Shown here: positions 1 to 64,000 of the stretch, piece by piece
Numbering within the stretch: position 1 is the first letter of the stretch
Layout of the letters: each line of letters opens with the position of its first letter
From: Kiritimatiellia bacterium
Lineage (GTDB): Bacteria; Verrucomicrobiota; Kiritimatiellia; RFP12; UBA1067
Reading direction: 5' to 3'
DNA: 64,000 nucleotides
Assembly: GCA_017450695.1 (NCBI GenBank)
Contig: JAFSTA010000168.1
Coordinates: forward strand, 17,826 to 81,825
Notes under the pieces: model-generated
Databases searched by the model: none
What the model was told of the DNA's origin: nothing
What the model saw: only the letters and a program-made list of their open reading frames with translations
Program-made: the position numbers and the translations under genes

Positions 1-1233
1 AACGCATCTGCCGTACAGCCAAGACGCCTTCCACCACTGCGGATCCGCCGTCTGAGTCCGGAACGGAGCAAGGATTTTGAGAGCCTTCCCGTATTCTTCC
101 TGGGCAATCAGCCGCTCCGCATTTCGGATCGCCTTTTCGGAAGCGCTTTCTTGCGTATGTTGTTTCTTTGCCTTTTTCCGAGATGCGGAGTCCCGAAGCA
201 GTCTTCCCTCCAGTTCTTCCGCCCGGTCCCGGTATGCGGTGGCGGGAAACTCGCGCCGCAGGACATCCAGCTGGGCTGTGGCGGCTTCATATTTGCCGAC
301 CCTCCAGAGCAGGGCGGCATACTGGAACAGGGCTTTGTCGTTCCCCGGTCGCCCGCGGTATTGCTTCAGCCAGCTTTCGTAGAGCGGGATTGCATCCGCG
401 GGTTTGTTCATCAGCACACCGACCGTTTCCGCCTTGTCCAGCAGATATTGTTCCGGAAGACCGTTTTTGGAATTCATCAGCACGTCCATGACGGCAACTG
501 CCCGCGAGTATTCCTTGGCGGCAAGCAGGATGCGGATTTTGGTTTCCGAGATTTTCCGGTCGGAAGGGGATTTCGCCTGAAAACCGTCGCAGAGTGCGAC
601 TGCGCATTCGGTTTTCTCCTTCCCGATTTCCTCTATCGTCCCCGCGAATTTTTCAAACGCGACGGTACTGCGCGGGAGAATCCCGTCCTTGACCACGCAC
701 ACGATCTTCCCGGATGCCGGGGAAAGAGGAATTTTGGGTAACGAATAGAATTCCAGCGCCTCCGCGTATTTCTGGTTTTGCACCAGCCACTCGCCCTCTT
801 GGCTGCAGAGATTGGCCGTCACCTCATGTCCGGGAAAGAATGCAGCACACTGCCTTACCAGTTTTTGCCGTTGCGGCACCTTTTTCTGTTTCAGCAGAAT
901 CGCATAGCTTTGTTCAAATGCGGTGCCTGCGTCCGCCGGGGCGACACGGGCTGCGGAAGCATCCTGCGTCAGCTTGGAGAAAAACCTCATCGCCCCCCTC
1001 ACGTCTTTCATTCGAAGCAGACAGTAACCGGTTCGGTATCTGGCGGTATAATGTCGTTGCGTCGAGGGCGTCTCCTCCGCAATCTTCTCCAAAATCGCCC
1101 TTGCGCGGGACCAGGATCCTTTTTTGAATAGGGAATCGGCTTTCGTCCATTCCTCTTCCGTAAAGGCATGGGCAGTCGAAAAGCAGAAAATGGCAAGAAT
1201 GCAGCAACACCATTTGTTCAGCCAGTCCTTCAT
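1..1233 (-). CDS. TPR-like helical-repeat secreted protein (first 411 codons; C-terminus lies beyond the left window edge)
   Basis: Absent from the ORF track because it has no in-window stop. Manual reverse-complement translation from ATG (1233-1231) gives MKDWLNKWCCCILAIFCFSTAHAFTEEEWTK... (signal-peptide-like). The frame stays open to position 1 (...RTQTADPQWWKASWLYGRCV). A/L/Y-rich helical segments such as GKYEAATAQLDVLRREFP suggest TPR-type repeats. The plus-strand ORFs listed for 77-1489 are Arg/Pro-rich antisense artefacts. Confidence 0.6.
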   Translation of the reverse strand, partial: MKDWLNKWCCCILAIFCFSTAHAFTEEEWTKADSLFKKGSWSRARAILEKIAEETPSTQRHYTARYRTGYCLLRMKDVRGAMRFFSKLTQDASAARVAPADAGTAFEQSYAILLKQKKVPQRQKLVRQCAAFFPGHEVTANLCSQEGEWLVQNQKYAEALEFYSLPKIPLSPASGKIVCVVKDGILPRSTVAFEKFAGTIEEIGKEKTECAVALCDGFQAKSPSDRKISETKIRILLAAKEYSRAVAVMDVLMNSKNGLPEQYLLDKAETVGVLMNKPADAIPLYESWLKQYRGRPGNDKALFQYAALLWRVGKYEAATAQLDVLRREFPATAYRDRAEELEGRLLRDSASRKKAKKQHTQESASEKAIRNAERLIAQEEYGKALKILAPFRTQTADPQWWKASWLYGRCV

Positions 1234-1400
1234 GCGTATCCTCTTTCGCTTTTCGTTCACGAAGAAAATCATACAAAACACAAATCAGTATATCAAAACG
1301 GGAAACGGCGTCAACTATAATCCCAGATTCTTTATTTGGGTTCTTGCGCAGAGCGTTCCGTCCCTTGCGCTGGAATGTTCAGCTTGGCAACTTGTGTTTT

Positions 1401-1612
1401 TCTCCCACGGAGGCGCGGAGACACGGAGGGGAGACACGCCCGTCGCGTCCGCTATCGCAATACTACCGTTTCTCTTTTTCCGCACGTAGAGACGCGGAGG
1501 TCGCATGGGGCAATTGCAAAACCTCACGATTTTTCAACCACGGAACACACTGAATATACAGAAAATCGCAAGTTTTCCGAAAGAGCCATTCCGTGAGTTC
1601 CGTGTATTACTT
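1401..1612. repeat. Mosaic intergenic repeat block (module C copy, GAGAC(A/G)CGG words, E-type CCGTG words)
   Basis: 1428-1464 GGGAGACACGCCCGTCGCGTCCGCTATCGCAATACT is module C (6 copies in the window). 1536-1570 and 1596-1612 carry CACGGAACACAC / GTTCCGTGTATT words shared with 12331-12374, 28727-28762 and 41351-41400. A GCGGGC-GGGGCA-GCCCGC hairpin followed by a T run lies at 1624-1659. Confidence 0.6.
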
Positions 1613-1755
1613 CCAAAGCTACAGCGGGCGGGGCAGCCCGCGCTCTTCAAGCTTTTTTTGCCCATTGCCGTGGTTGTTTCCGATTCCGCTCACATACGGG
1701 TGAAAAACGGAGTTTCGCCTTGCGGGGGCAGGGATTCCTGCGTATGCGAAAGGGC

Positions 1756-4700
1756 TCACTTGAAGTAGTGGAGCTTGACGGGGGGATGCGCTTTCTTCTC
1801 CTTTTCCACTTCCTCTTGAAGAGTCCTGATTGCGGCATTCAACTGGACGTCCACCCCGGCCGCCCGTTGGTTTAGGTCATCCTCGATGAGGATATCGGGG
1901 ATGGCGCCGTGCTTTTCCATATCTTTCCCGTCCGGTAGGAACCATCCATGTGCAGGGATGCGGATCTTCCCGTAATCCAGAAGCGTGGAATCCACCGTGC
2001 CGATGACGCGCGCCCCGGTGGGTTCTCCGACGAGCTTCCCGCGCTTCATGGTTTTGATCGCATGCGAGAAGATTTCCCCGTTGCTGGCGGTCGTTTCGTT
2101 GCAAAGCACCACGATCGGCTTGTCCCAGACCGGATGCGCCATGTAGCCACGCAAGAGATATCCGGGCGTCGATCCGCGAAAGACGGCGTACGAGTGGGTC
2201 GTACAGCACAACACTTGCAGGATTCGGTCGGCGACAAAACCACCAGAGTTGTTCCGGACGTCGATAATCATTCCGTCACGCCCGTACCCTTCCGCGAAGA
2301 TATCCTCTTCGAACTGGTAGTAGTCCTTCATTTTCATCGCCGCGATGTCGAGATAGCCAAGCCGATTGTTGGAGATACGGTGAACCCGCTCCCGCAATTC
2401 GTCAGAATAGGCGCGCTTCATCAACTTGCGGATTTCGGGATATGTTGAGGTGCGGATTTTCACCTTCAGCGGTTCCGTGTCCTTGCGTTGAACGGTCAGT
2501 GTTACGATTGGTTGCGCGTATCCGTTCAGGACTTCGCTTTCATCTTGACCGGAGGTGACAGGGTGACCATCCACCTCCAGAATGATGTCACCCGGTTTCA
2601 GGTTCGCGGCGGATGGATCTGCCGGGCCACCGGGTACGACGTAACGGACACGCCACCCTTTTCCCTTGTGTTCGGTGTCGAAAAGAACGCCCAGATGTGC
2701 GGTCGTGACTGTCCACGACTGGAAGCATGGCGTCTTCTCCCACTCCTTCTCGTAAGTGGGCGTCGGGGAGAATCCGAGATGCGAGGAGTTCAATTCGCCG
2801 AGCATCATGAGCATGACACGGGTGAATACCGAGTAGGTCGGCGCATAACGGGCTGCAAGACGGTATTTCTCCTTGACAGCCTCCCAGTTTGCGCCGTGGA
2901 AATGATCGTCGTAAAACTGGTCCCGCAATTTTCCCCAGGCGGTCAGGAATGCCAGTTCCTGATAGTCGGAGAGGTCGGTCGTCTGGTAAACCTGGAAGGG
3001 GAATTTGGTTGTGAAGTGGGCGGGAAGCTCTCCGCTGATCCACAACGGCTTGTCACCTTTCTTCAGCCAGCCGACGATCTGACCGCTGGTGTCTGCCAGC
3101 TTTTCGGGTTTCAGTTTGTTCGGAATGCGGATCCGGTAAGTCACGCCGTTGTTCTGGTAGAGGAGCGCTCGGCTATCGGAGGCGAAATAAGGTAACTTTC
3201 CGGGGATTGGCAATCGGCGGACCCTTTTGTCCAGATCGGTGAAATCAATGACAAGGTCCTTCGGTTTCTCGGCGGCAGCCGCCTCTTGCTTTTTTCCTTT
3301 GGTGGAATCGTCCTCTTTCTTTTTCTGTTGCGCGACCTCAGCCTTGTCCTGGGGCGGCGCGTTGGTGGTGGCGACCTCAGCCTTGTCCTGGGGCGGCGCA
3401 TTGGTGGTGGCGGGTTTCGCATGAGGGGCAGAGGCGTTGTCGGCGACGAGCTTGCGCGCGTCGTCGAATTTCTTGGGAAGATCCTCTTTCGCTTCGTCTT
3501 CCGGATTCAGCCAGACGTAGAAAATGTTGTACAGTTCGGAATCGGGGCGGACACCCGCAAACGCAATCAGTTTTCCATCGGGAGACCAGCAGGGATTGAT
3601 ATCGCTCTTGTAGCATCGGGAGAGGTTGTACGGTTCGCGCGAACCGTTGATGGGAAAGATCCAGATGTCCTTGTTCCCATAGCAGTCGCCGATGGAGGCG
3701 ACGATCCACTTGCTGTCCGGCGACCACATGTAGTTCTCGGCGCGGGCGGCGGCGGGACCGGTCGCGGTTTCTTTCCCGTCCAGACCGCAGATGTGGATGC
3801 GCCCCAGCGAATCCTGCCAGGAAAGTTGTTTCCCGTCGGGGCTCAGCTTGAGGTTCTCCCTCCGCCAGCTGTCGGTGGTGAGGCGTTGTTTCTTGAAGGT
3901 GAAGTTCTCCCACCACTGGCGCTTTGCGTCCGTACGTTCAGCTTTCCAAATATCGACGGCATCGCCCCTGTCGGAGAGATAGAAAAGAGCCTTCCCGTCC
4001 TTGGAGAAGACGCACTCGCGTTCGTGCGTGCGCGTCTCCCCGTGGACCAGATGCGGAATCCGCACGACGGTATCCATCACGTAGAGGTCTCCACCTGTCG
4101 TGAAAGCCATTTGCATTCCATTCTCGGAAAAGGAGAGCGAACCGGTAGAGTCGTTGTTCCAGAGCGAGGTGTAAAACCGACGGCGCGTGGTGGGGCGGCG
4201 CGGGGCGGCGCGAGCTGTCAGGATGAGTTTGCGAGCTTCCTTTACCGGCGACCTCGGATCGATCCGGTAGAAGTCGAACCCCTTCCGGAAAATCATCGTC
4301 GTTCCGTCTCCGGAGAGCGTCGGCTGCATAACAGAATCGTCCTTGAAGAAAGTGATTTGGATCTCTTTTTTTTCGGTCAGGTCGTACTTCCAGACGTTCA
4401 GGCATCCGTCCGCCTCGGAGACGTAGTAGAAGCCTTTTCCATCGGGTGTCCAGATAGGGGATCTGGATTCAGTCTCACGTTTGAGCAGGCAGGTGAATCG
4501 CTTGGAGTCAATCGAATAGAGCCATAGCTGGCGGGCGAGCGAGGAATGCGTTCCCTTGCGGAAGATCGATTCTCCTTTCCGGGTGAACAGGAGTTGTTTC
4601 CCGTCCGGCGAAAGCGACGGGTCAAACCCGTGGTTGTCGAAATACACGTTAGGCGCGGCGCGCCGGTCTGCGGGGATTTCGGCAATCCGGCCCGCCAGCG

Positions 4701-5154
4701 GGTCAATGGGGGAGACGCCGATCTCCGTATGGATGAGCAGGTCGCGTCCTCCATGAATCCAGGCGTATGGATACGTGGACTCTGAATGGAAGGTCAATTG
4801 GCGGACGTGCTCGCCTTGGATATCCATCACGAAGATTTTGCGTCCCCCGTCACGGTCGCTGCAGAATGCGATCTTCTGCCCGTCGGGAGAGAGGACGGGG
4901 CAGGAGTTCTTCGATCGGTCCGTCTGCAACGGCGTCGCGGCCCCTCCTTCCGACGAGGCTTTCCAAATGGAATCCGCCCACTCGAAGACGAAGAATTTCC
5001 CGTCCTGCGAGAGCGAGGGGCGCGACCCCAGATAGATGCGGTCCTGCAAGGGGATTTCCCCGTTCGGTTTCTGAACCTGGTTCTCCGCACGGACGGAGAA
5101 GACGGCGACGGTTCCGAATACGAATGCGATGACAAAGAATGGTTGAATTTTCAT
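1756..5154 (-). CDS. Tricorn-protease-like S41 peptidase (TolB/WD40-like beta-propellers + PDZ + S41 C-terminal domain), secreted
   Basis: 1132-aa ORF with signal peptide MKIQPFFVIAFVFGTVAVFSVRA. It has repeated SPDGK/SPDGQ propeller motifs, a PDZ-like segment (LKPGDIILEVDGHPV) and an S41-type C-terminal region (VVLCNETTASNGEIFSHAIK). Length and order match tricorn protease homologues as I recall them. Confidence 0.85.
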   Translation of the reverse strand: MKIQPFFVIAFVFGTVAVFSVRAENQVQKPNGEIPLQDRIYLGSRPSLSQDGKFFVFEWADSIWKASSEGGAATPLQTDRSKNSCPVLSPDGQKIAFCSDRDGGRKIFVMDIQGEHVRQLTFHSESTYPYAWIHGGRDLLIHTEIGVSPIDPLAGRIAEIPADRRAAPNVYFDNHGFDPSLSPDGKQLLFTRKGESIFRKGTHSSLARQLWLYSIDSKRFTCLLKRETESRSPIWTPDGKGFYYVSEADGCLNVWKYDLTEKKEIQITFFKDDSVMQPTLSGDGTTMIFRKGFDFYRIDPRSPVKEARKLILTARAAPRRPTTRRRFYTSLWNNDSTGSLSFSENGMQMAFTTGGDLYVMDTVVRIPHLVHGETRTHERECVFSKDGKALFYLSDRGDAVDIWKAERTDAKRQWWENFTFKKQRLTTDSWRRENLKLSPDGKQLSWQDSLGRIHICGLDGKETATGPAAARAENYMWSPDSKWIVASIGDCYGNKDIWIFPINGSREPYNLSRCYKSDINPCWSPDGKLIAFAGVRPDSELYNIFYVWLNPEDEAKEDLPKKFDDARKLVADNASAPHAKPATTNAPPQDKAEVATTNAPPQDKAEVAQQKKKEDDSTKGKKQEAAAAEKPKDLVIDFTDLDKRVRRLPIPGKLPYFASDSRALLYQNNGVTYRIRIPNKLKPEKLADTSGQIVGWLKKGDKPLWISGELPAHFTTKFPFQVYQTTDLSDYQELAFLTAWGKLRDQFYDDHFHGANWEAVKEKYRLAARYAPTYSVFTRVMLMMLGELNSSHLGFSPTPTYEKEWEKTPCFQSWTVTTAHLGVLFDTEHKGKGWRVRYVVPGGPADPSAANLKPGDIILEVDGHPVTSGQDESEVLNGYAQPIVTLTVQRKDTEPLKVKIRTSTYPEIRKLMKRAYSDELRERVHRISNNRLGYLDIAAMKMKDYYQFEEDIFAEGYGRDGMIIDVRNNSGGFVADRILQVLCCTTHSYAVFRGSTPGYLLRGYMAHPVWDKPIVVLCNETTASNGEIFSHAIKTMKRGKLVGEPTGARVIGTVDSTLLDYGKIRIPAHGWFLPDGKDMEKHGAIPDILIEDDLNQRAAGVDVQLNAAIRTLQEEVEKEKKAHPPVKLHYFK
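3332..3409 (-). repeat. Direct 39-bp in-frame duplication inside the tricorn-like gene
   Basis: GCGACCTCAGCCTTGTCCTGGGGCGGCGC(G/A)TTGGTGGTG occurs at 3332-3370 and 3371-3409 with 1 mismatch. It encodes the duplicated peptide TTNAPPQDKAEVA within a low-complexity K/E/A-rich linker. Confidence 0.95.
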
Positions 5155-5205
5155 GTCCTGTATTCTACACGAAATCGCCCCTGTTTGCTATCCCGAAATT
5201 CGCGC

Positions 5206-5640
5206 CAGCTGCGTAGCGACCGTGCCCTCGCCGTCGGCTTTCGGGGAAACTGGGTCAGATAAGTGGCGGTTGCACCGCCTAAGTGGTCTTGCGACCTAAA
5301 TGGGGCTGGCGCCACTAAGTTGACTTAGCCGCGAAGCGGCAGGCGTATGTCGTATGTCCTTTCCCTCACGCAGCGCGGACAAGTCGTTCAATCGGGGAAG
5401 CGACACTTGTCGCTTTTACGTGGCAACAGAACAGAATGAAGCGGCAGGATGAACTAAGAATGTAGAACTCGAAACTGATAGGCGAGCGTTATTGTATATT
5501 TGGACAACAACTTCAACAACGGATAGACAACTCGCTGGCGGTCGTCGCGCAACCGCGCGACGGTTCTTATCCGGCTTGCGGTTGCGAGCCGTCCGAATTC
5601 AAGGTTGTTCTCGATGTTGTTCCAGTTGTTTTCCGCTCAG
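5206..5640. repeat. Mosaic intergenic repeat block (modules A, TAAGT-punctuated hairpin array, B, X)
   Basis: A: 5206-5246 CAGCTGCGTAGCGACCGTGCCCTCGCCGTCGGCTTTCGGGG. Hairpin array: 5256-5340. B hairpin: 5394-5416 GGGGAAGCGACACTTGTCGCTTTT. X module: 5501-5640, near-identical in layout to 26625-26757. Confidence 0.85.
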
Positions 5641-5653
5641 GTTCTGCGCCGGG

Positions 5654-7891
5654 TTAGCGGGTGGGGCCTTTGTGCAGGAGCTGGAGAATGGATTGCGAGG
5701 TGGCGTCGTAGTTGAAGATGGTGAAGCCATCGGCGTTCGCCTCACGCGCGAATTGGATTTGCTTCGCGACGCGGACGGCATCTTTCCGGTTGCTCCAGCA
5801 GGAGAGTCCGATTCCGGGATAGAGCTTGACCTTTCCCGCCACGTTCCGCTGGTTGGTGACCTGACTGCGGAAGCCGGAGTTCGCCTCCGTGTAGTCCATC
5901 GGGTGAACGGCGTCGAGCCAGCCGTTCTGGCACCAGAGTCCCCAGTCCTGTCCGATCGACTGCTTTGTTCCCGGCCAGCTCTGGAAGACGGCGGCGGAGA
6001 TCGAGCACTTCGGATATTTCTTGTGGACGATGGTTGCGGTTTCCCGGACGACTCGCGTGATCTGTGCGCAGCGGAAGTCGTTCCAATCGGCTTTCAAGAC
6101 AGATTTCGTATCGCCCGGCCAGTTGGTGACCGCATGTTGCACAAACGCCTCAAAGCGCGAACGGCATCCAGGACAGAAGCAGGAATCGGAGTCCGGATAC
6201 CGGATGTAGTCGAAGTGAATCCCGTCCACGCCCTTGCCCGCCAGTTCGACCATCGCGTCGATTTCCAGCTGCTGGTTGGCTGGATGCGAGGGGCAGAGCC
6301 ACTTTGCTTTGCTTGTTCCGTCCCTCCCGACTTGCGTCCGTCCCTGCCGTTCCAGTTCCGCCACTTCTTCATCGCTCGCCTTCCCGAAGGTGTTCCAGCA
6401 GACCTTCCAGACATGGCACTCGATTCCGTATTTCCGGCAGGCGGCGAGACAGGTTTCCAGCGCGTCTCCGCGTTCTTTGAAATCGCGGCTGGGCGCGAGT
6501 ACCTTTGAGGCATAGCTGGCGTTGGCACCCCAAGCCATGTTGGGAATGATGGCAGTGAAACCGTTTTCCTTCAGCTGCCGGATCGCCTCGTCCCAGGTCA
6601 GTTCGGAAACGCCCCAGGGCGAATGGCACCAGTAGGCGCGGTACTCGCCCTTCTTGGAGGGGATGGAGGCAAGCCATCGCGCGGCCGCCCGTTCTTCTTC
6701 CGCCTCTTTCCTTTCCAGTTCCTTGAAGTGGTTTTTCCACGCGGGGACGAGTTCGGCGGCGATGTCGCGCAGGAGCGGCGCCGAATCGCCGTACCAGACA
6801 TGACTGAAGAATGCGCCCGACGGCGTCAGGCAGATGGCGGGATACTCGGTGCGATCGCCGTTTGCCCGTTTCCATGTCGCGATGGTCCGTACCGGCGTTT
6901 CGCCATTCCCGACTATCGCCGCCCACTGGGTGGAATGCGGGATGTATTCGGGCTGTTTCTGGAATCCGTCTTTCATTTTGAGAAATCCCGTCAGGGGCGA
7001 GGGTTCGCGGATCGTCTGCTTGTAATTCAGTCCGATCAGCGAAAGGATCTCGTTCGGGATCGAATAGAAGAAGAGGAACTTTCCGCCCTGCTCGTGATAC
7101 TTGCGGAGCGTGGCGAGGAGCGAATCGGGGACGCGCGGGTTGTAGGGCAGGCAGACGAGCGGAATCCCCTGGAGTGTCTGATCCGTCACGTCGAGGTCGG
7201 CGACAGTCAAGGCGGGGAGACCGATCGTGTCGAACGACGCTTGGAGATTGTGCGCGAACTGGTAGAATCCTTTGGATTCGCTTTTGATGGCGTTCATCTG
7301 GGAATCGGCGCGGATGATGATGGCCTCTGGCTTCTGGGGTACGGGCAGTCCGATGTTGGCCAACCCCAACTTCGATTCTCCATCGACTCCGTGCCACGCC
7401 GAGAATCGGATGCATTCAATCTTCCCCCAACCCTGCGGTTTTCCCTCGAACGACATCGCCGCCTTTTTCACGATGATGCGCTGCCATTCTTCCGACTCTT
7501 CGATTTCAGGCGAACAGGAGTACCATCCGTTTCCGCTCTTGAGATAGAACGAGAAGTGCGAGACGGGACCGTACTTTTCGCAGAAGACGTCGAACGCAAT
7601 CGCGCTGGCATCCCGCAGATCCAGCTTGACCGGAATATCCCAGGACGCCCGTTCTTTCTCGTTCCCGTTTAGGTGGACGCCGAGTTCCGCGTAGTTTCCC
7701 CTCCAGGCGACGGACGAGGAGACGTTGTCCTGCGGCAGGATCGTCTTTCGCGCGCTGGCGTCATCCTGAATCTGCTTCCATTCGGGAATCAGGTTCAGCG
7801 ACTTCGCTTCGGGCGCGGAGGGGATGGCGGCAGCTGCCGCCATCGACAGAAGGCTTATGGAAACAAGAGTGGTAAAACTGCGGTTGAACAT
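5654..7891 (-). CDS. Glycoside-hydrolase-like family 10 (GHL10 / YddW-YngK, UPF0748) secreted protein
   Basis: The motifs GVDGIHFDYIRYP and CFCPGCRSRF are typical of GHL10 (PF02638), from memory. Start moved from the ORF-track start (7966) to ATG 7891 (MFNRSFTTLVSISLLSMAAAAA, signal peptide) with AAGGA upstream. Confidence 0.8.
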   Translation of the reverse strand: MFNRSFTTLVSISLLSMAAAAAIPSAPEAKSLNLIPEWKQIQDDASARKTILPQDNVSSSVAWRGNYAELGVHLNGNEKERASWDIPVKLDLRDASAIAFDVFCEKYGPVSHFSFYLKSGNGWYSCSPEIEESEEWQRIIVKKAAMSFEGKPQGWGKIECIRFSAWHGVDGESKLGLANIGLPVPQKPEAIIIRADSQMNAIKSESKGFYQFAHNLQASFDTIGLPALTVADLDVTDQTLQGIPLVCLPYNPRVPDSLLATLRKYHEQGGKFLFFYSIPNEILSLIGLNYKQTIREPSPLTGFLKMKDGFQKQPEYIPHSTQWAAIVGNGETPVRTIATWKRANGDRTEYPAICLTPSGAFFSHVWYGDSAPLLRDIAAELVPAWKNHFKELERKEAEEERAAARWLASIPSKKGEYRAYWCHSPWGVSELTWDEAIRQLKENGFTAIIPNMAWGANASYASKVLAPSRDFKERGDALETCLAACRKYGIECHVWKVCWNTFGKASDEEVAELERQGRTQVGRDGTSKAKWLCPSHPANQQLEIDAMVELAGKGVDGIHFDYIRYPDSDSCFCPGCRSRFEAFVQHAVTNWPGDTKSVLKADWNDFRCAQITRVVRETATIVHKKYPKCSISAAVFQSWPGTKQSIGQDWGLWCQNGWLDAVHPMDYTEANSGFRSQVTNQRNVAGKVKLYPGIGLSCWSNRKDAVRVAKQIQFAREANADGFTIFNYDATSQSILQLLHKGPTR

Positions 7892-7970
7892 ACTTTTTCC
7901 TTTTTTTGGTCGTTTCGTTTCAGGGTGGTGCGATCGGCTTGAGACGGGAATGTCCGACGCGGACATCGGG

Positions 7971-9491
7971 TCACTGACTGATCTTCACGTTTTGGAAGAG
8001 AAAGGTATTGGGGCATTTCTGGAGCGGCTTCCCGCTCATGATCGTCACGTTCCGAAGTTCCACCTCCTCGGTCGGGTGGTAGGGATAATCCTCGACGTAG
8101 TCCGCACTCCGCTTGTCGGGATTGAAGTCGGAGAACAGGTACGGGCCGTTGTACTTTTCTGGATGGTTGGAGTCGTCGATCTTGAGTCCGTCCACCAGAA
8201 TACGGCGCGGCGCATGGCAGGGATACCCGAAATTGTGCCTTCCCGTGTAGTGGCCACCGAACAACTGGCCGGTCGCCTTGTCGCCGCAAGAGGGAATGAA
8301 GACGCAGTTGCGGATGATGACGTCGCCGTTCCACGTGCTGCCGTAGTCGGCTCGGAGGTTGATGAAGCTACGTCCGTAAACCGTCGAGTTTTCCACAAGG
8401 AACGTGCCGTACCCGATCGCGTTGATCCCCATGTATCCAAGGCGGCAATTCCGGATGGTCGCGTTCGCCACGCCCATGTGCGCGTCGAAGCGCGAGAACT
8501 CGCAGCCGTCGTAGAGGAGGTTCTTGCAGTAGTTGGAACCGAAAAGCCCCCAGTATTTCCGGTTCAGGATGTCGGTGGTCTGTCGGCAGTTGACGAACGC
8601 GACATTCACGGAGCGGTTCGCGCCGAGGTCGTACGACCCCATGCTGACGGGCTTTCCCGCCGCCCCGATGGTGACATAGGTCTTGTGCGCGGTCAGGACG
8701 CAATTGGTGATCAGCACGTTCGCCGCGTGGGAGACCGAGAGGAATCCGTGGTAGGGTGCGCCGTGGTCGCCCTCGCCGGTGATTTCGTGCCGGATCGATT
8801 CCACGCGAACATTCGAACGTTGGATCGTGAATCCGCGCGCGTAATAGTTGTATTTCGACACTTCCCGGTTCGCAATGGTCGTAAAGACGCCGCCCTTGAT
8901 TGTCAGCGGTTTCTGGTCGATCGGGAACATGGTGATCGCGGTGACGACTTCGTAGTCGCAGGTGACTGGCGTCGATTCGTCGATCTCTCCCTTCGCGTTG
9001 GCGAGGAACACCTCCTGCATCGGCGTACCGTTGTTCCGGTTCAACCCGAAACGGATGTACTGCTTCACGTTCTTGTTCTGCACCCAGACCAGCGCGTCGC
9101 AGGGCAGGGGAACGCCGAGCGAGCGGGCGCCCCGCCTCAGCGAGGTGACGCCCTTGACCGGCACCTCCTTTTGCGTCGAGACAACACGGAAGATTTCGGC
9201 CTTGTTGTTTTCGACCGCCATGTCGTCGATGATGAACTTCGCCTTCCCGAAATCAACGTCGGTCTGGATGAGCGCGGTTTTCGATCCCTTCCCGATGTAG
9301 TACGTCTTCCCGTCCGTCGCCTTCACGGGAAGCCCTCGCTCGTTGGCGGCGGCATGGGTTGCCACAATCGCCGCCTGGTCGTCGGTTTTCCCGTCGCCGA
9401 CCGCGCCGAACTCCTCGTATGTCAAAAACTTTTGCGCGTGAACCGTTCCGCAGAGAAGCAAAGCGGAAAAAAGAATCGGAATTGTCTTCAT
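7971..9491 (-). CDS. Right-handed beta-helix protein of the pectate-lyase superfamily (GH28/GH55-related), secreted
   Basis: 506 aa with signal peptide MKTIPILFSALLLCGTVHA. N-terminal FGAVGDGKTDDQAAI is the Pectate_lyase_3-type motif. Downstream repeats (NVLITNC, IRNCRL, IIRNCVF) are typical of parallel beta-helix coils. Confidence 0.7.
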   Translation of the reverse strand: MKTIPILFSALLLCGTVHAQKFLTYEEFGAVGDGKTDDQAAIVATHAAANERGLPVKATDGKTYYIGKGSKTALIQTDVDFGKAKFIIDDMAVENNKAEIFRVVSTQKEVPVKGVTSLRRGARSLGVPLPCDALVWVQNKNVKQYIRFGLNRNNGTPMQEVFLANAKGEIDESTPVTCDYEVVTAITMFPIDQKPLTIKGGVFTTIANREVSKYNYYARGFTIQRSNVRVESIRHEITGEGDHGAPYHGFLSVSHAANVLITNCVLTAHKTYVTIGAAGKPVSMGSYDLGANRSVNVAFVNCRQTTDILNRKYWGLFGSNYCKNLLYDGCEFSRFDAHMGVANATIRNCRLGYMGINAIGYGTFLVENSTVYGRSFINLRADYGSTWNGDVIIRNCVFIPSCGDKATGQLFGGHYTGRHNFGYPCHAPRRILVDGLKIDDSNHPEKYNGPYLFSDFNPDKRSADYVEDYPYHPTEEVELRNVTIMSGKPLQKCPNTFLFQNVKISQ

Positions 9492-9561
9492 ATGTCTCGC
9501 CCTTTCGCCACCATGTTACCATAATCAAACCTGCCTAGCCAAGCCTTTTAGCCGGGGAAGT

Positions 9562-9765
9562 GGGGCGCTACGCGCCAGCTGAGAAGCTGAGAAGTTGACT
9601 GGTTGAAAGGCTGAGAAGAACAAACATGCGACAGGTGACGGGGCATGTCGCACGTTCGCCGTTTCCGCATTTGGTGGCACGGCATAGTTTCCGCGCGTTT
9701 CTCAGCCACCCGCCACCCGCTACCACCTACCCGCCACCCGCTACCAGCCGCTAGCTACCAGCCAA
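9562..9765. repeat. Mosaic intergenic repeat block (GCTGAGAAG words, B-like hairpin, CCACCCGCTACC words)
   Basis: 9562-9618 GGGGCGCTACGCGCCAGCTGAGAAGCTGAGAAGTTGACTGGTTGAAAGGCTGAGAAG. 9627-9652 is a GCGACA...TGTCGC hairpin. 9700-9765 holds CCACCCGCCACCCGCTACCACCTACCCGCCACCCGCTACCAGCC words (reverse complement at 26411-26475). The block runs into the last codons and stop (9751-9753) of the adjacent CDS. Confidence 0.8.
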
Positions 9766-11805
9766 CAGCCTTTGGAAGGAGCGGGGAGGGATGGTGCCGC
9801 TTTGGTTGCGGTACCGCCAGGTGCGGGGTTCGGGTGTCGGGTTGCAGAGGAAGAGGGCGGTTTTGCCGTCGGGCGTTTTCCAGGCGGAGTGGATGACGGC
9901 GGGAAGGCGGCGGACCTCCGTTTTCATCAGCGCCTCTTTCGTGAAGATCATCCGCTGGCAGAACGAGACGTCGATCTCGTCGCAGGAGAATCCTTCGGGC
10001 GTGAGCATCTCGCCGTCGTAGAGGTAGGCCAGGTTGGCGTGGTAGAAACGCGCCGCCTCCAGCAGGAAATCGCGGACGGGCGCGTGGCGCGGGTCGGTGA
10101 AGATTTCCATTTTCACGTTGCAGACCATCGGCTGGCATCCCCAGATCACGGTGCGTCCCAGCTCGTAGTAGAACTGCACGGGATAGAGCGCGTTCCAATC
10201 CCGCTCGGCCTTCCATTTGTCTTCGGGCGGCCAGAGCGGATCCCACGGCATCGTGCCGTCGGGATGCGCGTAGTTCCCGAAGAGCGCATACCCGTGTCCG
10301 TGGTGGACGGCGGGAAAAACGGGGTAGATTCTGCCGAGCCATCCGCCCATCCGCTCGTTCGAGATCGTGTTGCAGACGATGCTCGCGTCGAAGAGATCCA
10401 GATAGGCTTCGGAGGCGAACTCGGTGCTGAGAACCAGATTCGGATGACGCGCCTTGATGGAACGGATGAAGGCGCGGTATCCCTCCGCCTGATAGTTCCC
10501 GTATCCCTTGATGTGGCGGTGCGCGGGATTGTAGCAGGCGTTGAGCGTCGCCCCTCCGATCATGTCCGTGTAAACCCCGTCGAGTCCCGTCGCGGCCAGC
10601 TTGTCGATCACCGCGCCCAGCCGGTTGAAGAACACGGTGTTCTCGCCGCACATGGTGACCAGTTCGTGCCGGTTGTACTTGTTGAAGACATGGCCGGCGA
10701 TCTTGCCGTCCTTCTTCACCACCGCGCTCTTCTCCGCGTCGGGGCACCAGCTCGCCGTGTTGCGGTCCCAGCACACGCCGTTGACGTAAACCTGCGCGTA
10801 AACCCCGTTCCGGTGGAGGTCGGCGACCGCTGCCCGGAACGCCTCTTCCCCTTCGCGAGGGGGCCAGAAATCGGGATAGTCCGTGTCATACGGATTGTGG
10901 TGCCACCAATACCAGTCGAGCGCGACGGGAATCTCCTTGCCGAGTCGTTTTTGGAGTTCCAGAACCGGAGGCACCACGTTGGTGATCGCACCCCGGTTCC
11001 ACACCCAGAGTCCGATGTTGCGGAGTTTGTCGGGCGTGGTTTTCGGACGGCTCCACTCCTGCTTCGCGCTCCATTTCTTGTAGTCCTGCGCCACGCCGAA
11101 CCAGCCGTCTTCCGTCGGTTTGTATCCGTAACGGTAGGGGACTTTGCCGCTCTCCGGTACGGAGTCACCCTGTCCCGGATGATACAACCCGCTGACAACC
11201 AAAGCACCTTTCTCCTTTGTGAGCCGGAAGCATTTGCCCGCATACCGTTCCGTGTCGCGCAGGTGCAAGCCGACGGTCAGGGTGTCGGTTACGGTCGCCG
11301 CCAAAACCGGGACGCCGGACACGACGGGGAAATTCTTCGTCCCCTTCGTCAACGTGCCGCCGTGTCCGATGCAGTATCCGCCGAAGACATACGGCACGTC
11401 CGGCCGGTTCGACGGGAACCGAAGTTGCGGAAAGACGATCTCCCGGACAAAAGCCCTGTGTTCAAATCCCGAATAGGAGAATTCGCCGAGCCAGACGCCT
11501 TGCTCGTCTTTGCGCCATTCGACATGGACGGAAAAGGTGTTGCCGCTCTGCCACGTAACATCCAACCGGTTTTCCTCCTCCTCCCGGTGGGTGATCGAAA
11601 GGTCGGTGTCGCGAATGACCTTGCCGTCCTCCAAAACGAGCTGCCACTTCTCGTAGCTTTCTTGGAATGCCTGGTCGAGACATGCGCGGGTAATCGGCGC
11701 GGACGGCTTGCCCGCGTCGGGCGCTTGCGCGACCGCACCAAACGGAACGAACCAAGAGAACGCCGCGCAGAGAGATAAGACGGCAAACAAAGAACAGTTT
11801 TTCAT
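9751..11805 (-). CDS. Secreted putative glycoside hydrolase, family unassigned (possibly DUF6259-like TIM barrel)
   Basis: Long ORF. Start chosen at ATG 11805 (MKNCSLFAVLSLCAAFSWFVPFGAVAQA) preceded by GGAGGAG. The Trp/Tyr/Asp-rich core (DWYWWHHNPYDTDYPDFWPP) sits in a glycan-enzyme neighbourhood. The product assignment is weak. Confidence 0.55.
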   Translation of the reverse strand: MKNCSLFAVLSLCAAFSWFVPFGAVAQAPDAGKPSAPITRACLDQAFQESYEKWQLVLEDGKVIRDTDLSITHREEEENRLDVTWQSGNTFSVHVEWRKDEQGVWLGEFSYSGFEHRAFVREIVFPQLRFPSNRPDVPYVFGGYCIGHGGTLTKGTKNFPVVSGVPVLAATVTDTLTVGLHLRDTERYAGKCFRLTKEKGALVVSGLYHPGQGDSVPESGKVPYRYGYKPTEDGWFGVAQDYKKWSAKQEWSRPKTTPDKLRNIGLWVWNRGAITNVVPPVLELQKRLGKEIPVALDWYWWHHNPYDTDYPDFWPPREGEEAFRAAVADLHRNGVYAQVYVNGVCWDRNTASWCPDAEKSAVVKKDGKIAGHVFNKYNRHELVTMCGENTVFFNRLGAVIDKLAATGLDGVYTDMIGGATLNACYNPAHRHIKGYGNYQAEGYRAFIRSIKARHPNLVLSTEFASEAYLDLFDASIVCNTISNERMGGWLGRIYPVFPAVHHGHGYALFGNYAHPDGTMPWDPLWPPEDKWKAERDWNALYPVQFYYELGRTVIWGCQPMVCNVKMEIFTDPRHAPVRDFLLEAARFYHANLAYLYDGEMLTPEGFSCDEIDVSFCQRMIFTKEALMKTEVRRLPAVIHSAWKTPDGKTALFLCNPTPEPRTWRYRNQSGTIPPRSFQRLLAGS

Positions 11806-11857
11806 GTTGGAAATCTCCTCCTTTTGATACCACATTCTAGCCCGCCAACAAGTCGAG

Positions 11858-12454
11858 ACGCTTCGCGGCTAAGTGCCCCTACGGGGCTAAGTGCGCTTCG
11901 CGGCTAAGTCACTTAGGCGGCGTTAGCCGCCACTTACTTCCTCCACCCATTCCTTGCCTATCAGTTCCGAGTTCTGCGCGGGACGAGACGGCGAGGGCAC
12001 CGTCGCTACGCAGCGGACGCGACGGAGCGCGTCCCAGAACTGGCGGCCATGCCGCCTTTCGTGTTCTTTCGTGTCCTGCGCCAGCGGGTTTTCGTGGTCG
12101 CGCGAAGCGCCACGCGTTGTCTCATGAGGAAATTGACACACCGTCGAAAAGCGACAGGAGTGTCGCTTCTCCGAAGAGAGGGGAAAATTCAATCGCTTCG
12201 CTTGAAATGGTTAAATGGTTAAATTGACGAGGCACAGAAATGCGGAGCGGATCAGACCGATTTAAAGCCGCGCCAGCGGCGATTTAACCATTTAACTATT
12301 TAACCATCCAAAGGTCGCGCGAAGCGCTAGATTCCGTGTGTTCCGTGTATTCCGTGGTTCAAATTGTCCAACAGAGAAAAGTTAAGTCACTTAGGCGGCG
12401 CCAGCCGCCACTTAGGGCGTCAGCCCACTTAGGCGGCATAGCCGCCACTTACAC
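11858..12454. repeat. Mosaic intergenic repeat block (two hairpin arrays, modules A, C, B, D, E)
   Basis: Hairpin arrays at 11858-11940 and 12381-12454. A (reverse) at 11987-12014, C (reverse) at 12013-12035, B (reverse) at 12146-12176. D long-inverted-repeat element at 12181-12312. E at 12331-12374 (ATTCCGTGTGTTCCGTGTATTCCGTGGTTCAAATTGTCCAACAG). Confidence 0.85.
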
Positions 12455-13282
12455 TTATGGTCTCCGCCCATTCCCCGCCTCATCGAACCCGAGGACGGCG
12501 ACGCCGTACTCGCGGGCGGTGGCGAGGATGCGTTCGAGCCATTCCGTTTTCATGTGGATGTGCTTCGCGTCGGGATGGATTCCGTGCGAGGTGAGGACGA
12601 AGACCTCATTCCGTTCGGCGCACCGCCTGAGGCACGCGCAGAGGTCTGCGATGTCGGTGTGGTAGGCCTCACCCGCAATGGCGGTGTCCAGACGGAAACG
12701 CGCGTGCAGTTCCGCCGCTGGAAAGAAGGCGCGGTCTGTCTCGTGTATGGGCCTCAAACCTGCCCGCCTCTCCCCCTTCGGGTCGTAAGGCGTGACGCCC
12801 GACAGTCCCCCGCGCACATGGGCGAAACCATGGGCGCGAAAGAGTTCGTCCGTCTCTTCCGTGCGGCGGCTGTTGGGATAGGCGAATGCCGTTACCGGGA
12901 TTCCCGCCGCACGGCACCCCGCCAGTTGGGGCGCGATCTCCGCCGACCAGTATCCGCTCACTCCGTTTGTGACCACGGCGGCATCCGCATTGAGGTGTTT
13001 CAATCCGTGCAACCCGATGGAATGTCCGTGTGCGCTCAGCTTCTTCAATGTCGTCGCCGCCTCTCCCTTGATCGGTCCGGTGACAAAGAACGTGACATGC
13101 GCCCCGTACTTCTCGAACAGGGGGATCGCCGTTTCCCAGTCGCGGAGATTCCTGTCATCGAAGGAGAGGATCAACGCCCCGTGCGTTCGCGCATTCGACC
13201 GTTCTGCCGACAGACAGACGCCCGGAATCGAAAGCGCAAGGAACGCCGTCAACAGCAGAAAGTTATGCGTGAGTCGGATCAT
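12455..13282 (-). CDS. Polysaccharide deacetylase (CE4 / NodB homology domain), secreted
   Basis: 275 aa with a signal peptide, then LILSFDDRNLRDWETAIPLFEKYGAHVTFFVTG and HGHSIGLHGLKH, which is the NodB-type motif pattern. Confidence 0.8.
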   Translation of the reverse strand: MIRLTHNFLLLTAFLALSIPGVCLSAERSNARTHGALILSFDDRNLRDWETAIPLFEKYGAHVTFFVTGPIKGEAATTLKKLSAHGHSIGLHGLKHLNADAAVVTNGVSGYWSAEIAPQLAGCRAAGIPVTAFAYPNSRRTEETDELFRAHGFAHVRGGLSGVTPYDPKGERRAGLRPIHETDRAFFPAAELHARFRLDTAIAGEAYHTDIADLCACLRRCAERNEVFVLTSHGIHPDAKHIHMKTEWLERILATAREYGVAVLGFDEAGNGRRP

Positions 13283-13298
13283 GGTACGCCTCTCGGAA

Positions 13299-14264
13299 CT
13301 ATCGGTGCAGTCGTTGGCGTTGCTGCATCTCGCGCAGGTTGTAGTTGCTCGCGCCTTTCCTCTGCGCCATCTGCAACAAGCGGATTGCCGTGTTGGTGTC
13401 GAGTGTGAAATTGGCGGAGACCGTCTCGTGCTTGCTCTTCAGCTTGGCGCGGGAAAGCAATTCCGCCTCTTCCGGATGATCCTTCGCAGTCAGCATCGCC
13501 AGCGCCTGCACTCCCGCCAGCGCCTGCTTGAGGACCTGCGCCTGTTCGGGGGAGGGCGTGATCGCGGAGAATTTCACGTCCATGCGGTCACGCCCCTGGA
13601 TCATCACCGATGCGCCCAGGGCGACAACCGGGTTCAGCAGCTGCATGATGTCGAGCTGGAGTTTCAGCCGCACGGTCGAATCGCACCGCGCCACAATCGC
13701 CCGTCCTGGCTCGCGCTTGAAGACGGGCTGGAAGATGTGCGGGGCCGGTTGCGTGGGAATCAGCTTGTCCAGCGCGTCGAGGTTGGACTTCGCCATCGCG
13801 CGGTTGTTGGTCACCAACGCGAGACCGGGGCGCGGAAACACGACGAAGCGTGTCTGCCCGTTCCCGGCGCGCCAAGACATCACCTCGTACTTCCGGTGGT
13901 TCTCGCTGGCGAATGTCCGCGCCATCTTGAGGGAGTTACGCACTTGCACCGGATTCCATTTTCCCGAGAGCAGGACGAACCATGGGGCGGTTTCGTTGCC
14001 GAGTCCGCCAGCGACAATCTCGTCGAGGTCGTTAACGGGATCCATGCCCAGGAATTCGTTGAACGACGAGCGTTTCCCGTTCGCGAGCTGGAGGTGGTTC
14101 GGCAGCATCTTGTTGAGAAGCGCGAGCGTTATCGGCGCGTTGCGGACTTCCCGCGAATCCAAACGCGTCAGCCAGTGGCAGTTAGCGGGAAGATCCGCCA
14201 GTTCCACTGCGGAGAGCGAAACGGAACACGAGACCAGCGTGAGGATGAGGATTATTTTTTTCAT
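13299..14264 (-). CDS. Hypothetical secreted protein
   Basis: 321-aa ORF with signal peptide MKKIILILTLVSCSVSLSA. It is tightly packed between rlmN and the deacetylase gene (3-nt and 16-nt gaps). No family recognised. Confidence 0.6.
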   Translation of the reverse strand: MKKIILILTLVSCSVSLSAVELADLPANCHWLTRLDSREVRNAPITLALLNKMLPNHLQLANGKRSSFNEFLGMDPVNDLDEIVAGGLGNETAPWFVLLSGKWNPVQVRNSLKMARTFASENHRKYEVMSWRAGNGQTRFVVFPRPGLALVTNNRAMAKSNLDALDKLIPTQPAPHIFQPVFKREPGRAIVARCDSTVRLKLQLDIMQLLNPVVALGASVMIQGRDRMDVKFSAITPSPEQAQVLKQALAGVQALAMLTAKDHPEEAELLSRAKLKSKHETVSANFTLDTNTAIRLLQMAQRKGASNYNLREMQQRQRLHR

Positions 14265-14267
14265 GGC

Positions 14268-15374
14268 TTACTCCTTTCCGCCTTGTGGCGGCAACTCTTC
14301 TTTCAGGCGGCGCAGTCGCAACTGACCGCACGCGGCATCGACATCGCGCCCCCGTGAATTCCGCATCGTCGTCGGAATCCGCGCCTTCATCAGCAGGTCG
14401 AGGAAGGCGAGACAGGCGCGGTTTTCGGGACGGCGTCCGGGGAATCCTTCGACGGGACTGAGGGGAATCAGGTTCACCTTGCAGGGGAGGCGGCGCAGCA
14501 GGGCGATCAACGCCCGCGCGTCCTGCGGCTGGTCGTTCAGCCGGTCGATCAGCGTGTACTCGAAGGTGACCAGTCGTCCTGTCGCCTTCGTGTAGGCGGC
14601 ACAGGCGTCAATCAGTTCGTCCAGGGGCCAGCGGCGGCTGACGGGCATGAGTTCGCGGCGCAGTTCCTGCGTGGGCGCGTGGAGCGAGATGGACAGCTCG
14701 AACTGGAGTCCTTCCGTCGCCAGCCGCTGGATGCCCGGCACGACACCGCAGGAACTGATGGTGATGTGCCTCGCGCCGATGTCCAGTCCCTTCTGGTCGT
14801 TGAGGATTTTCAGCGCCCGCAAGACGTTGTCGTAGTTGTCGAACGGTTCGCCCATTCCCATCACCACGATGTTGGAGGGGCGCGTGTACGTCCCGCTCTG
14901 CGCGGTCAGCAGACGGATACTCTCCATCACCTGCCCGACGATTTCGGCGGAGGTCAGGTCGCGGCGCTTGCCGAGTTGCCCGCTCGCGCAGAACGCGCAC
15001 CGGAACGCGCATCCCGCCTGGGTGGAGATGCACTGCGTCATACGTCCCTTGGAGGGGATCAACACCGTCTCGATCTTCTCGCCATCGGAGGGACAGGCCA
15101 GCAACAGTTTGTTGGTTCCGTCCCGCGAGGGACTCTCCTCCACGAGTTGCATCGGCTCAATCGGGATCTGCTCCGTCAACTCTGCGCGCAGGGTTGTCGG
15201 CAACGTCGTGAACGCGTCCCAGCTCGTCTTCTGTTCGCAGTACAGCCCCTTCATGATTTGGTCGGCGCGGAATTTCGGGAGTTTCCGCACCTCGGTCATC
15301 TCGCGCTGCCAGTCAAGAAGGCCAAGCCCGTAAGCGGATCGTTTCTCGGAAATTGTCTGGAGTGTGTCGGTCAT
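14268..15374 (-). CDS. rlmN: 23S rRNA/tRNA (adenine-C2)-methyltransferase RlmN (radical SAM)
   Basis: Radical-SAM cluster CAFRCAFCASG and C-terminal DVDAACGQL are typical of RlmN/Cfr. Start moved to ATG 15374 (MTDTLQTISEKR), because the 33 upstream codons of the track ORF look non-coding. Confidence 0.9.
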   Translation of the reverse strand: MTDTLQTISEKRSAYGLGLLDWQREMTEVRKLPKFRADQIMKGLYCEQKTSWDAFTTLPTTLRAELTEQIPIEPMQLVEESPSRDGTNKLLLACPSDGEKIETVLIPSKGRMTQCISTQAGCAFRCAFCASGQLGKRRDLTSAEIVGQVMESIRLLTAQSGTYTRPSNIVVMGMGEPFDNYDNVLRALKILNDQKGLDIGARHITISSCGVVPGIQRLATEGLQFELSISLHAPTQELRRELMPVSRRWPLDELIDACAAYTKATGRLVTFEYTLIDRLNDQPQDARALIALLRRLPCKVNLIPLSPVEGFPGRRPENRACLAFLDLLMKARIPTTMRNSRGRDVDAACGQLRLRRLKEELPPQGGKE

Positions 15375-15476
15375 GTGAAGTTCTGATTCTACGTTCTGGT
15401 CATCGGACAAGCGGCTGTCGCCGGCTCCAAGCTGCCAGCCACCGGCTGCCAGCTCCATTCCTGTTTCGTTCATTCG

Positions 15477-16004
15477 TCATCGGGGTTGCCTTGGGGGGAC
15501 GATTCCTTGCGGGTTTGTGTTTCGTTCGTTCAGGTGTTCTTCCTTGATGCCCTGCCGGGGACGGAGCATGGGATCGTATCCGGCCTTCTTTTCGGCCGCC
15601 TGAAATTCCTTGTCGGCGAGATCCGCCGTTCCCTTCACATACGGTTTCCGTTCGGGGGCGATGTCGGGGGGCGCTTGGAAGGTGCAGACCTTGGTCGTCT
15701 TGCGCTGGACATACGACTCGCCTCCCGCCGCGGATTTCGATTCGAACGGGGCGGCGTCCGCCGTGCCGCCTTTCGCGGCGGATTTCCACTCCTGCTCGCG
15801 TCCGGGCGTGTAGGATGTCCCGGTGAAGCTGCGCGAAGAGGCGGAATAGGATTTTCCCTCGAACCGTTTCCCCTCCCGGTCGTCACGCGCCCGGTAGACT
15901 TTGGGAACGAATCGCGTCTCGTCGTGGCTGACCTCGGACTGGGTGGTGCAGGAGAGGGATGAGAAGAGGAGCAGGGCGAGCAACGGTTTGGCGAGTCGCT
16001 TCAT
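15477..16004 (-). CDS. Hypothetical secreted protein or lipoprotein
   Basis: 175 aa with N-terminus MKRLAKPLLALLLFSSLSCTTQS (signal peptide with Cys; imperfect lipobox). The body is low-complexity and charged. ATGA start/stop overlap with the upstream TetR gene. Confidence 0.55.
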   Translation of the reverse strand: MKRLAKPLLALLLFSSLSCTTQSEVSHDETRFVPKVYRARDDREGKRFEGKSYSASSRSFTGTSYTPGREQEWKSAAKGGTADAAPFESKSAAGGESYVQRKTTKVCTFQAPPDIAPERKPYVKGTADLADKEFQAAEKKAGYDPMLRPRQGIKEEHLNERNTNPQGIVPPRQPR

Positions 16005-16603
16005 GGGGTATCCTCCCGCTTGAGCCCTCGGATCGCCAGGCGGATTACCGAAAGCGACTTTTCCAGATCGGCGTTCTGCGAGACGGTCAGGCGCAGGAAT
16101 GCCGATTCGAGCAGGCTGTAGAGTTGTTCGACCGTGAGCGAGACGTGGAGGGGACGGAACTCGCCCTTGCGCATCCCTTCGAGCAGGAGGCGCTGGAGAA
16201 TCCGTTTCAGCCCGATCGTGTGTTTCTCGATCTCCCGCGCCACAGACCGCTTCCCGCGTCCCAGCGTCAGCAGGAAATCGACGATCACGATCAGCAGCGC
16301 CTTTTCGGTGAAGAGCAGCTTGAGCACGGCGGTAAGCAGGCTTTCCAACCGTTCCGCGACCGACGTGCGGACGTGCAACACGTCCTCATACTTGCGGATG
16401 AGTTCGCTCGTCACCTCCCAGATCGCATGGTTGAAGATCGAGAGCTTGTTGTGGAAATACTGGTACAGCGTGGTGCGAGCGATTCCGCAACTGTCGGCAA
16501 TCTTCTGATAGGTGACACCATTGTATCCCTGTTCGGCGAAAAGCCGGATGGACTTTTCGATAATTTCGCGTTTTCTCGCTTCGTGGTCGATTACAATTCC
16601 CAT
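16001..16603 (-). CDS. TetR/AcrR family transcriptional regulator
   Basis: 200 aa. N-terminal HTH region IIEKSIRLFAEQGYNGVTYQKIADSCGIARTTLYQYF matches the TetR_N pattern. Confidence 0.85.
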   Translation of the reverse strand: MGIVIDHEARKREIIEKSIRLFAEQGYNGVTYQKIADSCGIARTTLYQYFHNKLSIFNHAIWEVTSELIRKYEDVLHVRTSVAERLESLLTAVLKLLFTEKALLIVIVDFLLTLGRGKRSVAREIEKHTIGLKRILQRLLLEGMRKGEFRPLHVSLTVEQLYSLLESAFLRLTVSQNADLEKSLSVIRLAIRGLKREDTP

Positions 16604-16639
16604 CTGCGTACCTTTACGGTTTCAGCCACAACGGCAAGT

Positions 16640-16668
16640 ATTTTCGCCGAAAAAAAGCCGCTCGTCAA
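16640..16668 (-). promoter_or_regulatory. Candidate sigma70-type promoter of the TetR-led operon
   Basis: The minus strand reads TTGACG (16668-16663), a 17-nt spacer, then GAAAAT (16645-16640). The -10 element ends 36 nt upstream of the TetR ATG (16603). Sequence match only. Confidence 0.35.
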
Positions 16669-16693
16669 GTGCTAGGTTTTGGGGCAAGGAGAC

Positions 16694-16823
16694 GGGGGCT
16701 TCGCCCCCGAACCCCTGGCGCTTCGCGCCTAAGTCTCTTAGCCCCGCAGGGGCACTTAGAGCCGAAGGCTCACTTAAGCGCGAAACGCCACTTACTTGCC
16801 CCACTGAGGCGGCGTCAGCCGCC
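16694..16823. repeat. Array of six GC-rich mini-hairpins punctuated by TAAGT/ACTTA words
   Basis: The six hairpins are GGGGGC-TTC-GCCCCC, GGCGC-TTC-GCGCC, GCCCC-GCA-GGGGC, GAGCC-GAA-GGCTC, GCG-CGAAA-CGC and GGCGGC-GTCA-GCCGCC. They are separated by TAAGTCTCTTA / ACTTA / ACTTAA / CACTTACTT. The last hairpin (16808-16823) contains the rdgB stop codon in its loop. Confidence 0.85.
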
Positions 16824-17423
16824 GCTTTTGCTAGGCTCCAGCAGGGGAAGCCAGTTTTGCTGGGCGGATTGGAGGGCGCGGGCGCGGTGGGAGATGCGGT
16901 TTTTGATTTCGGGACCGAGTTCCGCGAAAGTCTGGTCGTAGCCGTCGGGTACGAAGAGCGGGTCGTATCCGAAGCCGGTCGCGCCGCGTGGCTCTTCGAT
17001 GATTCGGCCTGGGCAGGAGCCTTGCACCGTCCATTCCCGTCCGTCGGGGGCGCAGAGGGCGATCGCGCAGCGGAAACGCGCGGCGCGGTCCGTCACGCCC
17101 TCCAGGTTGCGCAGCAGCTTCGCGTTGTTCGCCGGGGTGTTGGTGGGTTCGCCCGCGTAGCGCGCGGAATGGACACCCGGTTCGTTGTTCAACGCGCGGA
17201 CTTCGAGGCCGGAGTCGTCCGCGAGCGTCCAGAGTCCGGAGGCGGCGCAGAGCGTCCGCGCCTTTTCCAGGGCGTTCCCCTCGAAGGTGTCGGCGTCTTC
17301 TTCGACATCCTCCGGCAATCCCGGCACCTCATCGGCGGAGACGAGCGTCACCTCCGCCGACTGGAAGATCTCCTTGATTTCCCGTACCTTGTTGGCGTTT
17401 CGTGTGGCTAACAACAGTTTCAT
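16815..17423 (-). CDS. rdgB: Non-canonical purine NTP pyrophosphatase (RdgB/HAM1 family)
   Basis: MKLLLATRNANKVREI..., DDSGLEVRALNNEPGVHSARY, FGYDPLF and KNRISHRARAL are hallmark RdgB motifs. Confidence 0.9.
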   Translation of the reverse strand: MKLLLATRNANKVREIKEIFQSAEVTLVSADEVPGLPEDVEEDADTFEGNALEKARTLCAASGLWTLADDSGLEVRALNNEPGVHSARYAGEPTNTPANNAKLLRNLEGVTDRAARFRCAIALCAPDGREWTVQGSCPGRIIEEPRGATGFGYDPLFVPDGYDQTFAELGPEIKNRISHRARALQSAQQNWLPLLEPSKSGG

Positions 17424-17432
17424 GTGCGTTCC

Positions 17433-18047
17433 TTATGTCAGAGAAAGGTTTTCGACGGTCACGTTTTCCCAGCCGGGGAGGGCGAGGAAGTGTTCCAGCA
17501 GGACGGCGCAGGCGAAGGCGTCGTAGAGGGCGTCGTGCGGGGCGCGGGGCGGCAGGTCGGCGGTCTCTCCCGGCGCGGGACAGAGTTCTTCCAGCCGGGC
17601 GGAGAGCCCCAGGGCGTCGATCACCTGGTCGAGCGACTTGGAGGGCAGCTGCGGGTAGGCGTACCGCGTCAGGTGTAGCGTGTCGATCCAGCTGTCGAAG
17701 CGGTGCATCGGGGCGATCTTCGTCAGGATGGTACGCTCTGTCCCGATGTTGTGCGCGACCAGCGTGCAGTTCGTCACCCACGGGCAGAGTTCGCTCCAGC
17801 TCTCGCGCGGGGTGGGAGAGGCGGCGAGCAGGTCGCGGAGCTGCGCATGGCGTCCGGGGGCGCGGGGGTTGAAGGGACGGTCCGGCGCGATCTGGAAGTA
17901 GCGTTCCCAGTACTCGTCTGCGCGCACCCGGCCGTTCTCCATTCGGACGATCCCCAGTTGCCACGGCTCCAGTTCCCAGCCGGGGACACTCCCCGTGGTC
18001 TCGAAATCGAGGACGGAGAAGTTCGCTTGTCTGGCCAGGTTCAGCAT
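17433..18047 (-). CDS. DEDDh 3'-5' exonuclease (DnaQ/epsilon-like domain protein)
   Basis: ExoI FSVLDFETTG, ExoII LVAHNIGTERTIL and ExoIII HDALYDA. Start moved to ATG 18047 (MLNLARQANF); the upstream part of the track ORF is Arg/Pro-rich. Overlaps the stop of the upstream gene by 7 nt. Confidence 0.8.
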   Translation of the reverse strand: MLNLARQANFSVLDFETTGSVPGWELEPWQLGIVRMENGRVRADEYWERYFQIAPDRPFNPRAPGRHAQLRDLLAASPTPRESWSELCPWVTNCTLVAHNIGTERTILTKIAPMHRFDSWIDTLHLTRYAYPQLPSKSLDQVIDALGLSARLEELCPAPGETADLPPRAPHDALYDAFACAVLLEHFLALPGWENVTVENLSLT

Positions 18048-19417
18048 AGGGAGGTGGGGGTGCGGGCGAAGTCGTTGAGTTCTTCGACGTCCTTGGTCAA
18101 CGCGTCGATCTTGCGACGGGCGAAACGCGGGAGCTGCCGCCAGTGGCTGGTGAGCACGTGCTTGAAGTTCGGCTTCAGCGCCTCCCAGCATTGGCGAAGG
18201 TCATCGCGGGAGAGGGTGAGGAGATCATCCGCATATTCCTGCTCGAAGTGTTCATCCAGTTTCTCCAGTATCTGGTGTTCCGAGTAGTTGACGTAGGCGC
18301 GGAAGGCGGGGTAGAGCAGGCGGGCGATGACCACCGTGATTCCGGCCGTGGCGAGGCACTGCAAGGTGAAGACGACGATCTTCATGGTACTGGTCAGGTC
18401 TCGCACGCTGACGCCGTAGGTGTTGAAGAGGATGAATCCCGCGCCCGCGAGCAGGAGCAGAAGCAGGAGGTAAAGCCCCAGCTTCGAGAGGAAATTTTGG
18501 GAGAGGAACTTGCGGAGTCGCAGCCCCATCCGCATCTGCATACCGAGCGAGGAGAAATCGGTGTTCGCCGCCGCCAGCACGTTGTCCTTGCGGCGTTCGG
18601 AGGCGTGGGAGATTTGCCCGACGATATCCTGCAGGGATTGCTGGAAGTCCTTGATGTCAATGTCGGGCGTCGCCTTGGAGTTGCCGCAGGGGACGCAGCA
18701 GTTGTAGATTTTCGGGAGGTCCTTGATCGGCAGGGCGTGGGCGAGATTCCAGCAGAGTGCGCCGTAGGCCCGCGCGTAGTCGTACATGTTGGCGAAGAGG
18801 TCGCACTTGTTCATCAGCAGGCGTAGCTTAAAGGTCATGCCGGAGAGCGGCCCGGTCAGGACCTCGATCGACTCGCCGGTGGTTCCGGGTTTGTCGGGGT
18901 CGAACATCATGACGATCAGGTCGGAGAGTTCGGCGAGGGAGTGGATCGCGCCGAAGAAGTTGTAGTCGCGGATGATCTCGCGGTCGCGCACGTCGATCAT
19001 GCCCGGGCTGTCGATCAGGATGCACTGCTTGAGGATGTCGCGCTTCGTGACCTTCACGCGCAGGTGTTGCAGGAAGGTCGCGCCGAAGGTTTTCAGCCGC
19101 GCGTATTCGGGCGGCAGGAGGGCGAGCGCGGAGTCGCCGACGACCTCGCGCGGGACGTCGCCGTACACCAGCACGGTGAAGCCGTCGTCCGTGGGGGCGA
19201 CGCCGGTGTCCTGCACGGCGAGTCCGCCGAGCAGGAAGTTGATCAGCGTCGATTTACCCGACGAATGGTTGCCGAGGAAGAAGATGCAGGGCAGCGTCTC
19301 CGCCGAGACGCCCGTGCGCTTGTAGGGATAAAAGAAACGTTCGGCATCCGGGCGATAACGCTCGTAGAGCAGGCTTGCCAATTCTTCGGTCGTGTAGGTC
19401 TGTTTCTGGTTTTTCAT
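18041..19417 (-). CDS. Dynamin-superfamily NTPase with EHD-like G domain and a C-terminal two-helix membrane hairpin
   Basis: Real start is ATG 19417 (MKNQKQTYTTEEL); the 704-aa track ORF is an upstream run-on. G1 GNHSSGKST, G3 LIDSPG, G4 NKCD. Extended similarity to eukaryotic EHD G domains recalled from memory (see finding). Two hydrophobic helices: LGLYLLLLLLLAGAGFILF and IVVFTLQCLATAGITVVIARLL. Confidence 0.75.
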   Translation of the reverse strand: MKNQKQTYTTEELASLLYERYRPDAERFFYPYKRTGVSAETLPCIFFLGNHSSGKSTLINFLLGGLAVQDTGVAPTDDGFTVLVYGDVPREVVGDSALALLPPEYARLKTFGATFLQHLRVKVTKRDILKQCILIDSPGMIDVRDREIIRDYNFFGAIHSLAELSDLIVMMFDPDKPGTTGESIEVLTGPLSGMTFKLRLLMNKCDLFANMYDYARAYGALCWNLAHALPIKDLPKIYNCCVPCGNSKATPDIDIKDFQQSLQDIVGQISHASERRKDNVLAAANTDFSSLGMQMRMGLRLRKFLSQNFLSKLGLYLLLLLLLAGAGFILFNTYGVSVRDLTSTMKIVVFTLQCLATAGITVVIARLLYPAFRAYVNYSEHQILEKLDEHFEQEYADDLLTLSRDDLRQCWEALKPNFKHVLTSHWRQLPRFARRKIDALTKDVEELNDFARTPTSLC

Positions 19418-20460
19418 GCAGGGGCCTCCTGTTGGATTAATGATTCTCCAAAAGCTCGTTTGAAATGTCGCCAGCCGTCCTGGATGGCGACGAACGGGTT
19501 GCGACGCAGCGCGTGGCGCGAGCGCAGGACGCCGTGGTTGCGGGGGGCGCCGACATCGCCGTCCTCGATGACCCGCGCGATTTGCGCCCAGGTGTTGTAG
19601 CGCGTCAGCAGCAGTTCGCGCGCCTGGCGGATGGCGGGCAGCCGTTTCTCCCACTCCTGGTTTTGAATCGCGGAACGGATGATCCGCTCGGCCTCCGGGA
19701 TGTCGTCCATCGGAATCCGGATGAAGCTCTCCGGCGGCAGCACCGATTCCAGTTCCGGGTCGCCGACATAGAAGGGAAGCGTCCACGCCAGAAGCGGGTC
19801 GATGATTTTCTCTGTCCAGTGGTGCGGGGCGAGGTGGTTCTCGATTGCGATGTGGTAGCGGAAGGCGTCGAGCGCGTCGTACTTGTGCGCGACAGGCTGG
19901 ATGCCGTGGCCGTACCAGACCAGTTCGGGGATGCGCTGGGAGAGACCGCGGATCAGCTCGAAGCGGCGGCGGTGTGCGGTATGCCGCTGTTGCTTCGCGG
20001 AACAGACGACCGAGAGGACGGAGGTCTTCTCCGGCGGTTCGCTTTGGCTGACGACCTCCTGCCATCCCTTGCCGTAAAACCACTTGTAGTAGCCCTCGCC
20101 CAGAACGGCGTGGCAGCCGGGAAAGAGCGAGAGCGGCTGGCTGGTGAGAACGCATCCGAACTGGCGCGGGTAGGCGATGCCGTAGTCCTTGATGCTGATC
20201 GGCTCGACAGTCAGGAGGATGGTGTGTTCGGGCGGGCAGCGGAGCGGTTCTTTGCCGTCGCGGAAGGTCCCCTCGTCGCGGTTGGGCATTTCGTCATAGA
20301 CGACCACCCAGTCGTACTCCTCACACGCCATGTCCCAGATAAAGAGATAGCGGTTGCGGAAGAGGAAGGGAGGCGGCTGCTTGCCGTGCTTCTTCCGGAT
20401 GACCTTGATCCGAATCGGCGTCTCGTCGTGCGAGGTGGTGGCTGGTAGAGGAGTCGTCAT
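19414..20460 (-). CDS. Glycosyltransferase family 10-like (fucosyltransferase-like) protein
   Basis: The C-terminal pattern KYDALDAFRYHIAIENHLAPHHWTEKIIDPLLAWTLPFYVG resembles the GT10 motif (K..FL..YKF.LAFEN....YVTEK..DA....PVY.G) from memory. ATGA overlaps at both ends. Confidence 0.55.
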   Translation of the reverse strand: MTTPLPATTSHDETPIRIKVIRKKHGKQPPPFLFRNRYLFIWDMACEEYDWVVVYDEMPNRDEGTFRDGKEPLRCPPEHTILLTVEPISIKDYGIAYPRQFGCVLTSQPLSLFPGCHAVLGEGYYKWFYGKGWQEVVSQSEPPEKTSVLSVVCSAKQQRHTAHRRRFELIRGLSQRIPELVWYGHGIQPVAHKYDALDAFRYHIAIENHLAPHHWTEKIIDPLLAWTLPFYVGDPELESVLPPESFIRIPMDDIPEAERIIRSAIQNQEWEKRLPAIRQARELLLTRYNTWAQIARVIEDGDVGAPRNHGVLRSRHALRRNPFVAIQDGWRHFKRAFGESLIQQEAPA

Positions 20461-22988
20461 TTGCTGTTGATACGCTGAACTTTGTTTTGGGGATCATCGA
20501 CACGGAGTTCGGAGTTCCGCGCGATCGTGGAGGAGATCGTCACTTTGGCGTCACCTTTCACGGTGACGTGATGCGGGAGGTTCTGCGCCGTGATTCCGGC
20601 TATCAACTGGAAGGTGCCGCCGTTGCCGTCGATACGGATTTCGGGAGAGCAGGTGTTGAACTGATCGAGCAGGACCAGCCCCTTGCCGGAGAGCCGCGCC
20701 GTGTCGCCGGGCGGCGCCCAGATCTGCGTGGCGTAGAAACGGCTCTCGCCCGCGTTTTCGGGGAGGGAGACGATGGACGCCTCCTTGGTCTTGCCGAGGC
20801 AGGTGAGCTGCGTGAGCGCGAAGTCCAGATTCGATCCGCGCTCGGTCTGGAGCGTCAGCGCGCGGCTGCCGGTGTCCGATCCGTGCATCAGGACGCTTGC
20901 GCTCGTCTTTCCGTAGAAGGCGATTCCGTCGTAGGCGGCGAAGAGGAAGTTGCCGCGCATCTGTTCGTTTTCGCAGTCCCTCACGACGATTCCCTCCAAG
21001 TGCGCACGCTGGTAATCGAAGAGCTTGTTGAGATTGTGGATGAATCCCATGCCGCGCGGGGTGCGCTGCATATAGTGCGGATTGAACTGCACGTCTTCCA
21101 CCCATCCGTGCCCTTTGCAGTTGCCGACGAAAAGCCCGCGACGAAACATCGCGCCTGAAAGGTAGGAGATGAAATGTCCGTCGCTGGGATGCGTCGCGAA
21201 ATCGACCCCCTGCCAGGCGTTTCCGATGTTCACGTCCTTGATCCAACAGCGCGGTCCGAGGGAACGCACCGTCCACGGATACGGAACCGGATCTTCCCGC
21301 TGGCGCGGGTACCAGAAGCCAAGTCCTCGCAGCCCCGATTCCGGTTGCAGTTGGACGAACGGAGTACCCGAGTCCTCGCCTTCGCCCGTCTCGATCATCA
21401 GGACGGAGCCGCCGGAGATCGTGTGGTGCGGCACGTCGAACGAACCGCGTAGCTCCACGCCGCTCGGCACAACAATACCCGCACGGAACGTGTAGTACCC
21501 GGCGGGGATGTACACCGTACCTCCGGTCTTCGCGGCGGCGTCCAAAGCTCGTTGGAAGGCGGCGGCATTGTCCTGGTTGGTGACGGAGGCGCCAAAGTCC
21601 GTCACGAACAGGACCGTTTTCGACAGCGGGCAACGGATGAGGTTTCCCCCCGAGAAGCTGGGAAGTTGAGAAGCTGAGAAATGGGAAAATATGGATAGCA
21701 GACCATCATGCTTTTGCTGAATAGAGGTGAAGAGTTTGTTGGGAGGTGGCACGGTTCCGTGTTCTTTCCTGATTGACACGTTTTCCGGTTTCGCTCGGTT
21801 GTCTAGTTTGACTTTCTGTAAGTCCGCTCCTGTCAACACGGCGCGTTGCAGCTGTTCACCCAGATGGAGTTCTGCGGTACGGTTTTCTTCCATCACCAAC
21901 ACGCCCGCATCCGCCTGGGCGGAGTCAATCTCGGAGTTGCGGAAGGAGACGAAGTTGTTCGGCGCGGTGAGTTTCGCGCTCCCCGTCAGATTGCAGGTGT
22001 GGAACTGCACAACGGTATCGCGTGCAGGTGGGGCGAGGGCGAATGCCGCCTCGTTTCCTTTCAATGTACATTGGTAGAGCGCCAGCCCGACGGCGTTCAG
22101 TTTTTCGACCGCTAGCGCCGTACCGCATCCTGTTATCTGGCAATCTCCCATGACGGCGTTGCTCAGACCTCGTCCGCCCTGACGGAAGCGGATGCCCGTG
22201 CGATAGCCATTCACACTCAAACGATAGATGTATTCCCAGTCGCTCCTTCCAAAGTCCACACCGATAGACGGGGACTGGCGCAACCACTCTCGGCATGCTT
22301 TCTCATCCTGGGAATAGAAGCACCAAGGATCCGGTGAGACATGCACATTCTCGATGCGACCGATGTCCGTCACGTTATCGATGGCAAGTCCGCAACGGAG
22401 CGCGAAGATATCGACATCGCGCAACAGGTGCAGCTCGCTCCACTCCGGCCCGATCGAGATGCCTTTCCAGCAGTTGAAGAGTGTACACCGTTCAATCGTC
22501 TGGTTGTCTCCGCCATTCTCCGTGCTGGTCTTAATCGTCCAAGGGTAGGGGATCGGATCGGGGAAACGCTGCTCGGGATACTGGAATGTCAGGTCGATCA
22601 GACCGGTACCGCGCTGGATTCGGACGGCGGGCGTTCCGTCCTCCTCGCCTTTTCCGCAGGTGATATCCAACTGTGTGTACGGATTCCGATCCAAACAAAA
22701 ACCTTCTCCGCGCAGGGTCACGCCTTCCCGCAGATGGAGCGGGGTTCGGATTGGATAATGGCCTGCCTTCAGAAAGACCGTCCCTCCACCTTCTTTCGAA
22801 ACGCGATCGATCGCGGACTGGATACGCGGCGCGGCGTCTTCGCCGTCATCCTTCGCTTCGAGCGTGGCGCAGGCGATGATCAAATCGCAGAGCCTTTCCC
22901 CGTCTGTCACTGGGACGGGGGTGCTTTGCACGAAGGCGGCAAGAAGGGATGCACCGAACAACAGGGTTGAGGTGGGAAGAAGTCGCAT
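20457..22988 (-). CDS. Secreted double beta-helix glycoside hydrolase (two Pectate_lyase_3-type domains, GH55-like architecture)
   Basis: 843 aa with a signal peptide. Two copies of the N-cap motif are present: AAPRIQSAIDRVSKEGGGTVFLKAGHYPI and NAAAFQRALDAAAKTGGTVYIPAGYYTF. The tandem beta-helix layout is that of GH55 exo-beta-1,3-glucanases. Confidence 0.7.
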   Translation of the reverse strand: MRLLPTSTLLFGASLLAAFVQSTPVPVTDGERLCDLIIACATLEAKDDGEDAAPRIQSAIDRVSKEGGGTVFLKAGHYPIRTPLHLREGVTLRGEGFCLDRNPYTQLDITCGKGEEDGTPAVRIQRGTGLIDLTFQYPEQRFPDPIPYPWTIKTSTENGGDNQTIERCTLFNCWKGISIGPEWSELHLLRDVDIFALRCGLAIDNVTDIGRIENVHVSPDPWCFYSQDEKACREWLRQSPSIGVDFGRSDWEYIYRLSVNGYRTGIRFRQGGRGLSNAVMGDCQITGCGTALAVEKLNAVGLALYQCTLKGNEAAFALAPPARDTVVQFHTCNLTGSAKLTAPNNFVSFRNSEIDSAQADAGVLVMEENRTAELHLGEQLQRAVLTGADLQKVKLDNRAKPENVSIRKEHGTVPPPNKLFTSIQQKHDGLLSIFSHFSASQLPSFSGGNLIRCPLSKTVLFVTDFGASVTNQDNAAAFQRALDAAAKTGGTVYIPAGYYTFRAGIVVPSGVELRGSFDVPHHTISGGSVLMIETGEGEDSGTPFVQLQPESGLRGLGFWYPRQREDPVPYPWTVRSLGPRCWIKDVNIGNAWQGVDFATHPSDGHFISYLSGAMFRRGLFVGNCKGHGWVEDVQFNPHYMQRTPRGMGFIHNLNKLFDYQRAHLEGIVVRDCENEQMRGNFLFAAYDGIAFYGKTSASVLMHGSDTGSRALTLQTERGSNLDFALTQLTCLGKTKEASIVSLPENAGESRFYATQIWAPPGDTARLSGKGLVLLDQFNTCSPEIRIDGNGGTFQLIAGITAQNLPHHVTVKGDAKVTISSTIARNSELRVDDPQNKVQRINSK

Positions 22989-23000
22989 AGAGTCTCCGTT

Positions 23001-25370
23001 TTAGTGTTTTGCCGAAAAGCCTTGCAGGGGCTTCGAGGTTTGTCCGGTTTCTTGCGGAAGCCCGTCGGCCAAATACGAGGATGCCGCCAGCGTCCTCCCG
23101 TCCGGCATCCGGAAAGGGGCGTTCCCAAAGTTCACGGTCACGGTCACGCCGTTGGCGAAGACCGTCTGCTGCACGCTGCGGTCACGCCGCAGGAAACGGT
23201 GGTCGGTCATCTCGCTGTAGCCGGTCGCCCGTGCGATCGGCGAGGTGACGCGGTAACTCTCGACGAAGCGGTCTTTCCAGTCGCGCCACTTCTTGTTGTC
23301 GATCACGAACATCGGCGGGGTTCCGTAGAGCGCGTTGAAAAGGTTCTTCTTGTGCCAGAGGTCGGGCAGCTTGTTGCTGTTGTCGCCCCAGTACCACTGC
23401 GCCACGACGCACTCGTGGTAAACCAGTTCCCAGAGCGGGAGGCGGTAGCGTTCGCCGACGATGTACTTCGCCGTGCGCGGCGGCACGTTCGTCCAGGTCT
23501 GCGCGATGTTACGCCCCGAGTCCGGTACACGGTAGGGACCGATGCTCAACATCCCCTCGTAGTAGTCGCAGAAGGGAACGGAGGCGTCGTGTCCCGTCTC
23601 GCTGCCGACGACCAGGCCGAACTCGTCGCTCAGGATGCGGAGCAACTCCATCTTCCAGTGGCGGCTTTCGGAGCGCGTCAGCGGATGCGCGGGATTCCAG
23701 CACTCGTGCCAGGGGGCGGCGACCGTGGTGTCGATGAAACGCGTGTTGTAGGGCTTGACCTTCAACTCGTCTGAAACGTTCCGCCGCTCGTATTTCACTG
23801 CCGGCTGGTCGCACATCATCGCGCAGTAGGTCCAGGTGCCGTCGGGCGCCTTGACGCCCCAGGCGCGCGTCCACTCGTTGGAGGAGGGACCGGACCACAT
23901 GATGTCGTGCGGGTAGGCGTCGGAGTTCAGCCCCGGACCTTTCCAGCCGAGCTTCTTCATCTGCTCCGGGTAGTAGATGTCCTGATAGACGTCGTAACGG
24001 CTGACCAGCACGGTCGGGTTCTGGCTCAACGCCTTGATCTCTGCCGCGGAACCGCCGTCGCTCCAGAGGATACGCTCGATGCCCGCGTCCTGCATCTCCT
24101 GGACGAGCTGCAACTTGGGCCCGTGCCATCCGATGCTCCAGACGTTGACCGCGCCCAGTAGCTTGTCGATGTTGGGAACCTTCTTGACCTTTTCCGTGAA
24201 GGGCTTGAAGAGACCCTTCTGCTGCGCGTAGCGGCGGTAGCGTTTCGCCATCGCGACATGGCCGCCCGACTGCTGGAAGATGTAGCGGGCCTTGCGCGTG
24301 TAGCCGAACTGCCTCCGCTGGGGATCCCAGGAGGGGCAGTTGACCCAGAACCTGCCGACGCGATAGACGTTCATCGCCGCGTCGTCCGGCGTCTCCAGGA
24401 TGCACATCCACCCCGCGCCGGTGTCATCCTCCGCCACGCCGAAGAAGCTCATGCAGATCCCGTGGCCGCCGTAGGCGATCAGGCGGTACATCCCCTCGTG
24501 CGGTTCATCGACCGGATATCCCATGCCCTCGTTGATCGGCACGATCAGGCGGTCACCCTCCCGCGTCTTGAACGGAGCCGGGTAGTCGAACGAATGTTCC
24601 ATCTTGCCCTCGCCGTCGATGGAGACGGTGAGCTCGCCGGGGTGGTCCGCCCACGCGATCCGAACCCCGTAGGATGCCAGCGATTCCAGATTCGTCAGCT
24701 GGTAGGCGAGGCTCCTGCCGTCGCTCTTCAGGTTCGAGACGGCAAACTTGCCCGGCACGGCGGGCGTCCATTCGCGACCGGACTTGCGATCGGTCACGGC
24801 AAGGCCGCCCTTGGCATCTACCTGCGCGATCAAGGTGTCGTTGGTGATCGCCAGCGAATGGACGGAGAACGGCGGCAGCTCGCCGGTCTTCTCCAGCTTC
24901 GCGTTCGCGAAGAATGCCTCGATGTCGATTGCGCCGCCGACCAGACGAGCCTCGATGGTGGCACCGTTCGGCGGAATCGCGAAGGAGGTGGACTGCACGC
25001 CGCGCGACGTCGGCACGGTGAACAAGCGCGTGGCGTAGGTCCAGGACATCACGTCGTTGCGTGTGTCGCGCAGGATGACGGAGAGTTCGAGTTTCCCGAC
25101 CGCGCCCTTCGCGCCGGGACCGAGTTCGCAGCTGAGCGTGTAGGTCTCGTTCGGGCGGACTTTCTGCAAGGGGCAGATCACGACCGCCCAGTCCTGCTGG
25201 CCGGAGTAGTGCAGCAGATGCCCGTCCTGCGAGGGGGTGAGGGAAATGTGGTCTTTCCCCTGCCTTGCCCAGGACCTTGGGGTGAATCCCTCATCCGCGA
25301 ACAACGGCGCGGCGGCGAGAACGGTGGCGAGAAGGAGGGAGGTGGGGAGGGAGTGGACGTTTGGATTCAT
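23001..25370 (-). CDS. Secreted putative glycoside hydrolase, family unassigned (GH101/GH129-like or DUF5696-like)
   Basis: 789 aa with signal peptide MNPNVHSLPTSLLLATVLAAAPLFA. The acidic/aromatic catalytic-looking core (FIDTTVAAPWHECW, VVGSETGHDASVPFCDYYEG) and the operon context with other glycan enzymes support the call. The family assignment is tentative. Confidence 0.55.
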   Translation of the reverse strand: MNPNVHSLPTSLLLATVLAAAPLFADEGFTPRSWARQGKDHISLTPSQDGHLLHYSGQQDWAVVICPLQKVRPNETYTLSCELGPGAKGAVGKLELSVILRDTRNDVMSWTYATRLFTVPTSRGVQSTSFAIPPNGATIEARLVGGAIDIEAFFANAKLEKTGELPPFSVHSLAITNDTLIAQVDAKGGLAVTDRKSGREWTPAVPGKFAVSNLKSDGRSLAYQLTNLESLASYGVRIAWADHPGELTVSIDGEGKMEHSFDYPAPFKTREGDRLIVPINEGMGYPVDEPHEGMYRLIAYGGHGICMSFFGVAEDDTGAGWMCILETPDDAAMNVYRVGRFWVNCPSWDPQRRQFGYTRKARYIFQQSGGHVAMAKRYRRYAQQKGLFKPFTEKVKKVPNIDKLLGAVNVWSIGWHGPKLQLVQEMQDAGIERILWSDGGSAAEIKALSQNPTVLVSRYDVYQDIYYPEQMKKLGWKGPGLNSDAYPHDIMWSGPSSNEWTRAWGVKAPDGTWTYCAMMCDQPAVKYERRNVSDELKVKPYNTRFIDTTVAAPWHECWNPAHPLTRSESRHWKMELLRILSDEFGLVVGSETGHDASVPFCDYYEGMLSIGPYRVPDSGRNIAQTWTNVPPRTAKYIVGERYRLPLWELVYHECVVAQWYWGDNSNKLPDLWHKKNLFNALYGTPPMFVIDNKKWRDWKDRFVESYRVTSPIARATGYSEMTDHRFLRRDRSVQQTVFANGVTVTVNFGNAPFRMPDGRTLAASSYLADGLPQETGQTSKPLQGFSAKH

Positions 25371-26341
25371 TTTGAGGTCTCCGTAAACGGGCAGCGGACG
25401 AGAGAGTCATTGACCGGGTGTAACGTTTGTTCCGCTGACGAACAGGCGGGACGCGCCTGCGGACAGCGGTCGTGAAAGCGGCAGCCGGGCGGGAAGGCGC
25501 CGGCGTAGGGGACTTGTCCGGGAATCGCGCGCAGTTTCTGACCGCGCGTCTCGGCGGAGGGCAGCGCCTCCAGCAAGGCACGGGAATAGGGGTGTTGCGG
25601 ATGGGCGAAGAAACGCGCCGCGTCCTCGCAGGATTCGACGACTTGTCCCGCGTACATCACGGTGATCTTCGTCGCCATCTGATAGACGACCCCCATGTCG
25701 TGCGTGATCAGCAGCAATGCGCTGTTCTGTCGATAGAGCTTGCGCATCAGGTTCAGAATCTGCGCCTGGATCGTCACGTCGAGGGCGGTCGTCGGTTCGT
25801 CAGCGATAATCAGTTCAGGCTCCAGAATCAGCCCCATCGCGATCATCACGCGCTGCTGCATCCCGCCGGACAACTCGAAAGGGAAGGCCTTCGCGCGCTG
25901 TTCCGGGTCGGGGATGCCGACGCGACCCAGCCACTCCAGCGCCAGGTCGCGGCAGGCGGAACGGGAAAGGTTGCGGTGCAGGCGCACGACTTCGATCAAC
26001 TGGTCGCCGATGCGGTGCAGCGGCGAGAGCGAGGTCATCGGGTCTTGGAAGATCACGCCGATCTTCGTGCCGCGAATCTCGCGCATCCGTTCGATGGGGA
26101 GCGAGAGCAGGTTCTCTCCCTGAAAGAAGATCTCGCCCGACGTGATGCGGGCGGGCGGGGATGGGAGCAGACGCGGAATGGACATCGCGGTCGCGGATTT
26201 CCCGCAACCCGATTCCCCGACCAGCCCCAGCACCTCGCCGCGGTTCAGGGAGAACGAAACGGAATCCACCGCATGAGCCGGCGCCTGCCCCGGTTCATCC
26301 GAAAGGAACTCAACCGAAAGATTTTTGACTTCTAATAACAT
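25367..26341 (-). CDS. ABC transporter ATP-binding protein, oligopeptide/dipeptide (OppD/DppD) type
   Basis: Walker A GESGCGKS, signature LSGGMQQR, Walker B LIIADEPTTALD, and a C-terminal oligo_HPY-type region HPYSRALLEALP...CRFHDRCP. Confidence 0.9.
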   Translation of the reverse strand: MLLEVKNLSVEFLSDEPGQAPAHAVDSVSFSLNRGEVLGLVGESGCGKSATAMSIPRLLPSPPARITSGEIFFQGENLLSLPIERMREIRGTKIGVIFQDPMTSLSPLHRIGDQLIEVVRLHRNLSRSACRDLALEWLGRVGIPDPEQRAKAFPFELSGGMQQRVMIAMGLILEPELIIADEPTTALDVTIQAQILNLMRKLYRQNSALLLITHDMGVVYQMATKITVMYAGQVVESCEDAARFFAHPQHPYSRALLEALPSAETRGQKLRAIPGQVPYAGAFPPGCRFHDRCPQARPACSSAEQTLHPVNDSLVRCPFTETSK

Positions 26342-26410
26342 CGAATCACCCGTTTTGTGGTGTCTATTCTACTATTTATTTGGTCGGCTTGCAAGACAAG
26401 CCGAAAGTGG

Positions 26411-26757
26411 CTGTTAGGTGGTGGCAGTTAGGTGATAGCTGGTAGCGGGTAGGGGTTGGGTGGTTAGGTGGTTGACAGCTGCGTAGCGACGGCGCCCCCG
26501 CCGTCGGCTTTCGGGGAAGCGATACTTGCTTTGCGAGGCAACAGAATGAAGCGGCAGGAGTGCCGCTTCCCCGAACGTCTCGCGCAGAACTCGGAACTGG
26601 TAGGCAAAAGGTTCACTTTGCAAAAGGACAACAACTTGGACAACGGATAGACAATATGCTGGCGGTCGTCTCGCAACCTCGCGACGTTTCGCATTCGGTT
26701 CGCGGTTGCGAGCCGAACCATTCTGAAGTTGTTCCCAAGTTGTTTGTGTTGTTTCCC
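26411..26757. repeat. Mosaic intergenic repeat block (GGTAGCGGGTGG words, modules A, degenerate B, X)
   Basis: 26411-26475 GTTAGGTGGTGGCAGTTAGGTGATAGCTGGTAGCGGGTAGGGGTTGGGTGGTTAGGTGG is the reverse complement of the 9700-9765 word set. A at 26476-26516. X module at 26625-26757, matching 5501-5640. Confidence 0.85.
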
Positions 26758-26886
26758 AGTCTAGGCGTGACCCTTTTCTTGCTGACCTTGATCAGATCGA
26801 ACACACGGATTTGCGCACGCCTACCGGCAGGGTTCCGAACTTCTTTCTTGCGACGGTCACAGGAATTTGGTAATTTGCTTTTGCTT

Positions 26887-28438
26887 ATGAAGCCTATCTC
26901 AAAAGACAATTGTGATTTTGCCTCTATCCGCACGGCTCAGACCCTCTATGTCGATAAGACCGCATGGTTCCATCGTCTTGCGACAGATCCGCAGGGGCAT
27001 TTCTTCTTCCTCGCACGCCCGCGAAGATTCGGCAAGTCGCTGATGATCTCCACGCTGGAGGCGATGTTCCAGGGCCGCCGGGAGCTTTTCGAGGGGCTCG
27101 CCATCATGGACACCGACTGGGACTGGAAGAAAACCTATCCCGTGATCCACCTCAACATGGGCATGTGCGCGGCCGGGGACTTCGAGACATTCCGGCAGAA
27201 CCTGCCCGACTGCATCGAGGCGGGCATTGCCGGGAGCGGCGTCAGGTACGACAGGAAGAAAACGCCTTCCGCCAATTTCGGACTGGCCATCGACAGGCTC
27301 GCCGCGAAGGGCGCGCCGCCGGTCATCCTCATCGACGAATACGACGACCCCGTGGCGCAGGCGCTGAAAAACCCCGAAGACGCGGAGAGGGTGCGCGATG
27401 CCCTCGCCCCCGTGTACCGCCAGATGAAGGACCGCTCCGGGAAGATCCGGTTCCTGATGATCACGGGCGTCTCGAAGTTCACCAAGCTCTCGGTCTTCTC
27501 GGCGCTGTCCTCGTTGGTCGATATCTCCTTCGACGACGCCTACGCCTCGATGCTCGGCTACACGGAGGAGGAGCTGGACCGTTACTTCCCCGAGCACATG
27601 GAGGCGCACCGCAAGGCGATGGGGATGACGGCGGAGGCATACCGCGCGGAAATCAGGCGCCTCTACAACGGCTACCGCTTTTGGCTATACGGGGGCGAGA
27701 AGGTTTACAACCCCGTATCCATCAACCTCACGATGGCGAACCGCGCCCCGGAGTTCGAGCTGTACTGGGCGGAGACAGGCAAGGCGTCGTTCCTGATGAA
27801 CATGCTCACGCGCGGAGACATGCTGGCTGTCGATCCCGAAAGACTCAAGGGCGTCACGAAAGCCGACCTGGACGTGTCGGACCTCAGACGGTTCCCGGTC
27901 GCGGGGATGCTGTACCAGACCGGTTACCTCACGATCGCCGGGTACAGGAACGGCCTCTTCGACCTGGGCGTCCCGGACGACGAGGTGCGGCAGGACCTCT
28001 CGGCGCTCATGTCCGGGCTTATCGCCGACAGGGACACCGCCTGGGCGTCCTCCCTCGGCGCCAAGCTTCTCATCACCGACTGGGACTCGTTCTTCGACGG
28101 GCTCGCGGCCCTCTACGCGGGCGCGGTCTATGGCCCGACGGAGGGGCGCCCGCATGAACTCTCCTACGCGCGCTGCCTGAAGTTCCTCCTGCAGGGCCAG
28201 GGGTTCCGCGTGGGCCAGGAGGTGGCGCACCGACATCGTGGCGGACCATCCCTGCGGCACCTACATCTTCGAGCTGAAGGTGGACAAGCCGCCGAAGGTC
28301 GCCATGTCGCAGATCCAGCGGAAGAAATATGCCGCTCCCTACCGGGCGTCGGGCAAGCCGGTGTGGGCGGTGGGCCTCTCCTTCGACGGAAAGACTCGCC
28401 AGTTCAAGGGCGGCGTCGCCGAGGCGGTGGGGCGCTGA
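26887..28438 (+). pseudogene. AAA-ATPase-like (PF09820-type) + PD-(D/E)XK (PDDEXK_9) protein, disrupted by a frameshift near 28225
   Basis: From ATG 26887 the sequence is MKPISKDNCDFASIRTAQTLYVDKTAWFHRLATDPQGHFFFLARPRRFGKSL..., the typical N-terminus of this family. The conserved C-terminal nuclease motif (DIVADHPCGTYIFELKVDK...QIQRKKYAAPY) lies in the +1 frame (track ORF 28238-28438). The original frame degenerates into Arg/Gly-rich sequence until 28455. Confidence 0.75.
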
Positions 28439-28449
28439 CGCCGCCAGCC

Positions 28450-28764
28450 GGGTAAGCTGGGTAAGCGTGTTAAGCTGGTTAAGCGCGTTAGGCTGGGTAA
28501 GCGTGTTAGGCTGGCTGGCGCGATCCATCCTACGCAAGGAGGACAGGCCAGTGTGCTCCTCCCGATTCGGGCAACGAGGACGTTGCCCCTCCCATTCTCC
28601 GCGTGAGGCAAAACAATTACTCGCGTGAAGCGAGAGTGTCGCTTCCCCGAAAGCCGACGGCGAGGGCGCCGTCGCTACGCAGCTGGCGCGAAACGCCGCC
28701 TTTCGTGGTCGTGCGAAGTGCCCTATGCCGTGTATTCCGTGGTATGCAAATTGTCCAACAAATG
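28450..28764. repeat. Mosaic intergenic repeat block (about 11-bp periodic GGGTAAGC/GTTAAGC words, modules B, A, E)
   Basis: 28450-28518 GGGTAAGCTGGGTAAGCGTGTTAAGCTGGTTAAGCGCGTTAGGCTGGGTAAGCGTGTTAGGCTGGCTGG. B (reverse) at 28627-28649, A (reverse) at 28645-28685, E at 28727-28762. Confidence 0.85.
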
Positions 28765-28881
28765 AATTTCGGTTTCGATCTTTTATTTTTTTGAATTTCG
28801 TTCTTGAAACTGGACGCGAAGTGTGAGAATCTAGTCATCACCCAAGAGATTCTTGGTATCTTTAATCTGAGGAGGATTCTC

Positions 28882-31800
28882 ATGAAAAATTATCTCAAAA
28901 ATCTGTCTGTTTTTTTGTTGACCGGTTCTGTATTGGCGGCGGGGTTCCTGTACGCGCAAGAAGAAGAGAAGGAAAAGCGAGTGTTCGATTTTTCCTCCTG
29001 TTATGTCCATTCCCCCAGTTCGGGGAATCCTTACTTCGAGGTGTCTTTTTCCGAGGAACCGTCTGTCGTCTCGTTGCGCGGAAAGATCGAGTTTTCGCCG
29101 GCGGTGAAAATCTCCTCGATCAAGTATCAAGGATATCGGTCGATTCGGGTGGACGGTGATTTTAAGCATGGCTCCACCTATGAGGTGTTGATTCGCCGCG
29201 GGGTTCTGTCGAAGGACCGGAAACTCTCGCTTCAGACGGATATCGTCAGGAGTTTCACGGTTTCGGACCGTTCGTGTGCGGTGGATATTGCCACGTCGGG
29301 GAAGTATCTCTCGCCGGACGGTGACATCAATATCCCGGTCGCATCGATGAACATCACGGGGATTACCGTCTCCGTGAGTCAGGTCCTGCCCCAGAACATG
29401 GTGCAGTTCGTTGCCCGCGAGACGGATTCCTATTCCGGATCGTTTTTCGGGAAAGCGAGCTCGGATCTCTCGGAGGACCTCAAGACCTTGCAGCTGCGCG
29501 TGAACGGCGAGAAAAACAAGGCTGCGGAATCGAATTTCTCATTGCGGTCTCTCATCGGGAAGCGTCGCGGCGTGTTTTATGTTCATTTGCAAGGATTATC
29601 CAATTCTTGCTATGACCCCAGTGACCAGCAGCTGGTCTGCGTTACCGATATCGGACTCGCAGCGGTCGTCGATCCGACCACCGTTTCCGTTTGGACCACC
29701 CACCTGTCAACCGGGAAACCGGCTCGTGGCGTCGCCCTGGAAATCTATTCCCTGAACAACAAGATGATCGGGCGCGGCATTTCCGATGAGGACGGTAAGG
29801 TTCGCATCCCCTTTGTCCCGGGGAACACCCCGTTCCTCGTCCTGGCGCGTGAAGAGACGGTTGAGGATCTTTCCTACCTGCCGCTCATTTCGGCTTTTGA
29901 TAAAACCAAGTCCAGTTTCAAAGGCGTCTCAGGAGAGTTTCTCAAATCGGGAGAACGCGAGGCGTTTCTCTTCTTTGACCGCGAGATTTACCGTCCCGGC
30001 GACAAGATTTACGTTCAGGCGCTGATCCGTGACAAGGAAGCCAAGGCGCCGGCTCCTTCTCCTCTGGTGCTGGAACTGGACTGTGACCGCGGCCCCCTGC
30101 TCCTTTCCAGGCAGTTCATGCCGGACGAGACGGGGTCGTTCGTGTTGCCCGACGGGTTCCAGTTGCCGGACGAGGTGCTTTCCGGTGCCTGTTATGCCCG
30201 CGTACGCCTGCCCGGCGAGTATGGGAAGGTGATCGGATCGAAAACCTTCCATATCGAGTCTTTCATGCCGCGCCAGATCAAGGTCGAGATTGAAGACCTG
30301 CCGAAAGAAATCACGTATCCGTATGGCGAGGGGGCGGATGCCGTGAGGATTGGCGCCGACTATCTCTTCGGTCAACCCGCCTCCGGGCTCTCGGCGGAAG
30401 CGCAGGTGATTTTCACTCCGGCGACTTTCAACCCGGAAGGATGGAAGGGATGGCAGTTCGACAATCCGGAACGGAAGTTCACCCAATCCATCAAGGACTT
30501 GGGCGAGGAGGAGACCCAGGATGACGGCGGCGCCTCCTTCACCTTGCCGGATCTGAAAGAACTCGGTATCTTGCCCGCGTCGGCGTTGAAGGGAACGATC
30601 CAGGCAACCGTGCTGGAGACGGGGGGGCGTCCCGTTTCCGCGCGCGCCGAAGCGTTGTTCCACATCTATCCGTTTTACATCGGGTTGAAGGCGGAGTCGT
30701 TCGAGTCGCGTCCCGGTGCGAAGAATATCCTTACCGCCGTGCTGGTTCGCCCGAACGGCGTGATGATGCGTGAGGAAACCCCGGCGCTCGTCACGCTCTC
30801 GTCCGTTTCGTACTATTACGGATACCAGAAGATGCCGGACGGAACCTATCGCTGGATTGATGAACGGCAGGTTCAGAAGATTTCGTCGTATCCGATTTCG
30901 CTCAAAGGCGCGACCCGGATCCCGTTCGAGGTGGCAAATGACGGTTCCTACCTGCTTTCCGTGCTGGTCGAGGAGCAAAACGTGGAGAACACGTACGCCT
31001 TCACGATCAGCGGAGACCACGATTTGGTCAACTCCTCCAAACGTTCCAAGCCGTCCGATCTGGAACTCACCCTCGACAAGGAGTCGTATCAAGCCGGCGA
31101 GACGGCCAAGTTGCTGGTCAAATCCCCGTTCCCCGGAACAGCGGAATTGACCCTCTATCGCGATTCCCTCCTCTCCCAGCGCGTGATCCGCATGGAGGGG
31201 ACTGCGACGACGATTCCCATCCCTGTCCAAAAGGAATGGTATCCCAACTTCTACGCCTCCGTTCGCGTGATTAATGTGGAGACGAATTCGCTCGGGTGGG
31301 AGGCGCGTCGCGCCAACGACACCATCAACATCCCGATCAAGCGTCCGGTGGACAAACTGGAGGTGACAGTCAAGCCAGCCGTGGAAATCATTCCGGGCGG
31401 TTCCCGCGTGACGGCGGACATCGCGGTCCAGTCGTTTTCCGCGAACGCCAAGCCGCGCGTCACAGTGGCGGTCGTCGATGAGGCGATCTGCCTGTTGACG
31501 GATGCCGTCTGCCCGGATCCCTGCGGGTATTTCGGGCGTTCACGCAATTCCGACATGACCGAGTACGACTTGTTCTCGCAGATTATGCTGGTTACGCCCA
31601 CGCCTCTGTCAGCGGCGGAGATCGGCGGCGATGACGGAGGAAATTCGTTGATCCGAGTCAGCCCCGTCAAGACGCGCCGCTACAAGCCGCTCGCGCTCTT
31701 CCAGGCGGAACTGCCCGTCGTGAACGGACTCGCCAAGCTGGACGTGAAGCTGCCCGAATTCGCGGGAGAGGTTCGCGTGACGGCGCTTGCCTGGACCGAA

Positions 31801-33642
31801 TCGGCGACTGGCGCGGCGGATGCGCATGCCAAGGTCAAGCCGAAGCTGGTTTGCCAGCCCGACGCCCCGCGCTTCCTCGCGGGCGGCGATCAGGCGGACC
31901 TGACGATCTCCCTCCACAACACGAGCGAGGCGGATTCGCCTGTCACCTACAAGGTTACCTACGGCGGACTGATGGAGAACCTGGCTTCACGTCAGGAGGA
32001 GATTACGCTGAAGAAGAAGGAATCCCGCGTGATCCGTTTGCCCATCTCCGCCCCGCAGAGCGGGTACGGGGAAGGGGAGATCCATGTCGAGACGACCGGG
32101 TGCGGAGAAAGCCACCGGCACACGATCTACATGCCGGTCCGTCCGCCGGTGCCGATGACGACCCGGTATGAGTTCACGAAACTCAAGGGCGGCGAGTCGA
32201 AAGAGTTCCTGCTTCCGAACGGGATTGTGACCAACGCGGTTCGCCAGCGGATTCTCTGCCACTCCTCCAGCTACTCCGAGTTCCTGCCCGCGTTGCAGTA
32301 CCTCCTGAACTATCCCTACGGGTGTCTGGAGCAGACGGTCTCCTCCGTCTTTCCGCTTCTCGCGGCGGATGGAATTCTCGCCGGACTGGGCAGCACGAAC
32401 GAGGCGCAGGTGGCGGAGGCCCATCACAAGGTGAACGAAGCGATTGACCGTGTCTGCCAGATGCGGAAAGATGATTCGTACTACAGGAGCTGGATTGGTT
32501 CTTCTTACACTTCGAAGGAAAACACGGTTTACGCCGGATACTTCATTTCGATGGCCTCTCAGGGCGATTGGAATCTTTCCACCCTATCCGTGCAGCAGAA
32601 CCAGGAGATTTTGACCAAGATTTCGGAAGACGCCAAGGTGGACGTGAACCTGCGCGCCTACGCCTGTCACGCCCTTGCGGTCGGACACTCCTTCCGCAAG
32701 CAGTTGATGTTGCATCTGCTGGACTACCAGAACAAGATGACGATGGCCGGAAGGTATCACCTCGCCATCGCGCTCGCCCTTTCCGGGAGACGCGACCTGT
32801 CGTTCGCGCTGATCCGGCGGCTCGGTGCGCCTGACTCGATCGAGACTGCGGCTTTCGGCATCTTGGCTTGGCTTGAGCTGGATGTCCCGGAGCGGGAGGA
32901 AAAGATCCAGGCGCTCTATCACGGGCTGGTTTCCTTCCGCGGTTCGGACGGGCACTGGGGGAATACCCAGCGGAACGGATTGGCCTTGCTGGCGATCGCC
33001 TCGCTCGCCCGCCGCGAAAAGGCGGGGAATCCGGGGCCGTTCTCGCTTCGCATCGTCCAGGCGGACGGAAAGACCCTTTGCAAGGGAATTTCCAAGAGGA
33101 CTTCCGTTTCGGCGGACAACACGGCGTTTACCGCGTACAACGATGGAACCGGTCCCGTCACGCTGGTGCGGACAACGGAGGCGTTCCCGCTTCTGAACTC
33201 GATGGAGGAGGTGGAAAACGGAATCCATGTCAAGCGGACCTACTACAAGACGGACTTGACAGAGGTGAAGGACGGGAAAGTTCAGCTCGGCGATCGCTTG
33301 CTCGTCAGGCTGGATGTCACGTTGCCGAAGGATTCGCAGCTTTCCACCGATGTAATCATCGATGAGTTGTTGCCATCCTGCTTGGAATACGAGCTGGCTC
33401 CGGACGATTTCTCGATTCCGACGTTCGACTACAGCTTGCTGTCGGAGTCTCTCGTCTCCGTGTTCACCCGTGACGACAGGATTTGCATCGTTCCGAATCT
33501 TTCGCGGACGAAGACGATCTGCTACGGCGTCCGCGTGATCAGTTCGGGGAATTTTGTCGTGCCTCCCGTCTCTGCGGAGTCCATGTACAACTCGCAGATT
33601 CGGTATCGCTCGCTGCCTTCCGCCCTGCACGTTTCGGAGTAA
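28882..33642 (+). CDS. Bacterial alpha-2-macroglobulin family protein (thioester-containing type)
   Basis: 1586 aa from ATG 28882 (RBS GAGGAGG at 28869-28875), with signal peptide MKNYLKNLSVFLLTGSVLAAGFLYA. The thioester-region motif YPYGCLEQT has CLEQ encoded at 32323-32334. Size and repeated beta-sandwich (MG-like) organisation fit the family. Confidence 0.88.
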   Translation: MKNYLKNLSVFLLTGSVLAAGFLYAQEEEKEKRVFDFSSCYVHSPSSGNPYFEVSFSEEPSVVSLRGKIEFSPAVKISSIKYQGYRSIRVDGDFKHGSTYEVLIRRGVLSKDRKLSLQTDIVRSFTVSDRSCAVDIATSGKYLSPDGDINIPVASMNITGITVSVSQVLPQNMVQFVARETDSYSGSFFGKASSDLSEDLKTLQLRVNGEKNKAAESNFSLRSLIGKRRGVFYVHLQGLSNSCYDPSDQQLVCVTDIGLAAVVDPTTVSVWTTHLSTGKPARGVALEIYSLNNKMIGRGISDEDGKVRIPFVPGNTPFLVLAREETVEDLSYLPLISAFDKTKSSFKGVSGEFLKSGEREAFLFFDREIYRPGDKIYVQALIRDKEAKAPAPSPLVLELDCDRGPLLLSRQFMPDETGSFVLPDGFQLPDEVLSGACYARVRLPGEYGKVIGSKTFHIESFMPRQIKVEIEDLPKEITYPYGEGADAVRIGADYLFGQPASGLSAEAQVIFTPATFNPEGWKGWQFDNPERKFTQSIKDLGEEETQDDGGASFTLPDLKELGILPASALKGTIQATVLETGGRPVSARAEALFHIYPFYIGLKAESFESRPGAKNILTAVLVRPNGVMMREETPALVTLSSVSYYYGYQKMPDGTYRWIDERQVQKISSYPISLKGATRIPFEVANDGSYLLSVLVEEQNVENTYAFTISGDHDLVNSSKRSKPSDLELTLDKESYQAGETAKLLVKSPFPGTAELTLYRDSLLSQRVIRMEGTATTIPIPVQKEWYPNFYASVRVINVETNSLGWEARRANDTINIPIKRPVDKLEVTVKPAVEIIPGGSRVTADIAVQSFSANAKPRVTVAVVDEAICLLTDAVCPDPCGYFGRSRNSDMTEYDLFSQIMLVTPTPLSAAEIGGDDGGNSLIRVSPVKTRRYKPLALFQAELPVVNGLAKLDVKLPEFAGEVRVTALAWTESATGAADAHAKVKPKLVCQPDAPRFLAGGDQADLTISLHNTSEADSPVTYKVTYGGLMENLASRQEEITLKKKESRVIRLPISAPQSGYGEGEIHVETTGCGESHRHTIYMPVRPPVPMTTRYEFTKLKGGESKEFLLPNGIVTNAVRQRILCHSSSYSEFLPALQYLLNYPYGCLEQTVSSVFPLLAADGILAGLGSTNEAQVAEAHHKVNEAIDRVCQMRKDDSYYRSWIGSSYTSKENTVYAGYFISMASQGDWNLSTLSVQQNQEILTKISEDAKVDVNLRAYACHALAVGHSFRKQLMLHLLDYQNKMTMAGRYHLAIALALSGRRDLSFALIRRLGAPDSIETAAFGILAWLELDVPEREEKIQALYHGLVSFRGSDGHWGNTQRNGLALLAIASLARREKAGNPGPFSLRIVQADGKTLCKGISKRTSVSADNTAFTAYNDGTGPVTLVRTTEAFPLLNSMEEVENGIHVKRTYYKTDLTEVKDGKVQLGDRLLVRLDVTLPKDSQLSTDVIIDELLPSCLEYELAPDDFSIPTFDYSLLSESLVSVFTRDDRICIVPNLSRTKTICYGVRVISSGNFVVPPVSAESMYNSQIRYRSLPSALHVSE

Positions 33643-33646
33643 CAAG

Positions 33647-35035
<1,389 letters not shown>

Positions 35036-35154
35036 GTGCGGACGCGGCGGGGACCGGGTGCGGGGGATTCTCGGTTCCCAGGCGTCTCAAACGAGGGGAC
35101 GACGAAAAGAAAAAATTGGGATTCGATAGTTCAAGAATCGAAAGGGGAAGGCGT

Positions 35155-36171
35155 ATGCGAAAACAGGCTCTTGGGTGGATTCTCAGTTGCTGGGTTGCCG
35201 TTGCCGGAATCGGTTTCGGCGATGAAGTCATTTTCAAGTGCGGGGACCGGTTGACCGGAACGGTCAAGACCGTGGCCGGCGGCAAGATGACGTTCAGCTC
35301 CAAAGTCGCCGGGACAGTTACGTTGAACCTGGCGGATATCAAGACCTTCACGACGGAAAAACCGATCGAGGTTGTCTTGAAGCAGGATGAGACGGAACCC
35401 GTCAAACAAACCGCGTCCGCCTCTACCGAGGAGGGACATGTCCTCATCGGCGATCAGACGGATGTGAAGATCGAGGACATCGCGAAGGTCAATCCGCCGG
35501 TTGTCAAATGGACAGGCAAGGTCACGGCGGGGGCATCCGTGGTCAAGGGGAACACCGATTCGGTCAGCGGGAACCTTGCCTTCGAGGCGTCGCGCCGTAC
35601 CGAACATTACCGGTCCAGCGGATGGGGAGCCTATTATTTCGAACGACAGAAAAACATTACCACCCATCAGGAACACACGACGACGGACAAGTTTTTCCTG
35701 AAAGGACAATTTGACTGGTTCTTCACGGAAAAGAACTACATCTACGGGAACCTGAAATTCGAAAAGGATCGTGTCGCGCTCTTGGAACGTCGTGTCCAGC
35801 CCGGCGCGGGCTTTGGACGCCAATGGATGGAAGGGGCGTTCCTCAATCTCCAGACGGAATTGGGCGTGACCTGGACGGATGAAAAATACCTCCAGGCGAC
35901 CGAGGCGAACCAGTACTTCTCCGGGCGATTCGCCTACCACGTCGATAAGACGTTTTGGTCGAAGGTCAAATGCTACCACAACTTCGAGTGGATACCTAGC
36001 GCCAAGGGATCGTATATGTACTTGATCAACGCCGATGTCGGACTGCAGGCGCCGATTACAGCCCGATTGTCATTTGATGCCAAAATCCAGACTGCGTACA
36101 ACAACGACCCCGCCGATGCCCGTTACCGTACCGACACCCGTTATCTCTGCGGTATCAGCTGGATTTTCTAG
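35155..36171 (+). CDS. DUF481-family outer-membrane beta-barrel protein (YdiY-like)
   Basis: Start ATG 35155 with a signal peptide. N-terminal DEVIFKCGDRLTGTVKTVAGGKMTF is typical of DUF481, followed by alternating beta-strand-like sequence that ends in an aromatic residue (...ISWIF). Confidence 0.7.
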   Translation: MRKQALGWILSCWVAVAGIGFGDEVIFKCGDRLTGTVKTVAGGKMTFSSKVAGTVTLNLADIKTFTTEKPIEVVLKQDETEPVKQTASASTEEGHVLIGDQTDVKIEDIAKVNPPVVKWTGKVTAGASVVKGNTDSVSGNLAFEASRRTEHYRSSGWGAYYFERQKNITTHQEHTTTDKFFLKGQFDWFFTEKNYIYGNLKFEKDRVALLERRVQPGAGFGRQWMEGAFLNLQTELGVTWTDEKYLQATEANQYFSGRFAYHVDKTFWSKVKCYHNFEWIPSAKGSYMYLINADVGLQAPITARLSFDAKIQTAYNNDPADARYRTDTRYLCGISWIF

Positions 36172-36178
36172 GACGGGG

Positions 36179-36425
36179 CAGATAAGTGGCGGCTCCGCCG
36201 CCTAAGTGGGGCTGACGCCCCTAAGTTAGTAGCGAAGCGGTCGCTGGGGTTCGTCTCGGCCTAACCTGTCAACGTATAGGCAAGCCTAGAGGGGAAAATG
36301 AAATCGCGTCGCTTGAAATGGTTAAATGGTTAAATTGACGAGACACAGAAATGCGGAGCGGATCAGGCAGATTTAAAGCCTCCGAAGGAGGCGATTTAAC
36401 CATTGAACCATTGAACCATCCAAAG
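36179..36425. repeat. Mosaic intergenic repeat block (hairpin array + D long-inverted-repeat element)
   Basis: 36179-36245 reads CAGATAAGT-[GGCGG CTC CGCC]-TAAGT-[GGGGC TGAC GCCCC]-TAAGT... The D element at 36291-36425 is about 85% identical by eye to 12181-12312. Confidence 0.85.
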
Positions 36426-36560
36426 CCGTAAACGAGATTGGCGGGAGGATGGGAAAATGGTAGAATGCGGGCGTGTTGCGTTGGTGGAGGGACGCCTTGT
36501 GTCTGGTTTCCGCAACGTGTGTCAACCACGGTGATTTCGCTGAAACACAAAGGAGGTGCT

Positions 36561-38372
36561 ATGGGAAAGGGGATTTCGATGATTTCGGTTTTTGCGGCGG
36601 GTATAATTGGCGCGTCGGCCATGCTGTGTGCAGCGGCAGACGCCAAGAACGGCGACGGTCTCGACGTGTTGCCGTCGGAGGCGCATCTTCGGTATCAGGC
36701 CAGGGAGATCATGGCGCTCGTACACTGGGGGTTGAATCCGTACACCGGGCAGGAGTGGGGATTCGGGAACGTGCCGGTCGCGAAGATGACTGCGGCGAAG
36801 CTCGATCCCGCGCAGTGGGTACGCGCCATGAAGGCTGCGGAAATCAAGAGCGTGGTGCTGGTGGCGAAACACCATGACGGATTCTGTCTCTGGCCGTCGA
36901 AGCACAATCAGGAGTATTCGATGGCGGCAGTGCCCGCGCCGAACACGGGACGCGATCTGGTGCGCGAGATGTCCGAGGCTTGCCGCAAGGAAGGACTGAA
37001 GTTCGGTGTCTATCTCTCCCCGTGGGATCGGCACCAGGCGTCCTACGCGACACCTGCCTATGTAGATTACTTCTTCGCGCAGTGGAACGATCTTCTCGAT
37101 AACTACGGTGAGATCAGCGAAATCTGGCTCGATGGCGCGAACGGCGGTACCGGCTGGTACGGTGGCGCGAATGGCGACAAGGGGGAGCGTCGGACGATTC
37201 CGAAGGACTACTACCGGCTTCCGCGACTCTTGCAAATCCTGCACGAGAAACATCCGCTTGCCGTGGCGTTCGGGGGCGGCGGGGACTGGTCATCGGCCTG
37301 GTGCGGAAACGAACGCGGAGTCAGTCCAGAAACCTGGTGGTGTCCGCGTATGGGCGCCGGAGGAAAGAAGCGCTGGCTGCCGCCGGAAGCGGACTTCCCG
37401 CTCCGGGGCGGTTGGTTCTTTCACGGGAACGAAAAACCGAAGTCGCTTGCGCGGCTGGTGAAGATTTATTTCGAGTCCGTCGGACGCGGCGCCGTCATGA
37501 ACATCGGCATCGCGCCGGACACCGACGGGCAGGTGAGCGCGGATGATGTGAAACGGCTCGCCGAGTTCGGCGAATGGGTACGGGAATTCAACGCCACCGA
37601 TCTCGCGAGGGATGCGAAAGTCACCGAGAAGCGTGACGGGAACAGGTTGACGGTCGAACTCGCACTTCCCGTGGCAACGGAGTTCAATTGCGTGGACATC
37701 CGGGAGGAGATTGCGAAGGGACAGCGCGTTTCCTCGTTCGCCGTGGAAGTCTCCGGCGCCGACGGCTGGCGCAACATCGCGCACGGCACGACGGTAGGAC
37801 ACCGTCGTCTCGCCCGTTTCTCCACCGTGAAGAGCGACGGCGTCCGCGTCACGCTGGAGGGAGTTGCCCCACCGCAGCTACTGCCGCCGATTGCCGTGCG
37901 GTGCGCCAAGGAGGTGCAGGGGAACGACGTGCCGGCGATCGACACGTACGACAAGGTTGGCTGGAAGATCGTGGCGGAGAGTTGCCTCGCGACGCGCAAC
38001 GCACGAAGCGCCATCGACGGCAACTATTCCTCGCTTTGGCACACGCACCCGTTGAAACCCGGACCTCAGCCGCCACCCCAAAGCTTCACGACCGATTGCG
38101 GAAAGGAACTGCTGATGCACGGTTTTGACTATGTGCCGCGTCTCGACGGATGCAAGCACGGCATGGTTGATGGCTACGAATTCCACGTCTCTCCGGACGG
38201 TCAAAACTGGACGCTTGCGGCTTCCGGGGAATTCGGCAACCTCGACGCCAATCCCATCAAGCAGCGTGTCACCTTCGCGAACCCGCAGAAGGCCCGCTTC
38301 TTCCGCTTCACCGCAACGCACTCGCTCGGCAAGAACGATCACGCCGCATTGGCCGAGATCGATGTGTGGTGA
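36561..38372 (+). CDS. Alpha-L-fucosidase (GH29) with C-terminal F5/8 type C (discoidin) domain
   Basis: Start ATG 36561 (RBS AGGAGG at 36551-36556) with a signal peptide. GH29 core VAKHHDGFCLWPSKHN and GVYLSPWDRH. The C-terminal AIDGNYSSLWHT...FFRFTATHS matches the F5/8-C pattern. Confidence 0.85.
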   Translation: MGKGISMISVFAAGIIGASAMLCAAADAKNGDGLDVLPSEAHLRYQAREIMALVHWGLNPYTGQEWGFGNVPVAKMTAAKLDPAQWVRAMKAAEIKSVVLVAKHHDGFCLWPSKHNQEYSMAAVPAPNTGRDLVREMSEACRKEGLKFGVYLSPWDRHQASYATPAYVDYFFAQWNDLLDNYGEISEIWLDGANGGTGWYGGANGDKGERRTIPKDYYRLPRLLQILHEKHPLAVAFGGGGDWSSAWCGNERGVSPETWWCPRMGAGGKKRWLPPEADFPLRGGWFFHGNEKPKSLARLVKIYFESVGRGAVMNIGIAPDTDGQVSADDVKRLAEFGEWVREFNATDLARDAKVTEKRDGNRLTVELALPVATEFNCVDIREEIAKGQRVSSFAVEVSGADGWRNIAHGTTVGHRRLARFSTVKSDGVRVTLEGVAPPQLLPPIAVRCAKEVQGNDVPAIDTYDKVGWKIVAESCLATRNARSAIDGNYSSLWHTHPLKPGPQPPPQSFTTDCGKELLMHGFDYVPRLDGCKHGMVDGYEFHVSPDGQNWTLAASGEFGNLDANPIKQRVTFANPQKARFFRFTATHSLGKNDHAALAEIDVW

Positions 38373-38580
38373 GGCGGCTGACGCCGCCAGCTGAGAAGCC
38401 GTGGCGGCTGACGCCGCCAGCTGAGAAGCTGAAAAGCTGAGAAGCAGATAAGTGGCCATGCGGGCCTAAATGGGGCTGGCCCCCCTAAGAGGCGCTACGC
38501 GCCAGTTCTGAGTTCTAAGGTCAGAGCTTTGTGCGGGACGCGCCCCGTCGCGACCGCAATACTTAACCCGCTTACCCGGC
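38373..38580. repeat. Mosaic intergenic repeat block (30-bp-period duplicated hairpin+GCTGAGAAG unit, hairpin array, module C, GCTTACCC words)
   Basis: GGCGGCTGACGCCGCCAGCTGAGAAGC occurs at 38373-38399 and again at 38403-38429. CAGATAAGT-hairpin-TAAAT-hairpin-CTAAGA-hairpin lies at 38444-38495. Module C at 38533-38563. ACTTAACCCGCTTACCCGG at 38561-38579. Confidence 0.85.
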
Positions 38581-38592
38581 CTATCTCTAGGC

Positions 38593-38621
38593 TTGACCTT
38601 TGGGCGAAAAAAAGGTTTACT
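38593..38621 (+). promoter_or_regulatory. Candidate sigma70-type promoter upstream of grpE-dnaJ-rsmE
   Basis: TTGACC (38593-38598), a 17-nt spacer, then TTTACT (38616-38621); alternatively TACTAT at 38618-38623. It lies about 30 nt upstream of the grpE ATG. Confidence 0.3.
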
Positions 38622-38650
38622 ATTCGCCCGCTTTGAAAGGAGATAAAGTG

Positions 38651-39364
38651 ATGTTTGGAAAGAAAACTGAGAAACAGGAAAAATCCGCCCTTGAATCGGA
38701 GGAGCGTGTAAAAGAGCAGGAAGAGCCGATCGCCGGGGAATCGGATTCCGTCGCCGAATCGGAAACCGATTCGGCCGCGCAGGAACAGCAGGAAGTTTCG
38801 GAGACGGTTGATGTCGCCGAATTGCAGCAGGCGCTTGCGGCGGAACAGGCTGCGCGCGAGCTGGCGGAAAAGAAGAGCTTGGAATTGAAGGAGCAGCTGG
38901 TGCGGACGATGGCGGATTTTGAGAATTTCCGCAAGCGCCAGATTCGCGACCGCGAAATGATGGAGCGTCATGCGAACGAGCGCGCGATGGAAGATTTCCT
39001 GCCGATCGTGGATCATTTGGAAATGGCTCTTTCCAAGACGGACGAAGAGGCGAAGAAAGATCCCTTCGTGCAGGGAATCCAGTTGATTTATACGCAGTTC
39101 ATCGATGCCTTCGCGAAGCATGGGATGACGCCGATTGACGCGAAGGGGGAGAAGTTCGATCCGCAGATTCACGAGGCGCTGACGCAGTTGCCCTCCGCCG
39201 ATGTGCCGGAGGGAGTGGTGATCGACCAGTTCCGGCGAGGCTGGAAAATCGGTGACTACCTTGTCCGTGCCGCCCAGGTGACCGTTTCTTCCGGTGCGCC
39301 CGCGCCTGAAACGCCGTCGCCTGAAGAGCCTTCGTCCGAGGCGGAGGGGACGGACGCCCAGTAA
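38651..39364 (+). CDS. grpE: Nucleotide exchange factor GrpE
   Basis: Acidic N-terminus, then LVRTMADFENFRKRQIRDRE and ...HEALTQLPS...V.DQFRRGWKIGDYLVRAAQV, all typical of GrpE. ATG 38651 is preferred over the TTG at 38600; AAGGAG lies at 38637-38642. Confidence 0.9.
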   Translation: MFGKKTEKQEKSALESEERVKEQEEPIAGESDSVAESETDSAAQEQQEVSETVDVAELQQALAAEQAARELAEKKSLELKEQLVRTMADFENFRKRQIRDREMMERHANERAMEDFLPIVDHLEMALSKTDEEAKKDPFVQGIQLIYTQFIDAFAKHGMTPIDAKGEKFDPQIHEALTQLPSADVPEGVVIDQFRRGWKIGDYLVRAAQVTVSSGAPAPETPSPEEPSSEAEGTDAQ

Positions 39365-39380
39365 CGGCGGGAGGTGACAC

Positions 39381-40571
39381 ATGGCAGAACAGAAGCGTGA
39401 CTACTACGAGGTATTGGGCGTTTCCAAGACCGCATCCGCTGACGAGATCAAGAGCGCCTACCGGAAGCTGGCGATGAAGTGGCATCCGGACCGCAATCCC
39501 GACAACAAGGAAGAGGCGACCAAGAAGTTCAGTGAGATCAGCGAGGCCTACGAGATCCTTTCCGATCCGAAGAAGCGTTCGCAGTACGACCAGTTCGGTT
39601 TCGCCGGCAACCATTTCGGGCCGGGCGGATTCGATTTCAACCGTGACTTCACGCACGGTGCGGATTTTGATCTGAGCGATATTTTCGGTGCGTTCTTCGG
39701 GGGCGGGCGTCACGGCGGATTCAGCAGCATGTTCGGGTTCGGCGACGAGGAACGGCCGGACGGTCCGCAACGTGGCAATGACCTCCGTTTTGACATGGAG
39801 ATTGATTTTGAAGAGGCGTTGTTCGGTTCCCAGCGGACGGTGGAACTGAATGTGAATGACACGTGCGGGGCTTGCAATGGAAGCGGGGCTGCCCCCGGTT
39901 CCAAGCGCACGACCTGTTCGACCTGTCACGGAAGCGGCGCGGTGGAGGGCGGTTCCGGTTTCTTCCGTGTCCGTCAAACCTGCCCGCACTGCCGGGGCGA
40001 GGGATCGATCATTTCCAATCCCTGTCCGCGTTGCCGCGGCAGCGGTCTGGAACGCAAGCTCCGGAAGATTTCGATGCGGATTCCCAAAGGCGTTGAGACA
40101 GGTTCCCGTCTCCGCCTTGCCGGGAAGGGCGAGGCGGGATTGCGCGGCGGTTCGGCGGGCGATCTCTACGTGGTGCTCCATGTACGCGAAAGCCCGATTT
40201 TCGACCGACAGGGGGACGAACTGATCTGCACGGTTTATGTCCGGCCGGATGTCGCCGCGCTGGGCGGTGACGTGCAGGTGCCGACCCCCGAAGGGTACGC
40301 GAGGCTGAAGATTCCCGCCGGTACGACGAGCGGGAAGGTTTTCCGGTTGCGTGGCAAGGGAATGCCGTCGCTTTCCGGCGGTACGGGAGATTTGCACGTG
40401 CGCATCGAGATCGAGGTTCCGGAACATCTTTCCTCCAAGCAGAAGAAGGCTTTGGAGGCGTTTGCGGAAGTTTGCACCGATGACAACTATCCTCTGAACA
40501 ACCGGCAGGAACAGCAGGCGAAGCAGTTCTACGATCGTCGCGACAGCTTGCAGAAGGCGGCTTCCAACTGA
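39381..40571 (+). CDS. dnaJ: Molecular chaperone DnaJ
   Basis: J domain (DYYEVLGV...KWHPDRNP), a G/F-rich linker and four CxxCxGxG zinc-finger repeats ([32 protein letters not shown]). Confidence 0.95.
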
Positions 40572-40572
40572 T

Positions 40573-41292
40573 ATGCACCGTTGCCTGATCCAGCCCGAAG
40601 CGCTTTCGTCCGACTCGATCCGTCTCGGTCACGAGGAGTCCCGTCACTTGCGGACCGTCCTGCGTGTCAAGGCGGGGGATGCGGTCGAGCTTTTCGACGG
40701 CGCGGGCTATACCCGGCGCGTGGAAGTGAAAGCGGCAGACCGGCAGGGGCTGGTTGTTGAGCCGCTCGAAGCGCCGCAGTTTCACGCACGGCTTCCCGTG
40801 TCGATGGTTCTCTTCGCCAGCGTCATCAAGCGGATGGACTGGACGGTGGAGAAGGCGACCGAACTGGGTGTCGCCGAGATCGTCCCCGTGCTGACGGACC
40901 GTTGCGTCATCCGTATATCCGCGAAAGACGCACCCGCGAAGGTCGAACGTTGGTTGCGGATTGCGGAGGACTCACTTCGGCAATGCGGTGGCAGCTGGAT
41001 GCCCCGTATTCATCTTCCCTGTACACTGGAGGAGTCTTTGGCTCGGATTGCCGCGCAACGGACTTACGTGGCGGCGCTCTCCCCGTCCGCGCGCCCGTTT
41101 CGCGAGTGTCTGGAAGGGGGGCGTCTGGAGCGTGTCGCGTATTACGTCGGGCCGGAAGGCGATTTCACGAACGAAGAGCTGGAAGCGTTGTTGCGCTCCG
41201 GGTGCGTTCCCGTGAGCCTCGGACCGCGTGTCCTCCGCGCCGAAACCGCCTGCCTCTACGGGCTGAGCGTTTTGAGCAGCGCCTGGCTGTAA
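40573..41292 (+). CDS. rsmE: 16S rRNA (uracil1498-N3)-methyltransferase RsmE
   Basis: 239 aa with an N-terminal PUA-like region (GHEESRHLRTVLRVKAGDAVELFDG) and a C-terminal SPOUT motif (VGPEGDFTNEELE...LGPRVLRAETA). Confidence 0.85.
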   Translation: MHRCLIQPEALSSDSIRLGHEESRHLRTVLRVKAGDAVELFDGAGYTRRVEVKAADRQGLVVEPLEAPQFHARLPVSMVLFASVIKRMDWTVEKATELGVAEIVPVLTDRCVIRISAKDAPAKVERWLRIAEDSLRQCGGSWMPRIHLPCTLEESLARIAAQRTYVAALSPSARPFRECLEGGRLERVAYYVGPEGDFTNEELEALLRSGCVPVSLGPRVLRAETACLYGLSVLSSAWL

Positions 41293-41350
41293 GCCCCCGC
41301 TCACGCCATGCGCGAGGGATTCAATTCGGATGACTTCATTGATCCCAAAT

Positions 41351-41625
41351 TCCTCTGTTGGACACTTTGAAAAACCACGGAACACACGGAATACACGGAA
41401 AATCTGTCGGCGAGGGCGCTTCGCGCAACCACGAAAGGATGGTTAAATAGTTAAATGGTTAAATGTTTAAATGGTTAAATCGCCACTGGCGCGGCTTTAA
41501 ATTGGCCATTCACTCTTCGGGGAAGTGACACTCTTGTCGCTTTTCGTCGGTTCATCCATTTCACTATTTAAGCATTTCAAAGCGAAGCGATTTAACTTTC
41601 CCTCGATTCCTCTGTTGGACACTTT
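41351..41625. repeat. Mosaic intergenic repeat block (E reverse, D reverse with inserted B hairpin, E fragment)
   Basis: 41351-41400 TCCTCTGTTGGACACTTTGAAAAACCACGGAACACACGGAATACACGGAA is the reverse complement of E. The D element (reverse) at 41438-41602 has the B hairpin GGGGAAGTGACACTCTTGTCGCTTTT (41519-41544) inserted in its centre. A second TCCTCTGTTGGACACTTTGA lies at 41609-41628. Confidence 0.85.
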
Positions 41626-41965
41626 GAGATGAATCATGGTGCTTTGGAATTTTTCAGGCTTTCAGCATTTGGGTGAATCCGTTTTCTGTCGTAACGTGTG
41701 TGCGGGGGATCGAAGTCCCTGTTTTCGGTACTTTCTCCGCGCACTCTGCGGCCTCAGCGGCTCTGCGTGAGAACCCAAACGAGGAATCTAGGTTGATTTT
41801 TTGGAAGTTGTGGTTGAAGTTATAGACGAGGAAGGGTGCGATTCCGCGCATCCGCACCAAGCCATGTTCCGTTCCGTGCCCGCGCATTTTTGCGCGGGTT
41901 GGTGTCTCTCCCCGCTACCCCTCTTTGCCGTCCCGGTACACGTCCCGATCCAGCGAAGTTCGGAA

Positions 41966-41995
41966 TTGTGAGGGGGGCTGGAAGTGTGGTATAAT
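41966..41995 (+). promoter_or_regulatory. Candidate extended -10 promoter immediately upstream of the GH106-like gene
   Basis: TTGTGA (41966-41971), an 18-nt spacer ending in TGG, then TATAAT (41990-41995), which gives TGgTATAAT. The -10 element ends only 10 nt before the ATG at 42006, implying a near-leaderless transcript if it is used. Confidence 0.3.
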
Positions 41996-42005
41996 CAAAG
42001 GCATT

Positions 42006-45000
42006 ATGAAGAAAACAAACTGTCTTGTCGGTTGTCTGTTGTTGGTGGCTTGGCACGGGTTCGCGCTTGACGCGGCGCTGTTTTGCAAGCCGGCGCAGGA
42101 ACATCATCCGGAAACGTGGTTCCACTTCATCGGCGGGAATGTGGCTGCCTCCGGTGTCACCGCCGATTTGGAGGCGATCCGCGATGCCGGGATTTCGGGG
42201 GTGCAGTTTTTCCACGGCCAGTTCGGCGGTCCGTGGCCGGGCGTGTCGCCGCAGATTCCCTGCCTGAGTCCGCAGTGGGACGATCTGGTGCGTCATGTCG
42301 CCTCCGAGTGCCAGCGACTAGGGTTGACTTTCAAGATGCAGAACTGTCCGGGCTGGGCGATGTCGGGCGGTCCGTGGATCGCGCCGAGCAACGCCATGCG
42401 CAATCTGGTGTTCAGCCGTACGGACGTGCGTTCGGGATCGGGGGCGGGCGTGCAGCTCCCGCTTCCGTCGCAGACCAGGGAGGAGTGGCGCGATTATCAG
42501 GACATCGCCGTGCTGGCATTCCCGACGCCGGAAGGCGACACGGGGAAGCCGCTGGTTCCGAGTTCGGTCGCGAACGCGATGTTCCGAGATCCGTTTGCCG
42601 GCAAGAAGGCTTCCTTTTCGGCGCTCTCCGGCACGAACGTGTACAGTACCGAGTTCACCTTCGACAAACCCGTCACCCTGCGTTCCGTCGGTCTGCCGTC
42701 GCCCTCGCAGCTGAACCACGGCTGGAGTTACGAGATCGGCATGGAGGTGTGGGTCGAGGCGTTGACGCCGAACGGTCCCCGGCAGGTCGCGCACTGGGAG
42801 TTGCCGCAGGGATGCTGGCAGGACAACGAGCCGATCACGATCGCGTGCGACGACGAGTCGTCCGCGCGCTGGCGGTTTTCCTTCCGCAATCGGCGCGACG
42901 TGAACCTCGCGTTCATCCGCCTTTCCAGCGCGGCGCGGGAAAGCAACTGGGAGGGACTTGCCGCCACGACCTTGCGTGGGCTGGTGCGCGTACCGCAGCA
43001 GCGTCAGAGCCGCGCCGCATGGATCCGTCCCGACCAGATCCTGGACCTGACGGCGCTGATGGATGCGGAAGGCCGCGTCTCTTTGGCGGGGCTTTCCGGT
43101 AACTACACGATTCTGCGGATCGGGCATGTCAACGCGGGATACAAGAACGCGCCCGCACCGCCCGAAGGAACCGGCTGGGAGTGCAACAAACTCTCGAAGC
43201 GTGGCGCGGACGCGCATTTTGCGGGATACATCGGTCGCTTGAAGAACGAGGTGTTGGACAAGGGACAGCTCGCGGGGATGCTGATGGATAGCTGGGAGTG
43301 CCGCCGCCAGACATGGACGTATGAGATGGAGGAAGAGTTCCTTCGCTTGCGCAAATATGAACTGCGCCGTTGGCTTCCGGCGGTTTTCGGATGGGTGATC
43401 GACGATCCGGAGACCACCTGGCGTTTCCTGCACGACTGGCGCCAGACGATCAGTGACCTGTGCGTACACAACTTCTACGGGCGCATGGCGGAGCTGGCGC
43501 ATAAGAACGGTCTGAAGATCCAGTTCGAGACGGCGTTCGGCGATGTCTTCCCCGGCGACCTGCTGGAGTTCTGGAAATACGCGGACGAGCCGATGTGCGA
43601 GTTCTGGCAGCCTCACAGCGACGGGTTTGTCGGCAGCTTCAACTTCAAGCCCGTGAAGCCCTGCGTCTCCGCCGCGCGAATGTACGGCAAGAAGCGCGTG
43701 GCGGCGGAGGCGTTCACCTCCTTCGCGCTGACGTGGGACGAGAAGTTCCGGATGCTGAAGCAGGTGGGGAACCTGCATTACGCGAACGGCGTGACGCATT
43801 TCGTCTTCCACACCTACACGCACAATCCGCGGATCGGTGTCGTTCCGGGAACCTCGTTCGCGAACAGCATCGGCACACCCTTCCTGCGCGGGCAGACTTG
43901 GTGGAAGTGGATGCCGCAGCTGACAGAGTACTTCGCCCGTTGCGAGACGATGCTGGAGGCGGGGAAGCCGGTTTCCGATGTGCTGTGGTACCTCGGCGAC
44001 GAACTGGGGCATAAGCCGTTGGAGGATGCGCCATTCCCCGCAGGCTACAAGTACGACTACTGCAATGCCGACGCCTTGCTGAACCGGATTCGGGTCAAGG
44101 GTGGCAAGTGGATGACGCCGGAGGGGATCTCGTATCGCGTCCTGTGGTTGCCGGACACGGAACGGATGCTTCCGGAGACCGTGGAACGCATCGTGCGGCT
44201 GGCCCGTGCCGGTGGCGTGGTTGCGTGGGATCGCCTGCCCTTGGGGAATGCCTCGCTGACGGGCGGCAGCGAAGCCTCGCGGAAACTGGCGAAGAGCCTG
44301 CAGGAAATCTGGGACGCCAAGGAGAAAGGGTATGACGCCCATCGGATTGGCAGGGGGCGTATCTACGTCGGGATGTCGCTTGCGGATGTGTTGCGCAAGG
44401 AGGAGATCGCCCCGGATGTGGAAGGGAGCGGCGTGATGTGGTGCCACCGTCAGGACGAGAAGGCGGACTGGTACTTCGTCTGCGCGGACAAGCCGACCGG
44501 ATTCAACGGTTCGCTCCGTTTCCGCGCGGGTGGAAAGGTCAGCGTGTGGGATCCCGTGACGGGGAAGACCAGCACCGCCGTGACCTCGCGCGAACAGAAC
44601 GGGATCACCACGGTCGCGTTGCAACTGGCGCCGTCGGCATCCAGTTTCCTCGTCTTCGAGCGAGAGGAGAAGCAAGGCGTGACCGTCGCCGCCGTGACGC
44701 ATGACGGAAACGCGGTGCCGGATGCGTGGGAGGTTTCCGACCAGACCTTTGCCGTAACGGTGGAACAGGCCGTGTACGAGGCGATTGACAACGCCAACCT
44801 GAAGCAGGACGTGACGGGGATCGTCCGTAAGTTCCTCGCGGAAGGCGGCAAGTCCCTGCGCGTGACGAACGGGACGCTCGGCGGGGATCCCGCGTATCGG
44901 CACGTCAAACGCTTCCGCGCCACGCTGCGCGATTCGGCTGGGAAACATTGGACGGTCGAGGCCGGTGAGGGAACGACGGCCGAACTGATCCAGGACGGAC

Positions 45001-45635
45001 AGGTGCTGGCTTCGCCTCCGCCTTACACCACGCTGCCGGAAGGCGCGGGAATCGTCGCCTGGAAGCCGGGACGTTATGAAGTGACGCTTTCGGACGGAAG
45101 CCGCGTGACGAACGAGGCCACCCGCGTGGCGGAATATCGGTTGATCGGTCCGTGGAATGTCGAGTTCCCGGAAGGCTGGGGAATGCGTGACAGTTACACC
45201 ATGCCTGAACTCAAGCCGTGGCGCGAGCTGCGCGGTTTGCCGGAAACGCCGTATTTCTCGGGGACGGCGACCTACACCATCAGTTTCCCGGTGAACGAGA
45301 TGTCCGGGAAATCCCGGTATCTGCTGGACTTGGGCAAGGTGGAATCCATCGCATCCGTCCGGTTGAACGAGCGCAGGCTTCCCGTTCTCTGGGCGGAACC
45401 GTACCAGGTGGATATCTCCTCCTGTCTCCATGTGGGCGTCAACCTCCTGGTGATCGAAGTGACGGACACATGGCATAACCGATTGGTCTTCGATGCGGGG
45501 CAACCGCAGGAGAAACAGAAGACCTGGACGATCAAGGGACCGTCGAAAAACGCACAACTGCGCGACTCCGGCTTGATCGGCCCGGTCATGTTGCGTGTGG
45601 GCGAATGCTTCCCTGTGGTCCAGGCCGCGCAATAA
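42006..45635 (+). CDS. Large secreted glycoside hydrolase, GH106-like (alpha-L-rhamnosidase-like) with galactose-binding-like C-terminal domain
   Basis: Start ATG 42006 (MKKTNCLVGCLLLVAWHGFA). The N-terminal pattern HPETWFHFIGGNVAASGVTADLEAIRDAGISGVQFFHG resembles the GH106 signature (W.W..G....GIT.DLEAMK..GIGG) from memory. The C-terminal SGLIGPVMLRV is typical of this group. Confidence 0.6.
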   Translation: MKKTNCLVGCLLLVAWHGFALDAALFCKPAQEHHPETWFHFIGGNVAASGVTADLEAIRDAGISGVQFFHGQFGGPWPGVSPQIPCLSPQWDDLVRHVASECQRLGLTFKMQNCPGWAMSGGPWIAPSNAMRNLVFSRTDVRSGSGAGVQLPLPSQTREEWRDYQDIAVLAFPTPEGDTGKPLVPSSVANAMFRDPFAGKKASFSALSGTNVYSTEFTFDKPVTLRSVGLPSPSQLNHGWSYEIGMEVWVEALTPNGPRQVAHWELPQGCWQDNEPITIACDDESSARWRFSFRNRRDVNLAFIRLSSAARESNWEGLAATTLRGLVRVPQQRQSRAAWIRPDQILDLTALMDAEGRVSLAGLSGNYTILRIGHVNAGYKNAPAPPEGTGWECNKLSKRGADAHFAGYIGRLKNEVLDKGQLAGMLMDSWECRRQTWTYEMEEEFLRLRKYELRRWLPAVFGWVIDDPETTWRFLHDWRQTISDLCVHNFYGRMAELAHKNGLKIQFETAFGDVFPGDLLEFWKYADEPMCEFWQPHSDGFVGSFNFKPVKPCVSAARMYGKKRVAAEAFTSFALTWDEKFRMLKQVGNLHYANGVTHFVFHTYTHNPRIGVVPGTSFANSIGTPFLRGQTWWKWMPQLTEYFARCETMLEAGKPVSDVLWYLGDELGHKPLEDAPFPAGYKYDYCNADALLNRIRVKGGKWMTPEGISYRVLWLPDTERMLPETVERIVRLARAGGVVAWDRLPLGNASLTGGSEASRKLAKSLQEIWDAKEKGYDAHRIGRGRIYVGMSLADVLRKEEIAPDVEGSGVMWCHRQDEKADWYFVCADKPTGFNGSLRFRAGGKVSVWDPVTGKTSTAVTSREQNGITTVALQLAPSASSFLVFEREEKQGVTVAAVTHDGNAVPDAWEVSDQTFAVTVEQAVYEAIDNANLKQDVTGIVRKFLAEGGKSLRVTNGTLGGDPAYRHVKRFRATLRDSAGKHWTVEAGEGTTAELIQDGQVLASPPPYTTLPEGAGIVAWKPGRYEVTLSDGSRVTNEATRVAEYRLIGPWNVEFPEGWGMRDSYTMPELKPWRELRGLPETPYFSGTATYTISFPVNEMSGKSRYLLDLGKVESIASVRLNERRLPVLWAEPYQVDISSCLHVGVNLLVIEVTDTWHNRLVFDAGQPQEKQKTWTIKGPSKNAQLRDSGLIGPVMLRVGECFPVVQAAQ

Positions 45636-45656
45636 AATTCCGAAAGGAACGTTTGT

Positions 45657-46481
45657 ATGCTTATGAAAAAGATAGTTGTAGTAGCATCCTGCATGATTGT
45701 CAGTGTTGCGGTGGGGTGGTTCGCTCACTCGTTTACGTCCGCATCTACCGACAAGCCGGCCGATGCCCGCAAGGGCGTCCGCGCCGGGCGCGTGATTGAA
45801 AAGAAGCTGGCGGTCCGTGACGAGACCGCCGACTTGGAGATTGCGGCGTTGAAAAAGCGTATCAAGGAACTGGAGTCTTTGCTCTTCCAGGAGCAGAAGA
45901 CAACGGAGGATACGGTGGAAAAGGCGGTCGAGTCTGCCGTCAACAAGGTGGCGAATGATCGTCGCGAACCGCGTGACTTCCGTGCCCGCATGGAGCAGAT
46001 GAAAAAGGATGATCCCCAACGGTACGAGGAGATGCGCAAAAACCGTGAGGAGTGGCGGAACCGGATGCGCCAGCGGGAACAGGAGAAGGTCGATTTCCTG
46101 TCGAGCGTCGATACATCCGGCTTTTCCCCAGCCGCGAAGGCGACGCACGAGCAGTTGCTGGGGCAGATCGAAAAAGTCAACGCCCTCGTGGAGGAGTTCC
46201 GGGAACAGCACGAGAGTGGCGCGTTCGGAAACCTCACGGATGAACAGCGGCGCGAACAGCATGAATCTTTCCGTCAGGAAATGGAACTCCTGCAGAACCT
46301 CTACCAGGATGAGCGCAACAACCTCCTGCTCTCCACGGCGGAGTCCGCCGGATTCACGGGGACGGATGCGAACGACTTCGTGCAGCTGATCCAGGGCATC
46401 TACGATTCCACTTCCGCGTGGGGACCTGGACGGCGTGGTGGGCGCGGCGGTCCCGGCGGTCCCCCGCCTCCTCCTCGCTAA
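45657..46481 (+). CDS. Hypothetical membrane-anchored coiled-coil protein with Gly/Pro-rich tail
   Basis: 274 aa with an N-terminal TM/signal segment (KKIVVVASCMIVSVAVGWFA). The body is charged and heptad-like, rich in E/R/K/Q. The C-terminus is GPGRRGGRGGPGGPPPPPR. It starts 21 nt after the GH106-like gene. No family recognised. Confidence 0.6.
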   Translation: MLMKKIVVVASCMIVSVAVGWFAHSFTSASTDKPADARKGVRAGRVIEKKLAVRDETADLEIAALKKRIKELESLLFQEQKTTEDTVEKAVESAVNKVANDRREPRDFRARMEQMKKDDPQRYEEMRKNREEWRNRMRQREQEKVDFLSSVDTSGFSPAAKATHEQLLGQIEKVNALVEEFREQHESGAFGNLTDEQRREQHESFRQEMELLQNLYQDERNNLLLSTAESAGFTGTDANDFVQLIQGIYDSTSAWGPGRRGGRGGPGGPPPPPR

Positions 46482-46525
46482 GGCAAGGGAAGTTTCATGA
46501 CCGTGACTTGAACGCGCTTGGTCGG

Positions 46526-46560
46526 CTTGCGGGACGGGGCGCCTTTGGCCCGTCCGCAAG
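46526..46560 (+). other. Strong GC-rich hairpin at the left edge of the methyltransferase island (possible U-tract-less terminator or boundary element)
   Basis: CTTGCGG(G)ACGGG - loop GCGCCTTTG - GCCCGTCCGCAAG gives 12 bp with one bulged G and no downstream T run. It lies between the coiled-coil gene stop (46481) and the methyltransferase RBS (46572). Confidence 0.4.
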
Positions 46561-46584
46561 CGATCACAGACAAGGAGAATACGG

Positions 46585-47652
46585 GTGAGTCGATCGGGGA
46601 ACAGCAACCTTCACGATTCGTCGCGAAACAAGCAGGACGAGTTCTACACCAACCTCCAGCTCATCGAGGACGAGCTGAAGCACTACCGCGCGCACTTCAA
46701 GGGCAAGCGCGTCCTGTGCAACTGCGACGATCCCTACGAAAGCAACTTTTTCAAATATTTCGCGATGAGTTTCAATTCGCTCGGGCTGAAAAGCCTCACC
46801 GCGACGTGCTACGCGACAAGTCCCGTCGTGTACACACAGCTCGACCTGTTCGGGGAGGAGATGATCGTTGGCCGCAAAGGAACGCAAAGGGGGAAACAGC
46901 CCTACAAGATCGTCATAAACGAGGTCACGGACGTGAACGGGGACGGGCGCGTCGACCTTGCCGACGTGGAATGGCTCATCAAGAACAGGAAGAACGTGCT
47001 GACAAAGCTGAAGGGCGACGGCGACTTCCGCTCCGCCGAGTGCGTCGCGCTCCTCGACGAGGCGGACATCGTCGTCACCAACCCGCCGTTCTCGCTTTTC
47101 CGCGAATACATGGCGCTCCTGATGGAGCATGGCAAGCAGTTTCTCATCCTCGGCAACATGAACGCCGTCACCTACCGCGAGATATTCCCGCTCATTCGCG
47201 ACAACAAGGTGTGGCTCGGCAACAAGGCGGGGCATTTCTGGTTCAGGGTGCCGGACAGCTACGAGGAAAAGGCGACGGACTTCAAGATTGACGAGAACGG
47301 GCAGAAGTGGCGGCGCATGGGCAACATCTGCTGGTTCACCAACCTCGACATAGAAAAACGCCACGAGGAGATGACGCTCTTCCGCCATTATTCGCCGGAG
47401 GAATATCCCACATACGACAACTACGACGCGATAGACGTAAAGAAGACAAATGATATTCCTTGTGACTATCTAGGTGTAATGGGTGTGCCTATTACATTCA
47501 TGCAGTATTATTGCCCAGAACAATTTGACTTGCTTGGCGAATTTAATCATGGGCAAGATAACGAATTCGATTTGGCGGTTCCAAGTGTCAATGGGAAAGT
47601 AATGTTTAAGCGTATTGCAATTCGCCGCAAGCGGAAGGGGCAGGTAAAATGA
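46585..47652 (+). CDS. N6-adenine DNA methyltransferase, EcoRI-methylase family (PF13651-like)
   Basis: GTG start 46585 with AAGGAG at 46572-46577. NKQDEFYTNLQLIEDELKHYRAHFKGKRVLCNCDDPYESNFFKYF, catalytic VVTNPPFSLFREY (NPPF) and C-terminal GVMGVPITFMQYYCPEQFDLLG match the family pattern from memory. Confidence 0.8.
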   Translation: MSRSGNSNLHDSSRNKQDEFYTNLQLIEDELKHYRAHFKGKRVLCNCDDPYESNFFKYFAMSFNSLGLKSLTATCYATSPVVYTQLDLFGEEMIVGRKGTQRGKQPYKIVINEVTDVNGDGRVDLADVEWLIKNRKNVLTKLKGDGDFRSAECVALLDEADIVVTNPPFSLFREYMALLMEHGKQFLILGNMNAVTYREIFPLIRDNKVWLGNKAGHFWFRVPDSYEEKATDFKIDENGQKWRRMGNICWFTNLDIEKRHEEMTLFRHYSPEEYPTYDNYDAIDVKKTNDIPCDYLGVMGVPITFMQYYCPEQFDLLGEFNHGQDNEFDLAVPSVNGKVMFKRIAIRRKRKGQVK

Positions 47653-47955
47653 ATAACAACCGGATTTGTTCGCCGCTAACGCGGCTCACTGATGCGAGAA
47701 TGGCGAAGGCCGTTAGGCCTGAGCAAATCCGCTTGTTAAACACAAGCGAAACAATGAACAACAACCGGATTTGTTCGCCGCTAACGCGGCTCACTGATGC
47801 GAGAATGGCGAAGGCCGTTAGGCCTGAGCAAATCCGCTTGTTAAACACAAGCGAAACAATGAACAACAAACGGATTTGTTCGCCGCTAACGCGGCTCACT
47901 ATGCGAGAATGGCGAACGCCGTTAGGCGCGAGCAAATCCGTTTGTTGAACACAAA
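47649..47955 (+). repeat. Three tandem copies of a 105-bp hairpin-forming unit (between the methyltransferase stop and the GxxExxY gene)
   Basis: Units start at 47649, 47754 and 47859. Copies 1 and 2 differ at one position; copy 3 is diverged with a 1-nt deletion. Each unit has arms AACAACCGGATTTGTTCG / GAGCAAATCCGCTTGTT enclosing CTAAC...GTTAGGC. Copy 1 begins inside the methyltransferase stop codon. Confidence 0.9.
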
Positions 47956-47973
47956 CAAAGGAATGGAGGTTGT

Positions 47974-48423
47974 ATGATCCTCTACGAGGAAGAGACAAAT
48001 CGTATCATCGGCGCATGCATGGCTGTACACAACGAGTTGGGCAATGGATTCCTTGAAGCCGTTTATCAAGATGCTTTGGAGATTGAGTTTCGCGAACGAG
48101 CTATCCCCTACAGGCGCGAAGCGCATATACGAATATTTTATAAAGGGCATTTGCTCGACAAAGAGTATTACGCTGACTTCATTTGCTTTGACAAGATAAT
48201 CGTGGAATTGAAATGCGTGTCGCGTCTTGTGAATGCAAACAAAGCGCAAGTAATCAATTATCTGCACGGAACTGGACTCAAGGTCGGATTGCTTGTGAAC
48301 TTCGCTGAGGCATCGCTAAAGTGGGAGCGTCTCACAAATTTACGGAACATAAAGTCCCAAGAAGCAGCAACAAACGGATTTGCCCAGACCCAACCGTCTT
48401 TGCAATTTAGTGAGCGCCGTTAG
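47974..48423 (+). CDS. GxxExxY protein (PD-(D/E)XK-like, PDDEXK_3 / TIGR04256-type)
   Basis: 149 aa with RBS GGAGG at 47965-47969. The eponymous motif lies in HNELGNGFLEAVYQDAL (G-FL-E-AV-Y). Later YADFICFDKIIVELK matches the nuclease-fold core. Low GC (about 42-45% by eye). Confidence 0.8.
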   Translation: MILYEEETNRIIGACMAVHNELGNGFLEAVYQDALEIEFRERAIPYRREAHIRIFYKGHLLDKEYYADFICFDKIIVELKCVSRLVNANKAQVINYLHGTGLKVGLLVNFAEASLKWERLTNLRNIKSQEAATNGFAQTQPSLQFSERR

Positions 48424-48448
48424 GCGCGAACAAATCCGTTTGTTAAAA
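48369..48448 (+). repeat. Fourth, variant copy of the hairpin unit, spanning the GxxExxY stop codon
   Basis: The perfect 14-bp inverted repeat AACAAACGGATTTG (48369-48382) / CAAATCCGTTTGTT (48431-48444) has the same arms as copy 3 at 47859-47955. The inner GCGCCGTTAGGCGCG contains the TAG stop (48421-48423). The RBS of the next gene follows immediately. Confidence 0.85.
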
Positions 48449-48463
48449 CCAAGGAGCATCGAA

Positions 48464-49582
48464 ATGAACAGCAAGATGAAGATAAAGGAACACAAGATTC
48501 CCGTGCGGGAGGTGTTCGACGGGTATGTGGATTCGGCGGAGCTGGGCGTTCGCGGCTACGGCGGCAAGTTGAACATCCGTCCGGCGTTCCAGCGCGAGTT
48601 CGTTTACAAGCCCGCGCAGCGCGACGCGGTGATCGAGACCGTGCGGCAGGGGTTCCCGCTGAACGTCATGTACTGGGTGCGCAACGAGGAGGGCGGCTTC
48701 GAGATGCTCGACGGGCAGCAGCGGACTCTCTCCATCTGCCAGTACGTGAACAACGAGTTCAGCATCGACCACCACAAGTTCGAGAACCTGACGAAAGAGG
48801 AGCAGGAGGACATCCTCGATTACGAACTCACAATCTACATCTGCGAGGGCGAGGAGCGCGAGAAGCTGAAGTGGTTCGAGGTGGTGAACACCGCGGGCGA
48901 ACAGCTCAACGCGCAGGAACGCCGCAATGCGCAGTACACCGGCAGGTGGCTCCACGAGGCGAAGAAGCATTTCAGCAAGACGGGATGTGCGGCGGCGGCG
49001 ATCGGCGACAAGCTGCTGAACGGATCGGCCATACGTCAGGATTTCCTTGAAACGGCGCTTGCGTGGATTGCCGACCGCGACGGCGGTGACATCCTCGACT
49101 ACATGTCCGCGCATCAGCATGACGAAGACTGCTCCGACCTGTGGGGGTATTTCGAGAGCGTAATCAAGTGGGTCAAGGCAACGTTTCCCGTTCTGCGCGG
49201 TAAGTTGATGAAGGGGTTGCCGTGGGGCATATACTTCAACAGGTATGGGAATGAGAAACGCGACGCGGCGGCGTTGGAGAAGCGGATAACGCAACTTCTT
49301 CGCGACGATGAGGACGTGAACGACATAACGAACCAGCGCGGCATCTACGAGTATCTTCTCTCCGGCGACGAACGGCACTTGAGCATACGGCGCTTCTCCG
49401 ACAAGATGGCGCGGACGGCCTACGAACGGCAAGAGGGCAAATGCCAGAAGTGCGGCAAGGAGTTCGCCATCGAGGAAATGCAGGCCGACCACATCACGCC
49501 GTGGGCGAAGGGCGGCAAGACCGTCGCCGAGAACTGCCAGATGCTCTGCGCGGACTGTAATCGCCGCAAAGGAGGGGTGTAG
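48464..49582 (+). CDS. DUF262 (ParB/Srx-like, DGQQR motif) protein with C-terminal HNH endonuclease domain
   Basis: Start ATG 48464 (RBS AAGGAG at 48451-48456). The DUF262 signature is in FEMLDGQQRTLSICQY. C-terminal HNH: CQKCGKEF...ADHITPWAKGGKTVAENCQMLCADCNRRKG. Confidence 0.8.
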   Translation: MNSKMKIKEHKIPVREVFDGYVDSAELGVRGYGGKLNIRPAFQREFVYKPAQRDAVIETVRQGFPLNVMYWVRNEEGGFEMLDGQQRTLSICQYVNNEFSIDHHKFENLTKEEQEDILDYELTIYICEGEEREKLKWFEVVNTAGEQLNAQERRNAQYTGRWLHEAKKHFSKTGCAAAAIGDKLLNGSAIRQDFLETALAWIADRDGGDILDYMSAHQHDEDCSDLWGYFESVIKWVKATFPVLRGKLMKGLPWGIYFNRYGNEKRDAAALEKRITQLLRDDEDVNDITNQRGIYEYLLSGDERHLSIRRFSDKMARTAYERQEGKCQKCGKEFAIEEMQADHITPWAKGGKTVAENCQMLCADCNRRKGGV

Positions 49583-49586
49583 GAGC

Positions 49587-50711
49587 ATGACCGAGTTCGG
49601 AGAGTACAAGCGGGCGCCGGAGCCGGAGAAGCGTGAGAAGGCGATTGTCTGGCGTACAGCGATCGGTCTCCAGAAGGTTGACGGTCTTACGACCTCGGAG
49701 TATCTGCGTGAGACGGCGCGGCGCAATATCGAAGGTGAGATCACGATAGAAGAGAGCGGGGGGCTGATAGCCGAATACTACAAGTCCAAATCCGTCCGCG
49801 CATCGGCGGCGAAGACGCGTACGGACGAGGCTGATATTGTCTCGCAACGCATCGCCGCAATCCTCTCCGAACCGACATTCTCATTGACTGTTCCGTCCTA
49901 TCTGGCGATTCACCGAAAGTTGTTCCACGGGGTGTTTCCCCGCGCTGGAAAAATCCGCGACTACAACATCACGAAAGCGGAATGGGTCTTGGACAAAGAC
50001 ACTGTCCGCTACGAAAGTGCGGATGTAATCGCAGATACGCTGGAATACGAGTTTTCGCGACAAAGAAACTTCAGTTACAAGGGACTAGGTGTGTTGGAGA
50101 CGATTTCGCACGTGGCCCGCTTTCTTGCGGACGTGTGGCAGATTCATCCTTTCGGGGAAGGTAACACGCGAACGACAGCCGTCTTCGCAATCAAGTATCT
50201 GCGTTCGTTTGGTTTTCCAGTCACCAATGAATTGTTTGCGGAGAACGCCTGCTATTTCCGGAACGCCTTGGTCCGAGCAAACTATACGAATGTTCCGCGA
50301 GGCGTACATCGGACATTCTTCTGTTTGGAACGTTTCCTGGTAAACCTGTTGGCTGACGGAAAGTACGAACTCAAAAGCCGCTGCTTAAAAATTGGAGCGG
50401 AAGAGGTTCCGGATTCGCTTGTTCCCTCTAAAAAGGAACAAGAAGGGGAACAAGTAGAGTCGCCGCTGGGGGCGGTTATTCCCAGAGGGGTGAGGAGGCT
50501 TGTCAAGGTTCTGAAGAAGGAAATGTCTGTCGTCGAAATGATGATCGCGTTGAAGCTTGCCGTGCGGCGGAACTTTCTGGAGAAATACCTTTCTCCGGCA
50601 TTGGAGGCTGGTCTTGTAGAAATGACGCAGCCCGATTCGCCGCGTTCGCCCACGCAGAAATACCGTCTGACGGCGAAGGGACTTGAAATGCAGCTGGAAG
50701 GAGCAGTGTAA
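49587..50711 (+). CDS. Fic/DOC family protein with VbhA-like N-terminal segment and C-terminal winged-helix-like domain
   Basis: Fic motif region HPFGEGNTRTTAV (50145-50183), a variant of HxFx(D/E)GNGRxxR. Starts 4 nt after the DUF262-HNH stop with AGGAG upstream. The C-terminal segment MSVVEMMIALKLAVRRNFLEKYLSPALEAGLVEMTQP resembles a wHTH. Confidence 0.85.
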   Translation: MTEFGEYKRAPEPEKREKAIVWRTAIGLQKVDGLTTSEYLRETARRNIEGEITIEESGGLIAEYYKSKSVRASAAKTRTDEADIVSQRIAAILSEPTFSLTVPSYLAIHRKLFHGVFPRAGKIRDYNITKAEWVLDKDTVRYESADVIADTLEYEFSRQRNFSYKGLGVLETISHVARFLADVWQIHPFGEGNTRTTAVFAIKYLRSFGFPVTNELFAENACYFRNALVRANYTNVPRGVHRTFFCLERFLVNLLADGKYELKSRCLKIGAEEVPDSLVPSKKEQEGEQVESPLGAVIPRGVRRLVKVLKKEMSVVEMMIALKLAVRRNFLEKYLSPALEAGLVEMTQPDSPRSPTQKYRLTAKGLEMQLEGAV

Positions 50712-50827
50712 TGAAGACGGGAGAATTTTCGAGTAGATTTCTTCGCGGAAGGGAGAATCGAAATCCGGAAACGCGACAGAAGCGTTTCAGGTTCTGTTTT
50801 CTGTCACGGGAGTTTGGAGGATGTGAG

Positions 50828-53800
50828 ATGAAACGGATTTTGCGTACACTTGGTTGCGGCTTGCTGCTTGCGTTTGCTGCGCGTGCGGATGAGATCAAGC
50901 CGGAGGATGCGGAGACCGCCGCGCGGAATTGGATTCGCGCCGATGCCTCTCCGCTGGGAACGCGCATTGGGAAGGCTGTTTCTGGAATCCGGTCTTTTTC
51001 GGATGTTGACGGAACGGCGCTGTTCCATCTCGCCGCGCTGGATGGCGGAGGGTTCGTGATTCTCTCTGCGGACGATGGCGTGGCGCCGGTTCTCGCCTTT
51101 TCGGACCAGGGGACGTTCTCGCCGTCGGAGGACAACGCGCTGTGGGTGATATTGCAGCGTGATTTGCCGTTGCGGACCGGATTGCTCAAACGCGTCAAGC
51201 AATCGGTCAAGGGAGGCGAAGCGGCGAATCCGAACCAAGCCGCTTGGAGGCGTCTGCTCGATGTCTCGGAAGGACGGAAGTACGCGTCGAAGAACACGAG
51301 CGAGATCAGCGACCTGCGTATCGCGCCGCTGCTCAAGACGGAGTGGGGGCAGACGACGGACGACGGGTACGAAGAGAAGCCCAACCTCTACAACCTCTAC
51401 ACGCCGGAGAACGCGCCGTGCGGTTGTGTGGCGACGGCCGGAGCGCAGATCATGCGTTATTTCCAGTGGCCGTCGGGAAGCCTTCCGATCCGCACTTTTG
51501 TCTGCGCGTATGAGACGTTCTGGGAGACGATCCCGCTGATGCTGAATACATACGGCGGACCGTACGCATGGGCGAATATGCCGAACCGTCCGGCGACAGC
51601 GACTCTGCAACAATCGCAGCGCGAGGAGATCGGGAAGCTGGTGTATGATGTCGGCATTGCCTGCATGATGGTTTATTCGCAGGATGGATCCGGCGCGGGA
51701 CTGTACATGCTGGCGGATTGCTTGCCGGATTATTTCCGGTACGCCCAGGCGAAGGGGTATTGTATCGAGTCGGGAACCTTTTCCGAATCGGTCATTCAGC
51801 GGGCGGTGCTGGCGAACCTCGACGCGAGGCTGCCGGTCGCGTTGGGAATCACGGCTCCGAACGGGTACGGACATGCGGTCGTGGCGGACGGATACGGGTA
51901 TATCGGTTCGACCCGGTACGTACATATCAACATCGGGTACGACGGCGACGCCAACGCCTGGTACAATCTGCCGGACCTGAGTTTTTCGCTCAACGGCGAG
52001 AACTATCCGTACAAGTACATCGACCAGATCGTGTATAACATCCATCCGTCCCGGAAGGGGGAGATCGTTTCCGGGCGCGTGCTGTTGCCGAACGGTAACC
52101 CCGTAACGAACGCCATCGTGACAATCGAATGTAACGGGGCTTCCCAGTCGGTGACCTCCGATCAAAACGGAATCTGGTGGGGGATTGTGGAGTCGAAATC
52201 GTCCGGAACCGCATCCTATTCCGATTCGGCATATTACGGCAACTGCTCGTTTTCTGTCGGCTCCTCCGTTTCGGTGGAGACGACGGACGACGGTTACTAC
52301 ACACCGAAGACTGGATCGGTCGGGAACAGCTGGGGAAACACCATCCGCCTCTCGACTTTGCTGACGCCCGCCTATTCCGTCGAAGTCTCCCAGCTGACGA
52401 CGGCGGAAGGGATCGAGGTCTCCTGGCAACGGGGACGCAACGTCGTGTCGCAGTCGGTGTACCGTGCGCTGGCGGGCGATTTTTCCGCCGCTCGCTGTGT
52501 GGCGGAAGGTCTCTCCAACGCCACCTCCTATCTCGATACGACGGCAGTGCCGGGCGTCCAGTACACCTACTGGATTCAGTCGAACGACGCCTACGGCAAC
52601 ACCGCCTTTTCCGAAGGTGTGGCCGGCATCCGTGCCTATCCGCCTGATGCGGAACCGCCCGCGTTCCCGGAACCGTTGAACTCCACCCGCCTGAAGACGA
52701 AGGGAACCTACAGCGGATTTTTCCACGGGACGAAGGAAGTTGACGGGGAAAGCACGAATGCGATCTTGGGGACGCTCACGCTCAAGGTGACGAACGTCAA
52801 GACGGGAAAAGCCACCGCGAAACTCGTGCTGGAGGGGCGCAAACTTTCGTTGCACGCTTCCGCCTGGAAAAGCCTCCCGGATGAAGAAGGCACGCGAAGC
52901 TTGCTGTTCTCTGCGAAAAACAACATCCTTCTGCGGGTGAACGTCCGTGAGGAACGGATGTGGGGAACCTTGACCGGCAAAGGCATTACGGGCGAACTGC
53001 CGTTCGACGGTGCGCGCAACTTCTTTGTCGAAACGTCGAACAAGCGCAAGTCCCTGTGGAAATACTATCAGGGGACATGGACGATGGCGATGGAAACGCA
53101 GGTTGCCTCCGGTTCCATTCCGGCCTCCTTCCCGTGGGGATACAGCGTCTTTTCGCTGAAGGTCGCCAGCAAGGGCAAGGTGACGGTGCGGTATCTGCTC
53201 TCGGACGGAAGCAAGGGAAGCGTTTCCAGTCAGCTGCTGCTGTTGGACGTGTCGAATGTCGGCACCGCCTTCGTTCCGCTTTTCCTGCAACGCTCGAACG
53301 GAAAGAAAGGGGTGTTGGGCGCCGGATTGTGGCTCCAGGCGGAAAGCCGGAAGATCGATGGGGCGGGTTGGTGGTCGAATCCGCAGAACACCCGTTTCCA
53401 AGCGTTGCTGGTTGCCACCGGAAAGTTCAACGCTCGCCCCTACGCCAAGCTGTTGATGGACATGGACCAGACGGAGAATCTGCCTTCCTACAAGGCAACG
53501 TCAATCCGTCCGCTGGGCCAGCTTCTGCCGATCGGCGAGAAGGTTTCGGTTTCGGGGAATCGCTGCACCATCGCCAAGCAGGTGCCGGTGAAGGTCGCGA
53601 AGGACGGTACGCTTACCTGGGGCAAGAATCCGGCGGGCCTCAAGCTTTCCTACACGTACTCGACCGGCCTTGTCAAAGGCTCCTTTTACGTGTATTACCT
53701 CGTCAAGGGAAAACCGATGAAGGTGAAGGCGTCGCTTTCCGGTATTGCGCTGAACAACGGGATACGGGGCTGGATCACGATGAAAGACCTTTCGTCGGAA

Positions 53801-53854
53801 CTGAAGATGAAGAACGTGTTTCGCTCGTTGCCGTTCCACCTGAACCCGGAATGA
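50828..53854 (+). CDS. Secreted C10-family (streptopain/SpeB-like) cysteine peptidase with long C-terminal beta-rich extension
   Basis: Start ATG 50828 (RBS GGAGG; signal peptide MKRILRTLGCGLLLAFAARA). Spi-type propeptide (GGGFVILSADDGVAPVLAFSDQG), catalytic Cys context LLKTEWGQ...PCGCVATAGAQIMRYFQWP and His context GYGHAVVADGYGY. These are followed by a CarboxypepD_reg-like segment (GRVLLPNGNPVTNAIV), an Fn3-like segment and unassigned modules. Confidence 0.8.
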   Translation: MKRILRTLGCGLLLAFAARADEIKPEDAETAARNWIRADASPLGTRIGKAVSGIRSFSDVDGTALFHLAALDGGGFVILSADDGVAPVLAFSDQGTFSPSEDNALWVILQRDLPLRTGLLKRVKQSVKGGEAANPNQAAWRRLLDVSEGRKYASKNTSEISDLRIAPLLKTEWGQTTDDGYEEKPNLYNLYTPENAPCGCVATAGAQIMRYFQWPSGSLPIRTFVCAYETFWETIPLMLNTYGGPYAWANMPNRPATATLQQSQREEIGKLVYDVGIACMMVYSQDGSGAGLYMLADCLPDYFRYAQAKGYCIESGTFSESVIQRAVLANLDARLPVALGITAPNGYGHAVVADGYGYIGSTRYVHINIGYDGDANAWYNLPDLSFSLNGENYPYKYIDQIVYNIHPSRKGEIVSGRVLLPNGNPVTNAIVTIECNGASQSVTSDQNGIWWGIVESKSSGTASYSDSAYYGNCSFSVGSSVSVETTDDGYYTPKTGSVGNSWGNTIRLSTLLTPAYSVEVSQLTTAEGIEVSWQRGRNVVSQSVYRALAGDFSAARCVAEGLSNATSYLDTTAVPGVQYTYWIQSNDAYGNTAFSEGVAGIRAYPPDAEPPAFPEPLNSTRLKTKGTYSGFFHGTKEVDGESTNAILGTLTLKVTNVKTGKATAKLVLEGRKLSLHASAWKSLPDEEGTRSLLFSAKNNILLRVNVREERMWGTLTGKGITGELPFDGARNFFVETSNKRKSLWKYYQGTWTMAMETQVASGSIPASFPWGYSVFSLKVASKGKVTVRYLLSDGSKGSVSSQLLLLDVSNVGTAFVPLFLQRSNGKKGVLGAGLWLQAESRKIDGAGWWSNPQNTRFQALLVATGKFNARPYAKLLMDMDQTENLPSYKATSIRPLGQLLPIGEKVSVSGNRCTIAKQVPVKVAKDGTLTWGKNPAGLKLSYTYSTGLVKGSFYVYYLVKGKPMKVKASLSGIALNNGIRGWITMKDLSSELKMKNVFRSLPFHLNPE

Positions 53855-53907
53855 TGACCGGGAGGCGGATGTCGGTTGGGAAATTGTTTTGAAGAAAGAG
53901 GTTGGTT

Positions 53908-55128
53908 ATGAAGAGCAAATGGACACAGATCGAAGGTGGCGTGACCGCCGCCAAGGGATTCCGCGCCGCCGGTGTCGCGGCGCAGATTAAGTATGCGGGA
54001 CGGAAGGACGTGGCGCTGATCATGGCGGATCGCCCCGCCGTGGCGGCTGCCGTCTATACGAGCAATCAGGTTGCCGCCGCGCCTGTGCGCGTGGACCGGG
54101 AACGGACGGCGACGGGAACAGCTCAGGCGATTCTTGCGAACAGCGGGTGTGCCAACGCCTGTACGGGGGAGCGCGGCATTCAGGATGCGCTTGCCTCCGC
54201 ACGGTTTACGGCCGAGGCGTTGGGGATTGACGAGAAACTCGTGCTGGTCTGCTCGACCGGTGTGATCGGGATGCTGATGCCGCTGGACCGGCTGGAGTTC
54301 GGCGCGAAGGAGGCCGCTCGTTTGTTGAGTCGCGACGGTGGCAACGATGCCGCCCGCGCCATCATGACGACCGACACCGTCTCGAAAGAGTTCGCCGTGC
54401 GTGTGGAGATCGACGGAAAGACGGTGACGATCGGCGGGATGAGCAAGGGCGCGGGTATGATTGAGCCGAACATGGCGACGATGCTGGCGTTTGTCACAAC
54501 CGACGCGACCATCAACGCCCCGATGCTCGATCGCGCCTTGCGCGAGGCGACGGCGGTGAGTTTTAACAGCCTCGTAGTCGATGGCGATCGCAGCACGAAC
54601 GACACCTTGGTCGCGCTGGCGAGTGCTGAGGCGGGCAATGCGGAGATTTGCGATGCGGATTCAGAAGACTACCGCTTGTTCGCGGATGCCTTGCGCGGGG
54701 TGTGCGTGGGATTGGCGAAGATGATGGCGAAGGACGGTGAGGGAGCGAGCAAGTTCGTCACCGTGCGGGTTGTCGGCGCGGCTACGGAAGCGGACGCGAA
54801 ACGCGCCGCGCGCGCAATCGCGAAATCGCCGCTGGTGAAGACCTCCTGGGCGGGCATGGATCCGAACTGGGGGCGTGTCATCGCCGCCGTCGGGTACTCT
54901 GGCGCAGAGGTGGATGACCAGCGCGCGCAAATCTTCTACGGCGATGTCTGCGCCTACGACGCGGGCAAGGTCGCGGGGGCAGAAACGCTTGCCGCGATGA
55001 AAGAGCGGATGCGCGCGGCGGAGTTCACGGTGACGGTTGACCTGCACCTCGGCGAAGGCGAGGCGGAAATCTACACCTGCGACCTTACCCACGATTACAT
55101 CACCATCAACGCCGACTACACGACGTGA
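53908..55128 (+). CDS. argJ: Bifunctional glutamate N-acetyltransferase / amino-acid acetyltransferase ArgJ
   Basis: KGFRAAGVAAQIKY..., MTTDT, the autoprocessing-site context KGAGMIEPNMATMLAFVTTDA, and DGDRSTNDT. ATG 53908 is preferred over the TTG at 53902. Confidence 0.92.
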   Translation: MKSKWTQIEGGVTAAKGFRAAGVAAQIKYAGRKDVALIMADRPAVAAAVYTSNQVAAAPVRVDRERTATGTAQAILANSGCANACTGERGIQDALASARFTAEALGIDEKLVLVCSTGVIGMLMPLDRLEFGAKEAARLLSRDGGNDAARAIMTTDTVSKEFAVRVEIDGKTVTIGGMSKGAGMIEPNMATMLAFVTTDATINAPMLDRALREATAVSFNSLVVDGDRSTNDTLVALASAEAGNAEICDADSEDYRLFADALRGVCVGLAKMMAKDGEGASKFVTVRVVGAATEADAKRAARAIAKSPLVKTSWAGMDPNWGRVIAAVGYSGAEVDDQRAQIFYGDVCAYDAGKVAGAETLAAMKERMRAAEFTVTVDLHLGEGEAEIYTCDLTHDYITINADYTT

Positions 55129-55162
55129 TTCCGGCAACCGTGAAGGCGTGAAGGGAAGGCGG

Positions 55163-55480
55163 TAGGGGCGTTTCGCGCCAGCTAAAAACGGGAGGGGCGC
55201 GCCCCGTCGCGTCCGCAATGCGGAACACGCTTTGCCTCTCAGCTCCGAGTTTGAAGCGATGCGTCACTGAAATGCGGGTAAGTTTGTCTCGCCTCACACC
55301 GTGGGAGGGGCGCGCTCCGTCGCGACCGCAACGTTTTCCCGGATTGTCCGGAATATCCGGAATGTCCGGTTTTTCCTGCTTATCCTGCTTACCCCGCCTC
55401 TCAGCTTCCCCGCTTCTCAGCTGGCGCGTAGCGCCCCCGCCTTTCAGCTTGCCCGGCCAACTGATCGGCGTAGCGCCCGA
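55163..55480. repeat. Mosaic intergenic repeat block between convergent argJ and ilvB (two C modules, CCGGAAT mini-palindromes, CTTCTCAGC and GCTTACCC words)
   Basis: C at 55190-55223 and 55303-55333. 55339-55369 reads CCGGATTGTCCGGAATATCCGGAATGTCCGG. 55371-55395 reads TTTTCCTGCTTATCCTGCTTACCCC. CTCTCAGCTTCC/CTTCTCAGCTGGCGCGTAGCGCCC lies at 55398-55435. The layout parallels 60765-60856. Confidence 0.85.
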
Positions 55481-57214
55481 TCAATTGAAGTTGATCATGG
55501 CGGTGACGGGCTGGCCGGGGGGGATCATGGGGCAGACGTTGGCGGTCGGCTCCACGAGGCATTCGATCAGCCATGTCTGGTTGCTGGCGAGCGCCCTTTC
55601 CAGCGCGGCGGCAACTTCCGTTTCGGTCGAGACGCGACAGGAGTGCGCCCCGTGCGCCTCCGCCAGCTTCACGAAATCGGGCAGGTAGATCGGACGGTCT
55701 TCAATCCGCTCGTTGGGGTTGCGTCCGTGCTGCGAGAGCGTGACGCCCATGCAACGGTTGTGGTAGAACAACTCTTGCCACTGTCGCACATTGCCGAGGT
55801 AGGTGTTGTTCAGGATCACGAAGACGATGGGCAGTTTGTGCTCCACGGCGACGACGAGTTCCTGGAAGTTCATCTGCGCTCCGCCGTCGCCCATGACGCT
55901 GACGACACGTTTGTTCGGGCAACCGAGCTGGGCGCCGATCGCGGCGGGCAGACTGTACCCCATCGTGCCGAGTCCGCCGGAGGTGAGGAACTGGCGGGGA
56001 CGCGAACAGGGATAGTACTGGGCGGACCACATCTGGTTTTGCCCCACGTCGGTGACGAGGATCGCTTCGCCCTTCGTCAATCGGTGAATCTGCTCGATGA
56101 CGAATTGGGGCATCAGCGCCTCGGACTGCTTGCGATAGAGATACGGGAAACGCTTCTTCCACTGCGCAACCCGTTCCAGCCAGGACGCATGGTCAGTCGG
56201 TTTGACAAGCGGCAGGACGCGGGAAAGGACATTCTTCACGTCGGCGCACATTCCGAGGTAGGGGGTGATGCTTTTGCCGATGGAGGAGCAGTCGATATCC
56301 ACATGGACGATTTTCGCGCGGGGCGCGAATTCGGAGACCTTGCCGATCACGCGATCGTCAAAGCGGGCGCCCATCGCCAGCAGGAGGTCGCAATGCGCGA
56401 GCGCCTGGTTGGCGGCGACCGTTCCGTGCATACCGATCATCCGCAGGTCGAGCGGATCGTCGGCGGGGAATGCGCCCAGTCCCATCAGCGTCTCGCAGAC
56501 GGGGATGTTCGCGCGGTGCGCCAAGGCGGAGACCTCGTCTGCCGCCGAACCGGAGATGACGCCCCCGCCCACATACAGGAGAGGGGATTCCGAAGCGTTG
56601 ATCAGCCCCGCGAGCCGTTCGATCACCGTGTCATCCACCGTCCTTGTCTCCGGCATGTAGGAGCGGAACTTCACTTCGTCAGGCGTTCTCCGATCCGTGA
56701 GGGCTTGCTGGATGTTTTTCGGGATGTCGATCACGACGGGACCAGGTTTCCCGGTGGTGGCGATGTAAAAAGCCTTCTTGATGATGGCGGGAAGCTCATC
56801 GACATCGCGGACGAGGAAATTGTATTTGGTGATCGGGCGGGTCATGCCCAGGACATCGGCCTCCTGAAAGGCGTCGTTGCCGATGCTCTCCAGGGCAACC
56901 TGTCCGGTGATGCACACCAGGGGAATGCCGTCCATATTGGCGGTGGCGAGTGCGGTGACGGTGTTGGTGGCGCCAGGACCGGAGGTGACGAGGCAACATC
57001 CCGGCTTGCCCGTGGCGCGGGCATACCCGTCCGCCATGTGGCAGGCGCCCTGCTCGTGGCGGGACAGGATAAAGTGCAGGGGGGCGTCGTAGAGGCAATC
57101 AAAGATATCGATCACCGTACCGCCGGGGTAACCGAAAAGCGTGTCGCAACCCGCTTCGAGCAAGCCGTCAATGACGCATTGCGCGCCAGATCGTTTTTTA
57201 CTGCCAGTATCCAT
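55481..57214 (-). CDS. ilvB: Acetolactate synthase large (catalytic) subunit, biosynthetic type (ThDP-dependent)
   Basis: SGAQCVIDGLLEAGCDTLFGYPGG, GPGATNTVTALATANMDGIPLV and the ThDP motif GGLGTMGYSLPAAIGA...GDGGAQMNFQEL. Start is ATG 57214 (GGAG 9 nt upstream) or alternatively ATG 57229. The track ORF start (57367) is an upstream run-on. Confidence 0.88.
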   Translation of the reverse strand: MDTGSKKRSGAQCVIDGLLEAGCDTLFGYPGGTVIDIFDCLYDAPLHFILSRHEQGACHMADGYARATGKPGCCLVTSGPGATNTVTALATANMDGIPLVCITGQVALESIGNDAFQEADVLGMTRPITKYNFLVRDVDELPAIIKKAFYIATTGKPGPVVIDIPKNIQQALTDRRTPDEVKFRSYMPETRTVDDTVIERLAGLINASESPLLYVGGGVISGSAADEVSALAHRANIPVCETLMGLGAFPADDPLDLRMIGMHGTVAANQALAHCDLLLAMGARFDDRVIGKVSEFAPRAKIVHVDIDCSSIGKSITPYLGMCADVKNVLSRVLPLVKPTDHASWLERVAQWKKRFPYLYRKQSEALMPQFVIEQIHRLTKGEAILVTDVGQNQMWSAQYYPCSRPRQFLTSGGLGTMGYSLPAAIGAQLGCPNKRVVSVMGDGGAQMNFQELVVAVEHKLPIVFVILNNTYLGNVRQWQELFYHNRCMGVTLSQHGRNPNERIEDRPIYLPDFVKLAEAHGAHSCRVSTETEVAAALERALASNQTWLIECLVEPTANVCPMIPPGQPVTAMINFN

Positions 57215-57327
57215 CGTTTGATTCTCCATGCCTGCAAGATTGGTTCGGTAGTTGGGTGGTTCGGCGGTTGGGCAATCGATTGCAGTCGATCGCTTTCGAT
57301 CACGATCGATTCTACAATACTGCCAAC

Positions 57328-57368
57328 AAAAAAACGTGTTGGGCGAAGATTGACATACGCCCAACACG
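57328..57368 (-). terminator. Rho-independent terminator downstream of plsX
   Basis: On the minus strand, the 11-bp perfect stem CGTGTTGGGCG / CGCCCAACACG (57358-57368 / 57335-57345) with a 12-nt loop is followed by seven U (plus-strand A run 57328-57334). It begins 21 nt after the plsX stop. Confidence 0.8.
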
Positions 57369-57388
57369 CCCTTTGCGCCGAGGCATCG

Positions 57389-58474
57389 TCAGAGGTTTTT
57401 GGCTACGGCCTCCGCGGCGGCGGCGTTCGCCTCTTCCTCCTTCGCGGCGTTTTGGGCGGCGGTCATTTCCGCGATTTTCTTCTCGATCGCGCCCGCGACG
57501 TTGTTCTGCGAAGCTGCCGCCCCCGCGATAATCGCGTGGAAAATCGCGCTGCTGTGAGAGGAGCCGTGGGTGATAATCACCGTGTTGGGGACTCCCAGCA
57601 GGGGTGCGCCGCCGTAGATTTCGGGATCCATCTTGCGTTTCAGGGCACGGAAGGCACCGTGCAACAAGAGGGCACCGAACATCCGGACGGGATGACGGTA
57701 GAATTCGCGCTTCATCCAGTAACCAACGGCGTGCGCGACGCTCTCGGTCGTCTTCAGCACGACGTTCCCGACGAATCCGTCGCAGACCACAACGTCCGTC
57801 TTTCCCAAAAAGAGATCGTGGCCCTCTACGTTTCCGCGGAAGGAGATATCCGGAATCTTCTGGATGAGGGGGAACGCTTTCTTGGTCATTTCGTTTCCCT
57901 TGCAATCCTCCGTTCCGATACTCAGCAGTCCGACCAGGGGGAGGGTTCGCTTCAAGACGGCGTGAGAATAAACGGATCCCATGACGGCGAACTGGGCGAG
58001 CCACTCCTCGTGGCAGTCCGTGTTCGCGCCGGCGTCCAGCAGCAAGAGAGGGCGCTTCGGCTGGCGTGTCGGCAGAACGGTGGCGATCGCGGGGCGGATC
58101 ACGCCCTTGATCCGGCCGAGGTGGAATACCGCAGAGGCCGCCACCGCGCCCGAATTCCCGGCGGAGACGAAAGCGTCCGCCTCCCCGCGCTTCACCATGT
58201 CCATCGCCACGTTGATGGAACAATTCTTCTTTTTGCGGACAGCGACCGCGGGCGGTTCGTCCATGTCGATCTGCTCGGGGGCGTGGACGATCTTCAGGCG
58301 GGAAAGATCCGCCTTCGGATACTTCGCCAGCTCCGTTCGGATGACCGGCTCGTCCCCGACCAGATAGACGCACTCGATGGTGTCCTGCAAATTGGCGGCG
58401 GCATCCACCGCGCCGTGTACGATCTCGTACGGCGCGTTGTCGCCGCCCATCACGTCTAGAGCGATGCGCGTCAT
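57389..58474 (-). CDS. plsX: Phosphate acyltransferase PlsX
   Basis: MTRIALDVMGGDNAP..., NSGA and GNVVLKT are typical PlsX motifs. The gene directly abuts rpmF (no gap), which is a conserved linkage. Confidence 0.92.
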   Translation of the reverse strand: MTRIALDVMGGDNAPYEIVHGAVDAAANLQDTIECVYLVGDEPVIRTELAKYPKADLSRLKIVHAPEQIDMDEPPAVAVRKKKNCSINVAMDMVKRGEADAFVSAGNSGAVAASAVFHLGRIKGVIRPAIATVLPTRQPKRPLLLLDAGANTDCHEEWLAQFAVMGSVYSHAVLKRTLPLVGLLSIGTEDCKGNEMTKKAFPLIQKIPDISFRGNVEGHDLFLGKTDVVVCDGFVGNVVLKTTESVAHAVGYWMKREFYRHPVRMFGALLLHGAFRALKRKMDPEIYGGAPLLGVPNTVIITHGSSHSSAIFHAIIAGAAASQNNVAGAIEKKIAEMTAAQNAAKEEEANAAAAEAVAKNL

Positions 58475-58666
58475 CTACTTTTCCGCGTCAGCTTTCACTG
58501 TCAGGACTTTGCGACCGTTGTACATCCCGCAGGACGGGCAAGCATGGTGCGATTGCATCGGCGCACCGCAATTCGGACACGCGCTGACGGAAGCGACGAC
58601 CGCCTTGACCTGTCCGACGCGCTGACGGACTTTTTGTTTCGACTTCTTTTTCTTTGGCTCTGCCAT
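58475..58666 (-). CDS. rpmF: 50S ribosomal protein L32 (zinc-ribbon form)
   Basis: 63 aa: MAEPKKKKSKQKVRQR...CPNCGAPMQSHHACPSCGMYNGRKV. Conserved position between yceD and plsX. Confidence 0.9.
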   Translation of the reverse strand: MAEPKKKKSKQKVRQRVGQVKAVVASVSACPNCGAPMQSHHACPSCGMYNGRKVLTVKADAEK

Positions 58667-58676
58667 AGTCCTACAC

Positions 58677-59228
58677 TCACTTTCTCTGCGATTTGCCGGA
58701 CGCCTTGCGCCCGGCTCGTTCTGTCCCGGTTTCGCCGGGGGTACTCTTCAACCAATCGTCCAGACATGCGAACTCGTTCCCGCCCTCGGAATGCTTGCAC
58801 GAGCAGGCACCCTCGTTCAGGTTCGCGCCGCAGGTCGGACACAGCCCCAGGCACCCCTCCCTGCAGAGGGGGTAACTGGGAAACGCCAGTATGATAGCCT
58901 CTCGAACCTCATCGGTCAAGTCTGCATACTCTGTTTTTGCATCGATTTCTATCGAGCAAACAAATTCGTTCTCTTCCGCCACGGTCTCGAAATCCGCCCC
59001 GCAGCGGCGGCACACGCACCGGATCGGCTGCCAGACACGCCCTTGGATCAGCAGTTCGCTGCCGAGCAGATGCGCGAAAAACCGATAGTGCATCCCGCCC
59101 AGCGGCGTGATGTACGGCTCGTCGCCCAGCTCCAGCAGACCCTCGTCCGTCTCGCCGGAAAACTCTTCCCCGTCCTTATCGAGACGGGCGACGTCAACGA
59201 TCAAATGCCCCTGCGTCTGCAACGCCAT
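58677..59228 (-). CDS. yceD: DUF177 / YceD family protein (large-subunit rRNA accumulation protein)
   Basis: 183 aa with the C-terminal Cys cluster CREGCLGLCPTCGANLNEGACSC and the conserved yceD-rpmF-plsX order. Its start overlaps the coaD 3' end by 35 nt. Confidence 0.75.
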   Translation of the reverse strand: MALQTQGHLIVDVARLDKDGEEFSGETDEGLLELGDEPYITPLGGMHYRFFAHLLGSELLIQGRVWQPIRCVCRRCGADFETVAEENEFVCSIEIDAKTEYADLTDEVREAIILAFPSYPLCREGCLGLCPTCGANLNEGACSCKHSEGGNEFACLDDWLKSTPGETGTERAGRKASGKSQRK

Positions 59229-59745
59229 TCCCTTCCCGTATGATGTGCTTTTCCGGATGCCGCTTCAGGTACTCGACCAGATGACGGTTGACCGCCGGGG
59301 GAACGAACGGACTGGTGTCGCCCCCGTAGCGCGTGATTTCCCGGATCATGCTCGCCGTCACATAACTGTAGTTCTCGTTCGGCATCATAAACAACGTCTC
59401 GATTTCGGGCGCGAGCTTGCGGTTCGTCAACGCCATCTGGAACTCGTACTCGAAATCGCTGTACACGCGCAGTCCGCGCACCACGACGCGGACATCGTGC
59501 TTCCTGCAATAATCAACCAGCATCCGGTCCAGGCAGTCGATCGTCACGTTCTCGATCCCTTCCTCGTCGAGGCACTCCCGCACCATCTGCATCCGCTCCT
59601 CGATGCCGAACATGCTGGTCGCCTTCATCGACACGCCCGCGACCGCGACGATCACGCGGTCAAACTGCCTCGTGCTGCGCCGGATCAAATCCAAATGTCC
59701 CATCGTCAACGGGTCGAATGTTCCCGGATAGACTGCGGTCGTCAT
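59194..59745 (-). CDS. coaD: Phosphopantetheine adenylyltransferase
   Basis: MTTAVYPGTFDPLTMGHLDLIRRS... (T/HxGH nucleotidyltransferase motif). Start ATG 59745 with GGAGG 5 nt upstream and an ATGA overlap with the rsmD stop. The upstream part of the track ORF was rejected. Confidence 0.9.
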   Translation of the reverse strand: MTTAVYPGTFDPLTMGHLDLIRRSTRQFDRVIVAVAGVSMKATSMFGIEERMQMVRECLDEEGIENVTIDCLDRMLVDYCRKHDVRVVVRGLRVYSDFEYEFQMALTNRKLAPEIETLFMMPNENYSYVTASMIREITRYGGDTSPFVPPAVNRHLVEYLKRHPEKHIIREGNGVADAGAFDR

Positions 59746-60398
59746 GCTTCCCTCCGCCATATCACCAGCCTTGTCTTGCCGTACACCCGGTCCCGGATCG
59801 GCTCCCATCCTTCCACCGCCTCCGCATTCAGCTCGGCGGGCATCTCCGCCACGAAGTACCCTCCGGCCTGCAAGACCTCGTTCTCTTTCGCCGCCCGCAA
59901 CATCGCGGCGAAACCGTTGTTCCGCGCGTCCTCGTAGGGCGGGTCGGCGTACAGCACCTTCGCGTTCCGTCCCTTGCCGCCTTGCGCGAGCCAAGCCGTC
60001 GCGTCGGCGATGACCAGCTCCGTGCCGGGATAGCGGTCGGGTAGGGGAATCGACGGAATCTGGCGCGGATGGATTTTTTTCGCGTGCAGAACGCCGCGTC
60101 CCGGATCGGGTTGCGCCGCCTGTGCGGACGGTCCCGCCAGCTCCAGGAAATTCTCGTAAATCAGGCGGGCATTCTGCACGTTCTTCTCAATCCAGGTCAC
60201 GCCGCCAGCGCCCCGGCTGAGCGCGTCCAACCCCACGGCACCGCTCCCGCCGAAGAGGTCGATCCAATGCGCCTCCGCCACGGACTCCGCGAGAATGGAA
60301 AACAGAGCCTCCCGCACCCAGTCCTGGGTCGGTCTGATCTGATCGCCCGGCGGCGTCTTGATCCGCCTGCCGCACCATGTTCCGCCTGTTATCCGCAT
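59742..60398 (-). CDS. rsmD: 16S rRNA (guanine966-N2)-methyltransferase RsmD
   Basis: MRITGGTWCGRRIKTPPGDQIRPTQDWVREALFSIL, LFGGSGAVGLDALSRGA and ADPPYE. The rsmD-coaD pairing is conserved. Confidence 0.85.
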   Translation of the reverse strand: MRITGGTWCGRRIKTPPGDQIRPTQDWVREALFSILAESVAEAHWIDLFGGSGAVGLDALSRGAGGVTWIEKNVQNARLIYENFLELAGPSAQAAQPDPGRGVLHAKKIHPRQIPSIPLPDRYPGTELVIADATAWLAQGGKGRNAKVLYADPPYEDARNNGFAAMLRAAKENEVLQAGGYFVAEMPAELNAEAVEGWEPIRDRVYGKTRLVIWRREA

Positions 60399-60605
60399 TG
60401 TCTCGCTTCACCGTTTCTTTTCCCGCAGTGGGAAAAAACCATTATGCCATTTTTCCCCTGTCAGTCAAGCAGAAAAGGGGAGCGTGAAGCGGCGTGTCAA
60501 GCCGGTTCGGCGAGTTTGCTCGCCGCTTTGCGGTAGCGTGTGGAGCAAAAGGGACAAAAGCGACTGAAGAGATCAAAGGGATTCAGCCGCCGGGAGTAAG
60601 CGAAA

Positions 60606-60856
60606 AGGTGAAATGGTTCAATCGCCGCTGACGCGGCTTTCAATCGACCTGATCCGCTCGTCGGCAGTTCGTCAATTGAATCATTTCACTATTTAAAGCG
60701 AAGCGATTTAACTTTCACCCCTCCCTCATCGGGGAAGCGACACTCTTGTCGCTTCATGGCGAATGGGGAACACGCCCCGTCGCGACTGCCACGTGTACCC
60801 GGAATATCCGGAATGTCCGGATTATCCGGCTTAACACGCTTCTCAGCTTGCCCCGC
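60606..60856. repeat. Mosaic intergenic repeat block (D reverse, B, C, CCGGAAT mini-palindromes, CTTCTCAGC word)
   Basis: D (reverse, shortened) at 60606-60720. B at 60731-60755 GGGGAAGCGACACTCTTGTCGCTTC. C at 60765-60793. 60799-60829 reads CCGGAATATCCGGAATGTCCGGATTATCCGG. CTTCTCAGCTTGCCCCGCC ends exactly at the stop codon of the metallophosphoesterase gene (60857). Confidence 0.85.
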
Positions 60857-62257
60857 CTACATCTCGAAGAGATCGGAGGTGATTGCGTGTCCCTTGTTCC
60901 CGTAACATTCCGTTGGGCGCACGACAAAGCGGATCTGGGTTCCTTTTTTCGGAAGCTCGCTCGCCGCAAACACGCACGTTCCCTTCGTCGCCTCACGCGT
61001 GGGCGGCAGGTGGAAGCTCTCGGAAAGGACGCGCTTCGACGCGACGGGGTAGTCCACGTCCTCGTGGTAGGCGAACGCCTGTACCTCGTAGTCATAGACG
61101 CGCGAGGTTGCCGACGATTTCGCCGCTGGGAACTGTACGGTCACCTGGTCCGTCTCCGTGCCGCGCCGGTCTTTGCCCATGCCGCGTGTCACCGACACGG
61201 CGGCCCCGTCGGCAAATTCCGGCGCAACCATCTTCGCCCCCCGCACGTCGAACGCAAAGGCGCGCGATCCGTCCAGCGGCACATGCCAGTCCGGGCCCAC
61301 CTTCTCGCCTCCCAGGAACTCGCGCCGTTCGATCACGAGTTGATCGTCATAGACGGACACCAGCATTCCTTGTTTCCCCAGATGTTCGGGAAGAAGCGGC
61401 ATCTGTTTGAGAACGCCGTTGTGGTTTTCCCCGTTCTCGCGCCAGTATTGCGCGAAGATGTAGGAGAGCGATGAAGTGCCGATGGACGTGAACGCTCCCT
61501 GCCAGACGCACCGCTCGTCGGTGAGCGAATAATGCGAGTGGCCGGAGAAGGCCACGGCGTTCGGATAGGCGGAAAGCGCGCGCGTGGCGACACCGTGGTC
61601 GTGCCCCCACGCCCACGGTCCTTGGACCGTATTGCCCGGATGCGGATGCTGCGCGTAGAAGAAGGGCTTCGTTCCCTTCAGTCCCAGCTTGGCCTCGTTT
61701 GCCTTCAGGAAAGCATCCAGCTCCTTCTCGTATCCCCAGTGCGAACCGATGAACGTGTATCCCTTCACCTGCTTCGCGTACACGCCCGACCACGCCTCCT
61801 TGAAGAGTCGTTCCCACACCGCCTTGCGGTCGGTGACGATCCGGTGCGCCGCGCGGGTTGTCTCATCCGGATACTTTTCCGCCAGCTTCTTGGGCGTGTC
61901 GCCGTACCCGTGCCCCTGCACGTCATGGTTGCCGTAAACGAAGAGTTTTTCGATCGGCTGCCCGTCGGGACGACGGTTCTCAGGAAACACCTTGAACCAG
62001 GCTTTCGCCACCAGCTCCAGTTGATCCACCAGCCCGCGGTCTGCCATGTCCCCCGCGATGATCACGCCATCCGCTTGGCTGTCGCGGAAGAATTCGAGCG
62101 CGCGTTCGAAGACCGGCACGTTCTTTTCATCGAAGATGTGGATGTCGCTCAGGACACCGAGCCGCAGACGCGTCTCGCCCCCGGGGACGGCACCCCAAAG
62201 TCTGGCGCCACTCGCCGCCATACCTGCCAGAAAGAACCTTCGTGAAACTGCAAACAT
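60857..62257 (-). CDS. Calcineurin-like metallophosphoesterase with twin-arginine (Tat) signal
   Basis: MFAVSRRFFLAGMAASGARLWGA (SRRFFL Tat motif). Metallophosphoesterase motifs GVLSDIHI, GDMADRG, GNHD and SGHSH. Confidence 0.8.
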   Translation of the reverse strand: MFAVSRRFFLAGMAASGARLWGAVPGGETRLRLGVLSDIHIFDEKNVPVFERALEFFRDSQADGVIIAGDMADRGLVDQLELVAKAWFKVFPENRRPDGQPIEKLFVYGNHDVQGHGYGDTPKKLAEKYPDETTRAAHRIVTDRKAVWERLFKEAWSGVYAKQVKGYTFIGSHWGYEKELDAFLKANEAKLGLKGTKPFFYAQHPHPGNTVQGPWAWGHDHGVATRALSAYPNAVAFSGHSHYSLTDERCVWQGAFTSIGTSSLSYIFAQYWRENGENHNGVLKQMPLLPEHLGKQGMLVSVYDDQLVIERREFLGGEKVGPDWHVPLDGSRAFAFDVRGAKMVAPEFADGAAVSVTRGMGKDRRGTETDQVTVQFPAAKSSATSRVYDYEVQAFAYHEDVDYPVASKRVLSESFHLPPTREATKGTCVFAASELPKKGTQIRFVVRPTECYGNKGHAITSDLFEM

Positions 62258-62302
62258 CCTTTGCCCTCCTTGCTGGACGATTTTTTCGATCTGCCGAAAA
62301 CC

Positions 62303-64000
62303 CTACTTCTGGAGCAGAACCCCTTGGTGACCGCAGGGAATCACAACTTTCCCCTTCCAGAACGTCGCGATGTCGGGATTGCCAGAGACCTTCCAACGCT
62401 TGAGGAAGACGGGGTTCTCCGGATCGGCGAAGTCGTACAGCGCGACCTCGCGGTTGATGCGACACGTTTTGACCACGCGCGTCCCGTTCGGGTCCTTGCG
62501 CGGGATGCCGCACAGTTTGGAGCCGGGCCCGGGCAACGGCTTCCTCGGCCAGCGTGAGCAGTCTGGCGGATCTCCCTCGTTCGGCGCGAGGAACAGATAG
62601 TCCGCCCCGGATGTCACGAGCGCCCGGTTCTCGTCGAATCGGCAGATCCCGTTTTCCAAGCCGATGAAGTTGTATTTCGTCGTGGTCACCAGAGACGGTT
62701 GCGGTTCCGCGCCCAGGTCGATCCACAGGATATTCTTGTGCGCGTTGTTGTACGCCATGTACCGTCCCCCGCCGATCGGCGCGTCCATCAGGAACTTGTC
62801 CCACCCCGGACAGGTTCCGAAGCGGAAAAGGTCTTTCGGGCGCGTGGGGTCGGAGATGTCGTAAAGGCGGCATCCGCCGTTGCGTGAGGAGAGTATCAGG
62901 TGGTTACGGTCCGCCACCCACAAGCAGAGCGCCAAGTTGTTCCCCGGACCGATCTGGGGAAGTCGGCCGATCTCGCGGAACCCGGTCGGCGTGTCCATCT
63001 CGTAGAAGCCGAAGCCGTCCAGCCCCTCTGCCGTGTAGAGGCGCGTGCCGTCCACCTGCACGTCGAAGACGCGCGGATGCCCAGTCAGTTCTCCGATCTT
63101 CTCGATGCCGCCCTCCGGCTTGACCTGGAGAACATGCAGTCCCGCGTCGCCGCACGCGGCATAGACCACGTCGCCGGCCACAGCCACGGCGCGCGCCTGA
63201 CCGGGTCGCGCGGGTTTCCACACCCGGAACTCGTTTTCGTCGGTGAGATACGGTTCGCGGTACGAGGCGTGGATCGGTGGCGGACCTTGCTCGAACGTCT
63301 CCTGCGCCGCTCCTTTCGCGGGCAGGACGATGAGTCCGCATCCCATGCCGCCCGCATAGACGCAACCGTTCCCGACGGCCACGGAACCGATACAGCAACT
63401 CGGCCATTCGGGATGGCTCGCCAGAGGTGCGGTCCAGCGGTCCACCACCTTCGGGTTTGTCGGGTCGGCGCAATCGACGGCAAAAAGCCCGTCGTGCGTG
63501 GCCGCACAGAACACGAGGTCCGAGCTTGCGCTCGTGCGCGGCGTCCACATGTCGAGTCCGCGCACGTAGAGCGGCGGATAGTCCGCGCGGCCGACTCGCC
63601 GCGGATGCGTCGGATCGGAGACGTCGAAGATGTCGAGTCCGTGTCCGCAACCCGCCCCCGGTCCCGCGCCGCCGTAGAGATGCAGTTCCTGCGAGTCAAC
63701 TCCCTTGTACGGCAGCTTCGAGAGGTCGCGATGCCTCGCGTGATGTCCCGTGGAGGCGTACAGGTATTTACCCTTCAACCACACTCCGTCGCCGAATCCC
63801 CACAGGTCTTCGTAGGCCACCTGCCGGATGTTCTTCATGTCGCGCGCGTCAAACACCGTCAGCTTGGCCGATCCCCAGTCGCCGGAATAGACGTACCCGT
63901 TGCGGTACTTCACGCTCTGCGATTCGTCGGTTTTGCGCATCGCGATGTGTGCGGGGTGGTCGGGATCGGAGACATCGATGAACTCCACGCCGTTTTGCCG
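62303..64000 (-). CDS. LVIVD-repeat beta-propeller protein (N-terminus beyond right window edge)
   Basis: Repeated (I/F)DVSDP..P motifs (IDVSDPDHP, FDVSDPTHP, YDISDPTRP, YDFADPENP) are typical of LVIVD repeats. The frame is still open upstream of the track start (GTG at 63988) up to position 64000, so the gene is probably 5'-truncated by the window. Confidence 0.7.
   Translation of the reverse strand, partial: RQNGVEFIDVSDPDHPAHIAMRKTDESQSVKYRNGYVYSGDWGSAKLTVFDARDMKNIRQVAYEDLWGFGDGVWLKGKYLYASTGHHARHRDLSKLPYKGVDSQELHLYGGAGPGAGCGHGLDIFDVSDPTHPRRVGRADYPPLYVRGLDMWTPRTSASSDLVFCAATHDGLFAVDCADPTNPKVVDRWTAPLASHPEWPSCCIGSVAVGNGCVYAGGMGCGLIVLPAKGAAQETFEQGPPPIHASYREPYLTDENEFRVWKPARPGQARAVAVAGDVVYAACGDAGLHVLQVKPEGGIEKIGELTGHPRVFDVQVDGTRLYTAEGLDGFGFYEMDTPTGFREIGRLPQIGPGNNLALCLWVADRNHLILSSRNGGCRLYDISDPTRPKDLFRFGTCPGWDKFLMDAPIGGGRYMAYNNAHKNILWIDLGAEPQPSLVTTTKYNFIGLENGICRFDENRALVTSGADYLFLAPNEGDPPDCSRWPRKPLPGPGSKLCGIPRKDPNGTRVVKTCRINREVALYDFADPENPVFLKRWKVSGNPDIATFWKGKVVIPCGHQGVLLQK

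Follow-up and report, generated by a model that had tools for sequence, protein, structure and literature searches.

The block at positions 47653-48463 of the window (the whole 64,000-nt stretch of DNA analysed here, from a Kiritimatiellia bacterium) is probably a mobile palindromic element, made up of tandem gene-less copies and a GxxExxY gene enclosed between arms, that has been inserted into a restriction-modification (R-M) gene pair. On the best reading, the hairpin family that it represents consists of widespread and apparently undescribed small selfish elements with inverted-repeat ends and MITE-like gene-less derivatives; literature on GxxExxY, PDDEXK_3/PF13366, rumen REP or MITE repeats and PDDEXK selfish elements, with subscription-only papers outside the scope, contained no description of the element. 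The 105-bp units upstream of the gene would have arisen by tandem amplification of a gene-less version of a structured palindromic element of ~80 nt, and the block (~47653-48463) would have entered a translationally coupled pair of type II methyltransferase and endonuclease genes at the point where their stop and start codons overlap as ATGA. Members of the family would have spread across phyla, inserting between genes of the same orientation, with restriction-modification operons as the main sites, and leaving many short MITE-like derivatives. We infer that the element is, or formerly was, active in mobility, and its arms would function in a folded state of the DNA, as cruciforms or single strands. 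The features of the locus are as follows.

46585-47652, + strand: type II N6-adenine DNA methyltransferase of the EcoRI-methylase family (Pfam PF13651, E = 1e-137; PADLOC MTase_II, 3e-124)
47649-47961, no strand assigned: tandem array of three 105/104-nt units (Tandem Repeats Finder and sequence comparison)
47653-48463, + strand: whole inserted block of three hairpins, gene and fourth hairpin (comparison with empty and occupied relatives)
47655-47737, no strand assigned: hairpin copy 1, a gene-less left-arm/right-arm element (folding; structure model from covariation)
47760-47842, no strand assigned: hairpin copy 2, 99% identical to copy 1 (repeat comparison, folding)
47865-47946, no strand assigned: hairpin copy 3, a variant with a perfect 20-bp outer stem (inverted-repeat search, folding)
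47974-48423, + strand: GxxExxY protein with a PD-(D/E)XK nuclease fold (Pfam PF13366, 4.5e-41; TIGR04256, 1.1e-42)
48369-48444, no strand assigned: hairpin copy 4 (inverted-repeat search, folding)
48464-49582, + strand: DUF262 (GmrSD_N) + HNH protein (Pfam; PADLOC REase_II, 7e-132, full length)
49587-50711, + strand: Fic-domain protein, the operon's last gene (Pfam; PADLOC PDC-S72, 1.8e-119)
26800-26828, - strand: orphan degenerate single arm of the hairpin family (GCCGGTAGGCGTGCGCAAATCCGTGTGTT), without a partner arm (motif search)

The interrupted operon and its tandem array

Of the two host genes of the interrupted R-M operon, the upstream one encodes the methyltransferase and the downstream one the DUF262 + HNH protein, which is the system's type II restriction endonuclease. 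A terminator-like site (50768-50788) lies downstream of the Fic gene, and relatives of this Fic type often adjoin GxxExxY elements in type I R-M loci. In close relatives, the methyltransferase stop and the endonuclease start overlap as ATGA with no insert. Such empty sites are present at loci L214-L216 and L217-L221, and occupied ones in the window and at L213, L129 and L131. Across the empty-site orthologous pairs, the endonuclease is 91% and 80% identical and the methyltransferase 82% (window versus L214); at the occupied locus L213, the endonuclease is 93% identical. The methyltransferase stop codon of the window (TGA, 47650-47652) falls within an ATGAA junction motif, and ~20 nt of the methyltransferase-end/endonuclease-start junction is found on both sides of the block as an imperfect duplication (47631-47654 and 48444-48469). 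Over 32 independent loci, flank duplication was not found as a general feature (p = 0.73), and no transposition event or excision product was seen. Duplications of 2-4 bp at the ends are inseparable from an extension of the palindrome (TT...AA). The proposal, made from the sequence alone, that the GxxExxY gene is bracketed by hairpin-forming repeats holds, and the unit behaves as an inserted, horizontally spread module.

Three tandem 105-bp units, the first two nearly identical, had also been noted, and Tandem Repeats Finder recovers this array (period 105 nt, 2.9 copies, 96% matches, 47648-47954). Each unit comprises a hairpin and a spacer of ~22 nt, in which a shortened piece of arm (ACAAGCG) occurs together with the junction motif ATGAAC; units 1 and 2 share 99% identity, and unit 3, with a 1-nt deletion, has diverged further. 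The ATG reported ~20 nt after every hairpin is indeed found at ~16-27 nt, but for units 2 and 3 this ATG is simply part of the repeat. Locus L132 repeats the layout of the window, with four units of 109 nt followed by the gene and then a hairpin. The 99-aa ORF that runs through the array (47649-47948) was treated as non-coding, since it matches no family and the 109-nt period of L132 is not a multiple of 3. The number of units differs among contigs that are otherwise at least 99.8% identical (one in L121, two in L119, three in the window and L120), and contig L126 has an N gap within the array; this copy-number variation may partly reflect assembly collapse. Unequal recombination or slippage between hairpin copies would be the most likely origin of the array.

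A structured tandem array directly 5' of a small nuclease-fold protein, which recurs in L132, is also the layout of type III toxin-antitoxin loci (ToxIN, CptIN, TenpIN); on this reading, transcription and processing of the repeats would yield antitoxin RNAs able to neutralize the downstream nuclease. Such a locus is scarcely credible here, as the protein belongs to PDDEXK_3/TIGR04256 rather than to the ToxN/AbiQ/CptN fold family and has no match among the PADLOC models, and the repeat is 105 nt long compared with 34-45 nt in the known systems. The array itself is not conserved: it is absent upstream of the gene in most of 80 homologue loci, the majority having zero or one upstream hairpin (37 of the 80 have a single left arm only), and it varies from 1 to 3 units in near-identical strains. 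Neither promoter-like nor terminator-like sites were found flanking the array in the window, and the same repeat occurs genome-wide, at dozens of places without such a gene.

Hairpin anatomy and covariation

The full element, ~0.55 kb long, runs from a left arm through a ribosome-binding site and the GxxExxY ORF to a right arm, and the gene-less hairpin version measures ~80 nt. Two parts make up each arm: a terminal inverted repeat of 13-19 nt ((A)ACAAACGGATTTG...) and, after it, a small hairpin that folds on its own and whose loop is conserved (CTAACG in the left arm, CGTTAG in the right). In copy 1, the outer stem (47655-47672/47720-47737) encloses a left mini-hairpin, CCGC-TAAC-GCGG (47673-47684), and a right one, GGCC-GTTA-GGCC (47708-47719). 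The ribosome-binding site of the GxxExxY gene, GGAGG, lies downstream of copy 3. Copy 4 has perfect 14-nt outer arms; its left arm (48369-48385) is degenerate and lies inside the coding 3' end of the GxxExxY gene, and its right arm (48408-48444) is intact and matches the left arm of copy 3 in inverted orientation over 37 nt (89%), the two thereby bracketing the gene. As the sequence-only reading had proposed, this fourth hairpin closes the gene, whose stop codon (TAG, 48421-48423) is carried by the right arm within GTTAGGC. The ~20 last codons of the window gene lie within hairpin 4, and typical homologues are 124-130 aa long. The right-arm motif GCCGTTAGGCNNGARCAAATCCG occurs four times on the + strand of the window, where shuffled sequences give an expectation of 0.00, and the orphan arm holds a degenerate version of it (26806-26828, - strand).

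The earlier description of each unit as one long imperfect hairpin was only partly upheld. The units do fold far below shuffled controls (z = -4.4 to -5.5, with 0 of 200 shuffles equalling them), but comparison among family members favours a predicted structure of an outer stem and two mini-hairpins over a single long imperfect hairpin. The CTAACG and CGTTAG mini-hairpins are 95.7% and 97.6% paired, respectively, with 4-5 covarying pairs each, and the pairing across arms expected of a continuous long hairpin fails in the mini-hairpin columns; the four-way-junction model is 89.8% paired, compared with 27-40% in slid controls. The outer stem has 14-20 bp, perfect or with one mismatch, and its sequence is strongly conserved, 11 columns being invariant or nearly so. 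From the covariation of the local hairpins, single-strand folding appears to matter. At gathering thresholds, Rfam, which holds no attC model, has no family for the hairpins, and relaxed thresholds applied to 47500-48600 gave chance-level matches only (E >= 0.5).

The hairpins had further been proposed as attC-like cassette junctions. In a full integron reading, they would be attC sites recombined by an IntI integrase, with the 105-bp units as empty cassettes and GxxExxY as a cassette ORF. Both attC sites and these hairpins are imperfect palindromes of 60-140 nt, GTTAGGC fits GTTRRRY and GCCTAAC fits RYYYAAC in many family members, co-oriented promoter-less ORFs lie between hairpins (with hairpin-gene-hairpin arrays at some loci), and the spread of the family crosses phyla. 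In attC sites, R'' (RYYYAAC) and R' (GTTRRRY) pair outermost, the cassette boundary lies between the G and the TT of R', an unpaired central spacer and extrahelical bases provide strand selectivity, and only the R boxes are conserved in sequence. In the present family, by contrast, the core-like motifs are the loops of the covarying mini-hairpins, a mere 31 nt apart, and lie within a conserved, almost perfect outer stem of 16-19 bp that has neither an unpaired spacer nor extrahelical bases. The insertion boundaries are outside this stem, and GTTRRRY is absent from the empty site. Most commonly a single palindrome encloses the ORF, rather than two complete sites bracketing it, and most copies are solitary and adjoin housekeeping genes. 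No intI or other tyrosine recombinase (Phage_integrase), no further recombinase family and no transposase was found among the 28 large ORFs of the window or among the precomputed Pfam matches of genes within +/-10 kb. The integron-cassette reading is already largely refuted and very improbable.

Association with GxxExxY genes and dispersal

A survey of other GxxExxY loci for flanking hairpins, as the sequence-only reading had suggested, revealed a strong association, with arm cores flanking the gene in 73 of 80 homologue loci against a chance expectation of ~0.03 per 300-nt flank. The left core begins 38-44 nt upstream of the ATG in 37 loci, and the right core usually lies ~10-25 nt past the end of the match. 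Arm type follows the protein: type A arms accompany 68-90% protein identity (27/29 loci) and type B arms 54-65% (34/35 loci). Loci without type A or B cores have other flanking inverted repeats, as do relatives at 30-41% identity (Sphingomonas, Bacteroides, Bernardetia), and in the distant homologues L227 and L231 the flanking repeats are direct, not inverted. Four GxxExxY homologues (~70% identity, at three loci) occur in 774 kb around pattern matches, and three of the four abut the motif. Gene-bearing elements are mostly neighboured by HsdM, HsdS, HsdR and Fic genes.

Rumen and gut bacteria from at least six phyla have the right-arm motif, which was counted at more than 118 loci, and the arm sequence is near-identical between different phyla. 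Its carriers among MAGs are Kiritimatiellae, Treponema/Spirochaetia, Fibrobacter, Opitutia/Verrucomicrobia, Lentisphaerae, 'Myxococcales UBA4248', Proteobacteria, Neisseriaceae and Oscillospiraceae, and it is also found in Fibrobacter intestinalis ATCC 43854. Among the matches listed, at least 43 motif loci belong to UBA4248, at least 12 to RGIG10161, and at least 11 each to RGIG2907 and AH.B6_3. The dispersed 250-350-bp copies of UBA4248 share 88-98% identity and have unrelated flanks, homology stopping at the element ends; RGIG10161 contains at least 12 copies of a 230-bp unit at 87-95% identity. No one gene family is shared by the surroundings of the dispersed hairpins, whose diverse neighbours include pgk, dnaJ and pdxS-like genes. 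Motif matches often fall at the ends of contigs, and contigs with homologues mostly measure less than 2 kb. A genome-wide MITE unrelated to GxxExxY genes had been named as the outcome that would speak against both earlier proposals; the repeat does occur genome-wide and resembles a MITE, but GxxExxY genes are linked to it.

Hairpins are far more numerous than genes, and for 61 of 153 right arms no partner lies within 1.6 kb. The hairpin loop accepts other inserts, such as ~150 nt in UBA4248 and a 60-nt GC-rich palindrome in L213, and no GxxExxY remnants were detected in the 100-450-nt loop inserts of gene-less copies (E > 2), so that internal deletion is unsupported there as the source of these copies. 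Such observations would suit two independent parasites, in which a REP/MITE-type hairpin without an enzyme of its own is moved by an unrelated one and a selfish GxxExxY homing-type gene prefers the apical loop of the hairpin as its target, which would produce the layout of left arm, gene and right arm. This combination is distinctly unlikely: arm type co-varies almost perfectly with protein clade, distant GxxExxY genes have their own, different flanking repeats, and only a ribosome-binding site and the ORF lie between the arms, which would leave the inserted gene without ends of its own.

In 42 of 56 loci, the gene-bearing element points in the same direction as both of its neighbours. Such co-orientation inside operons counts against the mobile-element reading, since an element acting at the RNA level would show the same. 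In that alternative, the arms would act in the transcript, where the outer stem would pair the ends of the GxxExxY message inside the host operon transcript and serve as an RNase III-type processing, insulating or stabilizing structure comparable with 23S rRNA intervening sequences and Correia/ERIC hairpins. Expression would be controlled by a kissing-loop or protein-binding module, formed by the two mini-hairpins with their complementary loops CUAACG/CGUUAG, and the gene-less hairpins would be remnants or REP-like mRNA stabilizers. Correia and ERIC hairpins are transcribed and processed. The window element has no promoter or terminator of its own, the arms in the family lie directly past the upstream stop codon and ahead of the downstream ribosome-binding site, and the covariation of the local hairpins also agrees with a folded transcript. 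We nevertheless regard an RNA-level element as unlikely. On the sense strand, gene-bearing arms have 28 G.U against 24 A.C, and this absence of a G.U excess fits a DNA-level rather than a sense-RNA-only role; moreover, the dispersed hairpins have no orientation bias relative to neighbouring genes. An RNA role would leave the multi-copy dispersal and cross-phylum spread unexplained, so DNA mobility would still be needed, and this rival complements the mobile-element explanation more than it excludes it.

Known element classes and the GxxExxY nuclease

Several features of the proposed mobile element are common to insertion sequences and their MITEs (Correia/NEMIS of Neisseria, ERIC, Nezha in cyanobacteria): terminal inverted repeats shared by gene-bearing and gene-less forms, gene-less copies of 80-350 bp that are numerous per genome and have unrelated flanks, hairpin formation in the transcript or DNA, a longer one-ORF version between the same ends, and variants with loop inserts. 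Unlike these, the element encodes a 125-aa PD-(D/E)XK protein rather than a DDE, HUH or serine/tyrosine transposase, shows no consistent target-site duplication, holds covarying sub-terminal mini-hairpins with fixed loops in its ends, and has arms of near-identical sequence in different phyla. REP/RAYT systems (REPtron/REPIN) resemble it in that a protein gene is flanked by inverted palindromic repeats otherwise scattered without the gene, and in the apparent importance of the repeat's single-strand fold. RAYTs belong to the Y1 HUH type, in contrast to the GxxExxY/PD-(D/E)XK protein, and REPs are 20-40 nt long and inherited vertically within species, whereas the element is ~80 nt long, has two mini-hairpins and is common to several phyla. 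In the 23S rRNA intervening sequences (S23p/four-helix-bundle protein, PF05635), a long stem encloses nothing (~100 nt) or a small ORF whose family is rich in paralogues and has spread horizontally, and the element is tolerated in the host transcription unit. The flanking inverted repeats of the GxxExxY elements likewise form a stem around nothing or a small ORF; these elements, however, are inserted between protein genes instead of in rRNA helices, and their cargo is GxxExxY.

Catalytic-type residues of the GxxExxY protein are conserved in the alignment (E28, D68, E78 and K80), and to our knowledge it belongs to no known transposase family. A sequence search of the PDB returned 0 matches, the AlphaFold model (shallow alignment, pLDDT 60.5), of too low a quality for fold comparison, gave nothing below E = 0.9 against the PDB in Foldseek, and a search of a phage collection was without match. 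The GxxExxY/PDDEXK_3 family is very large, with at least 7992 candidates at E <= 1e-5 among the 8000 matches listed, and a survey of PD-(D/E)XK enzymes (PMC3424549) entered GxxExxY as 'Unknown', with 'multiple transfers'. In L222, the same junction is occupied by a YhcG/DUF1016 nuclease; kinship between the two proteins was considered and rejected, as profile comparison aligned the D...ELK motif only, with a probability of 2%.

It is plausible, if somewhat doubtful, that the GxxExxY nuclease is the enzyme that recognizes or cuts the arms; that it moves the element itself is something we only infer. A wider and more tentative proposal, rather unlikely as it stands, is that GxxExxY proteins (TIGR04256/PF13366) are the structure-specific nucleases of unrecognized cross-phylum elements of ~0.55 kb, with four-way-junction ends, precise insertion and MITE-like hairpins. 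Candidate insertion junctions are located in R-M operons, at fabD-fabG, and between radA and an FAD-dependent-protein gene in Bacteroides finegoldii. If the proposal is true, it would provide a function for a large 'unknown' protein family, and odd low-complexity C-terminal protein tails would be explained as read-through into the arms. The hairpin family is a repeat that breaks metagenome assemblies, and its inserts split R-M and other operons, where the coupling of methylase and endonuclease expression may change. The covarying arms that travel with the gene, together with the abundant gene-less repeats, lead to a testable hypothesis, that of a structure-specific nuclease of a selfish element, for which Treponema saccharophilum pTS1 and Fibrobacter intestinalis ATCC 43854 are cultured carriers.

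The GxxExxY gene within a restriction-modification operon

The GxxExxY gene of the window belongs to an operon of four genes in one orientation, in the order methyltransferase, GxxExxY, DUF262+HNH and Fic, which is surrounded by housekeeping genes (GH106, ArgJ, PlsX and a C10 peptidase). The flanking genes match a type II MTase and REase in PADLOC; the operon is therefore a type II restriction-modification (R-M) operon, with the hairpins and GxxExxY placed between its methyltransferase (M) and endonuclease (R) genes.

Features of the window (strand where assigned)
26800-26828 (-), degenerate orphan single arm of the hairpin family (motif 26806-26828)
46585-47652, EcoRI-type methyltransferase (PADLOC type II MTase, 3e-124)
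47974-48423, GxxExxY protein gene (PF13366, 4.5e-41; TIGR04256, 1.1e-42)
48369-48444, fourth hairpin copy
48464-49582, DUF262+HNH protein (PADLOC type II REase, 7e-132, full length)
49587-50711, Fic protein (PDC-S72)
5260, 12037, 12432, 14306 and 36183, matches of a GC-rich palindromic repeat
11859-11921, 12397-12451, 28446-28514, 36183-36226, 38373-38429 and 55387-55422, tandem-repeat rows of the GC-rich family

Reading of the sequence and repeat analysis bore out the organization described in the sequence-only reading, namely tandem 105-bp units, the GxxExxY gene and a fourth hairpin, and the stop codon of the gene (TAG) indeed lies inside the GTTAGGC of that hairpin. Tandem Repeats Finder reports the array at 47648-47954 (period 105 nt, 2.9 copies, 96% matches); units 1 and 2 share 99% identity, while unit 3 has diverged and lacks 1 nt. 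The folds of every array unit and of the fourth copy are far more stable than those of shuffled controls (z -4.1 to -5.5), and the + strand of the window has four occurrences of the right-arm motif GCCGTTAGGCNNGARCAAATCCG, compared with 0.00 expected from shuffles. Since the right arm of hairpin 4 and the left arm of hairpin 3 form an inverted repeat (37 nt, 89%), the gene is bracketed by inverted arms. Array copy number is 1, 2 or 3 in contigs otherwise at least 99.8% identical, a variation to which assembly collapse may contribute. A search for promoter-like and terminator-like sites around the array found none, and neither did a search for recombinase or transposase families in the window, which covered 28 large ORFs and the Pfam matches of genes within 10 kb.

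The GxxExxY protein is 149 aa long, compared with a typical 124-130 aa, and is among the many homologues whose C-terminal tails are read-through into the arm (NGFAQT, GFVR, PLGLSQSV, VSREQIR). Catalytic-type residues E28, D68, E78 and K80 are conserved in the homologue alignment. A 99-aa ORF (MNNNRICSPLTRLT...; 47649-47948, +) crosses the full array, remaining in frame because 105 nt correspond to 35 codons; it has no family match and is probably not a gene, as the period of the analogous array in locus L132 is 109 nt. The orphan arm has an ABC-transporter ATPase gene (25367-26341, -) on one side and an AAA-ATPase_like (PF09820) gene on the other, with no partner arm nearby. The window also contains short GC-rich palindromes of a second, unrelated intergenic repeat family (TAAGTGGCGGCnnnGCCGCC and relatives), with five matches against 0.24 expected; these are possibly REP-like elements or terminators of the source genome.

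Folded structure of the arms

We aligned 51 distinct arm pairs, anchored on their loops, as an outer left arm, a left mini-hairpin, a right mini-hairpin and an outer right arm joined by fixed linkers; the alignment is gap-free. Pairing in the two mini-hairpins reaches 95.7% and 97.6%, each containing 4-5 covarying pairs in which both sides are changed in 12-29 of the 51 sequences and as many as four pair types occur. Covariation extends to several outer-stem positions (e.g., A-U to C-G in 17-18 sequences), and the two loops, CTAACG and CGTTAG, show no variation and are complementary to each other. The units had earlier been drawn as a single long imperfect hairpin; covariation favours an outer stem with two mini-hairpins. 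A continuous hairpin fails exactly at the mini-hairpin stem columns, which are left unpaired in 30-37 of the 51 sequences, and a four-way-junction model yields 89.8% paired cells versus 27-40% in slid controls. Among the non-Watson-Crick pairs on the sense strand of gene-bearing elements, G.U (28) and A.C (24) are equally frequent, thus giving no sign of a structure confined to sense RNA; a role of the arms in RNA-level processing is possible and would be compatible with a selfish element.

Association of the arms with GxxExxY genes and their insertion sites

The arms and the gene were linked from both directions. A tblastn search over 774 kb around right-arm pattern matches recovered four homologue segments with ~70% identity in three loci, two of them forming one interrupted gene (L073), together with a 36% homologue ~3.3 kb from the right-arm motif in L032. 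The motif directly adjoins the gene in all three loci with ~70% homologues, arranged as left arm - gene - right arm - right arm (L106), [left+right] - gene - [right] - [left+right] (L084) and [left+right] - gene - [right] (L073). Conversely, a metagenome scan with the homologue alignment yielded 80 loci of 54-90% identity, and this survey of flanking hairpins, suggested by the sequence-only reading, found arm cores at 73 of them. The left core begins 38-44 nt 5' of the ATG in 37 of the 80 loci and the right core usually lies 10-25 nt past the match end, so the commonest layout is left arm - ribosome-binding site - ORF - right arm. About eight loci carry a complete hairpin upstream of the gene, as in the window, whose layout recurs in L132: there, a tandem array of four hairpin units of 109 nt precedes the gene, and a further hairpin overlaps the 3' end of the gene.

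Protein clade and arm type go together: type A arms (CAAATCCGyTTG) accompany proteins of 68-90% identity in 27 of 29 loci, and type B arms (CGAATCCGTGTG) those of 54-65% in 34 of 35. At loci without either core, other inverted repeats flank the gene (CCACAGATTACACAGATT...). A type B element, with 'GxxExxY protein' as its sole annotation, resides on pTS1 of T. saccharophilum, a rumen isolate in culture. Relatives with 30-41% identity, from other phyla and on plasmids or chromids, are likewise co-oriented intergenic inserts with repeats at their flanks, as in Bernardetia and in B. finegoldii (radA on one side, an FAD-dependent-protein gene on the other); in Fusobacteria and Prevotella these repeats are direct, not inverted. 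In Sphingomonas parapaucimobilis (L230; NZ_CP155749, 482837-483265), a distant GxxExxY gene separates fabD from fabG in the fatty-acid synthesis operon (fabD-[IR]-GxxExxY-[IR]-fabG), its inverted repeats made of CGCGAAG motifs. Given this tight, co-evolving association and the conserved catalytic-type residues, the nuclease may be the enzyme that recognises or cuts the arms.

Occupied and empty sites could be compared at the M/R junction. At the empty sites, the stop codon of M overlaps the start codon of R (ATGA); these are L214-L216, where identity is 91% for the endonuclease and 82% for the methyltransferase, and L217-L221, where the endonuclease is 80% identical. The occupied L213 (endonuclease 93%) has, from M to R, a hairpin with an insert of 60 nt, a GxxExxY gene (81% identical) and a second hairpin. 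The junction alignment places about 20-27 nt of M-end/R-start sequence (...AAGGAnnATCnAnATGAA) on both sides of the block of hairpins and gene, and this duplicated junction preserves the M C-terminus and stop codon while supplying R with a ribosome-binding site and start codon; a long flank duplication was not found as a general feature of the element. At 2860-2945 of L213, the loop of the upstream hairpin contains this insert, a GC-rich palindrome (GGTAGGGGCACGCG...CGCGCGACCCTACC), marking that loop as a permissive or preferred insertion point. The same junction in L222-L225 (endonuclease 74% identical to that of the window) holds a different nuclease-fold insert, the PD-(D/E)XK gene YhcG/DUF1016 (about 2383-3504 in L222), with overlapping stop and start codons. 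At 42 of 56 loci, a gene-bearing element points the same way as both of its neighbours, which are chiefly HsdM, HsdS, HsdR and Fic genes.

Dispersal and nature of the element

A 23-nt right-arm pattern scanned against 185,579 species-representative genomes matched at least 118 loci. Hosts among the matches listed include rumen and gut Kiritimatiellae, Treponema and other Spirochaetia, and Fibrobacter (including F. intestinalis ATCC 43854), as well as Opitutia/Verrucomicrobia, Lentisphaerae, 'Myxococcales UBA4248', a Proteobacteria MAG, Neisseriaceae and Oscillospiraceae. Single MAGs contain at least 43 (UBA4248), 12 (RGIG10161), 11 (RGIG2907) and 11 (AH.B6_3) loci. Copies share 87-98% identity over 230-350 bp, with homology ending at the element edge; they adjoin varied genes, ordinary housekeeping genes among them, without orientation bias (++ 13, -- 15, +- 8, -+ 9). 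Of the 153 right arms among the matches listed, 51 are accompanied by a left arm no more than 90 nt away (full hairpin), 26 have loop inserts of 100-250 nt and 61 are orphans. This dispersal and these forms constitute MITE/REP-like behaviour.

Tandem arrays of up to nine copies of a truncated 52-nt unit, in which only the initial 7 nt of the left arm are joined to a complete right arm, occur in UBA4248 (L002, 2529-2915; L088; L111), where other copies carry (AATTCGG/AATGCGG)n microsatellites and a conserved ~100-nt insert in the loop. In Opitutia AH.B6_3 (L074, 60-290; L035, 120-400), a lone right arm lies within intergenic arrays of ~20-nt CCACCACCAACCC-type repeats, a different composite repeat re-using the arm module. 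Pattern matches often lie within ~100 nt of contig ends, and contigs with close GxxExxY homologues (protein matches P0001-P0120) are mostly shorter than 2 kb; the family seems to break short-read metagenome assemblies.

The sequence-only reading had offered integron attC-like cassette junctions or a type III toxin-antitoxin-like array; neither is supported, as the locus lacks defining features of each. Full-text searching of openly accessible literature found neither the element described nor a function for GxxExxY, and a PD-(D/E)XK survey gives the family as unknown (PMC3424549). The observations fit a compact selfish element that combines a single PD-(D/E)XK gene with two structured inverted-repeat arms and of which gene-less derivatives abound; the 105-bp array of the window would be such a derivative, amplified locally in tandem. 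Dispersal, cross-phylum identity and the comparison of occupied with empty sites point to an element that is probably mobile. Its logic would be IS/MITE-like or REP/RAYT-like, although with an unusual enzyme and structured ends.
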